IMG/VR virus record: IMGVR_UViG_3300015360_000024
Span: 1-64,000 of that record
Origin: a virus
DNA length: 64,000 bases
Strand: one strand, 5' to 3'
Shown: piece after piece, positions 1-64,000 of the stretch
Position numbering within the stretch: the first letter of the stretch is position 1
Layout of the letters: each line of letters starts with the position of its first letter
Notes under the pieces: model-generated
Seen by the model: the letters and a program-made list of their open reading frames with translations, nothing else
Told to the model about the DNA's origin: nothing
Database searches by the model: none
Position numbers and translations under genes: made by a program

Positions 1-31
1 GATCGTCTCCTGTATCTGGACAACCAGGTAC

Positions 32-460
32 ATGACCATCGCAACTGGGACATCATTCGCCGCCTACGCGACAGTATCTGGGATCTGGAGAAGCGGGCAG
101 CAGATCGTCACGGCCGTGAACTACACTTCGCAGATATCGAGAGTGAGCCAGATATCGAGAACGAGCCCGTCTGCTCGAAATGTGGTCATATCGGCTGCAG
201 AGGTTCCTATGACCATGCAAGACGATGACACGCCTGTTTATGTGCCGCTGCCGGAGTTCCAAATCGAGCAGCTGACGATCCAGCTCGTCGAGCTTCGCAA
301 AGAACACGAGCTGTGGCGGCCTATTATAGAGACCGCCAAGGTTGTATGCCAACGTTGGAAGGAAAGCGCTGGCGACTTTTCAGACGACGTCGGCAGGGCG
401 ATCGACATTTTGTTCAGCATGGTAAACGCTGCGGAATCCTCTAGGAGGGAAAATGGCTGA
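32..460 (+). CDS. hypothetical protein
   Basis: 142-aa ORF; its stop overlaps the next start, consistent with operon-like packing. Confidence 0.65.
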   Translation: MTIATGTSFAAYATVSGIWRSGQQIVTAVNYTSQISRVSQISRTSPSARNVVISAAEVPMTMQDDDTPVYVPLPEFQIEQLTIQLVELRKEHELWRPIIETAKVVCQRWKESAGDFSDDVGRAIDILFSMVNAAESSRRENG

Positions 461-656
461 AGACAAGAACGGAAACTACGTTCCCCTCGATCTGGAGGAG
501 CTACGCCTGCAGACTCACAAGCTTGCAGTCGAGCTGCCTCAGGTCTACCTCGATTACTTCACGAACGTCATCGAGGCGATCCAGATGCTGGAAGCTGAGC
601 GACGCACACGCCTCGCCTCGATCTGTGCGCGGATATCGCTCGCCTCCAAAAGATAG
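453..656 (+). CDS. hypothetical protein
   Basis: 67 aa, AGGAGG upstream, overlaps the previous stop. Confidence 0.7.
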   Translation: MAEDKNGNYVPLDLEELRLQTHKLAVELPQVYLDYFTNVIEAIQMLEAERRTRLASICARISLASKR

Positions 657-719
657 CCGAGTCCTGGAAGAACCGAGCCGAGAAGCATGGCTGTAACGTC
701 GATGATGGCGATCTAGACT

Positions 720-1151
720 GTGGCTGAGTCACTGACACCTGTCGAGCTTGCTTGCCAGCATCTCCGTGGCAACGAGGACGAAGACGATCCTGCCTGCAGG
801 CGCTGCCGCTCTCATGTTGGTCGCACGACCGATGGCGATCCAGCAACGTTTTGCGCAAAGTGCGCTTACGAGGTTCTCGATATCCTGGCCAAGGAGATCT
901 GCCGACTCGAAGACTCGCCTGAGTTGTTCGCAGCTCAGCGCCGTGCTGCGGCTCTTGAGAAGGAGTTGGCCACGTACCAGAAGAACAGGATGCTTCTGAC
1001 GTTCATCGACGAGATGGCGCTGACGGTTGGACAATCAGCCGTTGGACCGCTAAATCCAACCCAGGAACAAATGCTCTGGGAAATCAAGCAAGCCGCTCGC
1101 GGCACGGTTCCCGATTGGTTCCTCAAGGATTGGGAGGAACGGTCGAAATGA
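720..1151 (+). CDS. hypothetical protein with Cys motifs (CxxC)
   Basis: 143 aa, CRRC...CAKC. Confidence 0.65.
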   Translation: MAESLTPVELACQHLRGNEDEDDPACRRCRSHVGRTTDGDPATFCAKCAYEVLDILAKEICRLEDSPELFAAQRRAAALEKELATYQKNRMLLTFIDEMALTVGQSAVGPLNPTQEQMLWEIKQAARGTVPDWFLKDWEERSK

Positions 1152-1522
1152 CGCAGATCGAGAAGCTTCACAGACTCTGGAAGAAGACTTCCCCTGGAAC
1201 ATGGACGGCGCACCAGCACGGCTCTCGTCCGGACTGGAATCTTGAAGGGCCCGACATCGCCGTCCCGTTCATGCCGCAGGGTGATGCCGAATTCATCGCC
1301 GGAACGCACAAGGCTGTGCCATTGATCTTCGAGGAGATGAAGTGTCTCAGCGCCGATTCGGAGATGCTTTCGATGTACCAGAGGGTGCTTGGTGCTCAGC
1401 TTGGACATCTCGTCGAGCTTCTCGATAAGGCCAAGAAGTGGCGAGCTGGAGGTTCCGTCGAGGAATTCATCTCGGCTATCGATGAGGCCATAGAAAAAGA
1501 GTCAGGACCGCGTGTTGGTTGA
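1148..1522 (+). CDS. hypothetical phage protein (Ead/Ea22-like N-terminus)
   Basis: ATG at 1148 overlaps the previous TGA; KTSPGTW...DAEFIA pattern. Confidence 0.6.
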   Translation: MTQIEKLHRLWKKTSPGTWTAHQHGSRPDWNLEGPDIAVPFMPQGDAEFIAGTHKAVPLIFEEMKCLSADSEMLSMYQRVLGAQLGHLVELLDKAKKWRAGGSVEEFISAIDEAIEKESGPRVG

Positions 1523-1811
1523 TCCGAAGCGGCATATCGGCCCCAACCTGAAGAAGCTGATGATTCACTTCATGGCTGTCGATGCTGTCCCGCCGGGTGG
1601 CGGATTGCAGGCGGCCGTTGACCTGATCATGTCGCCGAATGGGATCAGGGATAGTGCGCAGCGATCTCTCGCGAAGGCACTTGCTGCGATCGATGCCATG
1701 CGTGCTGCGCCGGATAATCCGTACGGCAACGAAGAAGAAGTCATTGCAGGGGCGTTCGTGAAGCAGATCGAGGAGCGAAAAGCCGCGCAAGCGCTTGCGT
1801 CGAAGAAGTGA
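1512..1811 (+). CDS. hypothetical protein
   Basis: 99-aa ORF in a packed series. Confidence 0.65.
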   Translation: MLVDPKRHIGPNLKKLMIHFMAVDAVPPGGGLQAAVDLIMSPNGIRDSAQRSLAKALAAIDAMRAAPDNPYGNEEEVIAGAFVKQIEERKAAQALASKK

Positions 1812-2356
1812 CGGCCAGTAAAGCCTCAAGGAAGCGAAAGGGCTGCTGGGTGTGTGGTCAGCGGTTCGTTCGCGATCACTCGCTTTCGACTGCCGAGAGA
1901 AACACCTGCAGGCCGTGTTGGAGTGGCAGGGCCGTTCTCGACGGCAGATGGCAACCGGAAGAGCTGTTTCATCTGATCGTTGATGGGTCGTTCGTTACCC
2001 AGAGCGGTCAACGCGATGTCAACGAGCCAGGATATGGCGGGGCCGGCCTTGTGCTACTTGATGCTGGCGGCGTTGTGATCGCGCAGCAGTCCTGCGGCTT
2101 CGCAGCACAGCACAGTGCTGATGCTGAATTTCAGGCCATTGTGCGTGGGGCTCGATGGATGCCGCTTGTGACCGTCTATACCGACAGTCAGAGTCACATC
2201 GAACGGGTGCGCGGTGAATTCGGCCGAGATGTTCGGTTCCTTCCAATTAGGCGGTATCCCGGCTACGAACTAGCTCACGACCTCAGCGTCAATGGGCGGC
2301 TCCGCTTTATGGAGCAGATGATCGCCAGCGAGCAAGCCGATGAACCTAGACCGTGA
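1808..2356 (+). CDS. Zn-ribbon plus RNase H-like domain protein
   Basis: N-terminal CWVC/CRPC; IVDGS...GGAGLV...DAEFQAI...VYTDSQ...AHDLS match RNase HI acidic motifs. Confidence 0.7.
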   Translation: MTASKASRKRKGCWVCGQRFVRDHSLSTAERNTCRPCWSGRAVLDGRWQPEELFHLIVDGSFVTQSGQRDVNEPGYGGAGLVLLDAGGVVIAQQSCGFAAQHSADAEFQAIVRGARWMPLVTVYTDSQSHIERVRGEFGRDVRFLPIRRYPGYELAHDLSVNGRLRFMEQMIASEQADEPRP

Positions 2357-2597
2357 GCTACTCCAAGAAGAAATCCGCACGTTAGCGCACCAGTGCAAAT
2401 GCCGGGACTACAGCGGGCCGTGTCGGTCCTGTATGAAGTCCGAGAAGCTGGAGCGCAAGCTCGACAAACTTGAGGCCGAGGACGAGGTCATGAGCCGGAT
2501 TTCCGGCTGGTTGTTCGCCAACGGTCACGAGGCGGCTGCAACAGCGCTTGGTTGCGCCGATGCTCGTGGAGAGCTTCGAAAGCCTGAAAAAACCTGA
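2340..2597 (+). CDS. hypothetical protein
   Basis: 85 aa, overlapping start. Confidence 0.6.
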   Translation: MNLDRELLQEEIRTLAHQCKCRDYSGPCRSCMKSEKLERKLDKLEAEDEVMSRISGWLFANGHEAAATALGCADARGELRKPEKT

Positions 2598-2618
2598 CTG
2601 GTGGCCTGTAGGTAAGGC

Positions 2619-2858
2619 ATGGCCGCTCCACACCCGCCCCGCTGGCGCATTCGCTTCTCGTCTGCGAAGCAGATGGGCTTCGTTGCGTCTGGGTCGATTC
2701 CCAACCGTATCGAGTCTGAAGAGGCCTGGGCGCGTCGCTGGGAATCCAGGGAGGCTGCTGTGGCCCATGTGCTGCGGTATATCGATGCGTCGATCGTTAG
2801 CTCGCCGGACCAGCTGAGCATTAACGGGCCAACTTGCTACATCGAGGAACTGCCATGA
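2619..2858 (+). CDS. hypothetical protein
   Basis: 79 aa. Confidence 0.5.
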   Translation: MAAPHPPRWRIRFSSAKQMGFVASGSIPNRIESEEAWARRWESREAAVAHVLRYIDASIVSSPDQLSINGPTCYIEELP

Positions 2859-3088
2859 GGGCCTGCATTCGATGCGGTAACACCAGCGGTTACACCCTCA
2901 TCGGTGGTTCGTGCATTACATGCGAGTACGATGACTCGGACTGCGACGAGCTGGTGGCAAAGGGAAGGGCCGAAGCCGTCGAGGAGACCGTGACGTCGAT
3001 CGTCGCGTGGATGCGCAAGTCATTCGGTCACACCATCCGCAAGGAAGTCCTGGATGCCATTGAGCGTGGCGATTGGAAGAGCCCATGA
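2855..3088 (+). CDS. hypothetical Zn-ribbon protein
   Basis: ATGA overlap; CIRC...CITC. Confidence 0.6.
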   Translation: MRACIRCGNTSGYTLIGGSCITCEYDDSDCDELVAKGRAEAVEETVTSIVAWMRKSFGHTIRKEVLDAIERGDWKSP

Positions 3089-3313
3089 GCATGCGAAGCA
3101 ATCACCCACAGCGTGGCGAGATCGACCGTATCGCCAAGATGCTGATGGATGTCTGGGCAAAGGCCGAACCGGATCACGGCGTCACCAAATACCCCACTCC
3201 ATCTCGCAGTTGCTGTCGCCCGAGAGGTGGGACTACGGCCCCGCGCCAGCCAAGCCTCTCAAGGCGAAGGCCACCTAGACAATCGTCGATACAGGTGCGA
3301 TGGTCCTACGCGA

Positions 3314-3544
3314 ATGTCTGCGCTCATCGAGGGGTTACTGGTCCAGGTCGCCGAGAAGGCTGGCGACGATACGGTTCAGGTCCGTGTTGCCGATCTGAAG
3401 CTGGTGTGCGCTCAGGCGACGGCGCGGGCTCAGATGATCGCCATCTACGAAGAAATGCTGAAGTTGGCTGCTGAGTCCATGACCACCGGACAGCCGAACC
3501 CCGACCTTGTTCAGGTCATCATCAAGGCAATCTCAGCGAGGTAG
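3314..3544 (+). CDS. hypothetical protein
   Basis: MSALIEGLL..., helical; start chosen at the ATG at 3314. Confidence 0.55.
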   Translation: MSALIEGLLVQVAEKAGDDTVQVRVADLKLVCAQATARAQMIAIYEEMLKLAAESMTTGQPNPDLVQVIIKAISAR

Positions 3545-3546
3545 CA

Positions 3547-3996
3547 GTGATCTACGAAATCATTAACCCATCCGATGCCGTCACTATCGAAGCCCAGGAC
3601 TCAGTTCTGGCCTCGATAGCCATCATCGTTCTCGGCAACGGCCAGTACGGTCTCTACGACGAAGACGGCCGCACGGTCCTCGGCATCTTCGCGCTGTCGA
3701 AGCCGGAGAAGTTGATCGAGTGGCTTAGGGATAACGGCGTCGAAGACGCAAAGATGGACGAGTTCTACGCAAAGAACGGGGAAGAGATCGCAGCCATTCT
3801 TGAGTCGGTTGTCTATGGCAAGATTGAAGATCGCAAGGCAATCACGGCGCTGACCGAATCAATGACCAAGTCGGACCGGCTCAAGGCTTTGGCCAAGTAC
3901 AACGACTCCAAGCGGTCGTCGATGAACAACATCGGGTCCGCTGCCTCGGAACTAGCCAAGGGGTTTCGCAAGAAGGCACAGGAAGCTCAGCGATGA
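3547..3996 (+). CDS. hypothetical protein
   Basis: 149 aa, GAGG upstream. Confidence 0.7.
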   Translation: MIYEIINPSDAVTIEAQDSVLASIAIIVLGNGQYGLYDEDGRTVLGIFALSKPEKLIEWLRDNGVEDAKMDEFYAKNGEEIAAILESVVYGKIEDRKAITALTESMTKSDRLKALAKYNDSKRSSMNNIGSAASELAKGFRKKAQEAQR

Positions 3997-4265
3997 AGTT
4001 TCAAGATCTGCTTCATCTGGCGTCGATTGCTCAGTCCAAGGATGCTGTCGACGCCATCCTTAAGACTGACCGCGAGGTCTGCGATATGCTGGGCAAGGCC
4101 ATCATCGACCTATTCGGTGAATCTCTTGCGTGCGGCTTCGAATCTCCTCGCGTCTCCGGCAACGCCGTTACGATCCCAGAGCAGTGGGTCGGCCCCATCG
4201 AGCCGCCCGATCTTCGCACCCTCGTCAACGCTCTCATGATGGTGGCCGATGAAGTCCCATCCTGA
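3993..4265 (+). CDS. hypothetical protein
   Basis: 90 aa, ATGA overlap. Confidence 0.65.
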   Translation: MKFQDLLHLASIAQSKDAVDAILKTDREVCDMLGKAIIDLFGESLACGFESPRVSGNAVTIPEQWVGPIEPPDLRTLVNALMMVADEVPS

Positions 4266-4320
4266 TCCAGAAGTTACACACGCCTACCTCGGCTTCTTCC
4301 GCTGTGGGCACATGAATTGA

Positions 4321-4503
4321 ATGGGCGTCGACGAGCGAGACCCAGAAGAGGCTGACAGCCTCGCCAGTGACGTTTCAGAAGTCATTCGTGGTGGCGGTTG
4401 GGTTACCAGGGTGACGCTGGAGGAGGCTCGCGCAACCCAGTTCGGCTGCCCGGACGAGTGCCCTCTGTCCTGGAAGAACAACATCGAGAGCGCCAAGAAG
4501 TGA
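4321..4503 (+). CDS. hypothetical protein
   Basis: 60 aa. Confidence 0.45.
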   Translation: MGVDERDPEEADSLASDVSEVIRGGGWVTRVTLEEARATQFGCPDECPLSWKNNIESAKK

Positions 4504-4679
4504 GTCGCAAGCTGAATTTGCTTCCTGGGCTCAGGTGGAAGGGTCACTTGAAGATCCTTGAAGAGCGCAAGGATGGCTACGTCGTGCAGTTCACGGCGCA
4601 GAGCAAGACGGAATGGATTTACGACCACACAGTACTAACCGCCAAGCAGTTAAAAGACTGGACCGGATGGAGCAGATGA
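4500..4679 (+). CDS. hypothetical protein
   Basis: GTGA overlap start, 59 aa. Confidence 0.55.
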   Translation: MSRKLNLLPGLRWKGHLKILEERKDGYVVQFTAQSKTEWIYDHTVLTAKQLKDWTGWSR

Positions 4680-4807
4680 GCATCACGTACGATCAGAAAC
4701 GACACGTTTTCTATATCGATGTCGGAGACATGGACCCCAAGGAAGCGCTCGCGTACATCGAGAAGGTCCGCGAGGAATACAAGCGCAAGCGGGATGCCCA
4801 GAAGTGA
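4676..4807 (+). CDS. 43-aa protein resembling a T4-type portal segment
   Basis: MSITYDQKRHVFYIDVGDMDPKEALAYIEKVREEYKRK; ATGA and GTGA overlaps at the two ends. Confidence 0.6.
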   Translation: MSITYDQKRHVFYIDVGDMDPKEALAYIEKVREEYKRKRDAQK

Positions 4808-5199
4808 TCACGGCCGACCAACTGCTTGCGCACGCCATCGGCGACTACATTCTTCAAACGGACTGGATGGCCACCGAGAAGACTAAGAAGTCGATAGCTG
4901 CGGCCATTCACGTCGTCACGTATGCGTTGCCGTTCATGTTGATTACGATGTCGTGGCCTGCGCTCGCCGTCATCGTGAGCACCCACTTTATCATTGATCG
5001 CTGGCGGCTGGCTCGTCAGTTCATCTGGTTCAAGAATCGTCTGCTGACGCCTTTTATTGAGCTGGAGGGATGGGCCGAATGCTCTGCCACGGGGTTCAGT
5101 CCGTCTCGACCGCCTTGGCTCGCGGTTTGGTTGCTGATCTTTACGGATAACATCATCCACGTGACAATCAACGGCGCAGCGATTATGTGGCTGTCATGA
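4804..5199 (+). CDS. DUF3307-like membrane protein
   Basis: AHAIGDYILQTDWMATEK...THFIIDRW...DNIIH motifs with hydrophobic segments. Confidence 0.75.
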   Translation: MITADQLLAHAIGDYILQTDWMATEKTKKSIAAAIHVVTYALPFMLITMSWPALAVIVSTHFIIDRWRLARQFIWFKNRLLTPFIELEGWAECSATGFSPSRPPWLAVWLLIFTDNIIHVTINGAAIMWLS

Positions 5200-5585
5200 C
5201 CGTCGACGCCGAGAGATTACTCCGCCTACTCCATAGAGCCACGAAACGGCCGTGGAAACAGGAGTTCGCATACAACAACACGGGATGCCCGACAGCTGAC
5301 TTCTATATTCCTGGCCATAACGGCAACGCCACTGTGGAGATTCTCGCCGACGATGCGGCCCTCATCGTGGACGGCATTGAAATGTTGCCGGCGCTTCTGA
5401 AGGTGTTCGACGCGGCAGTGGAGTTCAAGAACTGCCACGTATCCGACTCGGAATCGATGAGCGATTTCGATCGCCAACTTCAGGTTGGCAAATTGTTCGG
5501 AACGCGAGACAAGCTCCTGTTGGCCATCGAGGAGGCGCTTCGTGAAGAAGAAGTCGACGAAGACGAAGACAGCAGCGAAGCCTAA
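5196..5585 (+). CDS. hypothetical phage protein
   Basis: ATGA overlap; ATKRPW...DAALIV. Confidence 0.65.
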   Translation: MTVDAERLLRLLHRATKRPWKQEFAYNNTGCPTADFYIPGHNGNATVEILADDAALIVDGIEMLPALLKVFDAAVEFKNCHVSDSESMSDFDRQLQVGKLFGTRDKLLLAIEEALREEEVDEDEDSSEA

Positions 5586-5877
5586 GTCTCCCAAGGGCGC
5601 TAAGCACTTCGTCGAGTACGTCGCCCTGGGTGGTCGTAGCGATGCGTACAAGTGCATCTGCGGCTGGCAGAGCGAAGGCTACTGGGATTTCGCGGAGGCG
5701 GCCTGGGATGAGTGGTTGCTTCATGCGTTCGACACCAAGACCGAGGTCCGCCCAAAGGACTACGATCGTCAGGCGAAGATTGTGCTCGCTCGCAAGAATC
5801 AGCTGGAGCGCCTTGAGAAGGACCGCGACCGCCTGAACCAGAGGATCGACAAGCTCAAACCCAAGAAGAGAAAATGA
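5542..5877 (+). CDS. hypothetical protein (CxC...H, basic tails)
   Basis: GTG start after GGAGG; YKCICGW...WLLH. Confidence 0.6.
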   Translation: MKKKSTKTKTAAKPKSPKGAKHFVEYVALGGRSDAYKCICGWQSEGYWDFAEAAWDEWLLHAFDTKTEVRPKDYDRQAKIVLARKNQLERLEKDRDRLNQRIDKLKPKKRK

Positions 5878-6275
5878 GCAAGACGCTGTTCGAGATCCTC
5901 AGCGAGACGAAGCTCGATGAGAAGCCCAAGGACGAGCCAGACGACCAGCGGCCCTACGATATGAATTGCATCGCGCTCGTCGCTGCAAACAAGCGCGGCG
6001 GCGTCATGGTTCATGTAAAGCCGCACTGCGCTCTATGGTGGGAAATGCAGGAGATGGGAAGCATCGACCTTGGCGACTACGGGCTCGATCTCGCCCCCGA
6101 AGGAGTTAGCATCTGGGAGGGCACGGCAGTCTGGCAGCGCGGCGGCTGGGAATGCCCAGAGGACGGCCAGATGGATTACAGCGGAGCCTTCCGTCGTCTG
6201 ACGTCAGAGGAAGCCGCCAAGATGCAGGCCGGCGAATCGCTTTGGCCCGAGGAGCAAGATGTCGACGAAGACTAA
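5874..6275 (+). CDS. hypothetical protein
   Basis: 133 aa, ATGA overlap. Confidence 0.7.
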   Translation: MSKTLFEILSETKLDEKPKDEPDDQRPYDMNCIALVAANKRGGVMVHVKPHCALWWEMQEMGSIDLGDYGLDLAPEGVSIWEGTAVWQRGGWECPEDGQMDYSGAFRRLTSEEAAKMQAGESLWPEEQDVDED

Positions 6276-6558
6276 AGAGCGGAAGTCCAAGGAGACCTAT
6301 CGTCAATGCGTAATGGCTTCGGTTAAAGGTTGCCAGCAGTACGTCGCCTGGCTTCCGACGAAGGACGTTAAGATCGGAAGGATCATTCGCATCGACGGCA
6401 TCGAAGGTAACTGGAAGATTGTCGATGCTGGCACCCCGCGTCCCGATTTCATCGTCGAGGCGTACGCCGAGAACGGCAGGAAGGGCCTGCCGGATGGCCA
6501 GGGTCCGAGCACGCCGATGCGAGATGCCGAGGCACAGTATCGGAAAGGTCAGGCCTGA
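6259..6558 (+). CDS. hypothetical protein
   Basis: 99 aa, GGAG upstream. Confidence 0.65.
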   Translation: MSTKTKERKSKETYRQCVMASVKGCQQYVAWLPTKDVKIGRIIRIDGIEGNWKIVDAGTPRPDFIVEAYAENGRKGLPDGQGPSTPMRDAEAQYRKGQA

Positions 6559-6857
6559 TGGCCAAGTACAGGTATTGGATGCTCGATGACGACGAGGATC
6601 CTGAGAACGATCCGACCGTCGAAGCCAGCGACCCCCAGGACGCAGCCGAGACGGCCTGTGAAGATCTCATCAACGATGGTGATTCGGACTTCGCTCGCAA
6701 CAACAAGATCGAACTTGCTGTACGTTTGGTGAGTGGTGGCCCCGCTCATATGTTCGAGACCTACGTCGACTGGTCACCGAACTGTACAGCGTATCCTCGT
6801 GGGGTAATGCCAGAGGAGACCGACGATGGAAAAGACGCAGAAACTCTGGCGGATTGA
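6558..6857 (+). CDS. hypothetical acidic protein
   Basis: 99 aa, TGATG overlap. Confidence 0.7.
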   Translation: MAKYRYWMLDDDEDPENDPTVEASDPQDAAETACEDLINDGDSDFARNNKIELAVRLVSGGPAHMFETYVDWSPNCTAYPRGVMPEETDDGKDAETLAD

Positions 6858-7071
6858 AGCCTTCAGACCACACAAAGGCCGCGTATGGCACGGCATCGTC
6901 GAGCGTACGAAGGCTGGTGGTGGAGTCGTGATGTACTGCAAGCCGAGCTACGTCACCATCGACAGCTGGGCCGAGTACTCGGACGATTTCGCGCATTGCA
7001 AGGAGCACGGTTGGAAGATGTGCGTCGGTTGCGATCGGGTCATCACGGACATCGAGTTCAACGGCAACTGA
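6826..7071 (+). CDS. hypothetical protein
   Basis: 81 aa. Confidence 0.6.
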   Translation: MEKTQKLWRIEAFRPHKGRVWHGIVERTKAGGGVVMYCKPSYVTIDSWAEYSDDFAHCKEHGWKMCVGCDRVITDIEFNGN

Positions 7072-7409
7072 TGAAGATCTTCGTCTTTGGATCGAACGTC
7101 GCCGGCAGACACGGCAAGGGCGCCGCCCTCGACGCCAAGGAGCTATGGGAGGCCGAGTACGGCGTTGGCGAAGGCCGCACCGGCCGCGCCTATGCGATCC
7201 CCACCAAGGACGCTTCGCTCAAGGTCCGGTCGCTGCAGGACATTAAAGTTTCCGTGGAAAAATTCAAGAAGTACGCGAAGGCACATCCTGACCTGACGTT
7301 CTTTGTGACGAGAATCGGCTGTGGTCTTGCTGGTTACAAGGACAAGGACATCGGCCCGATGTTCGTTGGGTCTCCGAGTAATTGCGAGCTTCCGGAAGGC
7401 TGGGGATGA
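7071..7409 (+). CDS. A1S_2505-like phage protein (macrodomain-like)
   Basis: IFVFGSNVAGRHGKGAA...GEGRTGRAYAIPTK...FFVTRIGCGLAG signature. Confidence 0.8.
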   Translation: MKIFVFGSNVAGRHGKGAALDAKELWEAEYGVGEGRTGRAYAIPTKDASLKVRSLQDIKVSVEKFKKYAKAHPDLTFFVTRIGCGLAGYKDKDIGPMFVGSPSNCELPEGWG

Positions 7410-7666
7410 AGGAGAAGGTCAACTACTCGAAGATCCGTGGCGTCACCGTTTGGGAGGATTGCGACTTCTGCAAAGGGAAGCGGCGACTTCCTGGCGGCAA
7501 GTACAAGGACCAGGGTGAGGTCGTTGATTGTCCGATCTGCAACGGCCTCGGTGTCACGAAGCTCATCGTCAGCATGGCTCAGTTTCATACCCTGCTGACA
7601 ATGACGAAGAAGCGCGTTACGACGCGCACATGGAAGCAAAAGCAAAAGCCAAAGCCCAAGAGGTAG
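7406..7666 (+). CDS. DnaJ-type CxxCxGxG zinc-finger protein
   Basis: CDFCKGKR...CPICNGLG. Confidence 0.65.
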   Translation: MKEKVNYSKIRGVTVWEDCDFCKGKRRLPGGKYKDQGEVVDCPICNGLGVTKLIVSMAQFHTLLTMTKKRVTTRTWKQKQKPKPKR

Positions 7667-8100
7667 ATCGCACCGAGGTCATAGAATTCTGTCCAGGATG
7701 CTTTTCATCAAGTGATGGTGGATCTTGTGGTGAAGGAATCGTCGGCGGAAACTGCTACAACTGCGGAGCTGGAAGCGATGTTCGAATCCCAAGGTGGGCG
7801 GTCGAGTCGATTCGCACGCAAGCCTCATGGGTTGGCCGACGGTACTATCCGGGCCCCGAGGATAAAGAGAACGCGCAGGAGTTGAAGTACCTACGCGCCC
7901 TACCAAAGGCTTTCCCTGGCCGAAGCGCGGAACCAGACAAGGAAGAAAAATATCGGTGGTGGGTGAAACAGGAACTGCCATCCACTACCGGCAGTAAGAG
8001 CGTCTCTACGATGGTCAAGGCTTCTTCAACTGAGGATGCCATCGAAGCTTCTCGCTTCGTGCTGCCATACGTTCCCGCTGAGGCGCTCAATGGGAAGTAG
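7630..8100 (+). CDS. hypothetical Cys-rich protein
   Basis: CPGC...CYNC; start chosen at the ATG at 7630. Confidence 0.6.
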   Translation: MEAKAKAKAQEVDRTEVIEFCPGCFSSSDGGSCGEGIVGGNCYNCGAGSDVRIPRWAVESIRTQASWVGRRYYPGPEDKENAQELKYLRALPKAFPGRSAEPDKEEKYRWWVKQELPSTTGSKSVSTMVKASSTEDAIEASRFVLPYVPAEALNGK

Positions 8101-8452
8101 AGATCACAGCATCGAGTGCGAAAAATGCGGCCTGATGCGCGGAGGTCTAAACGACCTGAAGTGCGATTGCGACCTAGGCACGCCTCCTGCCGCGCCAACG
8201 TGGCATGGAACATTCGCCCAGGCTGACTCAGCTCGGGCGTTGATGGATGCGCTGATCTACCCCCGGCGCGATTTCGACCACGCCTGGGAGCAGGCAACCC
8301 TACATTGGGGCAGATTCGGCGAAGTTCCCGCCAGAATAGCCTTGCTTGAGGTTGCCCTGCTGGAGGCGTGCGAAATCGCTACCAAGGGTAAGTTGTCGGA
8401 TCCAGCTGATATGGATCGAATCCAGGCCCTGAAAGTCATGGCTCTCAGGTAG
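8090..8452 (+). CDS. hypothetical protein
   Basis: CEKC...CDC N-terminus. Confidence 0.6.
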   Translation: MGSRDHSIECEKCGLMRGGLNDLKCDCDLGTPPAAPTWHGTFAQADSARALMDALIYPRRDFDHAWEQATLHWGRFGEVPARIALLEVALLEACEIATKGKLSDPADMDRIQALKVMALR

Positions 8453-8460
8453 AAAAACAC

Positions 8461-8676
8461 ATGGACGATTCCAAGTGGGAGGATTCCGCCACGCAGTGGC
8501 AGACCAACTATCTCAGGGTGAAGGCAGATCGCGATGCACTTGAAGCAAAGCTGCGAAAGATCTGCGAAGCTGGTATGAAGGTGCAGCGTGGATGCGACTG
8601 TGAGTACGATTACCGCTGTGGTAACTGCGAACAGATCCTGCAATTGCTTGGCACCATTGAGGAGATGATCCGATGA
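8461..8676 (+). CDS. hypothetical protein
   Basis: 71 aa, coiled coil plus CDC...CGNC. Confidence 0.6.
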   Translation: MDDSKWEDSATQWQTNYLRVKADRDALEAKLRKICEAGMKVQRGCDCEYDYRCGNCEQILQLLGTIEEMIR

Positions 8677-9665
8677 TTCTAAAGCGTGGTGATAGTGGAG
8701 ATGCGGTAGAGCAACTTCAGCTCAAGCTCAAGGCGACTGGCTACGATCCAGGCGACGTAGACGGCGATTACGGCAGGAAGACAGAAGCTGCAGTGCTGGC
8801 GTTTCAGCTAGATCGCCCAGATGTCGATGATGACGGCAAGGCTGGGCCTCAGACAATCGGCGCGCTGAATGCTGCCATCTCAAAGATGAAACCTGCATCA
8901 GCTCTGCCACCTGCGCCGAGCGACATCGTTCACTGCGACGATGCGACCTGGAAGTTGTTCGAGTCGCTAGTCGATTTAATCGCCAAGCGTCCGGTTCGGT
9001 ACGGTCCAGGACGAGGGCTATGGGTCAAGGATAAGTGGGTGGTCACGTATGGTGCCGGCCAGCTCAACGGGACGATCAAGCAGTGGCCAAACGTCCTCGG
9101 GAAGACGTACCCAGCATTTCACTGCACGTCGTGGTGCAACTTCTTCATGAGCTGGCTGTGCCGCCGCAACCAGGACTACACGCACGCCGGCAACTGCCCT
9201 GAGATTTGGGAGCTACTACTGAGCAGCCCAGACGTTCATCAGAATCCCGGAGCAGGTCCATACCGTGGCTTCGGCGACGTGTGCTACACGGTTCCTCCGG
9301 ATGGGTCAGCCGTCAAGCGAAGCGGCGTGGCAAAGGTCATGGACGCTCGTGAGCTGTACGATCGCCGCGCTGATCTGCCGACATTTATGGTGTTCGGGCA
9401 GTCCACGAAAAAAGACGGCGGCGGTTGGAAGTGGTGGCATCACACGGGCGTGTACGTCACTAGAAACGGCAGCCTATATCGGATCGCCGCCGACGGATTC
9501 AAGGGCGACAACGGTTATTCCGCGAGTCCGATGAAGTACGTCGAGATCACTCCTAAGAACATCGGCAACTTTGGCAATGCGATCTATCGCGTCTACGGTG
9601 TGAAGACGACCGATGGCACGTACGGCGACAAGTCCCGTGCGTACGCTCCGGTGACGTTCGAGTAG
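8673..9665 (+). CDS. peptidoglycan-binding-domain protein, probable endolysin/amidase
   Basis: PG_binding_1 pattern LKRGDSGDAVEQLQLKL...DGDYGRKTEAAVLAFQ...DDDGKAGPQT; C-terminal domain with HCTSWC and HHTG. Confidence 0.75.
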   Translation: MILKRGDSGDAVEQLQLKLKATGYDPGDVDGDYGRKTEAAVLAFQLDRPDVDDDGKAGPQTIGALNAAISKMKPASALPPAPSDIVHCDDATWKLFESLVDLIAKRPVRYGPGRGLWVKDKWVVTYGAGQLNGTIKQWPNVLGKTYPAFHCTSWCNFFMSWLCRRNQDYTHAGNCPEIWELLLSSPDVHQNPGAGPYRGFGDVCYTVPPDGSAVKRSGVAKVMDARELYDRRADLPTFMVFGQSTKKDGGGWKWWHHTGVYVTRNGSLYRIAADGFKGDNGYSASPMKYVEITPKNIGNFGNAIYRVYGVKTTDGTYGDKSRAYAPVTFE

Positions 9666-9671
9666 TAAGCC

Positions 9672-9932
9672 GTGACCGTCGGCGAGCTAAAAGAAGAGTG
9701 CGAGCGCGTTCGCAAGCAAGGCCTGAAGTTCATGGTCTTGCGCATCGATCGGCACGGCGGTGCCTGGATGCAGATCATGAAGGGCCTGCTTGGGAACGTT
9801 GTCGGATCTGACAAGGATGGGTCATACGTCTCTGTGGATATCGCTAAGGTAGAGGCGAAGATCGCAGAGATTGACCCCGCAGTAGAAATCCCAAAGGTCC
9901 GTCCTCATCGCGCCAAGGTTATCCGTCCATGA
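9672..9932 (+). CDS. hypothetical protein
   Basis: 86 aa. Confidence 0.6.
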   Translation: MTVGELKEECERVRKQGLKFMVLRIDRHGGAWMQIMKGLLGNVVGSDKDGSYVSVDIAKVEAKIAEIDPAVEIPKVRPHRAKVIRP

Positions 9933-10126
9933 AGTCGATTAGCTTTTCTGACTTCGCCAACGTCCCCATCTACAAGGACCCGCATATCTCAAAAGTTGAC
10001 GAGAACGGGAACAAGGTGGTGGCGAAGTATTACCAGGCTACTGGTGCAGTGCATGTTCACCCGGACCACTGGGATGAGTTCGTCGCGAAGATGACCGAGG
10101 TCGCAAACGCTGGTGAGGGCGAGTGA
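9929..10126 (+). CDS. hypothetical protein
   Basis: 65 aa, ATGA overlap. Confidence 0.6.
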   Translation: MKSISFSDFANVPIYKDPHISKVDENGNKVVAKYYQATGAVHVHPDHWDEFVAKMTEVANAGEGE

Positions 10127-10725
10127 TGTTTGCCTGTACGACCCGCGCAAGCGTTTGCGATGGTGCCTGTCCTGACTGCCCGAAGCGGAAGAAGCGACTT
10201 CTCCGGTACGTGTTCTTGGACATCGACGGAGTGCTGAACTCCAAGCACCACCTCCAGCAGCTCGTCCCGGTTTACGCCGACAGGACCAAGCCGACCGACT
10301 ACGAGATCGGATGGAACCAACTCGTCCCTGAGCTGGTTCAACGGTTAAACGGCCTAGTGGAGCCCGACGTGGTCTTCGTGCTCAGCAGCATGTGGCGCAA
10401 GTGGTTCGCGCTCGATGTGATGCAGGAGATGCTGGCCAGCCACGGCTTCAAGGGTAGGTTGGCCGATGCAACCCCATCCAGGCTGGCCGAATGCTCCAGA
10501 GGGCACGAGATTGCCTCCTGGATCGAATCAGAGACCGGCATCGAGCTGTCGCGTGGGCAGCGCGCCTGGCCGGCGTTCGTTATCCTGGACGACAACGCCG
10601 ATATGGACCGGCTGATGGGTCGACTAGTTCAGACGGACTACGACACCGGACTTCAGGACGAGCACATCGCGCGAGCCCGTCAGATGCTCGGACTCAGCGA
10701 CGCTCAGCTTCGATTCGCACCCTGA
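10123..10725 (+). CDS. HAD-superfamily protein (RNA-repair Swiss-army-knife HAD-like)
   Basis: FLDIDGVLNS, VLSSMWR, RGHEIASW, FVILDD, VQTDYDTGL motifs. Confidence 0.8.
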   Translation: MMFACTTRASVCDGACPDCPKRKKRLLRYVFLDIDGVLNSKHHLQQLVPVYADRTKPTDYEIGWNQLVPELVQRLNGLVEPDVVFVLSSMWRKWFALDVMQEMLASHGFKGRLADATPSRLAECSRGHEIASWIESETGIELSRGQRAWPAFVILDDNADMDRLMGRLVQTDYDTGLQDEHIARARQMLGLSDAQLRFAP

Positions 10726-10963
10726 GGCGCTCGAAGTCCTTCGTGGCCTGTTCTTGCTCCTCTGGCGTCATCTGACGTGGGAGGCTGGAATCCCAGTGGC
10801 CGATGTCTACCGGAGTTCCGTCGGATGTATCAAGCATGACGACATCGGCCGGTATCTCGTCGAACCGAGGACCACGCACGGGATCTCCGAGCGCGCGACC
10901 GAGGAGAAAAACCAGCGCAGCAACTGCGGCAATGCTGAGAAAAATGAGAAGAACAACGCCCAT
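10694..10963 (-). CDS. small membrane protein
   Basis: N-terminal hydrophobic helix. Confidence 0.55.
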   Translation of the reverse strand: MGVVLLIFLSIAAVAALVFLLGRALGDPVRGPRFDEIPADVVMLDTSDGTPVDIGHWDSSLPRQMTPEEQEQATKDFERLRVRIEAERR

Positions 10964-10965
10964 GA

Positions 10966-11184
10966 TCAACCTACGTACTTCTTGATAACGGTATGCATGC
11001 CGGTCGTCAAGAAAGGGAAGGTCTGGACCTTGACGACCTTGTAGGACGATGCCCCTCCTGCCTTTCTCATCCTGGAGATGCAGGCCTTCGCGCCGCTCTC
11101 CGATCTGTGTTTGTGACCACAGCAGATGGTTGGCAGTGGTTTGCCGTCCCAGGTGCAGCCCTCAACGATGAAGTGCGACGTCAT
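10966..11184 (-). CDS. hypothetical protein
   Basis: MTSHFIVEG...CCGHKH...AKACI. Confidence 0.5.
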   Translation of the reverse strand: MTSHFIVEGCTWDGKPLPTICCGHKHRSESGAKACISRMRKAGGASSYKVVKVQTFPFLTTGMHTVIKKYVG

Positions 11185-11350
11185 GGCTGAGCTTCTGAGC
11201 AAGTAGTGGCTGCACGTGCATTTGTGGCTGTCGGCAGAGTGGGGTCTCTGGAGATCTTCCACAGTAGTCGCAAAGCAAAGACTTCTCTTTATTTTCGCGC
11301 TGAACCGACATGGGCCGGCTGATTTACGCCAGCTACAGCCAAATCGCAAT

Positions 11351-11845
11351 CTACTTCTTGTTGAGATCGCGCTTTATGGCTTCTTGCATGATCTGAATCG
11401 CGCGTGCTTGTTTGGCCTCACGCTCCTGGGCGATCTTCCTGAGGTTTTCAGGGCTCTGCCAGTGCCCCAGCTGATCGATCATTGCTTCGCGTGACATCGC
11501 GCTGAACCCGAATGGGTCGAAGTTCACTGCCCCCATCTGAGTGTTGCTGCACCGTGGACCTCGGTACTTCGATTCCAGGAACGAGTCGTGAACTGAGCGC
11601 AGACGCTTGAATCGCTCCTCCTTGGCCTTGATCTCTTCGGCGGGGAGGTGCTGGTTGTGATCTGGATGGTAGGTCGTCGCGACCGAACGAAAGCCTTTGC
11701 GGCAGATCTCTTTGGCTTCGTCCAGGAACTTAGCGCCGTCCGTGTGATTGGACGCAGACCTGACCTTGGCGAAGACCTCTTCGGTTACACCCATCTCAGC
11801 AAGGCACTCGCGTACCTCGGCCGTCATTCCTGTCGTCTTACGCAT
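11351..11845 (-). CDS. J-domain (DnaJ-like) protein
   Basis: CRKGFRSVATTYHPDHN...EERFKRLRSVHDSFL: HPD motif in J-domain helix context. Confidence 0.7.
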   Translation of the reverse strand: MRKTTGMTAEVRECLAEMGVTEEVFAKVRSASNHTDGAKFLDEAKEICRKGFRSVATTYHPDHNQHLPAEEIKAKEERFKRLRSVHDSFLESKYRGPRCSNTQMGAVNFDPFGFSAMSREAMIDQLGHWQSPENLRKIAQEREAKQARAIQIMQEAIKRDLNKK

Positions 11846-11849
11846 TCGG

Positions 11850-12083
11850 TTAGGTCTTTACGAGATGGTGGATTGATACACCACCCGCACGACCTTCGAT
11901 GAGCACAACCGGATGTCCGTCGCCAAGTTCCCAGCATTCAGAGCGGGTCTTGGTTTCGATGAATTCCTTTGAGCCTGCGACCGAGTAGTACCGGAACGGC
12001 GTACCAATCGGATGTAACTCATTGAACTTAGATGCGTTTATAGAGTCAGGGCGACGGGCCACTAGAAGAACCCCTTCGGCCAC
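11850..12083 (-). CDS. hypothetical phage protein
   Basis: FNELHPIGTPFRYY...TKTRSECW pattern; start uncertain. Confidence 0.55.
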   Translation of the reverse strand: MAEGVLLVARRPDSINASKFNELHPIGTPFRYYSVAGSKEFIETKTRSECWELGDGHPVVLIEGRAGGVSIHHLVKT

Positions 12084-12210
12084 GGAGACCGATCGACCTC
12101 GATATCGACCGCCTTGCGGAACTGCACCTCCTGTTCCGGGGTTAGCGGGCAGGCACCCTTGGCGCTACGCATCGCAAGCGCCATGCAGTCCGGCGACGGA
12201 TGCGCGCGGA

Positions 12211-12540
12211 TCAGCGCCCTGGCAAAGGCGATGAGGAACTCGACCGGAGCCGCAGCTTGACCAGCATCTCCTGTCGATCGCTGTTCATCGAGCTGCAACA
12301 CCCCGCGCCGATCGACAAGTCCTCGATCATCGCTTCTTTTTGCGAGCCCTGTGCTTTTTGAACTTCGCCGCACCAATGTCTTTCTCCGTCGAAAACCAGA
12401 CTCGGGCATGGCCCATGGATCGAGCCGTGTACCCGTAGACCGATCCAACACAACGATTTCTTGCAGCAGTAGCCACTGCCAATACAGGGCTTTGCCTGCA
12501 CGCCGTGGATGACCGCCAATTCCATGACCCATATCATCAT
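12211..12540 (-). CDS. Cys-rich hypothetical protein
   Basis: PCIGSGYCCKKSLC...PCPSL...HWCG...GAGCCS. Confidence 0.65.
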   Translation of the reverse strand: MMIWVMELAVIHGVQAKPCIGSGYCCKKSLCWIGLRVHGSIHGPCPSLVFDGERHWCGEVQKAQGSQKEAMIEDLSIGAGCCSSMNSDRQEMLVKLRLRSSSSSPLPGR

Positions 12541-12555
12541 CCATAACGGAAATTG

Positions 12556-12996
12556 TCAAGGACGACTTCCCGCCTTGAGAGAGAATGGCAAGACGAAGCC
12601 TTCTGGCATTACCCAGAGGTGGGCGATATTGGCCTGATCGACGAGTTCATTGACTGGCGGGAATACCTCAACGGCAACACGCTGAGGACCCACCAGCTCG
12701 TTCTTGATCCTCTGCATGTCGGCCCAGGAGCGAACCATGTCGCCGTCGTGGCGCTGAATCCAGAGATGGACGACAAGGCCCCAGTCGGTCGCTTCGTCTG
12801 AGATCTGAACCGAGTAGCGGTTGTTGAGGTAGCCCTCGTATCGAAAGTTACCCTCGTGGCGCTTGTAGCGGACCATCGCCTCCTCGGGTGTTACCCGCAT
12901 CTCCCATTCGTTGAAGCCCTGGCGGGACAACTTCTGCAGCTGCTTCTTCTTCCGCTTCACCATCCAAGCTGAACATCGGCTTTGGCAATTGTCCAT
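12556..12996 (-). CDS. conserved hypothetical phage protein
   Basis: HLWIQRHD...WADMQRIKNELVG...AVEVFPP...LVDQANIAHLW. Confidence 0.75.
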   Translation of the reverse strand: MDNCQSRCSAWMVKRKKKQLQKLSRQGFNEWEMRVTPEEAMVRYKRHEGNFRYEGYLNNRYSVQISDEATDWGLVVHLWIQRHDGDMVRSWADMQRIKNELVGPQRVAVEVFPPVNELVDQANIAHLWVMPEGFVLPFSLKAGSRP

Positions 12997-13008
12997 TGAT
13001 GGCGGATA

Positions 13009-13254
13009 GTGCCGGCCATGGCGCTAGAGCTGAAGTCCACGAGGAGCGAGTTCGAGCTGAAAGACGAATCCGGCTACAAGTTCAGGATCGTCGCAGAGCA
13101 GGAGTTGTATGGGCTCAGGGCCGGATCTTGGGGAGCCGAAGTTACGTTTTCGACCGAAGGGTTCAAAAACATGGAATCTGCGGTGCTACATCTGCAGTCC
13201 GCTGCCGAAGCGTTCGTTCGAATGCTCAAGGAAGCGCGTGCTGAGTCACTCTAG
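13009..13254 (+). CDS. hypothetical protein
   Basis: 81 aa. Confidence 0.55.
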   Translation: MPAMALELKSTRSEFELKDESGYKFRIVAEQELYGLRAGSWGAEVTFSTEGFKNMESAVLHLQSAAEAFVRMLKEARAESL

Positions 13255-13847
13255 GTTGATAGCTGATCAATCCAGACTTCGAGATCTGTCGTGACCGGCA
13301 GGAACCCAACCGACGTGGTTATCTTCACCCCGATGAGATCACCGGGAAAGTAACTGTCGATTCCGGCTGCCTGCGTTGCGCTTCCACCGGAACCAGAGCT
13401 ATGAACGAGTGACATCGCACAGGCGATGCCGTTTTTGGTAACGGTCACCGTCAGCGTTCCAGCTGTAATCGGTTCGGTAAGCCGCGTCGATATGCCGACG
13501 ATCGACCCGGCTCTAATCATTTTTATGGTGTCGAAGTTCGCCGACACCGTTGCGTCCAGTGGAACATCGGTTTGGCCAGCGGCTACATTTTGCTGGGCCC
13601 ACATCTCAGGCATAAAATATACCTCTGGACTTGCCGGTATTATAGTTTCGAGCGTCTTGATGACGTTCTGAACGACGATGTCCTGCAGCGGTCCAGGTCC
13701 GGTGTAAGTCGCGCCAGACGGGTCGACCTCCGACGCCGTCCAATAGACCATCAACGCAAGAGTCGTGTCGAATGCACGCATGCGATAACTGATGGCGTCC
13801 CCGCTTGATACGAGGCCCTTCGTTGATAGTCCTGCTCCGCTGCTCAT
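13251..13847 (-). CDS. probable virion-associated protein
   Basis: 198 aa, Thr/Ser/Gly-rich beta-type sequence; last gene of the paralog cassette. Confidence 0.65.
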   Translation of the reverse strand: MSSGAGLSTKGLVSSGDAISYRMRAFDTTLALMVYWTASEVDPSGATYTGPGPLQDIVVQNVIKTLETIIPASPEVYFMPEMWAQQNVAAGQTDVPLDATVSANFDTIKMIRAGSIVGISTRLTEPITAGTLTVTVTKNGIACAMSLVHSSGSGGSATQAAGIDSYFPGDLIGVKITTSVGFLPVTTDLEVWIDQLST

Positions 13848-14737
13848 TGCTGGACCACTCTATGCGTTGTGATCTTATTGGGTCCAGAATAAGCAGTGGT
13901 TACGATGAACGTGGCGAACTCGCCCTGCCCAGATCCACCGGATGTTGCAGCTGAGGTAGCGGCACCCGTGTGAAAGCAACGAATGCGTGCGGCGGTCTGG
14001 CCGTTCGACGAATTCGTGACCTGATCCATATAGAAGTTGCCCTGCATGAGCGACGACGCGATGGCGATACCCTCGCCAACCGTGCCTGTCCCAACGAATC
14101 CAGAGCGCACAGCATTGAGGATGGCATCGCGCGCCTTGGTGGCGGTTGCGATATCCCGGATCGGAACACGACGCACGACCGTGCGGAATCCGGCAATCTT
14201 AGCCCGTAGCCAAACGCTGCCTTCACCGCCGCCAGACGAGACCTCCGCGTTGGAGAACGTGTACCTGTACTCGCCGTCGCCGAAGTGAGCGAAGGTTCCA
14301 GTGCTGTTCACATACCCGGCCAGATCTCGGTTGGTTTGAACCTCCCCAACTCCTGGTGATGCCACCGCCCCGCCTCCCACAAGCCCACTGGCAGGATATC
14401 CATTGACGTCGTAGACCGTGAAGCTGATTGTCTTCTTGTCGTCGTCGGTTTCTCCTAACTGAATTGGTTCCATGTCGTCCTCTTGCTGGCTAGAGAAACC
14501 GAATATCTCGCCATCGTAAAATCCTTCAGTGTATTGCATGCGCCCGCAGGAGCTTGGGACGATCTCTGTGAACGAGGTGGAGGTCACAGGTGGAAGCGTG
14601 TTCTGAGCGGTCGGCCACACAACGGCAATGGGTGTTGAAGCGACAACAACTGGATTTATCTGCGTCTGCCACACGACGTGGAGTGGCGTGCTTGCGACGA
14701 AGATAGGAACGACTGCCATTGTGTTGAACGTCGCCAT
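13844..14737 (-). CDS. paralog B2, probable virion/tail-associated protein
   Basis: C-terminal two-thirds closely match 16963-17844 (QTNRDL.GY.N.TGTF.H..DGEYRY...GGEGS.WLR.K..GFRT...THRVVQQ). Confidence 0.8.
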   Translation of the reverse strand: MATFNTMAVVPIFVASTPLHVVWQTQINPVVVASTPIAVVWPTAQNTLPPVTSTSFTEIVPSSCGRMQYTEGFYDGEIFGFSSQQEDDMEPIQLGETDDDKKTISFTVYDVNGYPASGLVGGGAVASPGVGEVQTNRDLAGYVNSTGTFAHFGDGEYRYTFSNAEVSSGGGEGSVWLRAKIAGFRTVVRRVPIRDIATATKARDAILNAVRSGFVGTGTVGEGIAIASSLMQGNFYMDQVTNSSNGQTAARIRCFHTGAATSAATSGGSGQGEFATFIVTTAYSGPNKITTHRVVQQ

Positions 14738-14740
14738 AGT

Positions 14741-15847
14741 TCAGATCAGCAACATTGCTGCCGCCACATCCCTCCATGGACGAACCATCTCCGCTCCAAT
14801 GGTCACCATCCAGTTTGAGCGAACTGGATCTGTGTTTGGGTTGTCTCCGATATCAAAGCCTGGGTGCATGTTGGTCGCTGTCGGCACGCCAGTCTGAGCG
14901 GTATGACAAAGCCACCAATCGATCGGGCTTCCCAGGATTCCATCGAGATTGGTCGCTTTCTCGCCGCTCCAGACGATCGGATAAAGCGGAGCCGTGGTTC
15001 CTCCCTGGAGTGCAGGATAGTTGGCGTTGAAGAAAGGGTCGTTAAATGTTCGAGTACCCCCATCAGCGACATTGGCAATATTATTGAACCCTGCGCCCAC
15101 CCGAACCATTCTTGAGGCCGAATTCGTGAAAACGCGGGCGTGCGTTCCCAGATATCCAGCAGCACCGATCGCGCCGAGAGTGGTGTTAATTGAACCAGCC
15201 GGAGACGGGGTAATAATCGGCGGATTGACAACCTTGGCAAAGTTTTGATGCCGATATCCGACGTATGGAACATCGAACACGTTGACGCCGCAGTAACTAA
15301 TCACCATCTCGATGCCAATTGCTGCTTGAATGTTTCCAGAACGCGCGAGGAGGCACGACCACTGTTTCGTGTCAGTAGTTACCCAGATAGTCATAACGCG
15401 ATCAGCCGACGTCGCCGCATTAACCAGTGAATTAGCGACAGAGGTCAACACCTGGTCGGTCGCGGTAGGCTGGTGTGTTGTCGTTACTGCCAGAGTAAAA
15501 AGTCCGCCAGGAGAGTAGGTTATGCTGCCAATATCGTCCGTGGCGCCCTGAAATGCGAACATCACCTGAAGACCGTCAGCGTTCTGAAGAACTGCAAACG
15601 ATTGTGGGGTTGCGGCTGAGGCTCCACGCGTGGAGGCGTTAGCTACGTTCAGCCATCGATCGGTCGTGTCGCCAGAGCCAGATGGCCCAGTAGTTCCATT
15701 GCTCGTGAATTTGATCGTCCATCCAGCCGCCAACATCTTGGTCTTGTTCTCATAGAGGAACCACCCTGTCGAATCCGCGAGCGATGTGTACGGACGACGA
15801 AGGTTTGGAGAAACGTTCCAGGACTTGGTAAGAATTGGGGCGGGCAT
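14741..15847 (-). CDS. paralog A3, probable virion/tail-associated protein
   Basis: Shares KFTSNGTTGP...DTTDR, FAFQG..DD, YSPG.LF, QPTATD, DP.R.NW with 15857-16966 and 17847-18965. Confidence 0.8.
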   Translation of the reverse strand: MPAPILTKSWNVSPNLRRPYTSLADSTGWFLYENKTKMLAAGWTIKFTSNGTTGPSGSGDTTDRWLNVANASTRGASAATPQSFAVLQNADGLQVMFAFQGATDDIGSITYSPGGLFTLAVTTTHQPTATDQVLTSVANSLVNAATSADRVMTIWVTTDTKQWSCLLARSGNIQAAIGIEMVISYCGVNVFDVPYVGYRHQNFAKVVNPPIITPSPAGSINTTLGAIGAAGYLGTHARVFTNSASRMVRVGAGFNNIANVADGGTRTFNDPFFNANYPALQGGTTAPLYPIVWSGEKATNLDGILGSPIDWWLCHTAQTGVPTATNMHPGFDIGDNPNTDPVRSNWMVTIGAEMVRPWRDVAAAMLLI

Positions 15848-15856
15848 ACAGTTTCC

Positions 15857-16966
15857 TTAGGCCGACAGGATGGACGCGGCGACGTTCTTCCACGGCCTGA
15901 TCATGGTTGGTCCCCAGGCAATGAACCAGTTGGTGCGAGGATCGCCAATGCCTGTTTGCCCGCCGCTCACGCCAGGGACGTCGCCGGGCTCGAAGCCAGG
16001 AAAGACGTCGTTGAATGCTGGAGTAGCCGTGTTCCCGCCATAGCCAATCCACCAGTCCACTGGAGTGCCCAAAAAACCGTCTAACTGAGCTGCCTTTTCG
16101 CCGCTGGGAATCCATGGGATTAGCGCCATCGTTCCGTTCTGAAGTGCTGGAAGATTCGACAAGAACGAATCTTCTATGGCTAGGGCAACGCCTGCGTTGG
16201 CGGCGAGTTGAACCGTGCCACCTCCAACTCGTGTGATGCGGTTAACTCCGGCGGTAAACACGCGTGCAAGACCGCCGATCCACGCGGCGGCACCTGCTGC
16301 TGTTGAGGATGGGTCGTAGACTGGCCCATTGCCGCCTGTGGCATTGTTTCGATCGAACGCATTGTAACGATATGCAAGGTACGGTTTTGCAAACACGCTA
16401 ACAGGGCAGGCGCTGTTGATCTTCTCGAAACCGAGCATGGTCTGGAAGGTGCCAGCCCTAAACAGCCCGTTCGACCATGCAGTTCCGTCGTCGGCTGCCC
16501 AGATCGTCATCACACGATCCGCCGATGCTGTCGCATTGACGACCGAGTTGCCCTGACACCACACGACCTCATCGGTTGCGGTCGGCTGAAATCGTGAGTC
16601 GGTAACGTTAATTACGAACAGGCCGCCAGGGGAATAGCTCAAGCGAATCACGTCGTCAGTGGTGCCCTGGAAAGCGAATAGGAGCTGCACACCGTCCGAA
16701 CTCTGCAGCACGCTCCATGATTGGACAGCAGTAGACGTGGCCCCTCGCACGGAAGCTGCTGTCTTGTTAGTTATGCGGTCAGTTGTGTCTGCATTGCTCG
16801 CAGGCCCAGTGGTTCCGTTACTTGTAAACTTAACCGTCCAACCATGTGTCTTTAGCCAGGCATGGTTTTCGTAGATCCACCAGCCAGACATATCGACAAG
16901 GGACACGAACACGTTGCGTACGTTCGGATTGATCGACCAATCCTTTTGAAGCTGTATTTCCGTCAT
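15857..16966 (-). CDS. paralog A2, probable virion/tail-associated protein
   Basis: 369 aa, paralog of the 368-aa and 372-aa neighbours. Confidence 0.8.
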   Translation of the reverse strand: MTEIQLQKDWSINPNVRNVFVSLVDMSGWWIYENHAWLKTHGWTVKFTSNGTTGPASNADTTDRITNKTAASVRGATSTAVQSWSVLQSSDGVQLLFAFQGTTDDVIRLSYSPGGLFVINVTDSRFQPTATDEVVWCQGNSVVNATASADRVMTIWAADDGTAWSNGLFRAGTFQTMLGFEKINSACPVSVFAKPYLAYRYNAFDRNNATGGNGPVYDPSSTAAGAAAWIGGLARVFTAGVNRITRVGGGTVQLAANAGVALAIEDSFLSNLPALQNGTMALIPWIPSGEKAAQLDGFLGTPVDWWIGYGGNTATPAFNDVFPGFEPGDVPGVSGGQTGIGDPRTNWFIAWGPTMIRPWKNVAASILSA

Positions 16967-17844
16967 TGCTGAACCACCCGATGTGTAGCGATCTTACTGG
17001 GTCCCGTGTACGACGTTGTCACTATAAACGTGGCAAATTCACCTTCACTAAAACCTCCGGCTGTTGCTGATCCAGCGGCGGCTCCGGTATTAAAACACCT
17101 GATGCGCGATAGGGTTTGACCATTCGAGGTGTTGGTGACCGTGTCCATGTAGAAATTGCCTTGAAGTAGAGCGACGCCGATAGCGACGCCCTCGCCGATC
17201 GTGCCAGTTCCAGTAAATCCAGATCTCGCCGCGTTAAGAACGGCATCCCTGATTTCGTTCGCTGATGGTTCAGCGATACGCAGTGGAACGCGGAAGATAG
17301 CGGTGCGAAACCCTGGAACCTTGATTCGTAGCCAGATGCTACCTTCGCCTCCGGGCGCGGCAATCTCTCCAGCGGCCAGCGTGTAGCGGTACTCGCCGTC
17401 CGCGATGTGTGTGAACGTTCCGGTAGCGTTTATGTATCCAACGAGATCTCGGTTAGTCTGAATCTGACTAGCCGATGGTGCGCAAACGTCTCCCTCTCTG
17501 AGGATCCCGCTCGCTGGCTGTCCGGTGATCGTATAAAGGCGGAAGCTGAATGTTCGCCTGTCGACGTCTGCCTCTCCTGGCGCGACAGGAGGCATGGTCT
17601 TCTCGCGAGGCGAGGCGAACCCGAACCGCTCACCGTTCTCGAACCCATCGTCATAATCTACCGTGCGAGATTCTTGGCCAGTTAGAACGTCAACGAGGTC
17701 GCTGATCGACGGAGGTGTTGATGCTGGGAGCGCGTTTGCGATCAGCACCTCCACTCCTGATAGTACGTCGACCAGGTCAGACGTCGTTGCTATGGGCGAC
17801 GGAAGATCTTGGAACCGTACAGCCTGTCCGTCAAGAAAGGCCAT
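16963..17844 (-). CDS. paralog B1, probable virion/tail-associated protein
   Basis: 293 aa, paralog of 13844-14737. Confidence 0.8.
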   Translation of the reverse strand: MAFLDGQAVRFQDLPSPIATTSDLVDVLSGVEVLIANALPASTPPSISDLVDVLTGQESRTVDYDDGFENGERFGFASPREKTMPPVAPGEADVDRRTFSFRLYTITGQPASGILREGDVCAPSASQIQTNRDLVGYINATGTFTHIADGEYRYTLAAGEIAAPGGEGSIWLRIKVPGFRTAIFRVPLRIAEPSANEIRDAVLNAARSGFTGTGTIGEGVAIGVALLQGNFYMDTVTNTSNGQTLSRIRCFNTGAAAGSATAGGFSEGEFATFIVTTSYTGPSKIATHRVVQQ

Positions 17845-17846
17845 TA

Positions 17847-18965
17847 CTACACCTGCTCAAGGGTGGCGGCGGCATTCTTCCATGGCCAGACCGCACCTGC
17901 CCCGAGTGCAACGAACCAGTTCGTTCTGGCTGGATCTGAAATCGGGTTATCTCCGACATCTAGGCCCGGAACGAATACGCCCACCGACGGGCTAGTATTG
18001 ACCGTCGTTACCATCTGCGACCAGTCGATCACCGAGGCCCATGGTCCATCCAGCTGAACAGTCTTCTCTCCCCAGAGAATGATAGGCCAGCAAAGAGCAC
18101 CAGTCCCACCCATGGAAGCGCAAAATGTACTGGCGAACGACGCGACAATACCGCCGTTGGCGAGCGTACTACTGTTCATTGCACCATCACCGGAGGCGTA
18201 AACGCTTGCGCCGTACATGCGACAAACGCGAGAGACAGCAGCGGTAAATACGCGTCCACCCCACCCGCGAAATGAGGCGGCGCCGATCGCCAGCGCGCCC
18301 ATTTCTGGATAGACAGGTGTGGCCACGTTGGTGGCATCGTTCAGTAGCTCCCTGGACATCCTGATGAAGTTTCCGAACACATAGGGAACGGGAAGCGTTA
18401 GCGACGGAGCTACTCTGGTCACCTTGTCGTACGAGAGCCCAGAGATTAGAACGCTGTTCCTGAAAACGGCGCACCGCCACGCAGTCGTATCGTTCGCGCA
18501 GAAAATCGACATAACTCGATCGAGAGATGCCGTTGGATCGATAACCGTAGTAGCTGCACTGATGATTATTTCGTCGGTGGCGGTTGGCTGAAACCTCGTC
18601 GTTCCATCCAGCGTAAAAAGTGCGCCAGGCGAGTACGAGATGCGCATAATGTCATCGCTCGCGCCCTGATATGCGAACAGCATCTGCGTTCCGTCTGCGT
18701 TTTGAAGGACGTACCAGGACTGCGCGGCGCCAGCGATCGTCGCGCGGGTCGCAAACGTTGCTGCGCTTGTGATGCGGTCGGTCGTGTCACCTGCGCCTGA
18801 CGGCCCCGTTGTCCCATTGGACGTGAACTTGACCGTCCATCCAACGGCGAGCATGCGCGTCTTGTTTTCATACGCGTACCAACCAGAGACCCCGACAAGC
18901 GTCGTGAAGGCCTGACGCACATTGGGGGAGACGGTCCAGTTCTTCTGCAGCTGAGGGAATGTCAT
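17847..18965 (-). CDS. paralog A1, probable virion/tail-associated protein
   Basis: 372 aa, paralog of A2 and A3. Confidence 0.8.
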   Translation of the reverse strand: MTFPQLQKNWTVSPNVRQAFTTLVGVSGWYAYENKTRMLAVGWTVKFTSNGTTGPSGAGDTTDRITSAATFATRATIAGAAQSWYVLQNADGTQMLFAYQGASDDIMRISYSPGALFTLDGTTRFQPTATDEIIISAATTVIDPTASLDRVMSIFCANDTTAWRCAVFRNSVLISGLSYDKVTRVAPSLTLPVPYVFGNFIRMSRELLNDATNVATPVYPEMGALAIGAASFRGWGGRVFTAAVSRVCRMYGASVYASGDGAMNSSTLANGGIVASFASTFCASMGGTGALCWPIILWGEKTVQLDGPWASVIDWSQMVTTVNTSPSVGVFVPGLDVGDNPISDPARTNWFVALGAGAVWPWKNAAATLEQV

Positions 18966-19229
18966 GGTTAGATCTGGTCCGTTTTTTGTGGGTTAGATCA
19001 GGATCTGCGTCGTTTTGGTTATTGCACGGAACGAGCGATCCGATCAACCAACCATAACCCCAGCTGGAGGTGGCAATCCGGAGTCCTTGGACTCCCTGTG
19101 GAATCGATGTGGACAACCTGTGAGTGTTTGGAATTCTTGACAATGGAGACGCTCGACGCTACTCCAGCATCCTTCGAAAACGAACGGACGTGCAGGGGAA
19201 CGCCGTCCAACAACACAAGGGTGAAGACG

Positions 19230-19586
19230 ATGATCGAGATGAGAAACGAGTTGAAGTCCTTTGCTGTACTCCAGGAGCAAGTCCTTCGTGGGCATGACGA
19301 AACCAAGGGGCAGGCCTGGCGGACCGACAGCCTCCAGGCGCTGATGTCCAGGCTGGCCGAGGAGTTCGGCGAGGTGATCACCCATGCCTTCGGCCAGGAC
19401 CCGGTCTGCGACTTCCTGATCGCTTCACTCAGGGACCACATCGAGGAATGTGGGGTCAACCTCGACTACAATCCGGAGACGTTCCGCAAGGAACTCGCGG
19501 ATGTTGCGAACTTCTGCATGATGCTCGCAGACGTCGCACCGAAGGTCGATCCGCGCCACTCCGACACCTCGACGGTCCAGGCCTGA
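19230..19586 (+). CDS. MazG-like nucleotide pyrophosphohydrolase-fold protein
   Basis: RLAEEFGEV...KELADVANFCMML (EExxE...ExxD). Confidence 0.65.
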   Translation: MIEMRNELKSFAVLQEQVLRGHDETKGQAWRTDSLQALMSRLAEEFGEVITHAFGQDPVCDFLIASLRDHIEECGVNLDYNPETFRKELADVANFCMMLADVAPKVDPRHSDTSTVQA

Positions 19587-19834
19587 TGTCGTTTCGTTGC
19601 GACTTCTGTTTGAAGCCACAAGCGGCCGGTATCAGGCCGCAGGCAGTCGTAACCAAGGTCAGGAACCGCGAGTACAACGCGATGGGTGGAATTATCCTCG
19701 GAAGCGAAATCGCCGAGGAGAAGCGTGCCTGTCCGACCTGCTATCGCGAAGCGGCGCCTGAGACAATCTCACCGTTGAATCCAGTGCTCGATGCTGCATT
19801 CAACGCCGTTCTCAGCGAACCGCCCGGCAACTGA
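19586..19834 (+). CDS. hypothetical Zn-ribbon protein
   Basis: CDFC...CPTC. Confidence 0.55.
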   Translation: MSFRCDFCLKPQAAGIRPQAVVTKVRNREYNAMGGIILGSEIAEEKRACPTCYREAAPETISPLNPVLDAAFNAVLSEPPGN

Positions 19835-20263
19835 CTCCAGCCGGAAGCGTTCCTCGTAACTAGGGAAGGTGACGTCGCAGTCGAACGACGCGCCGACTCT
19901 GGTTATCCACAGCTCGGTGCAGTCCGAGTTGGTGATCGCTTGCGCGTAGATTTCTCCGCCGCCAATTACGAACACCTTGGCGGCTGGGATTTGCAGCGCG
20001 TCTTCTAGGCTCGCTGCGGTAACGGCACCAGCGAAGCTAGAACCGCTACGCGTGAGCACCACGTTCATGCGACCAGGCAGTGGCCGGAACTTCTCCGGGA
20101 TCGACTCCCACGTCTTCCGGCCCATGATGACGGAGTTCTCCGTGCCATCCATGGTCAGCTCTCGGAAGTGTTTCATGTCCGCCTTGAGTCTCCAGGGGAG
20201 CGCTCCGGTCTTTCCAATCCCAAGCTTGGCGTCGATCGCCACGACGATGGAGAAGGGCTGCAT
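19769..20263 (-). CDS. folA: dihydrofolate reductase
   Basis: IVVAID...GIG..GALPWRLKADMKHFRELT...VIMGRKTWESIP...PLPGRMNVVLTR...VIGGGEIY...CDVTFP. Confidence 0.95.
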   Translation of the reverse strand: MQPFSIVVAIDAKLGIGKTGALPWRLKADMKHFRELTMDGTENSVIMGRKTWESIPEKFRPLPGRMNVVLTRSGSSFAGAVTAASLEDALQIPAAKVFVIGGGEIYAQAITNSDCTELWITRVGASFDCDVTFPSYEERFRLESVAGRFAENGVECSIEHWIQR

Positions 20264-20306
20264 CGTCGCAGTCTAGATGTGAGCTGGCCAATTTCCAAGT
20301 AGTCTC

Positions 20307-20915
20307 ATGGCGATGTATCAGATCGGACAAGATGGCCGGTACTTCATCAAGTACGGCGTCGAGTCATGGCTTGGCGACGATGACTCGACGTATCTGCTCC
20401 AGATTGAAGGAGTTGTCCTGTATTCGCCTGCAGACCAGGAGGGCGTCGTCTGCGGACGCCTCCGAGCCTACGTACTTCAGGCCGAGGAGATGATCCAGCG
20501 TGGAAGGTTCGACGTCGAAGCATGGGAAGACGAGGACGAGCTGGACGACATCGCGAAGACGATCTACACGGTCGCCGGATCGTGGTCAGCCGGAATAAAG
20601 GCTGTCTGGCCGGACGTAGAAAAGATGGATGTACTCGTAATAGAAGAGATTTTCCTGGAAAAGGAGCATCGAAGAGTTGGCCTTGGACTGCTAATCGCCG
20701 ACCGTACGATCTCGGTGTTCGGCAGGGGGTGTGGACTAGTAGTCGTGAGCCCGTGGCCGACTGATGTCGAGAACCGTGGAGACGAGGAGTCCCACAAGGC
20801 TGCCCATCGGAAGATCGGAAGTTATTCTCAACGTTTAGGATTCAAGAGCGTGCCTGGCAGCGATCTATGGGCAAGGTCCCTGGAGCACGCACCGGAGCGC
20901 AATGGCAGCAACTGA
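20307..20915 (+). CDS. GNAT-like fold hypothetical protein
   Basis: VLVIEEIFLEKEHRRVGLG resembles the acetyl-CoA-binding motif A; ends with RLGFK. Confidence 0.55.
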   Translation: MAMYQIGQDGRYFIKYGVESWLGDDDSTYLLQIEGVVLYSPADQEGVVCGRLRAYVLQAEEMIQRGRFDVEAWEDEDELDDIAKTIYTVAGSWSAGIKAVWPDVEKMDVLVIEEIFLEKEHRRVGLGLLIADRTISVFGRGCGLVVVSPWPTDVENRGDEESHKAAHRKIGSYSQRLGFKSVPGSDLWARSLEHAPERNGSN

Positions 20916-20998
20916 GCCCTGTGATTCGTAACGTTTTAGTGGAGATATCCTTGTAATCCAACGTTCTTCTACCGAAGCTAAAACAACTGGGGGCAGCG

Positions 20999-21247
20999 AT
21001 GAAAGAAGAGATTCTCTCCGCAGTCAGGCCGCATGTGTTTCGCGACACCGTCATGAAGGTATCGAGCATGCTTGATCAATATCGCGCTGAGCTGGAGCAA
21101 TCGAAGTCCGAAAACGAGGCTCTACTAGGAGATCAGGTTCATCATTTACTCAGGGCCCTGACGATAATCTCAGAGGTGCCTGAAACTAGCGACGGGGCTA
21201 CAATGGCCAGGGGTATAGCCAAAGAGGCTCTCTCAACTCTGCGCTAA
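20999..21247 (+). CDS. hypothetical coiled-coil protein
   Basis: 82 aa. Confidence 0.6.
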   Translation: MKEEILSAVRPHVFRDTVMKVSSMLDQYRAELEQSKSENEALLGDQVHHLLRALTIISEVPETSDGATMARGIAKEALSTLR

Positions 21248-21253
21248 GTCGAA

Positions 21254-21445
21254 ATGGCGGATCAAGATTACAAAGACGTCCTGAACCGCATCGCCGACGG
21301 GCTTGAGCGGCTTACGGAGGCTCTTGAGAAGCGAAACGCGGCGGACGAGAAACTGTCTCGCTGTCCGACATGCAGCGGCGACGGCAAGGGCTATGGTCAG
21401 ACGCGCTGTATTCGCTGTGGCGGCACGGGCGTAAAGCAGTCTTGA
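21254..21445 (+). CDS. small DnaJ-type zinc-finger protein
   Basis: CPTCSGDG...CIRCGGTG. Confidence 0.65.
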   Translation: MADQDYKDVLNRIADGLERLTEALEKRNAADEKLSRCPTCSGDGKGYGQTRCIRCGGTGVKQS

Positions 21446-21490
21446 CCAGCGAGCATCATCGCGATGCGATATTCTGGATCGTGAGGATCT

Positions 21491-21889
21491 ATGAACATCA
21501 GCAAGTTGCAGAAGACGATGAGGGTGCTGTACCTGTACCTCACCATCCCTCTGTTTATCGTCACGATGGTGCTTACCGCTCTCGCTCTGATGTCTGCTAC
21601 CGGACCAAGGAAGAACGCCAAGCCAGAGGTTCCATCCGGCTATGGATCTGCGGCATCTGCCGGCTCCGGGTCAGCGGATGACATTCCATCAAGCGGACTG
21701 CGTCGCCCAGCTGTTGAGATCAAACAGCCTGAGGTAAAGAAGGAAGAGGCCTCCGACACGACGGCTGGGCAGGCTGCCCTGATCGCAGCGATCACTACCG
21801 GGATTACTGGTTTGCTCGGAGCGATCATGCAAGCCGTCGTCGCGTTCCTCAAGGCGAAGGAAAAACGTCGCTCTCCAGAAGACGTGTAA
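21491..21889 (+). CDS. membrane protein with two TM segments
   Basis: Hydrophobic N- and C-terminal helices. Confidence 0.65.
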   Translation: MNISKLQKTMRVLYLYLTIPLFIVTMVLTALALMSATGPRKNAKPEVPSGYGSAASAGSGSADDIPSSGLRRPAVEIKQPEVKKEEASDTTAGQAALIAAITTGITGLLGAIMQAVVAFLKAKEKRRSPEDV

Positions 21890-21971
21890 AATCATACAGG
21901 TTCCCAAGTCTCGTCGTTGTTGGTCTTTTTCAAAAAGACCTGTCTTGACAATCAGGTGTCTCCGCTGTCTT

Positions 21972-22409
21972 ATGGCAGCTGGTATGGCATCTGAGAAGAC
22001 GAAGACGTGTAAGGGGCCTTGTCACAAGACGAAGCCCTTCGGCGAATTTCCCAACTCAGCCAAGGCTAAGGACGGGAAGCTGGGATTCTGCGACGTCTGC
22101 TGGTCGAAAAAGATGTCCCGCTCCGCCAGGAAGCGCTTCGCTCCGGATAAGAAGTCCAAGGCTAGGATTGGTCGGCCGCCAGGGTCCAAGACCAAGTCGA
22201 AAATTTCTATTGCGGACGCGAACGCCGCCTTAAAGGCTGCGTCTGCGACGAGGGACACGTTCCTTGTGAGAGCGAACGACGGCGATATGGCCGAGTTCAC
22301 CGAAGAAGCCAAGGCGCTGCGCCTCGCTATGGAATGGCAGATGGCCGGATATTCCGTGACCGTCTGGCGTCAATGCAAGTTCGAGATGATTCTGCGGATC
22401 ATTGGATAG
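21972..22409 (+). CDS. Zn-finger protein with AT-hook-like GRP motif
   Basis: KTCKGPCHKTK...CDVC; RIGRPPGSK. Confidence 0.6.
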   Translation: MAAGMASEKTKTCKGPCHKTKPFGEFPNSAKAKDGKLGFCDVCWSKKMSRSARKRFAPDKKSKARIGRPPGSKTKSKISIADANAALKAASATRDTFLVRANDGDMAEFTEEAKALRLAMEWQMAGYSVTVWRQCKFEMILRIIG

Positions 22410-22420
22410 GGAAAGGGATC

Positions 22421-22798
22421 ATGAGAGAGCTAACGCTAAAGACATTCGCTCACGTCAGCTTCCACAAGTCGGAAGAGACGAACTTCAACGAGTTCATCAG
22501 GACGAAGTACGGCTCCACCATCAAGAAGGGTGAGGGCGTCATGTTCATCAGCAAGGGTGGAGACCAGTACGTCTTCGTCGAACCGCCCGAGAACATCGAG
22601 CACGTCATGCTGAGCGGTAAGAAGGTGAAGGTGAAGGTCATCGCCTCTCAGCGCTTCCGTATTCGCGGCGCTAAGTGGTCCCCCGAGATGCTGTCCGTCT
22701 ACGGCGAGAGGGCCGGGTATCGCATCGTTTGGATCAAGCGCTTCGAGTGGTTCCTCAAGGAGGGTGTCCTTGAGGCAGCAGGCAAGAAGGCCGCATAA
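22421..22798 (+). CDS. hypothetical protein
   Basis: 125 aa. Confidence 0.65.
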   Translation: MRELTLKTFAHVSFHKSEETNFNEFIRTKYGSTIKKGEGVMFISKGGDQYVFVEPPENIEHVMLSGKKVKVKVIASQRFRIRGAKWSPEMLSVYGERAGYRIVWIKRFEWFLKEGVLEAAGKKAA

Positions 22799-22953
22799 AT
22801 ATTCTGTGCTATGTTCGATGAATAAATCGAGCGGATGAGCCCTCCTTGAGAGGGTGATGAACCGAACAGTACTGCGACGCCCAGATGACTTGACGTAAGG
22901 GGTGCGCCACGTGGCCTTGGAGGCCATGGCCTCTCAGGAAGGGCGATGCGCTG

Positions 22954-23787
22954 GTGGTCGACATGAGCTTGGCGCGCGTCCGTGCGGGGGCTACAGATCC
23001 GCGAGAAGTAAAGAAGCTCCTTGCCCGAGGCGTTTCGGTGTTCTCTCGTGGGTCTCTCCACGCGAAGTTCTTCATCATCGACAAGGTGGTGATTGCCGGC
23101 TCATCGAACATCTCCAGCCACGCAAAGAACTCCCTCGATGAGGCCGCCGTTCTAACCGACGACTCTGCTGCCGTCCTTCGCGCTCGTACGACCTTTGAGA
23201 AGTTATGCACCGAGCCCGTTCGCAAGGACTACTTGGCCAAGTGCATCAAGGAGTATCGGCCGCCCAAGTTCACTGGCCATTCAACAGCGGGGACTAAGAA
23301 GGGCAAGAAGATCGTCCGGTCAAAGCTCTGGATCATCGGAGGGCTCCGTTACATCTCGATTCCCAAGGATGAAGAATCGAGCGTGCAAGCAGTCGTTAAC
23401 AAGGCCACCAAGAAGCTGCTCGACTTCGAGAAGAGCGAGGTCGACTACTGTCACTACCCAGCGAAGGAGGCGTTCTTTTCGTCTCTACGAGAAGGTGACT
23501 GGGTTCTTCGATGTCTCCTTGATGGCAAGGGCTACGATGTCTGGGCGCCCGGAAGATTCCTCGGCGTTGAGAACTATCCACGCGACCGAGGGAAGCACCG
23601 TTACTTGTTGTTATTCGAGGATCCTCTGGAGGCTGAAGCAATTAGATGGACGGCGTTCCGAGCGCTTGCGCCAATGAAACTACCGGCGGTCCCACGAAGG
23701 CTCGCCGTGCAGGACGATGCCGATGCCGATGCCATCCTGCGCCTCTGGGATAGTCGTGGTCGGTTCAAGAAGTCGAAGCGTCTTTGA
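22954..23787 (+). CDS. phospholipase D-superfamily (HKD) nuclease-like protein
   Basis: LHAKFFIIDKVVIAGSSNIS (HxK...GSxN); N-terminus may be truncated. Confidence 0.8.
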   Translation: MVDMSLARVRAGATDPREVKKLLARGVSVFSRGSLHAKFFIIDKVVIAGSSNISSHAKNSLDEAAVLTDDSAAVLRARTTFEKLCTEPVRKDYLAKCIKEYRPPKFTGHSTAGTKKGKKIVRSKLWIIGGLRYISIPKDEESSVQAVVNKATKKLLDFEKSEVDYCHYPAKEAFFSSLREGDWVLRCLLDGKGYDVWAPGRFLGVENYPRDRGKHRYLLLFEDPLEAEAIRWTAFRALAPMKLPAVPRRLAVQDDADADAILRLWDSRGRFKKSKRL

Positions 23788-24195
23788 GGTCAGGACTGTG
23801 TTCCTTCGAGATAACTGAAGGCGCCTTGCGGCGCTCGCCGTTTCGGGTGGGTGCGTCGTGCCGACCGCCGTTCCTGAATTGACCGTGACGATTTTTGAAC
23901 GATGCGGAACGCCGTCTAGCACCGTGCTCGCGCCGGCCAGCGGGCAAGGCAGCGTTCGGCCAACTCGCCGAGTTCTTCGTTGATGAACGCGGGATGACGG
24001 TTCGCAGCGGCGGTGAGCGCACCGACGAAGAGCGCTAGCTCGAATGGATCGGCGACGAGCCACGTGACGACAGGGAGGGGTTCGAGATCGTGCATGAGCC
24101 CGCTATCGGGCGGTGCGGCTGCGGGTTGCGGATCAAGTAACGACGAGAAATCGATGGGCTTTTTTGACGTGCGTCCCTTCCCTCAACCGATCCAA

Positions 24196-24919
24196 TCATT
24201 GTGCGGTCGGTTGCTTCGCACAATTCGCGCAGTTCTCCGCAACGAGCAACTCGAACCCCGTCTGCACGTTCTTCAGGAAGTCGTCGGGCACTTTGGTCGT
24301 GCCCTGAAGGATCGTTGTGAGATCCGATGCGTCGATCCCAACGAGGTCGACAAACGTCGTGCGGCAGTCGTCACAGAAGCGATTGATGCGTGCGCGCGCA
24401 GAGAGGATCTCGGGGCTGACGTACGCCGGTGGCGCGCTGGGAGCTGAGGCCCTGGGTGGAGCCGGCTGCTTTCCTGCAGCGCGCGCCTTCAGAGCCCTGT
24501 CTATCTGTGCGAGGTGCCGCGTCGGGATGTCTTGTGATTTCTTAGCGCACGCAAGGAGAGAGCGCACACGTTCGTCGCCCAATGCTTGAAGGAAGGTGGC
24601 TCGCCCTTCCTTCGTGAGGCGCTCAAGCGATGCGCGGCTGATTGGATAGGCGTTGTCGAACTGCACCCACGTATCCGCAGGGAAACAGGTCTCCTGTTTT
24701 CCGGCGATGCGAAAGGCTCTTCCCGACGGCAGGCGAAGGCGAAGGCGATCCTGCATCGCTGTAGCGCGAGTCCCCTTTCGAGGTTGTAACCGCAACGAGT
24801 ACCTGCTCACCAGCCGGATCGCAGTCACCAAGGACCACGAGGTACTTCGTTCGCTCTCCTTCACCGTCCCCGAAGTCGATCAAGCCCCGCCACACCGCGC
24901 CCGCCCGGTACTCGATCAT
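24196..24919 (-). pseudogene. frameshifted putative PemK/MazF-like toxin downstream of a Panacea antitoxin
   Basis: Frame 1 YRAGAVW...KYLVVL...VLVAVTTSK; frame 2 continues ...ETCFPADTWVQFDNAY; shift at the (TCGCCT)x3 repeat near 24730-24750. Confidence 0.55.
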
Positions 24920-25494
24920 TTGAACAGCGCTGCCAGTTCTCGCTCCTCCTCGGCGATCTGTTCGGCCTGCTCCTTCGTGACGGAGTTGGGCTTTCCATCC
25001 AAGGCGCGCTCAAACGGGATGAGCGCTTGGGGGCGCTTCTCAATCTCGTAGATCTGGTGCCACAACGTTCCCCGAGCGTGAGTCACGTCAGTCATCTGTT
25101 TGCCGGTGGCCGTGAAGTAGACCTCGGCAAGATGTGTCATCGCTGCAAGCTCTCGCGGCGTGAAACATCCATCGTCAAACGCGCGACGCGGCTTGAACAC
25201 GAGCGCTGTGCCCCCGAAGTCTGGGTCGAGTTCAGCCATCGGCGCGATGAGAAGCGCCGACGTCATGTCGGCGTGCGGAGCCTTAAGCTCCTCGAACAGA
25301 TCCTTGGGAACAGGACCCATCGGCCACGCGAAGTAGCTGAGCCCGGTCGTCGTCTTTCCCGTCCTCTGAAAAATCTCGAAATCGAGGAGGCAGAGCAGTT
25401 TGAAGAGCTTGAGCTTGTGACACGAACGCGTGTTCTTCGTGAAGAAGATCATCGCGTTCAGAAGCTTCTCGCGTTGGATTTCCGCTCGGCTCAT
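24916..25494 (-). CDS. Panacea/DUF4065 (SocA-like) antitoxin
   Basis: KLKLFKLLCLLDFE...TGLSYFAWPMGPVPKDL...THARGTLW. Confidence 0.85.
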   Translation of the reverse strand: MSRAEIQREKLLNAMIFFTKNTRSCHKLKLFKLLCLLDFEIFQRTGKTTTGLSYFAWPMGPVPKDLFEELKAPHADMTSALLIAPMAELDPDFGGTALVFKPRRAFDDGCFTPRELAAMTHLAEVYFTATGKQMTDVTHARGTLWHQIYEIEKRPQALIPFERALDGKPNSVTKEQAEQIAEEERELAALFK

Positions 25495-25623
25495 TACAGG
25501 AAGGGGGATCTGCTAGCCTATCAAAGGGATACCAGGCAAGGTGCGCGAACGCCGGCCGTTACTAACCTGAGAAATTACGCAATACTAGCGCGGTGCGCCA
25601 AGGACGCGTAAAGGGTGGCTCGT

Positions 25624-25857
25624 TCAGACACGGCGGCGCGTAGGAGTCGCACGAGCCGCTCTCCACCGTGCGATGGCGCGTTTCGCTCGTCTGATATCCG
25701 TCGCTGTGAGCACACGAACGCTACGCCCGCTCCATGCCTCCGTGCGCCGCATCTTGGGGATAACCGACGCAGCTTCCAGCCGACGGAACGTGGTTTCGCT
25801 GATGCCGAGTTGCTTGCAGGCCGCCCCTAGCTCTGGCGGTGCGACGCTGCTGCCCAT
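25624..25857 (-). CDS. MerR-like HTH DNA-binding protein
   Basis: GAACKQLGISETTFRRLE...RVLTATDI. Confidence 0.65.
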   Translation of the reverse strand: MGSSVAPPELGAACKQLGISETTFRRLEAASVIPKMRRTEAWSGRSVRVLTATDIRRAKRAIARWRAARATPTRRRV

Positions 25858-26083
25858 GCCTTCTCAATTCAAAGACTACAAGGACTCGTTTTCCTGTCTT
25901 GCGTGTCGATCAACGTCCAAAATGGACGAGTTCAAGTGCAATGGATGTGGCACATTCGTGTGTGAGCACTTGGTTCTCGTCGATGGCGGGATGATGATTT
26001 GCTTCTGCTGTCACAAGGACAATGGCGAGGAAATCAAGTGGCCTGACTGGTCATACTCAATGGTCGAGGACAGGGATCCGTAG
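25856..26083 (+). CDS. Cys-rich small protein
   Basis: CLAC...CNGCGTFVCEH...CFCCH. Confidence 0.55.
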   Translation: MPSQFKDYKDSFSCLACRSTSKMDEFKCNGCGTFVCEHLVLVDGGMMICFCCHKDNGEEIKWPDWSYSMVEDRDP

Positions 26084-26167
26084 CAGCGCAAGCGTTTGCG
26101 CACCGATCTTGACAATTAGCGCTTGTGGTTGCACCGTTTTCGAAGTTTATGGAAGCGATGGTGCCGC

Positions 26168-26680
26168 ATGCCGCAAGCTGATTTTGATCCGCTGGATGGA
26201 CTAGACGATGACGACAAGGCCTACCTCACAGGCCACAAGACTGCGTTTGAAAGGCAGAAGAAGGCCCACGACACAGACGCCAAGCACAAGAAGGCGGCGG
26301 AAGATCACATTCGCACTACGCGCGAGGCTGCTGGCCTTCCGCCTGATGCGCCTATGCCAACCCCGCAAGTGGTCGCGGCAGTCTTGGCGACTCCTGTGGC
26401 GACTGGACGGGTCTCCCTGATGGTTGCCCGTCCAGAGACCAAGCCGAACGATCTACCGTCCACAACGGAGAAGTTCGCTCCTGACTGGAACAGCATGAAA
26501 GAGATGATCTCCAAGTACGACGGTACCTGGGTTATCTCGCGGCACGAGTTCTCAGTTCAGGTTGCGGACATCTTGGGGTTCTTCGGTAAAGATGGGTGGG
26601 AGAAGCCGGTGGAATCCGAGAAGGAAACATTCGAGGCGATCGTCAAGAGCGGTCGGGTATTCAGAACTGACCCAGCATAG
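26168..26680 (+). CDS. hypothetical protein
   Basis: 170 aa. Confidence 0.65.
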   Translation: MPQADFDPLDGLDDDDKAYLTGHKTAFERQKKAHDTDAKHKKAAEDHIRTTREAAGLPPDAPMPTPQVVAAVLATPVATGRVSLMVARPETKPNDLPSTTEKFAPDWNSMKEMISKYDGTWVISRHEFSVQVADILGFFGKDGWEKPVESEKETFEAIVKSGRVFRTDPA

Positions 26681-26682
26681 CC

Positions 26683-27096
26683 GTGGCGCTTCCTGAGGAA
26701 CGGCTGGTTGCCCTTGTGGGCAAGAGGACGGCTGACCTCCTGGCGAAGGCTAAGGTCGCAGCCGTCAGTGAGCAGGAATGTCTCGCGTGGGAGCGTGTTC
26801 GCGAGAAGTACGAGTTCGCCATGTCTGCGCTCTACATGATCGCCAGAAAGCCGCTGCGCGAGCCGGAGAATGACGCCAACGAGCTTCGGCATCTCGTTGA
26901 GGAAACCATGAAAATGATGGGAGTAGTGAACGGGGTTACGCCGTTCGACGATCTTCGATTCCAGCTCGCCAAAGAAGAGGCGTGGCGCGTGGAGGCTTCG
27001 GAAATCCTGAGGTCAGTCCTTGACCTTAGTCTCAGAGACAAGGCCATCGAAATGGCTATCAGATCTTTGCTTGGTATAAGATCTACGGAGCCATGA
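26683..27096 (+). CDS. hypothetical protein
   Basis: 137 aa. Confidence 0.65.
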   Translation: MALPEERLVALVGKRTADLLAKAKVAAVSEQECLAWERVREKYEFAMSALYMIARKPLREPENDANELRHLVEETMKMMGVVNGVTPFDDLRFQLAKEEAWRVEASEILRSVLDLSLRDKAIEMAIRSLLGIRSTEP

Positions 27097-27464
27097 TACG
27101 CGCACGAGATGGGTTGAAGATGATCGCCGACGCCATTTCAAGGAAGCGAGACACAGCAGCAGTGCTCGTCCCGAGACGTCTTGCAGTTGCTCTCGTCGAT
27201 GAGATGTACCCACAACCAGCTCGTCACGGGCTAGAGGTCGTCGACGACGCTCTCGACATTGCCGTTGACCGAGCACGGGACAAGTACCTCAAGCTTGTTT
27301 CGCAGGGTGGATACATCGGAACTCTCATGTCAGTTCCAATGGTAGTGGCCGATGACGTCGTCGTCTGCTCCCTAACGGAGCAAGAGCTGGTGGATTCCGC
27401 AGGTCGACTTGGCGTTGACATGGGCGAGGTTGTCCGTGATCGGCGCCGCACTGGAGCAGCCTGA
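27093..27464 (+). CDS. hypothetical protein
   Basis: 123 aa, ATGA overlap. Confidence 0.65.
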   Translation: MIRARDGLKMIADAISRKRDTAAVLVPRRLAVALVDEMYPQPARHGLEVVDDALDIAVDRARDKYLKLVSQGGYIGTLMSVPMVVADDVVVCSLTEQELVDSAGRLGVDMGEVVRDRRRTGAA

Positions 27465-27931
27465 TGTTCTCAAGAGAAATCATCATCGCGCCTGAGGTTC
27501 AAGTCTGCGCTGGAATCTTGCCGGCTAGGGGCAGCTACCATCAGGCGTTCGTCGAAATGCTGTTCCTGTGGGGAGAGGTACTTGAGGAGGACGCGAGGTT
27601 CCGTCGTGTTGTACTTCCATCAGGGTTCTCGCTGGTGACGGTCGACGTCTATCGCTCTGAGGTTCGAGACCTCGAAGGTAACGTTCGTGCAGCGATTGCG
27701 ACCCCCCAGGACGGACGAAAGGTTCCGTCAATCTCGCCCGTCAAGAGGTACTCACTGGGCGCAGAAATGGTTGGAGTTCAGCATAGGGGAGTTGCTTACG
27801 ATCGCGGAAGCGCAGTCTACCGCACTAAGCCGTTTACGGCTCAGCAGGACGCGGTTTCTACAGTCAAGAAATGGCTTGATGAGAACAAGCCCAGATGGGA
27901 TAGCTACGTCTCAGCGGTTAATTTCGAGTAG
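27464..27931 (+). CDS. hypothetical protein
   Basis: 155 aa, TGATG overlap. Confidence 0.65.
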   Translation: MFSREIIIAPEVQVCAGILPARGSYHQAFVEMLFLWGEVLEEDARFRRVVLPSGFSLVTVDVYRSEVRDLEGNVRAAIATPQDGRKVPSISPVKRYSLGAEMVGVQHRGVAYDRGSAVYRTKPFTAQQDAVSTVKKWLDENKPRWDSYVSAVNFE

Positions 27932-27942
27932 AATTTTTCTCA

Positions 27943-28308
27943 ATGAGGGTTGCTATTGTTGGTTCGAGGGGGTACTTAGATCTCGATTCCGTGGCGAGCT
28001 ACGTAGCCGACCTTCCAATTGACTCTGTTGTGATTACCGGCGGAGCCAAAGGCGTCGACGAGGCGGCTGAAAAGGCCGCTCGACTTCGAGGGCTCGAAGT
28101 CGTTGTTCATTACGCCAACTGGAATCTCTACGGAAAGGCCGCCGGTCAAATCAGAAACCAGGTAGTGGTTGATGATTGCGATCGTCTTGTAGCTTTCTGG
28201 GATGGCACAAGCCCAGGTACAAGAGGAGCAATATCGGCCGCTTCTAAGGCCGGTAAGCTGGAAAAGGTATTCCGAGATAGAAACCCCAGCCAGGGTTCTC
28301 TCTTTTAA
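27943..28308 (+). CDS. SLOG-family protein (YspA/DUF2493-like)
   Basis: MRVAIVGSR...ITGGAKGVD...GKAAGQIRN...LVAFWDG.S.GT. Confidence 0.85.
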   Translation: MRVAIVGSRGYLDLDSVASYVADLPIDSVVITGGAKGVDEAAEKAARLRGLEVVVHYANWNLYGKAAGQIRNQVVVDDCDRLVAFWDGTSPGTRGAISAASKAGKLEKVFRDRNPSQGSLF

Positions 28309-28311
28309 GGA

Positions 28312-28340
28312 TTGACAATCCTTTGAGTAAGAAAAATAAT
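28312..28340 (+). promoter_or_regulatory. sigma70-like promoter
   Basis: TTGACA (28312), 17-nt spacer, AATAAT (28335); overlaps the predicted TTG start of the next ORF, whose real start may be downstream. Confidence 0.4.
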
Positions 28341-28562
28341 CAGCCTGTGAAGTTAAGCGAAAGAGATTGGAAGCTGATGGCTCTAGGAGAGATCGGCGCC
28401 TATCTCATGGCGATCGTTTCAGCGGTCGGAGCATGGATGTACTTCGAGGAAATCCAGTTCCCGTTGAGGGTTGTTGCAACGATGGCTGCGATGTACCTGG
28501 TCGCCAAATACGCTTTGCGATTTGTTCATCTCGGCTACAAGCCCGAAGGCACCAGCTCGTAG
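28323..28562 (+). CDS. small protein with two TM segments
   Basis: Two hydrophobic segments. Confidence 0.6.
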   Translation: MSKKNNQPVKLSERDWKLMALGEIGAYLMAIVSAVGAWMYFEEIQFPLRVVATMAAMYLVAKYALRFVHLGYKPEGTSS

Positions 28563-28630
28563 CAATTCGTTCCCCGTTGGTTACATTGACCAACGGTTCA
28601 TTACCTGGTAGAGGCAAGAAGGAGACAGCA

Positions 28631-29071
28631 ATGGGTTCGAACGTCGACAAGATCGTGGATGACATCCTTGGCAGGGTTCGCCCTCTGGTTCGTGAAGCGG
28701 TCCAGAAGGCAGACGCCGATGCTCGTGGGGAGCTGATGACTCAGCTCAACAAGGCCATCGCAAGCAGTGGCAACGGGAACGGTAAGGCTGCCGCTGTGGC
28801 ATCCCCCGTGAAGCGCAAGGTCGGTCGCCCGCGCAAGAACCCGCTGCCGGAAACGGCCTCTGCCTCGCCGGCTACCTCAACGGAGAAGCCGAAGAAGACC
28901 AAGGCGAAGCAGAAGCGCGTTCTCTCTGCCGAGGTTAAGGCGAAGCTCGCCGAGAACCTCAAGAAGGCTCGCGAGGCGAAGGCCGACAAGGCGAAGCCCG
29001 TGAAGCGCAAGGTCGGCCGGCCGAAGAAGATCCAGGCCGCTGCGCCTGCGCCTGCTGAGCAGGCCTCGTAA
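28631..29071 (+). CDS. Lys/Ala-rich AT-hook/histone-like DNA-binding protein
   Basis: PVKRKVGRPRK and PVKRKVGRPKK; very basic C-terminal half; AAGGAG RBS. Confidence 0.75.
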   Translation: MGSNVDKIVDDILGRVRPLVREAVQKADADARGELMTQLNKAIASSGNGNGKAAAVASPVKRKVGRPRKNPLPETASASPATSTEKPKKTKAKQKRVLSAEVKAKLAENLKKAREAKADKAKPVKRKVGRPKKIQAAAPAPAEQAS

Positions 29072-29074
29072 CGT

Positions 29075-29266
29075 ATGGGTCGACGACCTGCAGCACCTCA
29101 GCAGCAGGACGAGAACCTGACGTATCGCCAGGTGGAGGAATTCGTCTCGAACGCGAGCCGAAGGATCCAAGGACTGAAGACCCTGAAGATCGAGGTGGCC
29201 GAAGACGGAACGGTCTCCTTCGAATATAAAGTCTTCCGCATCATCGGTGGCAAGGGAAAAGTCTAA
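29075..29266 (+). CDS. hypothetical protein
   Basis: 63 aa. Confidence 0.6.
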   Translation: MGRRPAAPQQQDENLTYRQVEEFVSNASRRIQGLKTLKIEVAEDGTVSFEYKVFRIIGGKGKV

Positions 29267-29283
29267 ACCTGGCACCACGAAGA

Positions 29284-29312
29284 AAGGGCCCGAGCTGACT
29301 GCTCGGGCCCTT
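29284..29312. terminator. probable bidirectional terminator
   Basis: AAGGGCCCGAGC-TGACT-GCTCGGGCCCTT between convergent genes. Confidence 0.75.
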
Positions 29313-29317
29313 GTCGT

Positions 29318-30091
29318 TTAGTCGTTCCCGCCTCGGTTTGCTCCCCAGGGGTAGTACTCCCTCTTGGCCTGGACCTGCGCGAACTCCGGCTGTCCTCCAT
29401 CTGGGAGAACGATGGCCGTGAGCCGGCCGCCGAACACGCACCCCGTGTCGATACCGTAGCAGGCGTACCCGCTGTGAGCGTCTACGCGGGGCTCAGAGCG
29501 ACTGTGGACGGCGTGGCCGTAGATGACGTTCTCTGGGCCCTGCCACCGCACAGCCCACGGCACAGAGCCTGGGACGTCAACCAAGGGGTTCTTGTGGTCG
29601 GAGGCCATTTTTCCGACGTCATCAACATTCCGAACGCGGCAGACAGTGTCGCGGCTCTGCTCGTCGTACCTGACGCCGTTGCACTCGAACCCTGCATGAA
29701 CAACAAGCCACGGCTGATGCCCGAGGCCCACCGTCTTTGGCATCGCCATCAGGTAGTCCATGTCTTCCTTGGACAGGTTGTTGTGCTCGACCATCCTGGC
29801 TTCGTCGAACCGGCGCATTGGGTTCTTTTTGGCCTCACCTGCGGCGATCCTGGTTTCCCAGTTCCGCCAGCGGATGTGCTTCTCCTCGTGATTGCCCATG
29901 GCGCAAGACGCACCAAGCTCGCGTGCAAGTCGAACGACGCCAACTGGGTCTGGGCCGCGATCAACAAGGTCACCCACGAACACCAGGCAGTCCTTGTCCC
30001 CGTGGCGATACTCGACCACCTTGAGCAGTTCCTTCAGTTCGTCCAAACAGCCATGGACGTCACCGACAACGATAAATCTCTCGAACTTCAT
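29318..30091 (-). CDS. metallophosphoesterase (PrpE/ApaH/Ser-Thr phosphatase-like)
   Basis: GDVHG, VGDLVDRGPD, GNHE, VHAG, YGH, IDTGC motifs. Confidence 0.9.
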   Translation of the reverse strand: MKFERFIVVGDVHGCLDELKELLKVVEYRHGDKDCLVFVGDLVDRGPDPVGVVRLARELGASCAMGNHEEKHIRWRNWETRIAAGEAKKNPMRRFDEARMVEHNNLSKEDMDYLMAMPKTVGLGHQPWLVVHAGFECNGVRYDEQSRDTVCRVRNVDDVGKMASDHKNPLVDVPGSVPWAVRWQGPENVIYGHAVHSRSEPRVDAHSGYACYGIDTGCVFGGRLTAIVLPDGGQPEFAQVQAKREYYPWGANRGGND

Positions 30092-30215
30092 ACCACCTAC
30101 CTACAGTCGTCATTGTTGGATATTTCATACCCCGAAAAATGCTGAAGCCGCCAACCTTTCGGCTGACGGCTTCGGAACTACTTCTACCATTGGTAGATTA
30201 GCTGACTGCAGCCTA

Positions 30216-30425
30216 TCAGCTGACCTTCTTGAAGCCAAGCCTTTGAAGCTCGGATCCCTTGAGGCCATGAAGCGCGATGTAGTGGCGCGGAACGCTATAG
30301 GTCGAACCGTTGACGGTGACTTCCATGTACTCGCCAAGTTCTTCGACGAGCTGCTCGACTTGCGCCTGTACTACTTCGCTGTTGTAGTGCAGTGGCTTCC
30401 CACAATGGCAGAGCTTATCGGTCAT
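30216..30425 (-). CDS. hypothetical protein
   Basis: 69 aa. Confidence 0.6.
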   Translation of the reverse strand: MTDKLCHCGKPLHYNSEVVQAQVEQLVEELGEYMEVTVNGSTYSVPRHYIALHGLKGSELQRLGFKKVS

Positions 30426-31384
30426 GCAGCTCGCAGCTGGGTCATGTTGGCGATACGCAGGAACTCGGGCTCGTTCGTCTCCAGGAGGAGTTTCTGCGCC
30501 AGCATCTGATCCTCGTGCGGAAGGCGATAGTCAGCGTGGATGCAGTAGCGCTTCACCGGCTGACCGTCGACACCGAGGAGCTTCACATTGCCGGCGTAGC
30601 CGGTCTCGATACGGTAGACCCGCATCGAGCCGTCTCGACTGTGGACGGTCAGATGGAAATGGTTTTTCTCATCCAGCTCTTTCTGCTGATCTGCGTTGAG
30701 CATGGAGAAGAGAAGCTTCCGCGCGCGAGCCTTGGCCGTGTCAGTGAAAACCTTGACCTTGGCAGCCTCGATGACGGCAGCCTGGCGAGCAAGCTCTGCC
30801 TTTGCAGCGCGATCGGCAGCCTGCTCAGGAGTCTCCCTGACGCGACCATACTTCTTCATGGTGGCGTGGTCGCAGTTCTGCCAGCCAGTCGAGTACCACG
30901 CGGCATTCGCCGCTGATGTGCAGTTGTCGGCGATGTCGTACCAGCCTGTCGTTGAGCTAGTTCCTGTGGTCCTGATGTGCCAGCTGTTCCCTAGGTTGAT
31001 CGTCGTTGCTGACGACGTTCCAGAGGACATCCATGCGCGAGCGACACGGTCTTGCCAGATCTTCATCGCTTGCACCTGGGCCCAGGTCTGAATCTCGTCA
31101 CGTGTCGATGCGGTGACGACTGGAATGGTGTTGCCGGTCATCGTGATCGTCTCGCTAACTCCATCACTGGCTACCGAGACGTTGTACTCGGTTGCGACGC
31201 CATCGATCACGAGTGGGTCTGGCTGTGTAGCTGGCGAGATCTGCGACCGCTCTAGGGCTGCGCGTTCTTCATCGAGTCGCGCCAAACCTTCGGCGATTCG
31301 CCTCTCAGCCGCATCTTCAACTACCCTCGCGTCGAACCCAGTTTCTACTGGGTGAGTGATTCTCACTGCGGCGGTGGTTGGCAT
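30422..31384 (-). CDS. hypothetical protein
   Basis: 320 aa; C-terminal RYCIH...DQMLAQKLLLETNE..FL..AN. Confidence 0.7.
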   Translation of the reverse strand: MPTTAAVRITHPVETGFDARVVEDAAERRIAEGLARLDEERAALERSQISPATQPDPLVIDGVATEYNVSVASDGVSETITMTGNTIPVVTASTRDEIQTWAQVQAMKIWQDRVARAWMSSGTSSATTINLGNSWHIRTTGTSSTTGWYDIADNCTSAANAAWYSTGWQNCDHATMKKYGRVRETPEQAADRAAKAELARQAAVIEAAKVKVFTDTAKARARKLLFSMLNADQQKELDEKNHFHLTVHSRDGSMRVYRIETGYAGNVKLLGVDGQPVKRYCIHADYRLPHEDQMLAQKLLLETNEPEFLRIANMTQLRAA

Positions 31385-31385
31385 T

Positions 31386-31703
31386 TCAGCCCCCAGCGAC
31401 CGGGGGTACGAGAATCATCTTGCCGGCGGCAGGATCGAACTCGCGAATATGCTCGGTGCTCTTGTCGCCGTTCGCGCTGACGCGAAATGCGAGGTACTTC
31501 TTCTGCTTGACCAGGTGATCGAACGAACGACGAGCGTCCTCGACCTCGTCCTGGTTGGCGGCGTTCCAGACCTTCTTGATGTCGCCGTAGCCACTCAGGA
31601 CCGAAATCATGATTTGGCCGGGCTCAGGCTCGTCAGCCAGGTCGGGCGAAAAGCCCTGCTTTGTCAGGTCAGTACCGAGCGTTTCCATGTGCAGCTCCAT
31701 CAT
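31386..31703 (-). CDS. hypothetical protein
   Basis: 105 aa. Confidence 0.65.
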   Translation of the reverse strand: MMELHMETLGTDLTKQGFSPDLADEPEPGQIMISVLSGYGDIKKVWNAANQDEVEDARRSFDHLVKQKKYLAFRVSANGDKSTEHIREFDPAAGKMILVPPVAGG

Positions 31704-31774
31704 TGGGCCGCATATGGGCCCGCATCAAGGTTGAGCCGTCGACTTCGCCAGAAGGTGGCGTGATTGTCAAGAAC

Positions 31775-32725
31775 CTACGGACCGCTGACCCAGGTCTGAT
31801 TGATGTTTCCTGGCGTCTGGCCGCCAAACATGACCATCACGCCATTCGTGTAATCGAAGGCCATCGCAATGTATCCAGTAAACGACGGGCCCTGGTTGGA
31901 CAGACTCAGCTGCGAGAGCGTACTAGTCGCTGGGTTCCATTCCCATGTTTCATTCAATGTCTTGATGATCGCGGTCTGGCGTACCGGGTGCCAGACGGCT
32001 TCGCCATATGTAAAATTGTCGAGACCTGGATTACTTCCGGGCCATCCTGCGCTGGACCACGCGGATCCGTTGAAATACTGAGCGCGGTACGATAAACCTT
32101 GCGCGTTGAGCACCTTGCCCGAGTACTCATCAAAGCATGTGCTGAACCCGTAACCGCTGGTCCCTCCAGCAATGGAGCTGTTCGTCCAGAGATTGGTGGT
32201 GCTGTTGTAATCCCAGGTTCCTCCGCCACTCCACGCACCATAGAGAAAGGTCTTCTGTCTAATCTTGTCGTACGCGATTTTGCACCAGTTCTGGGCGTTC
32301 TGAGGCGCACCAGTGAAGTTCGTCCACGTTGTGCCGTCGAATTCCGACCACTCCGCTAGTCCGCCGCCATCCCACGGGACGCTACGAACCAGGATGTTCG
32401 CATCGGAATCGTAAGACATGCCGCCTGTGTAACCACCACGCGAATCCGTTGCGACGGCCAGCTTGTACCAGTCATTCCCTGTCCATACCCAAGTCCCCGC
32501 ACCTGTCGTCTGACTAACATTGTATGGGTCGTGGATGGCAGCACCGCCGCCCGGAGATGTTGTTCCTCCGGTCATGATCACGCCGAGTCCTGGATAAAAT
32601 GCCATGTCCGCAGCGCATCGTGCAGACGGACTCGTGCCCGGCGACTGAAGGATCCACTGGTTGAACGCAACGTTTGGTATTGACGACCCCTTCTTCTTTA
32701 GAAGGCCCGCTGGAACGGTAAACAT
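31775..32725 (-). CDS. Kelch-like/TW-W-repeat beta-propeller protein, probably virion-associated
   Basis: Repeats TWVWTG..W, WSEFDGTTW, TWDYNS, YFNGSAW, TWEWNP, MFGG. Confidence 0.7.
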   Translation of the reverse strand: MFTVPAGLLKKKGSSIPNVAFNQWILQSPGTSPSARCAADMAFYPGLGVIMTGGTTSPGGGAAIHDPYNVSQTTGAGTWVWTGNDWYKLAVATDSRGGYTGGMSYDSDANILVRSVPWDGGGLAEWSEFDGTTWTNFTGAPQNAQNWCKIAYDKIRQKTFLYGAWSGGGTWDYNSTTNLWTNSSIAGGTSGYGFSTCFDEYSGKVLNAQGLSYRAQYFNGSAWSSAGWPGSNPGLDNFTYGEAVWHPVRQTAIIKTLNETWEWNPATSTLSQLSLSNQGPSFTGYIAMAFDYTNGVMVMFGGQTPGNINQTWVSGP

Positions 32726-33400
32726 TACGGCGTGAATCCTCTCAAGGTCGTGCAGAAGACCTTGGTTCCATCGGAGATTCCAGTGATGATGTCCAGCTTG
32801 TTTGCGAGAGATGTACCGATTGAAGGAGAGCCCTCGGTTCCAAAGTTGTAGTTAGACCCGAAGGTCAGCGCCCCTGGTGCCGGTGCCGTCTTGTAAGATC
32901 CTAAACACGAGCGTCTGTCCGCTCACGAGACTCGATGGATTATCGAGCTGAGCGGTAGCTCCGGTGAGCGTGACCGTGAACGTGTTGCTCAGCGAGGCGT
33001 TGACCGCAATGTTGGCGCCGTAGGTCAACACAGACGGGACAACGTCTTGTGCCTTGGTGAAGGCGTTCCTGATCGACAATCGAGCGACATCGATGCCAGA
33101 CAGCTGAGACACGGTGCCGTCACTGGCTCGCGCGAATACCTGAACGACGCCTGAGGCATCTTTGCCGTACAGCAACGCGTAGCCGGCTTCCTGTGCTGGA
33201 TCTGCTCCCAGTACAGGAAGTCTAGATTTGTCGAGCCCTGATAACTGATGGACGTCGCCGTTGCTCGCACGAACGAACAGCTGCACGATGCCGGATACTG
33301 TTTTGCTGTAGAGCAGCGCTCTACTTGCTTCCGCTGCCGGATCTGATGCCGACGCGATCAGTCTGGCGATCTCTGCTCCGGCCCGTCTTAGGAAGCTCAT
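32725..33400 (-). CDS. tail-fibre-like protein interrupted by an extra G
   Basis: Reading QDGTGTR-ALTFGSNYNFG...RGFTP* needs one G removed from GGGG (32871-32874); the restored stop overlaps the next ATG (TAATG). Confidence 0.65.
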
Positions 33401-33653
33401 TTCCGCGTGAATTTATCACTCGAAACAGCTAACCGTAAAGTAGGCCAGGATCTATGGTCTGGGCCAGATGATTTCAGACGCCATCAGCTACCGGCTCGTG
33501 GAAGGTCTTCATGAACTGGTTCGTGTGCGGCTCGCACAGAATCGTCTTGCCGGTTCCGAGCGCCTGGTCGGCGACGAAAATGAAACCAGCCTTGCACCAG
33601 TGGCAAGGCTGATCTTCGGTCGACTTGTGGAGCTGCACATCTTTTTTCATCAG

Positions 33654-33726
33654 TGGTTCCGGAGGGAATCGAACCCCCATTCGTCTCTTTAGGAAAGAGC
33701 TGCCTTGTCCGTTGGGCCACGGAACC
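33654..33726 (-). tRNA. tRNA-Arg(CCU)
   Basis: Cloverleaf, loop UU-CCU-AA. Confidence 0.9.
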
Positions 33727-33732
33727 ATTTCG

Positions 33733-33805
33733 CGCATCCGGCAGGGGTCGAACCTGCAGCCTTTCGGGTAGAAGCCGATTGCTCAATCCATTGAGCTACG
33801 GATGC
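33733..33805 (-). tRNA. tRNA-Arg(UCU)
   Basis: Cloverleaf, loop CU-UCU-AC. Confidence 0.9.
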
Positions 33806-33881
33806 CTAAGCTACCTTCGAACCGGCTGCGGTCTTCGAGCGTTCATCAGGGTTGTTATCTTCCTCGGAAGAGTCACCGTTG

Positions 33882-34322
33882 TCAATTCCGATTACACCCT
33901 TGGTCGCCTTGCGCGTTGATGGGACGTACTCGCCGTCCTCTGGCCCCTTGACGTAGGAGAGCTGGAACCTTCATGATGGCTTCATGCCGCTGCTTGCCGA
34001 GGTCATCGGTCAGCTTCATGTCTGGATGCGTTCTGGATTTCTCCTCGGCCTCCCTCCACGCCTGATCAATCACTCGACGCATCTGAGCAGCATTAGCGTC
34101 GGTGGACGCATCGTTGATGATACTGACGATGCTGCCCGGGAAGTAGGCGCCGTCATTGAACATCGTCCAGTACATGCTGGATCCATCGTCCTGGCGGCTC
34201 ACACGAAGAAACCACATCCCCCACTTCTTACGGAGGGATTCGAACATCAGACGGTCCTTGTCAGGAACGCGATATCCAACCCACTGCTCTCCGTCGCGAT
34301 TCATCAAGCCGATGTTGGCCAT
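33882..34322 (-). CDS. hypothetical protein
   Basis: 146 aa. Confidence 0.6.
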   Translation of the reverse strand: MANIGLMNRDGEQWVGYRVPDKDRLMFESLRKKWGMWFLRVSRQDDGSSMYWTMFNDGAYFPGSIVSIINDASTDANAAQMRRVIDQAWREAEEKSRTHPDMKLTDDLGKQRHEAIMKVPALLRQGARGRRVRPINAQGDQGCNRN

Positions 34323-34354
34323 GGGCCTATCTACAGGTCATGGGTCTACTTATT

Positions 34355-34837
34355 TCACGCGCTCATCAGCTCGTTGTATTTGAACTTTTCTCCGAGTGCT
34401 TCGTAGATGTCGATAGTCTCGGTGTCGAGCCTCTTTACGATGTCGCCGTTGTAGACGTGGATGTACATCGGGACTCGTACTGTCCGAGCGACGAATTGCT
34501 TGCCCAACTCTGTGATTTTGTAGAATCCGGCGTGCGGGCTTCCGTCGCTTCGACCTTCGGGCATCTCTTCGATGAGGCCCCAGTAGCGGAGCTTGGCGCA
34601 CTCGCGATCGGTCGCGTTCTGCTCGATGAGGTAGCTCGGTACATGGAGCCACTCATTCGCGTCTGGCCGTCGAAAGTACCGATCGATCAACAGTAGTGCG
34701 TAGGCCATGAAGCTGTTCAGCTTGCGCTTGTAGAGCTTAACGTACTGGTTGCAGCACGGACACGGGGCGCCAGCTTCGAAGCGTTCGCGAAGCCACTGCT
34801 TGGCCTCTTCCAGGGTGCGTTGGTCGGGCTGTGACAT
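34355..34837 (-). CDS. Zn-ribbon plus winged-helix-like phage protein
   Basis: CPCCNQ...AKLRYWGLIE...YKITELGKQF. Confidence 0.75.
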   Translation of the reverse strand: MSQPDQRTLEEAKQWLRERFEAGAPCPCCNQYVKLYKRKLNSFMAYALLLIDRYFRRPDANEWLHVPSYLIEQNATDRECAKLRYWGLIEEMPEGRSDGSPHAGFYKITELGKQFVARTVRVPMYIHVYNGDIVKRLDTETIDIYEALGEKFKYNELMSA

Positions 34838-34890
34838 GCCCAACCTTCTCAGGAGGGTATGACAATTGTCTAGACCTACGCAAGCACTTG

Positions 34891-34910
34891 CGCGGAAGAC
34901 AGAGGACTCG
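34891..34910 (-). repeat. 20-bp tRNA-Ser 3' fragment identical to 53752-53771
   Basis: CGCGGAAGACAGAGGACTCG at both sites. Confidence 0.8.
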
Positions 34911-34912
34911 GT

Positions 34913-35000
34913 TGGCGGAAGACCAGGGAGTCGAACCCTAACCCTTTTGAGATCGTACCGACTTCCAATCGGACTGCGCGCCACCGCGCATTGATCTTCC
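34913..35000 (-). tRNA. tRNA-Ser(GGA)
   Basis: Long variable arm, G73, encoded CCA. Confidence 0.85.
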
Positions 35001-35038
35001 GTGTGATTCCAACGGTGTTGCCATGATACGATACCAGT

Positions 35039-35521
35039 GTGGAAACACAAGTATGTAGTAAGTGCAGAAAGCGAAAATCGCTGGCCCATTACTATCATCA
35101 GAATGGCATGACAAACGGCCATCGCCGTGACTGCAAAAGCTGCGTGAAGGCTCGCGTAGCTACGACCAAAGAAAAGAACCGAGACAAATACTTAAAGTCG
35201 AAAAACAAATGTGAATGTGGGGCCACAAAGTCCAGGTATGCCATCGGGTGCCGACGCTGCACGAGAAAGGCGGAATGGCGTCTCAATAAGGGTTATGTCG
35301 TAAAGACGGTTGGCGGTACGCAGATCGCTCAGCACCGCGTTGTGATGGAAGAGTCGCTGGGTCGTAAGCTCAGGGATGACGAAAACGTCCACCATCGCAA
35401 CGGGATCAAGAATGACAACCGTATAGAAAATCTAGAACTATGGAGCACCAGTCAGCCGGCCGGGCAGCGCGTGGAGGATAAACTGGCCTGGTGCCGGTGG
35501 TTTCTTGAGCAGTACCAGTAG
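35039..35521 (+). CDS. HNH homing endonuclease
   Basis: [34 protein letters not shown]; N-terminal Zn finger. Confidence 0.9.
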
Positions 35522-35535
35522 GCTCCACAGCCTGT

Positions 35536-35739
35536 TTACCTTCCGTGACGTCGTTTCTTCTCGTGCGGTGCGATCTGTTCGGCCTTCTTCTTCAGCTGCT
35601 CCTGGCGGGTAGCCCATCGCTGCTTCTGAATGTCTGATCGATCTTCCGTGGTGTGACCACACTGCTGGCAGTAGGTGGTCCGTCCCTCACCGTTACGGTG
35701 AACATCCACGAAACCGTAGCCGCATTTTTCACAGGTCAA
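35536..35739 (-). CDS. small Zn-ribbon protein
   Basis: CEKCG...CQQCG. Confidence 0.6.
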   Translation of the reverse strand: MTCEKCGYGFVDVHRNGEGRTTYCQQCGHTTEDRSDIQKQRWATRQEQLKKKAEQIAPHEKKRRHGR

Positions 35740-36409
35740 TTAGTCCCAGTCTCCTCGAAGGTACTTTTTGAGCTGCCACTGTCGGTTCAGGACGTGATCG
35801 GTCACGACTCCATCCTGTGATCTGATCGTTCGACGCTTGTCCGCGCGCATCCCCGATCCGACTTGCTCTCTGCGTGATGACGACAGGGCTGACGACCTTT
35901 GTTCGTTTGCAGCATCCCATATTCTTGCTCGCAGGACTTCTAGAGCGGTTTCTTTGTTCTGATGCTGAGACCGCTCTGATTCACAGCGTACCTTGATACC
36001 AGTCGGTACGTGCGTGAGAATGACGGCGCTATCCGTCACGTTCCGGTGCTGACCTCCTGCACCAGATCCACGGCAATACGCCCACTTCAAGTCCGCTTCT
36101 CGGACAACGACCTGGGTCTCGGTAGGCTCAGGCAGAACAGCAACCGTAATGGTGCTCGTCTGCATGCGCCCACGCTTCTCTGTGGGAGGAATTCTTTGCC
36201 ACCTGTGTCCACCTGATTCGTTGGCAAACGCGGCGGCAGCGCCCTTCCCTGATGCCCTGAACACGATGAGTCCAGGGCGTTCCTCTACGAGTTCGAGGTC
36301 AAAGTGACCTCCGGCTCCCCATCTTCGCGTAGATCGAGAACTGGTCTTGGACCAATAATTTGGCGTCGTCACCGCCCTCACCGCTTCGTATTTCCACAAA
36401 GACTGACAT
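35740..36409 (-). CDS. class I peptide chain release factor homolog (minimal, about 222 aa) expressed via +1 frameshift
   Basis: Frame 0 MSVFVEIRSGEGGDDAK...RRSL* (36 codons); +1 frame DLELVEE...RWQRIPPTEKRGRMQTS...GSGAGGQH...ERSQHQNK; junction GGAGG-TCA-CTT-TGA-C. Confidence 0.9.
36298..36312 (-). promoter_or_regulatory. prfB-type programmed +1 ribosomal frameshift site
   Basis: Internal SD GGAGG (36312-36308), 3-nt spacer, CTT-TGA-C (36304-36298). Confidence 0.9.
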
Positions 36410-36430
36410 TGTGGGACGAGCCTAGCATAT

Positions 36431-36604
36431 TCAGAACTCTATAACTATAACCGTCGACTTGGGCTCGTCCTGGCGCATCGGCCGCTCCTCTTCGTAGTAC
36501 GGCGCCTCGATCTGTAGAGGCTGCTGGATCTTCTCTTGAGGACAGCTTGGACAGTGATGCCAAGCGGGACGCGCATGGGGGCACAGTGGAATGTCCATAC
36601 CCAT
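36431..36604 (-). CDS. hypothetical 57-aa protein
   Basis: MGMDIPLCPH...HCPSCP...VIVIEF, between the ligase and release factor genes. Confidence 0.5.
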   Translation of the reverse strand: MGMDIPLCPHARPAWHHCPSCPQEKIQQPLQIEAPYYEEERPMRQDEPKSTVIVIEF

Positions 36605-36615
36605 AGTGTAGCCCG

Positions 36616-44291: not shown

Positions 44292-44418
44292 TGGACCAAC
44301 CAGGAGTTGAACCTGGATCTCTCCCTTGCATGGGTAACCATTTCTCGGCCGGCTCGCTTGCGCGAACAATGGATTTAAAACGGGTTTTTTGAGCGTGCTG
44401 CCGTTGCACCATCGGTCC
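44292..44418 (-). ncRNA. tRNA-Y RNA chimera 3
   Basis: GGACCGA/UUGGUCC-A; insert with UUGUUCGC-GCAA-GCGAGC(C)GG and GGUUACC. Confidence 0.8.
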
Positions 44419-44428
44419 AAAACTATCG

Positions 44429-44501
44429 TGGCAGCGGAGGAACTCGAATCCTATCGCCGTTCGGCTTATGAAACCGACGTCCTGACCCGCAGGTCGCTGC
44501 C
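44429..44501 (-). tRNA. tRNA(CAU), Met or Ile2, atypical D arm
   Basis: UCGGU-UU-CAU-AA-GCCGA. Confidence 0.7.
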
Positions 44502-44505
44502 AAGT

Positions 44506-44527
44506 GCGTAGCGGTTGCCCGCTACGC
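44506..44527 (-). terminator. GCAA-capped hairpin after tuf (terminator or processing site)
   Basis: GCGUAGCGG-GCAA-CCGCUACGC; weak U tail. Confidence 0.45.
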
Positions 44528-44534
44528 GAAGTCA

Positions 44535-45716
44535 CTACTCTACGCCCGTCACCACTCCGGCCCCAACGGTCTTACCACCCTCACGGACGGCGAATCGAGT
44601 TCCCGGCTCCATTCCGACTGGCTTGTGCAGCTTGAACGTGATGGCTGCGTGCTCGCCGGGACGAATCATGTCGAGATCTCCAGTGCCCTCCACGGTCCCC
44701 GTGACGTCGGTCGTCCCGAAGAAGAACTGCGGCCGGTATCCCTTGAAGAACGGCGTGTGACGACCGCCCTCGTTCGTGGGAATGACGTACAGCTCTGCGT
44801 GGCCAATCGTGTGCGGCTTCACCGAGCCCGGAGCGATCAGAACCTGGCCACGAACGACCTCGTCCCTCTTCACTCCGCGCAGGAGGATTCCGCAGTTCTC
44901 ACCCGCCCGAGCCTCCTGCTGATCCTTGTGGAACATCTGGATGCCCGTAACAGCGACCTGGCGAGGCTTCTGGTCTTCGCCTTCAAGGCCGATGATCTCG
45001 ACCGTAGCGCCGAGGGCTAGAACGCCTCGGTCGATGCGTCCGGTGACCACGGTGCCACGACCTTCGATCGTGTGAACTCCCTCGATGGGCATCATGAACG
45101 GGGACGTGAAGTCACGGATCGGGTCCGGGAAGTGCTTGTCCATCGTCTCGACCAACTCCTTGATACACGCGACATCCGCGTGATCTTTGCCGTGCTCTCC
45201 GATGGCAGCCAGCGCCTTGAGGGCAGAGCCGCAGACCATCGGCGAGTCGAGGTACTTCTGAGCCTTGAGGAAGTCCGAGGTCTCCTCTTTGACCAGCTCC
45301 AGCAGCTCTGGATCCGCGACGTCCACCTTGTTGATGAACACCACGATGTGCGAGACGCCGACCTGACGAGCCAGAAGGATGTGCTCCTTGGTCTGCGGCT
45401 GAGGTCCCTGAGATCCGTCCACCAGGAGCACTGCGCCGTCCATCTGGGACGCGCCTGTGATCATGTTCTTGATGTAGTCGGCGTGCCCCGGGCAGTCGAT
45501 GTGCGCGTAGTGCCGAGTCTCTGACTCGTACTCGACGTGAGCGATGTTGATGGTGATACCTCTGGCCTTCTCCTCGGGGGCTGAGTCGATCTGATCGAAC
45601 TCGACTGCCTTCCCGCCTCGAATCTTTGCCATCACCTTGGTGATAGCGGCCGTCAGGGTGGTCTTGCCGTGATCGACATGACCGATGGTTCCTACGTTCA
45701 CATGCAACTTGCTCAT
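44535..45716 (-). CDS. tuf: elongation factor Tu (divergent)
   Basis: [51 protein letters not shown]. Confidence 0.97.
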
Positions 45717-45827
45717 CGTCGTACTCGCTCTCGTGGGCTCTTAACCCGTCTCCTCTGCAGAAACTCCCTTCCACGTCGCCGATAATTCGGCTCCAGACGC
45801 TTCCGTTCGTTGTTGGGTAGCAAAAAA

Positions 45828-46022
45828 TCAAATGAGTCCCTTTTCCTTCGCGATCCACTCGGTGATCACCAGGGTTCCTTCGGTGTCAGCCTTGTAGACC
45901 TCGGAGTCGTCGTCGATTTGGGACTTGGGTATCCAGAACTCTTCGCCCTCGATTACAACGAGCAGGGCCTTCTCGGTGTCACGCTTGACCGTGACGTTCT
46001 GGATCTGAACTTTTTCTGCCAT
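45828..46022 (-). CDS. small conserved phage protein
   Basis: TEKALLV...WIPKSQI...ITEWIAKEKGL. Confidence 0.7.
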   Translation of the reverse strand: MAEKVQIQNVTVKRDTEKALLVVIEGEEFWIPKSQIDDDSEVYKADTEGTLVITEWIAKEKGLI

Positions 46023-46024
46023 CT

Positions 46025-46100
46025 TGGTGGGCCCTCTCGGGTTCGAACCGAGGATCGATCGGTTATGAGCCGACTGCTTTGACCTCTAAGCTAAGGGCCC
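46025..46100 (-). tRNA. tRNA-Ile2(CAU)-like
   Basis: GGGCCCU acceptor, CU-CAU-AA, CCA. Confidence 0.85.
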
Positions 46101-46195
46101 GCAGTCATTGCGACATGTTGCAAGTACCCGTGCGCCCCCCAATTGTCAACGATGCCCGGTTGCTGGATCTGCCCAACCTGTAGTATTCATGGGGC

Positions 46196-46741
46196 ATGTT
46201 CAGGTCGCTGATCAACGAGTGCCGATCCGTCCTTGAAGACGGCGAAGAGTCTGCCGATAAGCCCGCCGTGAACACGGCTGAGGTGGCCCCGAAGGCCAAG
46301 CGGAGGAACAAGCACGATCGAGCGGCCCACAAGATCGGCGAACTACTGGGCACCCACCCGGGGAACTTGTCTCGCAAGAAGATGCTCAAGATGGTTCGCC
46401 ACATGAAGCATCACTTCGAGAAGGGTCACGGGGCAGGCGAAGGCGAAGGCGACTACAAGACCGTCGATGCAGATGATCTGGCAACGCTTGGTCGTCACGC
46501 GGTCGACGTCTCGTCGCACGCCAACGCGATGATGAGAATGCCTGGTCCGGCGCACCACATGGCATCGCACCTCTGCAACCATGTTGCGAACGCTCACGAC
46601 CGGATGAGCAAGTTCTTCAAGATGAACGCCGACGAGGAGTCATCTGAGCTGCATGGCAACGAGTGCGAGAAGCACCGTTCACTCGCCGCCGACCACCGTA
46701 AGAAGGCTCGCCGTCACGGTCACTACGACGGCGAGTACTAG
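46196..46741 (+). CDS. His-rich hypothetical protein
   Basis: 181 aa with many His in HxxxH-like spacing. Confidence 0.65.
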   Translation: MFRSLINECRSVLEDGEESADKPAVNTAEVAPKAKRRNKHDRAAHKIGELLGTHPGNLSRKKMLKMVRHMKHHFEKGHGAGEGEGDYKTVDADDLATLGRHAVDVSSHANAMMRMPGPAHHMASHLCNHVANAHDRMSKFFKMNADEESSELHGNECEKHRSLAADHRKKARRHGHYDGEY

Positions 46742-46813
46742 TTCGCGCTTGCGGTGATCTCGGAAGTCACCGCTGTGTCGGCACCTAGGACGTGTCGAAG
46801 CGCAACCCGTTCG

Positions 46814-46885
46814 TCCGCCCGCTGGGAGTCGAACCCAGATGAACCGCTTATAAAGCAGCCGCATTAGCCGTTATGCGACGGGCGG
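46814..46885 (-). tRNA. tRNA-Ile(UAU)
   Basis: GCUGC-UU-UAU-AA-GCGGU. Confidence 0.85.
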
Positions 46886-46889
46886 ACGG

Positions 46890-46957
46890 CAGGCTGTGCG
46901 GGAATTGAACCCACCAAGGATGCTTTTGGAGAGCGTCCCCCACCCAGTGGCCAGCCT
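46890..46957 (-). tRNA. tRNA-Trp(CCA), reduced D arm
   Basis: CU-CCA-AA loop, G73. Confidence 0.7.
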
Positions 46958-46967
46958 ATATCGTTTG

Positions 46968-47040
46968 TGCATCTAGCAGGAGTCGAACCTGCGTTTTAGC
47001 TTTCGGAGAGCTACGTCCTGTCCAGCTGGACGATAGATGC
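46968..47040 (-). tRNA. tRNA-Arg(CCG)
   Basis: Cloverleaf. Confidence 0.9.
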
Positions 47041-47041
47041 A

Positions 47042-47116
47042 TGGTGACTCTACAGGGACTCGAACCCCGATTTCAGCGTCCGTAGCGCTGCGCTCTGTCC
47101 ATTGAGCTATAGAGCC
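47042..47116 (-). tRNA. tRNA-Arg(ACG)
   Basis: Cloverleaf, CCA. Confidence 0.9.
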
Positions 47117-47122
47117 GAGAAG

Positions 47123-47195
47123 CGGTTCCACCGAGATTCGAACTCGGAACTTAGGTTTCGTAGACCTACGTGATATCCATTTCCACCACGGAACC
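47123..47195 (-). tRNA. tRNA-Arg(ACG)
   Basis: Cloverleaf. Confidence 0.9.
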
Positions 47196-47228
47196 AAGAA
47201 AAGAAGCTGCCCTCCACGTCAGAAGTGC

Positions 47229-47605
47229 TTATCGGCCGCTGACTTTCATCAACCAGACCCGTCCAACTACTAAGGCTGGCTCCGGGATCGACCCTCGTCT
47301 GGTAGAGAGCAAAAAATGCTGAATGTACGCAGTAAGTCGGGCGGCGACTTCATCAGCCTGGGGGTAGGCGATGTCGCGTAGGATCTGCTCGACGGTGGTC
47401 AGAATTTTGTCGTCCTTCCACCCGCATCCACGAGCGTCCCTATAGAACGAGATCCAGCAATGGATCATATCGTTCTGCCGGAGAGACTCGCAGACGATCT
47501 CAAGCGGTATCCCGCGAGAGTTGTAGGCGGCGAAGACGTTGCCGACTACGACATTTCCGTCCGATGTCTCTCCTGTCTTGAAAAGTTTCCTGCGTCCCGC
47601 GACAT
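47229..47605 (-). CDS. hypothetical protein, apparent indel near the start
   Basis: Frame RRKLFKTG...VFAAYNSRGIPLEIVCE...MIHCW runs open to 47229; the nearest RBS+ATG is out of frame. Confidence 0.45.
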
Positions 47606-47715
47606 TTCGTACCTCCAGGGTTGTTAGAAAAAACGCTCGCCTGACTTACACGGAAGAGTAGCCGCCGCGCACCATACCAGACTGCACCATTACGATTATC
47701 TTGGTGGAAGCGAAT

Positions 47716-47790
47716 TGGAGCCCGCGAAGGGAATCAAACCCTTAACCTCTCCCATACCAAGGGAGTGCTCTATCGTTGAGCTACGCGGGC
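47716..47790 (-). tRNA. tRNA-Thr(GGU)
   Basis: Cloverleaf, CCA. Confidence 0.9.
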
Positions 47791-47798
47791 ATAAACCG

Positions 47799-47870
47799 TA
47801 CACGAGGTGGGGATCGAACCCACGATCTCTGCGATGTCAACGCAGTATTCTTCCGCTGAACTACTCGTGC
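47799..47870 (-). tRNA. tRNA-Val(GAC)
   Basis: Cloverleaf. Confidence 0.9.
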
Positions 47871-47874
47871 AAAT

Positions 47875-47951
47875 TGACGAACAAGAAGTGCAGCTGAGCG
47901 TTTGGATCAGATTATTAGTCAGATTGATAACTCAACTACGACGGCTCGTCA
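47875..47951 (-). ncRNA. Y RNA-like a
   Basis: 5' UGACGAGC(C)G..GUAGUUGAGUUAUC ... CUCAGCUGC..UUGUUCGUCA 3'. Confidence 0.8.
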
Positions 47952-47959
47952 GAAAAAAC

Positions 47960-48019
47960 GGCGAACAAGGAGATGATCGTGGGGTCATTTTCAAGGTAAC
48001 CCATGATCTTCGGCTCGCC
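47960..48019 (-). ncRNA. Y RNA-like b
   Basis: 5' GGCGAGC(C)GAAGAUCAUGGGUUACC ... UUGUUCGCC followed by a U run. Confidence 0.85.
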
Positions 48020-48026
48020 AAAAACG

Positions 48027-48296
48027 TTAGGCCTGATGGATCGGAATCTGGAACGACAGGCCTTTGCCTTCCAACATCTGGTCGTGAAGACGGTCGATGA
48101 GCTTCTCGAACGGGTAGTCGTCGTCTGAGGCGCCGACGTGCGTATGGTCCTCTCCGAGGTATAGGGTCAGCGAGTTGCCACCCCAGTCCGGCGCAAACGA
48201 GACGACCGGCTTGCCGCTGCCTGGACCTTCTCCATCCTCATTGCATCGCTTGACGATATTCCTGAGGATCTCTTCGCATTTCTCTGCTGTCGTCAT
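48027..48296 (-). CDS. hypothetical protein
   Basis: 89 aa. Confidence 0.65.
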   Translation of the reverse strand: MTTAEKCEEILRNIVKRCNEDGEGPGSGKPVVSFAPDWGGNSLTLYLGEDHTHVGASDDDYPFEKLIDRLHDQMLEGKGLSFQIPIHQA

Positions 48297-48312
48297 TCAT
48301 GGCCTCGGTGAG

Positions 48313-48387
48313 TGGTAGCGCTTAGGGGTATCGATCCCCTTTCCTCTGTTGGAAAGACAGATGTTCTAGCCAGTGAACTAAAGCGCC
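48313..48387 (-). tRNA. tRNA-Glu(UUC)
   Basis: Cloverleaf, CCA, T loop AUCGAUA. Confidence 0.85.
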
Positions 48388-48468
48388 GTAGGGTGATTTT
48401 TGACTTATTGAAATTAATGGCTACTATTATCCAGATGATCTTGATGTCGATCTCAGCGCGAGGAATTT

Positions 48469-48672
48469 ATGGACATCAAGGAATTGGCGGGCCTGCTCAT
48501 CTTCTACGGTGACCACAAAGATCACTGCGGAATTTCACGTGTACTCTACCACCGAGCTATCACGAACTCGGACCGTCCGGTCACCTACCCGCCATGTGAT
48601 TGCGGCTGGAATGAAGCTCGAAAGAACGCTGCCGGGATCATCAGGACGAGCGGCGCCCATGGATGGCCGTAG
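48469..48672 (+). CDS. hypothetical protein
   Basis: 67 aa, GAGG RBS. Confidence 0.55.
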   Translation: MDIKELAGLLIFYGDHKDHCGISRVLYHRAITNSDRPVTYPPCDCGWNEARKNAAGIIRTSGAHGWP

Positions 48673-48744
48673 AGCACGCCGAGGGAGTTTAACCCGTCGA
48701 TCCTGGTTTTGCAGACCAGTGCCTTACCGCTTGGCTATGCGTGC
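48673..48744 (-). tRNA. tRNA-Cys(GCA)
   Basis: Cloverleaf, U73. Confidence 0.85.
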
Positions 48745-49190
48745 AGAACGAAGTCTGACCAATGTTTGGACGTTTGAATCCTATGACAGTTGGCACAGAG
48801 CAAGATGCATTTGTCGACCTCAGCTTTTAGTTGCTCAGTGTTGTATTTTTTGGGGTGCCTGATCATCAAGGTCACGTCGCCCGTCTTGCTTCCAGGGTCC
48901 TTGTGATGAAATTCCAGGCACGGCAAGCGACTCTCTCCGCACGTCGAGCATCGGCATTGCCCGAGGTACATCGCCCATTCGTGCTTCCTTCGCCAAAACA
49001 GGTTTGACAGGTATGTAGGATTCGCCTGTCTCTTCTTGGCGGCCTTATCTAGGTAGTCAGGCTTGGAGCGCTCTGTTTGGCGATACTTCTTAATGCGATC
49101 CTGGTTATTCAAGTACCAGTGCCGCTTCCTGCATGGCGTGGAGCAAAACTCGCCATCGCTTACTTTGCCATGACAGGTCGCGCACTTCAT
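48735..49190 (-). CDS. HNH endonuclease
   Basis: CSTCGE...CLEFHHKDP...VDKCILLCANCH. Confidence 0.85.
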   Translation of the reverse strand: MKCATCHGKVSDGEFCSTPCRKRHWYLNNQDRIKKYRQTERSKPDYLDKAAKKRQANPTYLSNLFWRRKHEWAMYLGQCRCSTCGESRLPCLEFHHKDPGSKTGDVTLMIRHPKKYNTEQLKAEVDKCILLCANCHRIQTSKHWSDFVLHA

Positions 49191-49267
49191 CTACGCGATC
49201 ATAAAACAACTGTCTACGTCAGATCCAGTGCAATCTGTAGCCAGGCCGCCTGGTGACGTGCAAAAAA

Positions 49268-49331
49268 CGCGAACAAGAAGATGAACCTGGGGGAAATCTT
49301 AAATGGATAACCCAAGCTCGAACGGCTCGCG
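49268..49331 (-). ncRNA. Y RNA-like c
   Basis: 5' CGCGAGC(C)G...UUGGGUUAUC ... UUGUUCGCG followed by a U run. Confidence 0.85.
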
Positions 49332-49340
49332 AAAAAGATA

Positions 49341-49466
49341 GACGAACATGGTGCGTGGTTGGACGTTGAGAGCGGATTCAAACCGCTACCTCCGGGGTTT
49401 TCAGCCCAGGCGCTCTCTCAGTTAAGCTACTCCGATGGTGCGGTAATCCAATCACTTCGGCTCGTC
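49341..49466 (-). ncRNA. Y RNA-like d enclosing a tRNA-Phe(GAA)-like domain
   Basis: Ends GACGAGC(C)GAAG / AUGUUCGUC; upper stem UUGGA/UCCAA; internal D arm, CU-GAA-AA loop, T arm AGCGG-UUUGAAU-CCGCU; acceptor only 3 bp. Confidence 0.75.
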
Positions 49467-49467
49467 T

Positions 49468-49543
49468 TGGCGACCCTACGGGGATTCGAACCCCGATTGA
49501 CCGACTGAGAATCGGCTCTCCTGGCCAGTTGGAGGATAGGGTC
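49468..49543 (-). tRNA. tRNA-Glu(CUC)
   Basis: Cloverleaf, CCA. Confidence 0.9.
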
Positions 49544-49547
49544 AAAA

Positions 49548-49612
49548 AGCGAACAATTTGGTGAAGCAGGGGTTTTTCAACCATTTGATAACCCTGCCTC
49601 GTCCGGCTCGCT
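49548..49612 (-). ncRNA. Y RNA-like e
   Basis: 5' AGCGAGC(C)GG..GCAGGGUUAUC ... CCCUGC..AUUGUUCGCU followed by a U run. Confidence 0.85.
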
Positions 49613-49617
49613 CAAAA

Positions 49618-50001
49618 CTAAAGCGCTACTGAGTAGAGCGCTGGGTAGCGTAGTCTGGCCTTGCGTTCCTTTTCGAGGAAGGCTGGCAGCTCGATGAATT
49701 CTGTGCCGTGGTCTTCTCCGCCAAAGATCCAGATCAGCGTCATTCTCGCCTGAGCGATGAGACGCTCCTGGTTGAATCGGCCTCCGTCTGTACCATCTTG
49801 CCGGATGATCAACGCCGAGCCCCACACGCTTCGGTCTGAGGCATCTGGCTTCCAGTCCGGGGCTCCGATGCCGATACTCAGCGGAAGAAGCCCTCCGATC
49901 CTGCCGATGACATCCATCATCTTCAGCAGCAAGCGGTGATCGGTAAGGAACGGCCCGCTTTCAAGTTCGGCCCAAAGCCCGATAACATCATGCATTCTCA
50001 T
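49618..50001 (-). CDS. hypothetical protein
   Basis: 127 aa, AGGAG RBS. Confidence 0.55.
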   Translation of the reverse strand: MRMHDVIGLWAELESGPFLTDHRLLLKMMDVIGRIGGLLPLSIGIGAPDWKPDASDRSVWGSALIIRQDGTDGGRFNQERLIAQARMTLIWIFGGEDHGTEFIELPAFLEKERKARLRYPALYSVAL

Positions 50002-50183
50002 CTCCTAACGGGTGGGCTTCGCTTATCTGCAATCCGTAGGCCTTTCGGTATCATGCGAGCAACTACCACGAGCCTGTCGGAGACGATCTTGGTGCTCAGC
50101 TTTGGCACAGTGTGATAAGAGTTCAAGGAGTGATCGACGGAATCGAACCGCCGTAGTCGACGTAACCGGCCCAGGTACACCCT

Positions 50184-50258
50184 TGGCGAACCACCCCAGA
50201 CTTGAACTGGGAACCCATCGCTTAACAAACGATCGCTCTACATTGGAGCTAGTGGTTC
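50184..50258 (-). tRNA. tRNA-Asn(GUU)
   Basis: Cloverleaf, CCA. Confidence 0.9.
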
Positions 50259-50267
50259 AAACAGAAG

Positions 50268-50339
50268 CTCCCTAACCAGGACTCGAACCTGGAACCTAAC
50301 GGTTAACAGCCGTTTGCTCGACCATTGAGCTATTAGGGA
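50268..50339 (-). tRNA. tRNA-Asn(GUU)
   Basis: Cloverleaf, G73. Confidence 0.9.
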
Positions 50340-50399
50340 ATAGGGCGAACCGGACCTCTTGCGAGGTCACTCCCTAGACTTCCGTCTTAGTAGTTCGCT

Positions 50400-50475
50400 T
50401 GGAGCTGATGACAGGAGTTGAACCTGCAACCGTCGCTTTACAAAAGCGCTGCGCTGCCAATTGCGCCACACCAGC
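50400..50475 (-). tRNA. tRNA-Thr(UGU)
   Basis: Cloverleaf, CCA. Confidence 0.9.
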
Positions 50476-50481
50476 ATTACG

Positions 50482-50552
50482 TTCGGGGGCAGAGACTCGA
50501 ACTCTGATAACCGGCTTCAAAGACCAGCGTCCTACCGTTGAACGACCCCCGA
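50482..50552 (-). tRNA. tRNA-Gln(UUG)
   Basis: Cloverleaf. Confidence 0.9.
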
Positions 50553-50585
50553 GTGACAAGATCAAGATCCGTGTATATTCCTGTT

Positions 50586-50765
50586 ATGAACGATAAGAGA
50601 AAGCAGAGCCTCTACTTCCCAGAAGACATGCTGGCCGAGGTTCAGGCCGAGGCTACTCGGCTTGACCGATCTCTCTCCTGGGTGGTTCAGCGAGCCTGGA
50701 TCATCTCAAGGGAGAAGATGAAGGAGATCCCTTCGATCAACGAACCGCCTCGCGAGACGGACTAG
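50586..50765 (+). CDS. TIGR04563 / MXAN_4361-like small ribbon-helix-helix protein
   Basis: KRKQSLYFPEDMLAEVQAEATRLDRSLSWVVQRAW. Confidence 0.8.
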   Translation: MNDKRKQSLYFPEDMLAEVQAEATRLDRSLSWVVQRAWIISREKMKEIPSINEPPRETD

Positions 50766-50837
50766 AGCCCACGGCCGGACTTGAACCGGCAGCCTGTGCT
50801 TTACGAAAGCACTGCACCGCCATTGTGCTACGTGGGC
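50766..50837 (-). tRNA. tRNA-Thr(CGU)
   Basis: Cloverleaf. Confidence 0.9.
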
Positions 50838-50907
50838 AGGAAGCTCCCTGGCTGATAAGGCCTACTTTCGCCCGGGACAGGCTAGCTCCGTATCAAGGAG
50901 CAAGTAG

Positions 50908-50978
50908 AGCAGGTAACGGGAATCGGACCCGTCTAGCCAGGGTGGAAGCCTGGAGCCTCGCCAGTCGGCCTTACCTGC
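50908..50978 (-). tRNA. tRNA-Gly(UCC)
   Basis: Cloverleaf, U73. Confidence 0.85.
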
Positions 50979-51305
50979 AAAACGTCACTTCGCGAACCAT
51001 GGCTTCTCGATACCCTCTTCAAGCGTCTTCAGAACCATCTCCAGAAGATCGCTTGCCACCTTTTCTCCGTGGAAGGCGAGGAGGTCTTGATGAACCTCGC
51101 TGCTGAACGGCATGTCCTGACCATTGGTCGGGTTGACGATGTACGGCCTGCTTCCGACCTTGTTCTATAGCCGCGCTTCGTGCATTCCTCGTTGAACTGG
51201 TCGATCGTCATAGAGCGATCTTAGCTCTTAGCCACCACCAGCCAAAGCGAATGCCGGTGACAACAGAGAGAGCGCCGAGAATTTCCAGAGGGCAAATGTG
51301 CATGG

Positions 51306-51382
51306 TGGGGTGCCTAGGGGGAATCGAACCCGCCTCTTCTTGAGCCACAATCAAGCGCGCGAACCGTTACGCTATAGGCACC
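51306..51382 (-). tRNA. tRNA-His(GUG)
   Basis: G-1:C73, CCA. Confidence 0.9.
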
Positions 51383-51408
51383 ATAATCGTTCAATTGACA
51401 AGACGTCG

Positions 51409-51479
51409 TGCGGGTGGAGGGACTCGAACCCTCGTCTCAGCGTTGGCAACGCAGCGTCCTACCATTGGACGACACCTGC
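51409..51479 (-). tRNA. tRNA-Gly(GCC)
   Basis: Cloverleaf. Confidence 0.85.
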
Positions 51480-51553
51480 AAATTGGCGCCAGTCGTAGGC
51501 TCAGGCCATGGCGCCTCAGCGCCTGAGTTGTTCCTCGTACCGGCAAAAATCAG

Positions 51554-51625
51554 TCGGGGTGAGAGGGATCGAACCTCCGGCTTCTTGGTCCCGAACCAAG
51601 CGTGATACCACTTCACTACACCCCG
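51554..51625 (-). tRNA. tRNA-Pro(CGG)
   Basis: Cloverleaf. Confidence 0.9.
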
Positions 51626-51966
51626 TTGTTACGTCTTCTGTGCGTGCGATCCGCGTGACAGTTCGCGCAGACCACCTCGCATTTCGCGATCTCTTTGTTG
51701 ATTGTCGCTTCCGATAGGTACTGACCTACCATGGAGGCGATGTCGGAAACTTTGATGCCGCTCACGTGATCGAACTGCAAAACCCATGGTCGAAACTCGT
51801 TCTTGCAGTCGATGCAGCCACCCTTCTTCGCATCATTCACGAGTGTCCTGAGACGCTCGCGAATGATCTTCCTTGCTACCTTTTTGCGCTCTGAGTATCG
51901 GACGCGGTGCTTCGCGTAATGATCTCGTTGATACAAACGCTTGTCGTCCAGTGTCTCAAACGGCAT
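51616..51966 (-). CDS. HNH endonuclease
   Basis: GCIDC...VLQFDHV...IAKCEVVCANCH. Confidence 0.8.
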   Translation of the reverse strand: MPFETLDDKRLYQRDHYAKHRVRYSERKKVARKIIRERLRTLVNDAKKGGCIDCKNEFRPWVLQFDHVSGIKVSDIASMVGQYLSEATINKEIAKCEVVCANCHADRTHRRRNNGV

Positions 51967-51998
51967 CGGGACAACACTATCAGTCCCGATCCGTCTCG

Positions 51999-52070
51999 TC
52001 GAGCTGACTGGAATCGAACCAGCGTTCTCGTGTTCCCCGAACACGCGCGATACCACTTCGCTACAGCTCG
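51999..52070 (-). tRNA. tRNA-Pro(GGG)
   Basis: Cloverleaf. Confidence 0.9.
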
Positions 52071-52077
52071 AAATTTG

Positions 52078-52167
52078 TGCCGCCCTGGGAGTCGAACCCG
52101 CATCCAGCGCCCCGATCAGAAGCATTTCCTCTTCCTATTGGCTCTGGTTCCTGCCAGGAGAAGCGAC
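52078..52167 (-). ncRNA. tRNA-like RNA with enlarged purine-rich anticodon arm
   Basis: T loop GGG-UUCGACU-CCC, wobble-rich acceptor GUCGCUU/GGGCGGC-A, arm CCAG...CUGG. Confidence 0.45.
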
Positions 52168-52180
52168 GAAAACGCTTGCG

Positions 52181-52265
52181 CGGAAGGTGAGGGGATCGAA
52201 CCCCCGCAGCCTTTCGGCTGGCTCCGGTTTAGCAAACCGGCCTGTTGCCACTCCAGCAACCTTCC
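52181..52265 (-). tRNA. tRNA-Ser(GCU)
   Basis: Long variable arm, G73. Confidence 0.9.
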
Positions 52266-52270
52266 ATTCG

Positions 52271-52341
52271 TGGATCGCTAGGGAGTCGAACCCTAATCTC
52301 TCGGGTGCAAGCCGAGTGTACGCCCGTTGTACTAGCAACCC
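52271..52341 (-). tRNA. tRNA-Ala(UGC)
   Basis: G3:U70. Confidence 0.9.
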
Positions 52342-52348
52342 GTTGTCG

Positions 52349-52419
52349 TGGATCCGTGGAGAATCGAACTCCAATTCCGGCAGTGCGATTGCCGTGTCTT
52401 CCCTTTGGACGACGAACCC
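52349..52419 (-). tRNA. tRNA-Ala(CGC)
   Basis: G3:U70, loop AU-CGC-AC. Confidence 0.85.
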
Positions 52420-52424
52420 ATTCG

Positions 52425-52495
52425 TGGAGCTACCGAGAATTGAACTCGGATCTCTTGTCTGCCAGACAAGCATCTTCCCTTTGGACGATAACCCC
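52425..52495 (-). tRNA. tRNA-Ala(GGC)
   Basis: G3:U70. Confidence 0.9.
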
Positions 52496-52501
52496 AAACA
52501 G

Positions 52502-52579
52502 TGGCGGGAACGACGAGATTTGAACTCGCGATCTTCGGCGTGACAGGCCAACGGGGACGGCCAACTCCCCTACGTTCCC
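52502..52579 (-). tRNA. tRNA-Asp(GUC)
   Basis: Cloverleaf, G73, CCA. Confidence 0.9.
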
Positions 52580-52587
52580 AGAATCAG

Positions 52588-52660
52588 CGGGCGCAACGGG
52601 AATCGAACCCGCCTGGTCTTGATCGACAATCAAGCGCCCTCACCAGAGAGCAATACACCC
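52588..52660 (-). tRNA. tRNA-Asp(GUC)
   Basis: Cloverleaf, G73. Confidence 0.85.
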
Positions 52661-52733
52661 AGAGAAGAAACGGGCAGGCGAGCTTGTATCGCCTTGTGGA
52701 GCTTATGAGCATCCAACCCGCTTCAGAGAGTCG

Positions 52734-53639
52734 TTACGAGCGAGGACGAGCGCCGTTGCCGTTGCCACCAATGTTGGTCATCAGGGCGAGGGCCTCGGAC
52801 TGAGCCTTCGAGTTGGCAGCACCGTCGACTGCTGCGCGAGCCAGCTTGACGTTCTCCTCGTAGGCCGTCTTGAGCTGAGTCTGCAGTTCCTTGATCTGCG
52901 CGTCTGCGGTGGCAGCCGTCTGCGCCAGCCGCGCGTTGTCGAACTGGAGCTTCTCCACATGGGTAGTGTTCTGGATCGTGGCGATCTGCGCCTGGTGGCT
53001 GAAGTCCTTCGTCAGCACGTTCTTCAGGATGGCCTCTGCCCTGGTGACCTCCTTCTTCACTTCCTCGTCGAAGGTGGCGGCCTTGGCGAGGGCAGCCTGG
53101 TACTCGGTCTCCTTCGTCTTCAGGACGAACTCGCGGTTGGCGACGTCCTTCTCGAAGGCCTCCTGGCGATCACGCTCCTGGTTGTTGCGCACCCGAACCT
53201 GCTCGTTCCAGCTGTCGTTGTCGTTCTTGCGGGCCTGGGTGAGCTTGTAGGTGTAGTCCTCTTGCTCGCGAGTCCGGGCTTGGGCCAGCTGGTTCACCAG
53301 GTTCTGGTGGTCCAGTTCGATCTGCTCCTTCTGCTTCGCCAGCTCGTCGAGGGTCGCCGCGTGCTGGGCCTTGACCTCGTCGATCGTCAGGAGCACCTGA
53401 TCGACCCCGTGCAGGTTCTGCATGTCCTGCTTCTTGAGGGCGATCGAATCGTCGACCGCTTGTAGTTCCGCGTGCTTCTGGATGATCTCCTCGGAGATCT
53501 TGCTCAGAGTCCCCTGGATGGTGACTCCAGCGGAAGTGATGCCGCTGAGCGTCTTCGAGAGGTCGATGCTCTGCGCCTTCGAGATGGATGCGGCATTGCG
53601 GGTCGCCTGTGCCTGCTGCTTCTTCGTCTTCGTTGCCAC
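52734..53639 (-). CDS. long coiled-coil protein
   Basis: 301 aa, Q/E/K/A-rich heptads; GTG start after GGAGAG. Confidence 0.8.
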   Translation of the reverse strand: MATKTKKQQAQATRNAASISKAQSIDLSKTLSGITSAGVTIQGTLSKISEEIIQKHAELQAVDDSIALKKQDMQNLHGVDQVLLTIDEVKAQHAATLDELAKQKEQIELDHQNLVNQLAQARTREQEDYTYKLTQARKNDNDSWNEQVRVRNNQERDRQEAFEKDVANREFVLKTKETEYQAALAKAATFDEEVKKEVTRAEAILKNVLTKDFSHQAQIATIQNTTHVEKLQFDNARLAQTAATADAQIKELQTQLKTAYEENVKLARAAVDGAANSKAQSEALALMTNIGGNGNGARPRS

Positions 53640-53753
53640 GGTAGCTCTCCTGGAAATGATTGAACCCCAAAACGGGGACACCTAGGCCTGTAATTGGGCC
53701 GCGTGTACTCTCGCAGGACCGTCTGACATCGAAGGGCAATTGTCTACGGGTCG

Positions 53754-53838
53754 CGGAAGACAGAGGACTCGAACCCCATGCCCCGTAAGCATCATCCCGC
53801 TTCGAACGGGCGCCCCTGCCATCAGGAGTATATCTTCC
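53754..53838 (-). tRNA. tRNA-Ser(CGA)
   Basis: Long variable arm, G73. Confidence 0.85.
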
Positions 53839-53912
53839 ATGCCGCCTCAACCCTTGCGGGAAGCTTTTAAAGGACTCGGTGCTGCCACCGAAGCTTTACG
53901 AAGCGCAGATCC

Positions 53913-53990
53913 TGGTGCCCCCAGAAGGACTCGAACCTTCAACAAACCGGGTAAGAACCGGGTGCTCTATCCAAATTGAGCTATGGAGGC
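53913..53990 (-). tRNA. tRNA-Lys(CUU)
   Basis: Cloverleaf, CCA. Confidence 0.9.
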
Positions 53991-53995
53991 TAGGC

Positions 53996-54057
53996 GGGAC
54001 GATAACCATCATCTTCGGTCCGTTGCCGGACAAGAAAGTTGAGGACGAATAGGTCCC
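53996..54057 (-). ncRNA. minimal circularly permuted Y RNA-like module (no tRNA body)
   Basis: GGGAC/GUCCC closing stem; UUGUCCG-GCAA-CGGAC(C)GAAG; UGGUUAUC. Confidence 0.75.
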
Positions 54058-54114
54058 ATAAAATCATCAGGTACAACCATGCTGATGAGCCATGCCGTCG
54101 CGGCAAACGTCGGG

Positions 54115-54187
54115 TGCCCCGAGGTCGAGTCGAACGACCTTCTCCTGATCTTCAGTCAGGCGCTTGGACCACCCAAGCTGTCGGGGC
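54115..54187 (-). tRNA. tRNA-Phe(GAA)
   Basis: Cloverleaf. Confidence 0.9.
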
Positions 54188-54213
54188 AAAAGGGGGCTCA
54201 TGAGGACACCCCC
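54188..54213 (-). terminator. rho-independent terminator-like hairpin
   Basis: GGGGG...CCCCC-UUUU directly before tRNA-Phe. Confidence 0.5.
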
Positions 54214-54330
54214 GCGTCATAAACAACTATTCGGTTGTCAGAGATTTGTCGTCGCAAAGGCCTCGGCTCAGGTTGTCCAGGATTCACACATGGTGAAGTT
54301 ACGCCTGGTCGTGCTTCGCTTTTGGCTTCG

Positions 54331-54403
54331 ATGGGGAGGTGAGACTCGAACTCACAACATTCGGCTTCAGAGACCGACGTTCCGCCAGTTGAACTACTCC
54401 CCA
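54331..54403 (-). tRNA. tRNA-Gln(CUG)
   Basis: Cloverleaf. Confidence 0.9.
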
Positions 54404-54418
54404 AAATCAGATCTGTCG

Positions 54419-54489
54419 TAGGGCTGCAGGGAATCGAACCCTGGTCGGCCGGTTAAAAGCCGGTTGCTCTGCCATTGAGCTACAACCCC
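54419..54489 (-). tRNA. tRNA-Lys(UUU)
   Basis: Cloverleaf. Confidence 0.9.
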
Positions 54490-54544
54490 AGAATGGGAGA
54501 AGTAGCTCGTGTTTTCGGTTGATTGAATTCATTGGATCTTTCAG

Positions 54545-54627
54545 TGGGAGTGGGAGGAGTTGAACCTCCAAGTGCTCATCACACGACTGGTTTACAGCCA
54601 GCTTGCGTCGCCAGTTGCCGCACTCCC
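54545..54627 (-). tRNA. tRNA-Tyr(GUA)
   Basis: Long variable arm, CU-GUA-AA. Confidence 0.9.
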
Positions 54628-54631
54628 AGAA

Positions 54632-54670
54632 ACGAAGAAAGCCTCCAAGGGGTTTTTCCTTGGAGGCTTC
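54632..54670 (-). terminator. terminator hairpin upstream of tRNA-Tyr
   Basis: AAGCCUCCAAGG-loop-CCUUGGAGGCUU followed by UCUUCGUUUC. Confidence 0.6.
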
Positions 54671-54903
54671 TGGTCTAGGTATTTACAGTCTACCTATGTC
54701 AGAAGCCCCCTGGGATCATTCGCCTTGGCCTGGAGGTGGAACGGGCGGGGATAGGTTTCCAGGCAGCCGACGGTCTCCACGCTCAACGCAATAAACCCAC
54801 GACGCCACGAGCGATTGCTCGTACCGAGGCAGGCTTGCGTTGTTTTGGTGGATGAAGAAGACATGACCGTTGGTGTTTGCTTGGAGGTTGCTGTCGCTCT
54901 AAT

Positions 54904-54981
54904 TGGTAGCGGGAGTGGGATTTGAACCACACGGCCTCAAGGTTATGAGCCTTGCGAGCTACCAGGCTGCTCTATCCCGCA
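54904..54981 (-). tRNA. initiator-like tRNA-fMet(CAU)
   Basis: 1:72 mismatch, A11:U24, CCA; only two G:C pairs next to the anticodon loop. Confidence 0.85.
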
Positions 54982-55205
54982 GACCGAAGACTAGCGCAAA
55001 AATCTGCAAATAGTCAAGGAGAAGGTTGGTCGGATGCGTAAGTGACCGAATTTCTGTAGATCGCGATGGTCACGGCTAAATGTCATACATGTGCCTAATA
55101 GGTGAAGGCGGCGTTACGTTATGGAAAGGACTTGATTTAGTACAAATTGTCCGCATACTCAAGGGGACCTACAATTGTAGGACTACCAGGTAAGCGAGGT
55201 CTGCC

Positions 55206-55535
55206 ATGCAGTACACCCGAGTTCTCATAGCGAAGGTCGCCCTTCGTGTTGCGACGGAAGACGAAGTCTTCTGGGTCGAGCAGTGCATTAAGCAGGGTTG
55301 CGGATGCGCCGAGGAGATCGCGAAGCTCCGGAAGCTCGCCGCCCTGCCCAAGGCGATGTTCTGTGGAGACGATGTCTCCCTGATCAAGATCGCGGACTCC
55401 AACAAGATGTCCGCCTTCGACGAAGATCACCTTCTATCGTGCGAGCGCTGCGCCAGGATCGGCCAGTACATCGCCAGCATGCCGAACCCCGGCACGCCGG
55501 CCGAAGTAAAGTCGATGGAGCTACGCGCAGGCTGA
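55206..55535 (+). CDS. hypothetical protein
   Basis: 109 aa, GAGG RBS. Confidence 0.65.
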   Translation: MQYTRVLIAKVALRVATEDEVFWVEQCIKQGCGCAEEIAKLRKLAALPKAMFCGDDVSLIKIADSNKMSAFDEDHLLSCERCARIGQYIASMPNPGTPAEVKSMELRAG

Positions 55536-55556
55536 GTACAACAACGACGAGACAAT

Positions 55557-55590
55557 GGCCGGCAGCCTACGGGCTAGCCGGCCTTTTTTG
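55557..55590 (+). terminator. rho-independent terminator
   Basis: GGCCGGC-AGCC-TACG-GGCT-A-GCCGGCC-TTTTTT. Confidence 0.8.
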
Positions 55591-55624
55591 TTTTCTACAA
55601 GGTATCTAGACAATTGAATGCACT

Positions 55625-55927
55625 ATGGATAGCGTGGCCGGGATGAAGGGCATCCTGGCGTTCTTGGCAGTAGCCACGCTGATGGTAATCGCGACGATCG
55701 GTCTCTCTGGTGAGGGTCCGATCTGGACGAAGTACTTCGGCGGAGGGACGGTCCTTCTGATCTTGTTGCTGATCCTGCAGCAGCTCTCAAATATCCCTTC
55801 GACGATCGAACTGAAGAAGATGTTACTCGGCGCAGAGGCGGCTGCTGCAGCAAGATCTGAGCAGATAGTCCCCGAAGATGACGACATCGCTGACAGCACC
55901 CGTGGCCGGCGCAGCGCCAGGAACTAA
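55625..55927 (+). CDS. membrane protein with two TM segments
   Basis: Two hydrophobic helices. Confidence 0.65.
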   Translation: MDSVAGMKGILAFLAVATLMVIATIGLSGEGPIWTKYFGGGTVLLILLLILQQLSNIPSTIELKKMLLGAEAAAAARSEQIVPEDDDIADSTRGRRSARN

Positions 55928-56547
55928 TGGCTGGCCGCATCCTCATACTCGACGTTGATGCTGATAAGTACGACGGCATCGTTGAGGCGCTTCGGAAGAA
56001 GCCGTCAGTCCGCGTTGTGTCGATGGATCGCGAGGCGCGCAAGCACTTGCGCGAATGCCCGGCGTGCAATCGGAAGCTGGCCAAGGAATCATCCTTCACG
56101 CTCGACGAGAAGATCGTGGATGCCTTAATCAAGGTCGCTCAGAAGATGAGGATCACGAAGACGGTCGTCTTGGTGAATGAGGATAACCCGATTGAGTCGT
56201 TCTCCTCGGTCGAGCACGAGCGATGTGTTGAGGTTGATACCGTTGTGATTCACCGCGCCATGACGCTGGGCCTATTGAAGTCGTTCATGGATGGCGCAAG
56301 GCTCACCCATTTCGTGACCACGATGGGGTTGGACTTCCTCTCAGGAGAGAAGCCAGCCGCGCCATGCACAATGTTCGTGCTCGATGGAGAGGTTGTCGAA
56401 ACCAGCGGCGAGCTGACGATCGAGAATGTAAAGTTCAAGGATGTGCATCGGGCAGGATCTGTCGCCCGAGATGGAGCAAGGGCGGTGAAAGCCATACCCG
56501 AGCACGTGATAAGCTTCGTAACCAACGGCCAGATGAGCCTTATCTGA
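55927..56547 (+). CDS. hypothetical protein
   Basis: 206 aa, CPAC. Confidence 0.7.
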   Translation: MAGRILILDVDADKYDGIVEALRKKPSVRVVSMDREARKHLRECPACNRKLAKESSFTLDEKIVDALIKVAQKMRITKTVVLVNEDNPIESFSSVEHERCVEVDTVVIHRAMTLGLLKSFMDGARLTHFVTTMGLDFLSGEKPAAPCTMFVLDGEVVETSGELTIENVKFKDVHRAGSVARDGARAVKAIPEHVISFVTNGQMSLI

Positions 56548-56560
56548 TGAGAGGATGCTG

Positions 56561-56836
56561 ATGACTAAGTCGGACTTGATACGGATCATTTCTGTAAAGA
56601 ACGAGATCTCCTACCCAGAGGCCGAGAACGCAGTGAACGCGTTCTTTGACACGATGAAGGACGCCCTCAAGAAGGGACGCCGTGTCGAGCTTCGCGGGTT
56701 CGGATCGTTCGCTGTTCGCGAGTACGATGGCTACATGGGGCGCAACCCGAGAACGGGTGAACCATGCAGCGTTGCTCCAAAGCGGTTGCCGTTCTTCAAG
56801 GTCGGAAAAGAGATGAGAGAGGCGGTGAACGGTTAA
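56561..56836 (+). CDS. ihfB: integration host factor beta-like
   Basis: MTKSDLI...RVELRGFGSF...GRNPRTGE...PKRLPFFKVGKEMRE. Confidence 0.85.
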   Translation: MTKSDLIRIISVKNEISYPEAENAVNAFFDTMKDALKKGRRVELRGFGSFAVREYDGYMGRNPRTGEPCSVAPKRLPFFKVGKEMREAVNG

Positions 56837-56859
56837 TCCGTTCGTCGTTGGAGGATGTC

Positions 56860-57183
56860 ATGGAAGATAATGAAAGCGTTACCAAGGCCGTGCTCGCTGA
56901 CAAGATCGGCGAAGCAATCCCTACGCTGTCGACGAAGAAGGCCAACGAAATCGTCGAGAGCATCATTCGGGGTGTGAAGGAAACCCTTGCTAAGAAGGAG
57001 AAGGTGAAAATCTCCGGCTTCGGCAACTTCACCACACACGAGAAGAAGGCCCGTAAAGGTCGAAACCCACAGACCGGCGCCGAAATCACCATCGAGGACC
57101 GCTGTGTCATCAAGTTCAAGGTCAGCGACTGCCTCAAGGCTGAACTCAACGGGGAGGTCTTCAGTGGCAGCGACGAAGAGTGA
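56860..57183 (+). CDS. ihfA: integration host factor alpha-like
   Basis: VTKA.LA...KVKISGFGNF...KKARKGRNPQTG..ITI. Confidence 0.85.
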   Translation: MEDNESVTKAVLADKIGEAIPTLSTKKANEIVESIIRGVKETLAKKEKVKISGFGNFTTHEKKARKGRNPQTGAEITIEDRCVIKFKVSDCLKAELNGEVFSGSDEE

Positions 57184-57348
57184 CCTGGAGAACCAGGTCG
57201 AAAATATCATCGGCCTTGCAATAGTCACGGTAGAAAGGCAGTTCGGAATCGCCGGACTTGATCACGTGCTTCAAGAAGTTGAATCTAGAAGAAAAACGCT
57301 ACTCTACGATGCAGACAAAGAGCGCGTTCAGGCCTCAAAGTAGGATAG

Positions 57349-58572
57349 ATGTCGGTGCCGTTGGATATGACCGGGCTGCGATTTGGCAAGCTTGTGGTCA
57401 CAGCTCCAGCAGAGCCAAAGAGATACGGCCGTGCTGGGAAGTTGATGTCGCGATGGCACTGCCAGTGCGACTGTGGTCGGACGACGGTTGTGATGCGTGG
57501 ATCCTTGATACGGAAGAATCATCCGCAGCGCGCCTGCGGATGCATGTATCGCCGAGAGATGGTTGGTCAGATGTTCGGCCGACTGAAGGTGTTAAGCAAG
57601 GATCTTGACTCGATCAGGAACGGAACACATTGGACATGCCGGTGCGTCTGCGGAAAAACCATTTCTGCCTTAGGCACCAATCTTAGACGCGGACACACGA
57701 CATCTTGCGGATGCTTTCAGACGGAAAATCTATCGGCCATTAAAACTATCAACATAACCAACCAGCGCTTTGGGAGACTGATTGCGCTCGCAAGAGTTCC
57801 TGCTCCAGTCGGACTGAGGAGCAAGCTGGCGTTTTGGTTATGCAGATGCCAGTGTGGCAATGATGTTATTGTGCGCGGGACATATCTGAGGACAGGGTGG
57901 ACGAAGTCGTGCGGCTGCATCTCCGAGATGACAGCCGGAAAGACATTTGCTAGTCCTGATGGTCTAAAATTCGGAAGACTCACCGTTCTTGATGAATGGA
58001 TAAAGGACAAGTTCTTCGAAGTTAAATGGAAGTGCCGCTGCGATTGCGGTAGTCACCTCTGGGTCACTCTAAACAATCTTCGAACAAGACGAATAGAGTC
58101 CTGTCGCTGTCTCGGCGTGGACAAGACCAGGTTCGCAACGACGACGCACGGGAAAACGAAATCGGCCGAGTATCGTGTCTGGTGGGGGATGAAGTCTCGC
58201 TGCTACAACGATAAAACGGACTCATATGAGAACTATGGCGGTCGCGGCATAGAGGTCTGCGATCGTTGGATGGAGGCGTTTGAGCACTTCTATGAAGACA
58301 TGGGGCCACGCCCAAGCTCCTTGCACTCAATCGACAGGATCAACAACAACGGCAACTACGAGCCCGACAACTGCAGGTGGGCTACAGCCAAGGAGCAAGC
58401 GAACAACAGACGCAAGCCTCGTCGCCTTGTAGCTGAAGCGTTGGCCGAGTTGGCGCCATTACTAGAAGGAGTCGACGGCTCGGACGAGTCGCTTGAAAAG
58501 CTTTCCCTCGCCTGGTCAGACCTGAAGAAACGCTTACCAAGGCTAAAAAAGGACATCGCTGCGATTTCTTGA
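57349..58572 (+). CDS. HNH homing endonuclease with four FG(R/K)L...WxCxCxCG repeats
   Basis: Four N-terminal repeats; YGGRGI.VC.RW...F..DMG.RP...SIDRINNNGNYEP.NCRWAT. Confidence 0.9.
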   Translation: MSVPLDMTGLRFGKLVVTAPAEPKRYGRAGKLMSRWHCQCDCGRTTVVMRGSLIRKNHPQRACGCMYRREMVGQMFGRLKVLSKDLDSIRNGTHWTCRCVCGKTISALGTNLRRGHTTSCGCFQTENLSAIKTINITNQRFGRLIALARVPAPVGLRSKLAFWLCRCQCGNDVIVRGTYLRTGWTKSCGCISEMTAGKTFASPDGLKFGRLTVLDEWIKDKFFEVKWKCRCDCGSHLWVTLNNLRTRRIESCRCLGVDKTRFATTTHGKTKSAEYRVWWGMKSRCYNDKTDSYENYGGRGIEVCDRWMEAFEHFYEDMGPRPSSLHSIDRINNNGNYEPDNCRWATAKEQANNRRKPRRLVAEALAELAPLLEGVDGSDESLEKLSLAWSDLKKRLPRLKKDIAAIS

Positions 58573-58597
58573 CAATTGAGCCATGACCTATTAATCT
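58569..58597 (+). promoter_or_regulatory. sigma70-like promoter
   Basis: TTGACA, 17-nt spacer, TAATCT, 8 nt upstream of the ATG at 58605. Confidence 0.5.
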
Positions 58598-58604
58598 CTG
58601 AACC

Positions 58605-59045
58605 ATGGCGAACGCAGCACGAGCAATGAAGGGCCCAACCAAAATCATCGAGCTAAGCGACGAGCCTTCCGGTTGGAAGCTCGACGCCAACGCTGTCCAT
58701 CTCTGGAAGAACAAGCTTTGGCGGAAGGAGAAGGTCGGCTGCGTTCTCTGCACCGAACATGAGGGTCCTGAGTACGCGACTCTCTCTCATTCCGAGGATG
58801 AGAAGCCTGACGTTTTCCATTGTGCCAGTCATGGACCCCTCGTCGAAGTCCCATTCACGATGAAGAAGGTCTACACCATTGTAATTGGTGACGTTTTTCG
58901 CGAGGGCACCGAAGAATTGTCAGATACCATGCTTTTCCCCGCCGATATGGACATCACCGAGCGCAATGAACTGATCGGACGCCTCCTGGACGAAGCCGAG
59001 AAGGAAGAGCATGCAGCTGGCCCATCTCCGGCCGATGACGAGTAA
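58605..59045 (+). CDS. hypothetical Zn-binding protein
   Basis: CVLC...HCASHG. Confidence 0.65.
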   Translation: MANAARAMKGPTKIIELSDEPSGWKLDANAVHLWKNKLWRKEKVGCVLCTEHEGPEYATLSHSEDEKPDVFHCASHGPLVEVPFTMKKVYTIVIGDVFREGTEELSDTMLFPADMDITERNELIGRLLDEAEKEEHAAGPSPADDE

Positions 59046-59051
59046 TCACCA

Positions 59052-59318
59052 ATGATTAGGCGTAGACAATCAGTGGATGCGCGGGCATGTAATGCCCCCA
59101 TGTTACACGATCGAATTGCCGCCCTGGGCGCTCTGAGCGAGCCCACAGAGCGTCAAATAGAGGCCGCTGCCAAGGCATTCATGGCCTGGCAGTTCCCGGG
59201 ACGGTCCTGGGACGACGCGGTTCCGACGATGAAGGATAAATTCCTCGTCGGCGCCAGGCTGGCGCTACGTGCAGCTGCCTTCGTTCCAGCCGAGAAGATA
59301 CATGGAGACAAACCGTAA
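59052..59318 (+). CDS. hypothetical protein
   Basis: 88 aa. Confidence 0.55.
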   Translation: MIRRRQSVDARACNAPMLHDRIAALGALSEPTERQIEAAAKAFMAWQFPGRSWDDAVPTMKDKFLVGARLALRAAAFVPAEKIHGDKP

Positions 59319-59345
59319 GATCCTAGTTCTGCACCGACAACCCTA

Positions 59346-59380
59346 AGGGCGGGCATAAGTATGCCCGCCCTTTCGTTTTT
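59346..59380 (+). terminator. rho-independent terminator
   Basis: AGGGCGGGCAT-AAGT-ATGCCCGCCCT-TTCGTTTTT. Confidence 0.8.
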
Positions 59381-59445
59381 GACTATCGATGGGTTGACCT
59401 ATATACCGGAGGCCACTTGAAGAAACGGATCTTCTGGACGAACTG

Positions 59446-60045
59446 ATGTACGATCTGGACATGGGAAACGGTAAAGGGTTTCAAACCCGGCTCTCCTCCT
59501 CGCAAAAGGAAGAGATTCGCTCGCTGTACCTCAGCGGAGTTCCGCCTGTTGAAATCGTTCAGAGTTTCGGCTGCAGCACGAGCAACTTCTGGAATGTTGT
59601 TCGTGGACTTCATCATCAAGTTAGAGCTGATCGTTTCTACCAAAACGCAAAACGTCTTGAGCTGGTACCGCATGTGAAGATGGGGTGGATAGCTGGAATC
59701 ATCGACGGAGAGGGGTGGATTGGGATAACTAGGTCTACTCCGCGAGTTGACGTCAGCAGCACGACTCGTTCAATGCAGGATGAGCTACACGGCCTGATTG
59801 GTGGTCACATTTACCATATGAAAAGGTCTGGCAGGGAGCGCGATCTGTTTTCCTGGCAGTTGTGGTCCGCTGAGACAATTCTTCCATTTATTCGTGCAAT
59901 CGAATCGTTGCTAGTTGTGAAAAAAGGAGCTGCCCAAATTGTAGGTAGGTTCTGTGAGCGTAGGCTTAACGGGGTTACCGATAAGCTACTCGACGAACGC
60001 GACGCGTCTGCCGCTCATGAATTTAACAAGAAGGGCAAACGATGA
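59446..60045 (+). CDS. LAGLIDADG homing endonuclease with N-terminal HTH
   Basis: WIAGIIDGEGWIGI; LVVKK. Confidence 0.85.
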   Translation: MYDLDMGNGKGFQTRLSSSQKEEIRSLYLSGVPPVEIVQSFGCSTSNFWNVVRGLHHQVRADRFYQNAKRLELVPHVKMGWIAGIIDGEGWIGITRSTPRVDVSSTTRSMQDELHGLIGGHIYHMKRSGRERDLFSWQLWSAETILPFIRAIESLLVVKKGAAQIVGRFCERRLNGVTDKLLDERDASAAHEFNKKGKR

Positions 60046-61385
60046 AAATTCCGCTGACTATCAAAGAAGACTACTGTGTTAACTGGGACCTCTTCTGCGG
60101 CGTTCGCGAGTTCATGCAGAACGGCCAGGACGCCACCAGAATCGGCTGTACGTTCGACGCCGTCTACCTGGCCGACGCCAACACGATTCGCGTCAAGACG
60201 ATTGGAGCGACCCTGGAGCACAGGACGTTGCTCCTTGGTGAATCGTCGAAGCGTGGCCGCAACGACATGCTGGGCCAGCAGGGCGAGGGCTACAAGATCG
60301 GCTCGCTTGTTCTCTGCCGTCTCGGCAAGGGCGTCAAGATTCGGACCGGCGAAGAGGTCTGGATTCCGGCCATCGAGCACTCGAAGCAGTTCGACGCCAA
60401 GATCTTGGTGTTCAACATCGAGAAGGGCCGCAAGCCCGTCAATGAAATCGTCGTCGACATCACGGGCGTGATGCAGGACGAGTGGGACTCCATCAAGCGG
60501 AAGTTCCTCTTCATCGACGCAGACGGCCAGACGGTCATCGAGTCCCCGGTCGGCTCGGTGATCATGGACGGCGTCGGGCATATCTTCGTTGATGGCATCG
60601 AGGTGTGTCGCATCGACAAGTTCCGCCACGGCTACAACTTTCGCCCCAGCGATACCAAGCTCGATCGCGACCGCCGTCTGATGGAGCAGTTCGAAGCCCA
60701 CAGCCTCTCGGCGAAGATCTGGGAAGCGCTCTATATGCGCTCAACGCGCGAGTACTGCGACAAGGTCGACACTATGCTGGCCGACAACGCGCCTGACGTT
60801 GAGCACTTCCGTTACGATTGGTGCGTGGGCCAGAATACCCGCAAGCAGGTCGCGGACCGCTTCAAGGATAAGTTCGGCGCGAAGGCCATCCCAGTTCGCA
60901 CCAGCAGCGAGGCGCGAGAGATCGAGTTCTACGGTCGCCACGCCGCAGTCGTCGATGCTGAGCCGCTGCGCGCCATTCTGGAGCGTGAGGTCGGAACGAT
61001 CGAGCAGGTCAAGCGCGAGCTTGGCGAGGAGATCAAGCAGGAGCACACGACCGTCAGCCTGGACCCCAAGGAGACGAAGAACTTCCTGATGGCTCTGGAG
61101 TTCGTCTCTAAGGCTGTTAAGCGCTCCAGCTTCGAGCTGGCCAAGGACATCACGATCGTCGAGTTCAACAGCCCGAGCGTGATGGGTATGCGCAAGGACG
61201 ACAAGATCTACATCAGCCGAAACACCCTTGGGTGCTTCGAGGAGGCCTTAAAGACGATGGTGGAAGAGGTTGCCCATGAGGTGGGCGCCGATGCCACGCA
61301 TGATCATGTCGAGCGCATGCACACGATCTACGCCAACGGTGTAGCGTTGCTGCTTGCGGAAGGATCTGGGAGTGCCAAAGACTGA
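60042..61385 (+). CDS. GHKL-type ATPase domain protein
   Basis: VREFMQNGQDA (N box), LLGESSK, GQQGEGYKIG (G box); C-terminal EEVAHE. Confidence 0.75.
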   Translation: MKIPLTIKEDYCVNWDLFCGVREFMQNGQDATRIGCTFDAVYLADANTIRVKTIGATLEHRTLLLGESSKRGRNDMLGQQGEGYKIGSLVLCRLGKGVKIRTGEEVWIPAIEHSKQFDAKILVFNIEKGRKPVNEIVVDITGVMQDEWDSIKRKFLFIDADGQTVIESPVGSVIMDGVGHIFVDGIEVCRIDKFRHGYNFRPSDTKLDRDRRLMEQFEAHSLSAKIWEALYMRSTREYCDKVDTMLADNAPDVEHFRYDWCVGQNTRKQVADRFKDKFGAKAIPVRTSSEAREIEFYGRHAAVVDAEPLRAILEREVGTIEQVKRELGEEIKQEHTTVSLDPKETKNFLMALEFVSKAVKRSSFELAKDITIVEFNSPSVMGMRKDDKIYISRNTLGCFEEALKTMVEEVAHEVGADATHDHVERMHTIYANGVALLLAEGSGSAKD

Positions 61386-61659
61386 AGACGATGTCGTTTG
61401 TGCTGGATGCGGCCGGCCGATCGGGAAATATCGGTCGGCTCGTTGTCCTGGTGACCGCGTGGTTGAAGTTCGAGTCGGCAAGCTTCTCCAGAGCCAGGTG
61501 ATCGACGGCAAACGGAAGCCGGGCAGACCGAGGCTCAAGTCGGAGAAGTTCAAAGCCGAGTCTGTTTGGGGCGTGATGCATCTACGGTGTTTTGTTCGCT
61601 CCGTTGAGGCTCCAGACGATGTATTCGCAGAGCTGAGCGTTCAAAATGGCATCAGATGA
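61354..61659 (+). CDS. hypothetical Zn-binding protein
   Basis: CAGCG...MHLRC. Confidence 0.55.
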   Translation: MRKDLGVPKTEDDVVCAGCGRPIGKYRSARCPGDRVVEVRVGKLLQSQVIDGKRKPGRPRLKSEKFKAESVWGVMHLRCFVRSVEAPDDVFAELSVQNGIR

Positions 61660-61870
61660 CGACAACACCATTCTCGGTGGTCTACGCAAGCTCGCTGCCC
61701 TTGAGGGTTACGAAGCAGGCACCGAAGAATTCGAGCGACGGGTAAGACAGCTCCAGATCACTAAGTGCCGTGAGATGAAGGGCGTCAACTCGTGTCACGA
61801 ATGCAAGTTCTTCGATTACTGTGATCTGGTCAAGAAGGTGATGCGAGAGCGGCGTGGATACGACGACTAG
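61646..61870 (+). CDS. small Cys-rich protein
   Basis: CREM...SCHECKFFDYC. Confidence 0.6.
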   Translation: MASDDDNTILGGLRKLAALEGYEAGTEEFERRVRQLQITKCREMKGVNSCHECKFFDYCDLVKKVMRERRGYDD

Positions 61871-61891
61871 ACTTGATGTGGAGGATGCCAG

Positions 61892-62707
61892 ATGTCGACA
61901 ACGCGAATTCCGTTCAATGCAATCAAGTTTCACGTTGAAATCACAAACCCGCGCGATGAACTAAAGGATATCCCAGACCTCATCGCGTCACTGAGGTCGG
62001 TCGGTCTTCAGGTCCCGCTCACAGTCAAGCAGGACCCCAAAGACGACAACGTCTTCTATTTGGTCGTTGGGTTCAGACGTCACGAGGCAATTCGTCAGAT
62101 TCGAGAGTCTGATCCGAACGCCTTCAAGACTGTCGAGGTCAAGAAATTCAAAGGCTCCTTTGCGGAGGCCCAGGTTCTCAACATCACAGAGAACATTCAA
62201 CGATCTGAGCTGACTCCTATGGAGATCTGCAAGAGCGTAGAGATTCTCATGAACCTTAGCTACAAGCAGAAGGATGTAGCCGAGAAGATTGGAAAGTCCC
62301 AAACGTGGGTTTCCAATGCGATGCAATTCCGTCGACAGGCCACACCGCAACTTCAAGAGGCCGTTCGGTCAGGTGATATCCCCTATGGATTTGCTAGGGA
62401 TTTAGCAACTCTCACAGATAGCGAGCAGAGGGATAAGGTCAAGGGCCTGAAGAAGCCCAGCACTAATTCCCAGGATGAGGTAGAAGGGCGACCCAGGCCA
62501 AACAAAGTGGTTGACCCCCAAGTGCGCAAAACAGTCAGAGAATCGTCTGGGAGGGTAATTAGGCCCTCAACGGCTGAAGTTCGCCACGAGGTGATGCGCA
62601 TTGGTCAGGACAACAAGGGCACGTCGGACGAGTTCGAACGCGGGATTCTAATCGCGCTGGAGTGGACTCTTGGGGAGCGAAAGACGCTCAGGCGGCCCGA
62701 TAGATGA
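61892..62707 (+). CDS. ParB/Spo0J-like protein
   Basis: NPR...LIASLRSVGLQVPL...LVVGFRRHEA...NITENIQRSELTPME...VAEKIGKSQTWVS. Confidence 0.85.
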   Translation: MSTTRIPFNAIKFHVEITNPRDELKDIPDLIASLRSVGLQVPLTVKQDPKDDNVFYLVVGFRRHEAIRQIRESDPNAFKTVEVKKFKGSFAEAQVLNITENIQRSELTPMEICKSVEILMNLSYKQKDVAEKIGKSQTWVSNAMQFRRQATPQLQEAVRSGDIPYGFARDLATLTDSEQRDKVKGLKKPSTNSQDEVEGRPRPNKVVDPQVRKTVRESSGRVIRPSTAEVRHEVMRIGQDNKGTSDEFERGILIALEWTLGERKTLRRPDR

Positions 62708-63358
62708 TTGGAGAATGCGATGATTGGATGGTTCTTTTTTCCGTTGGTGATCAGGGCTTGCTTGGCTTGGTTGCTTATTTGGTCTCCCAACGCAGACGCT
62801 AATCAACCAGCGATCATCCCGGAAGAGACGGTGGCCTACGCTAACATCGTCGCAACTGACCGCAGTATATCGTTGCCATCGGCGACGGACGAACACGGAA
62901 TAGCCACTCGCTACGGAAGCCCTGGCGATAAATTCGCTCAACAGGGAACGGCATGCAAGCCGCACAATAAGATCAACGACGTAGAGCACATCTGTGCGCA
63001 TCGTTGGTATCCGTGCGGCACTCTTCTGATCGTCGAGAACCAGAAGACTGGCGAACGAAACTGGTGCGAGGTCAAGGACCGAGGGCCGTACGGCGCAAGT
63101 GTTTTCGCGGCCAACGGATCCAAGGTGATGAATGGTTCTCGTCAGGGTTGGTACATCAAGATCCGAGCAGGAGATCTCCCTCCTGACGATCTCTGTCCAG
63201 ACGGTGGATGTGTAGGTAAGTGGCGAGGCGTCCTAGACATGAGCCCAGCCGTTAGCAAAGGTATGGGTCACACAGGCTGGGGAACGGTGAAAGTATGGCG
63301 ACTCAAGCGAGTCGTGGATCACCAGAAGTATCTTGCCAAGAAGAAGCCCCTCAGCTGA
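62708..63358 (+). CDS. RlpA-like double-psi beta-barrel protein with N-terminal signal/TM segment
   Basis: CAHRWYPCGTLLIVEN...VKDRGPY...LDMSPAV...G. Confidence 0.75.
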   Translation: MENAMIGWFFFPLVIRACLAWLLIWSPNADANQPAIIPEETVAYANIVATDRSISLPSATDEHGIATRYGSPGDKFAQQGTACKPHNKINDVEHICAHRWYPCGTLLIVENQKTGERNWCEVKDRGPYGASVFAANGSKVMNGSRQGWYIKIRAGDLPPDDLCPDGGCVGKWRGVLDMSPAVSKGMGHTGWGTVKVWRLKRVVDHQKYLAKKKPLS

Positions 63359-63361
63359 CGC

Positions 63362-63778
63362 TTGAATCAGCCTCTCGACCTTGGTACCTTCCCAAGCTCC
63401 ATGCTGACGTCGCCACCTCCCAACGAAAGCCTGGCTATCGTGGTTGGGATGATGAACGACTGTAGCGGCTTATGGGAGGTCACCGAGAGTCGGGTCTCGG
63501 TTATTCGTGAGAGGTTATCCGTACTCTCACAGAGAACCCTGCCGGCTGCTCAGGAAATGCTCTCCATCGCTGATGGTGGCGCCAGGTTTTGGCCTACCAA
63601 AGCCGAATACTACGCTGCTATCTCTGAAATGCGGAAGGACGCCGTGCTGGTTAGTAAAGCACAGGTCGACGCCGTAATCGAAGCGGTCTTCAAAGGGGCA
63701 AGGCTGGACAACGTCTCCGACAAGATGTGGGTCAAGCAGGCCTTGGATATCCTCACCAGGGTTTCCAAGGAAAAGTAA
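63362..63778 (+). CDS. hypothetical protein
   Basis: 138 aa. Confidence 0.6.
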   Translation: MNQPLDLGTFPSSMLTSPPPNESLAIVVGMMNDCSGLWEVTESRVSVIRERLSVLSQRTLPAAQEMLSIADGGARFWPTKAEYYAAISEMRKDAVLVSKAQVDAVIEAVFKGARLDNVSDKMWVKQALDILTRVSKEK

Positions 63779-64000
63779 CAAATTGACAATGCGCTCGGAT
63801 AGCTCGATGGTCTCAAAGAGACAAATAAAACAGGAGTTCGTACGGCATCCGTACACAAAACAGAAACTCCGCGTTATTGATACATTCGACCCGAGCGAGG
63901 TTACGCCGTGTCCTGGTTGCATGGGTGGAGTCGTTAAACAGATAAAGGTAGTTGAGTCCGAATATCGTGGGGGTGTTCGGTACAATATTATTGCCTGCGA

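Follow-up and report, generated by a model that had tools for sequence, protein, structure and literature searches.

A loop-capped, strand-swapped RNA module resembling a Ro60 site between two tRNA genes of an uncultivated phage

UUAUC is a motif of Y RNAs and sbRNAs, and in the published Ro60 complex the protein contacts mainly one RNA strand. In the Y RNAs described so far, to our knowledge, Ro60 docks via a stem formed by the RNA's own two ends. At the Ro60 site of Y RNAs, one C bulges out of a helix of 7 bp (PMC4726728), and Xenopus Ro60 contacts the GGUCCGA strand (PMC4201824). YrlA, a tRNA-mimicking Y RNA that Ro60/Rsr binds in bacteria and phages, has a GNCGAAN0-1G motif near its Ro stem and a conserved YUAY (PMC4201824), and it has been likened to a tRNA that is circularly permuted and has its acceptor stem closed (bioRxiv 10.1101/312249). 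Moreover, Yrl1 and Yrl2 of Thermus phage phiLo bind phage Ro60 in vitro (PMC12135203), showing that phage Ro60 proteins use phage-encoded Y-like RNAs. No description of a permuted or capped Ro60 site was found in the literature searched, in which reviews were incompletely covered and an earlier mention is possible.

The record IMGVR_UViG_3300015360_000024 is that of an uncultivated phage of 193,958 bp, and its first 64 kb are the window, i.e., the whole stretch of DNA (64,000 nucleotides) analysed here. A minus-strand array at 33.6–55 kb of the window contains 44–45 tRNA genes. Between two of these genes lies a stand-alone module of 62 nt that is read from 54057 to 53996 on the minus strand, 54 nt past tRNA-Phe(GAA) and 5 nt ahead of tRNA-Lys(CUU) (Table 1). 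Its RNA (5' to 3') is GGGAC-CUAU-UCGU-CCUCAACUUUC-UUGUCCG-GCAA-CGGAC(C)GA-AGAUG-AUGG-UUAUC-GUCCC, and the minus strand reads exactly as a first-pass annotation, made from the DNA letters, had given it. That annotation described a stand-alone permuted Y module without a tRNA body. In agreement with this description, ARAGORN (intron mode, relaxed threshold) recovered the bodies of three tRNA chimeras described below and none around the module, and the Rfam tRNA model had no match between the flanking tRNA-Phe and tRNA-Lys. Neither Y_RNA and YrlA nor any other Rfam model matched the module at E ≤ 10 (52600–55600); the YrlA scan of the window returned just trivial sub-threshold matches that spanned adjacent tRNAs. 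Megablast of 53000–56000 against deposited phages gave no match. A coding function of the module was rejected, as only spurious short ORFs that overlap the tRNAs are found there, and so was an intrinsic terminator, for which a weak GGGAC/GUCCU match did not rise above shuffles. A minus-strand promoter match was not found in the neighbourhood of the module.

Table 1. Positions of the stand-alone module, its parts and neighbours, the tRNA chimeras and the helices found in Ro60 leaders.
Feature	Position	Strand	Basis or remark
Whole module (P1, internal loop, P2, internal loop, P3 with GCAA cap, UUAUC)	53996..54057	-	Sequence, covariance model, ortholog
P1 5' strand GGGAC	54053..54057	-	Partner GUCCC 53996-54000, pair probability ~0.95
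P2 5' strand UCGU	54045..54048	-	Partner AUGG 54006-54009; spacing to P3 16 nt
P3 5' half UUGUCCG, counterpart of the 3' strand in the canonical Y RNA lower stem	54027..54033	-
GCAA (GNRA) tetraloop, closing the side at which the termini of a canonical Y RNA lie	54023..54026	-
P3 3' half CGGAC(C)GA, bulged C at 54017, counterpart of the Ro60-contacted 5' strand of Y RNAs	54015..54022	-
P2 3' strand AUGG; its GG opens the conserved GGUUAUC	54006..54009	-
UUAUC motif (YUAY of YrlA)	54001..54005	-	UUAYC invariant across modules
P1 3' strand GUCCC	53996..54000	-	Followed by GCCUA, then the first tRNA-Lys base
tRNA-Phe(GAA), upstream neighbour	54112..54188	-
Upstream part of the spacer, hairpins GCCG-CGA-CGGC and UCAUCAG-loop-CUGAUGA, independent of the module	54058..54111	-
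tRNA-Lys(CUU), downstream neighbour	53913..53990	-
Chimera 1, tRNA body with permuted module (GUUC/GAGC allele)	44145..44275	-	R1 72.8 bits, Rfam tRNA 41.7 bits
Chimera 2, tRNA body with permuted module	44292..44418	-	R1, ARAGORN, Rfam tRNA
Chimera 3, tRNA body with permuted module	43233..43364	-	R1, ARAGORN
Leader Ro helices	L375:733-752, L380:1132-1150, L384:1119-1140, L392:1161-1182, L398/L421:1169-1185
Leader Ro helices, further	L400:1123-1139, L412:1152-1172, L433:569-586, L438:551-570

Energy folding of the module gave pair probabilities of ~0.95 for P1 and ~1.0 for the inner 5 bp of P3. For P2 the probabilities were ~0.5 in the window copy and 0.7–0.9 in the copy of a related phage (L013). 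Those of the two outer P3 pairs (U.G/U-A) past the bulged C were ≤0.04; energy folding prefers a CUUU/GAAG register there, in which C54017 is still bulged. The fold-stability z-score of the module was modest (−1.8 to −2.1). Across the module family, P2 is a 4-bp helix (CCGU or UCGU with AYGG) whose 3' strand contributes the GG of an invariant GGUUAYC and whose 5' strand lies at a constant 14–17 nt upstream of P3, and the internal loop between P2 and P3 is asymmetric. P3 takes the form (U-A)(U.G)[bulged C](G-C)(N-N)(N-N)(C-G)(G-C) and is capped by a short loop. UUAYC is invariant in all modules and so is the bulged C, and the cap loops are free to vary, including GCAA, UUCG, GAAA, GUAA, UUUA, and longer ones.

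A covariance model, R1, was seeded with seven tRNA-embedded modules of this and other phages, and the stand-alone copy was left out. Because MAFFT of all modules put P2 one column out of register and aligned the shorter helices wrongly, the seed was restricted to these seven well-aligned rows and the other modules were realigned by the covariance model. With the alignments fitted to the model structure and the shuffle test inflated by related sequences, 97.4% of the cells were paired among 23 modules, five pairs showed two-sided changes, none of 500 shuffles did as well, and slid partners paired in 24–46%. Read in the same way, the alignment of 50 modules from phages, metagenomes, and bacterial genomes had 97.2% of the cells paired and two-sided changes in 6 of 12 pairs (54 cells), a value reached by none of 500 shuffles, and its slid partners paired in 28–50%. 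The variable P3 pairs of the 50 modules were U.G (25), C-G (17) or U-A (8) at one position and C-G (31) or U-A (19) at another; one P2 pair was G.U (18), G-C (15) or C-G (12), and another was U-A, G-C or A-U. Thus, the suggestion of the first-pass annotation that covariation supports the bulged helix was borne out by the covariance-model alignment that it had proposed, as 97% of the cells were paired and 5–6 pairs changed on both sides, compared with 24–50% pairing of slid partners. Covariation specific to the stand-alone element is thin because it has one close ortholog only (92% identical), and the covariation case draws on paralogous and heterologous modules. Judged from these alignments, the module family is under structural selection.

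Similar to the stand-alone copy, three other sites of the genome carry the permuted layout, in this case within tRNAs. ARAGORN in intron mode predicted these three chimeras as complete tRNA bodies with an insert of 37–58 nt, and the Rfam tRNA model scored two of them, with 41.7 and 40.8 bits. They have complementary acceptor strands of their own and an 8-bp Ro helix that is capped by GCAA. As the acceptor strands are complementary and the Ro helix is closed, the chimeras correspond to YrlA in tRNA strand order. The stand-alone module and the chimera inserts share P2, P3, and UUAYC, and one covariance model finds both, so that the common permuted layout given in the first-pass annotation is upheld. 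The closest paralog of the stand-alone copy in the genome is the chimera at 44145–44275, with 55 of 68 aligned bases identical (81%). The Ro helices of the genome are mostly of the GUUC/GAGC type (9 of 11), and GUCC/GGAC was found only in the stand-alone copy and in the Ro60 leader. The differences from the chimera helices had been called compensatory, which holds for a U-A to C-G change that affects both sides, but not for a U.G to U-A change, which affects one side only.

Additional Y-type and tRNA-like RNAs were also observed in the genome. Short Y-like RNAs in canonical order are located at 47958–48022 and 47874–47953 (minus strand), for which the nematode sbRNA model RF01656 gave 31.8 and 25.6 bits, respectively (gathering score 38). 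At 49306–49363 (minus strand), the junction of successive canonical Y-type RNAs (3' strand, U run, next 5' strand) imitates the permuted layout and scores 15.8 bits with R1; tandem duplication is a plausible route to permutation. A YrlA-like RNA in canonical order is found at 49340–49466 (minus strand), with GACGAGCCGAAG ..., a tRNA-like core, and ... AUGUUCGUC followed by a U run, and its core is a partial match of the Rfam tRNA model (34 bits). In the tRNA/Y RNA region and beside a chimera, 43126–43208 (minus strand) matched the Rfam bacterial small SRP RNA with 42.1 bits (threshold 40). Finally, ARAGORN predicted a tRNA with a four-base anticodon (UAAG) at 38823–38900 (minus strand) and at L002:5798–5872, which overlaps tRNA-Leu(CAA) by a few bases. 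The tRNA(UAAG) at 38823–38900 is conserved in the related phage.

The genome codes for a complete Ro60 protein of 545 amino acid residues at 173486–175123, which matched TROVE with 134.8 bits and vWA_Ro60 with 210.5 bits. Its gene is ~120 kb from the module and not adjacent to it. The identities between this Ro60 and bacterial Ro60 proteins were 55–60%, and relatives with identities of 76–94% exist. In viral contigs, a single-sequence search with Ro60 found no relatives, and an alignment-based search found relatives with identities of up to 54%. Ro60 was also identified in both other near-complete module-bearing phages tested and was not seen in three module-bearing fragments. Directly upstream of Ro60 is a long Y RNA in canonical order (L001:1150–1337; genome ~173210–173397, plus strand), with AGCGAGCCGAAG ... 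GGUUACC ... ACUUGUUCGCU followed by a U run; the part after GGUUACC is also given as UUGUUCGCU followed by a U run, and the arrangement is that of a classical rsr/Y RNA locus. The Ro60 leader itself contains a hairpin (L001:1388–1428; genome 173448–173488), CCUUGUCCG-AGGGAU-CGGAC(C)GAAAAGG, whose 3' end lies within the Shine-Dalgarno region, at a distance of 16 nt from the ATG. Capped bulged Ro helices that are 9–21 nt ahead of the Ro60 start and abut the Shine-Dalgarno sequence were found in the window phage, 8 of 58 other phage Ro60 loci, and two Polyangia genomes. From the background of 0.06 matches per kb, ~0.36 matches were expected in the leader windows, and the pairs of the leader helix covary. 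As a putative mimic of a Y RNA, the leader Ro helix might allow Ro60 to repress its own translation (autogenous repression).

The module had also been thought portable, and it was indeed found at the anticodon-arm position of tRNA bodies, at a T/acceptor junction, in free spacers, behind rtcR, and in Ro60 leaders. Module counts from the viral and metagenome scans are lower bounds (at least 120 metagenome matches), and the majority of the matches listed were in tRNA bodies; pattern scans with NN at the covarying positions gave mostly noise and were usable after filtering. Free-standing modules beside tRNA-Phe were found in the window, L013, L269, and L017. The L269 copy is in the same Tyr-Lys-Gln-Phe order and has a closing stem CGGG-GCACA/UGUGC-CCCG and a z-score of −3.2 (0 of 200 shuffles). 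The L017 copy has a closing stem GGGAC(AUC)/(GAU)C-GUCCC and a z-score of −2.1. A complete tRNA-Phe(GAA) with CCA at L362:2236–2350 (minus strand) has a module inserted after its T stem and ahead of its 3' acceptor strand. The inserted module belongs to the same sub-type as the window copy (UCGU ... UUGUCCG-UUUA-CGGACCGA ... ACGG-UUAUC), and removal of 54 nt leaves a perfect tRNA-Phe(GAA) with CCA; this insertion site is unlike that of the anticodon-arm chimeras. The RNA-repair locus of Salmonella (rtcR/rtcB) includes rsr and yrlA. In L346, a bacterial metagenome contig without tRNA genes, a free-standing module with a terminator-like hairpin (L346:3084–3175, plus strand) comes straight after rtcR and beside a divergent rtcB. 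In addition, tRNA-order chimeras occur at the rsr loci of bacteria, in MAGs of Planctomycetota, Armatimonadota, and Polyangia, so the permuted form is not limited to phages. For instance, at L485:100–545 of a Planctomycetota MAG (chimera L485:262–395), as well as in L434, L436, L437, and L442, chimeras are interleaved with canonical short Y RNAs. In these bacterial chimeras the Ro helix is closed and the acceptor ends are open.

R1 found the stand-alone module with 30.2 bits and a genome-wide E of ~5e-4 to 1e-3 (match 54001–54048). The match covered the full model (positions 1–52 of 52). A regular expression for the capped helix (UGUYCG, a short GNRA-type loop, and CGRRCCG) matched five sites of the 194-kb genome but had no match in any of 50 dinucleotide shuffles, and the five sites were the three tRNA chimeras, the stand-alone module, and the Ro60 leader. 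In a related phage, IMG/VR contig 3300037339_000563 (loci L002 and L013), whose DNA identity to the phage of the window is mostly 68–84%, the ortholog at L013:7896–7957 is 92% identical, the order tRNA-Phe, module, tRNA-Lys(CUU) is kept, and R1 scored 28.5 bits. For comparison with L013, the identities of four other spacers in the compared stretch were 44–75% and those of the tRNAs were mostly 84–96%, with two at 47–62%. The five differences between the two copies are a GCAA to GUAA change that keeps the GNRA loop, a U to C change by which a G.U pair of P2 becomes G-C, and three substitutions that lie in the internal loop. The relatives G002 and G003 share the first 48 nt of the spacer with 96% identity and then continue directly with tRNA-Lys; the 62-nt module and a few flanking bases are cleanly missing, which shows the module to be a discrete unit. 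As G002 and G003 do without it, the module is dispensable in that lineage.

Two other parts of the tRNA array were also conserved. For the hairpins at 54058–54111, which have a freely varying loop, the identity is 96% to G002/G003 and 86% to L013; they are conserved as much as or more than most tRNAs compared with L013 and had no Rfam match. Between tRNA-Met and tRNA-Tyr, the 277-nt spacer 54628–54904 (minus strand) contains a 13-bp hairpin (54638–54670) with a weak U tail. Its identity to L013 is 91%, and the spacer could hold a further non-coding RNA or a site of processing.

Several other explanations of the stand-alone module were considered. That a hairpin arose by chance in this spacer of the tRNA array is hardly credible. 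The modest fold z-score (−1.8) is what such a hairpin might show, but a covariance model that was not trained on the module detects it with E 5e-4, the element is conserved in synteny, and the five regular-expression matches compare with none in 50 shuffles. It is very improbable, too, that the module is the junction of two tandem canonical Y RNAs, in which the 3' strand of one RNA is followed by the 5' strand of the next. Such a layout does occur at Nocardia rsr loci and at 49306–49363 (R1 15.8 bits). This reading fails for the module because partner strands are lacking nearby: neither CGRRCCG nor UGUYCG was found within ~2 kb on the module strand. Moreover, tRNA genes are on both sides, and the two strands are joined by a GNRA loop of 4 nt and enclosed by P1 and P2. 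A processing or stability element of the tRNA operon that acts independently of Ro60, either as a structured 5' leader directing cleavage upstream of tRNA-Lys by RNase P, RNase E or RNase III or as an exonuclease barrier, is distinctly unlikely. The end of the module 5 nt ahead of tRNA-Lys, the other conserved hairpins in the same spacer, and the lack of a minus-strand promoter match nearby, with a weak and non-significant match as its own terminator, are consistent with such an element. However, the module shares its sequence-specific homology with Ro-helix modules, down to the invariant bulged C and UUAYC, modules also occur at unrelated sites such as the anticodon arm, the T/acceptor junction and mRNA leaders, and G002/G003 make the same tRNA-Lys without it.

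It is also unlikely that the module is a decaying remnant without present function, in which a module-bearing tRNA lost its D, anticodon, and T arms so that an acceptor-like P1 and the module were left. An L362-type tRNA-Phe and a chimera like that at 44145–44275 are the ancestors proposed. In favour of a remnant, the module always adjoins tRNA-Phe, is 81% identical to the chimera paralog, and is missing from G002/G003; its 3' part, ACGGUUAUC(G/A)UCCC(C)GCC(A), is almost unchanged between L013 and L362, and in the latter it forms the acceptor 3' strand with G-CCA. Decay is difficult to reconcile with the conservation of the module (92%, compared with 44–75% in four neighbouring spacers), with the few substitutions, which keep the GNRA loop and improve P2, and with the persistence of free-standing versions in the distant arrays L269 and L017. 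Moreover, such an origin is compatible with a present function. The module probably did originate, as far as sequence comparison can tell, from a tRNA-linked module that lost its tRNA core. For the candidate donors, the identities were 73% to the L362-type tRNA-Phe and 81% to the chimera at 44145–44275. From the 3' strand of P1 onwards, L013 reads GUCCC-GCCAA, and the GUCCC-G-CCA at the 3' end of this copy looks like the acceptor end found in the tRNA-Phe of L362.

The reading that we favour, and regard as reasonably likely though by no means certain, is that the module serves as a minimal Ro60-binding handle, strand-swapped and loop-capped, that would be processed out of the tRNA operon transcript. 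No minus-strand promoter match of its own and no convincing terminator were found, and the module would be transcribed within a polycistronic tRNA precursor and released by the tRNA-processing enzymes. With tRNA-Lys only 5 nt further on, RNase P cleavage there would define the 3' end of the module, and 3' maturation of tRNA-Phe would define its 5' side. The ring of the phage Ro60 would then bind the bulged helix on its outer surface, as in Y RNAs; we infer that Ro60 tolerates the capped helix. As the tRNA-like effector domain found in YrlA is missing, the module would serve as a simple ligand: it could occupy or gate Ro60, make the protein more stable, or compete with the other sites that Ro60 binds. 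Before processing, the module could instead hold Ro60 on the pre-tRNA transcript. Each specific role further downstream (gate or sponge, cis-tether, or competitor of the leader) is much less likely than the handle itself. The GUCC/GGAC allele, shared only with the Ro60 leader, fits Y-type RNAs that compete with the leader for Ro60.

A broader reading, which we hold to be doubtful, is that the loop-capped Ro helix is a transferable Ro60 'address tag' that phages and bacteria graft onto varied RNAs, with the stand-alone copy as the free competitor arm of an autoregulatory circuit. The hosts of such a tag would include tRNA bodies, the tRNA-Phe acceptor junction, operon spacers, and the leader of the Ro60 mRNA. 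Spacer RNA released from the tRNA operon would pull Ro60 away from the Ro60 mRNA, and the synthesis of Ro60 would thereby be linked to the output of that operon. If Ro60 binds the module, the Ro60 site would be a modular tag, and searches for Ro60 targets would change, because current Rfam models miss every copy found. The module would then also be a natural minimal ligand of ~50–60 nt for structural work, and, together with the leader hairpins, would open Ro60 autoregulation and the role that Ro60 has in phage tRNA biology to direct tests.

Similar to YrlA (RF02553), the module carries the Ro-site motif on a C-CGAA(G) strand and a YUAY motif (UUAU in the module) ~10 nt later, is encoded by a genome that also encodes Ro60, and is tied to tRNA-like sequences and tRNA-processing enzymes. 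Different from YrlA, in which the two RNA ends pair to form the Ro stem and the acceptor-like stem is closed, the Ro stem of the module is capped by a GNRA loop and the ends of the RNA are at the opposite side (P1). The module also has neither T nor D arms, is not matched by the Rfam YrlA model, and, unlike the canonical Y RNA, is not adjacent to rsr. Furthermore, it reads ACCGAAG, which departs from the strict GNCGAA in that A replaces the first G (vertebrates have U there). At the YrlA motif, GCCGA(A/C/G) is found in the phage's chimeras and canonical copies. Similar to the lower stem of vertebrate Y RNAs and to nematode sbRNAs, the module has a helix of 5+2 bp that is broken by one bulged C, with a UUAUC motif further on. 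It differs from these RNAs in its swapped strand order and in the lack of a 3' oligo-U tail, of its own terminator (it is not an independent gene), and of an Rfam Y_RNA match. In the first-pass annotation the contact strand was considered closer to that of vertebrates; GGACCGA is in fact one letter from GGUCCGA, but this closeness may mean little because the letter change is compensated on the opposite strand. Similar to Yrl1 and Yrl2 of phiLo, the module is a phage-encoded small hairpin-type RNA with a CGAA motif and a (predicted) ligand of phage Ro60. The phiLo RNAs, however, adjoin the Ro60 gene, have no tRNA-array context, and are in canonical order, with a terminal 5'-3' stem that flanks the CGAA bulge. 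Compared with the tRNA-body chimeras, which keep complete acceptor, D, and T arms, the module keeps only a closing stem of 5 bp. What would be new, as far as sequence comparison goes, is a docking stem conserved as a self-contained hairpin that could sit anywhere. Given that its strands are joined by a GCAA tetraloop and that distal partner strands are lacking, the module is not a canonical Y RNA, but it may work like one.
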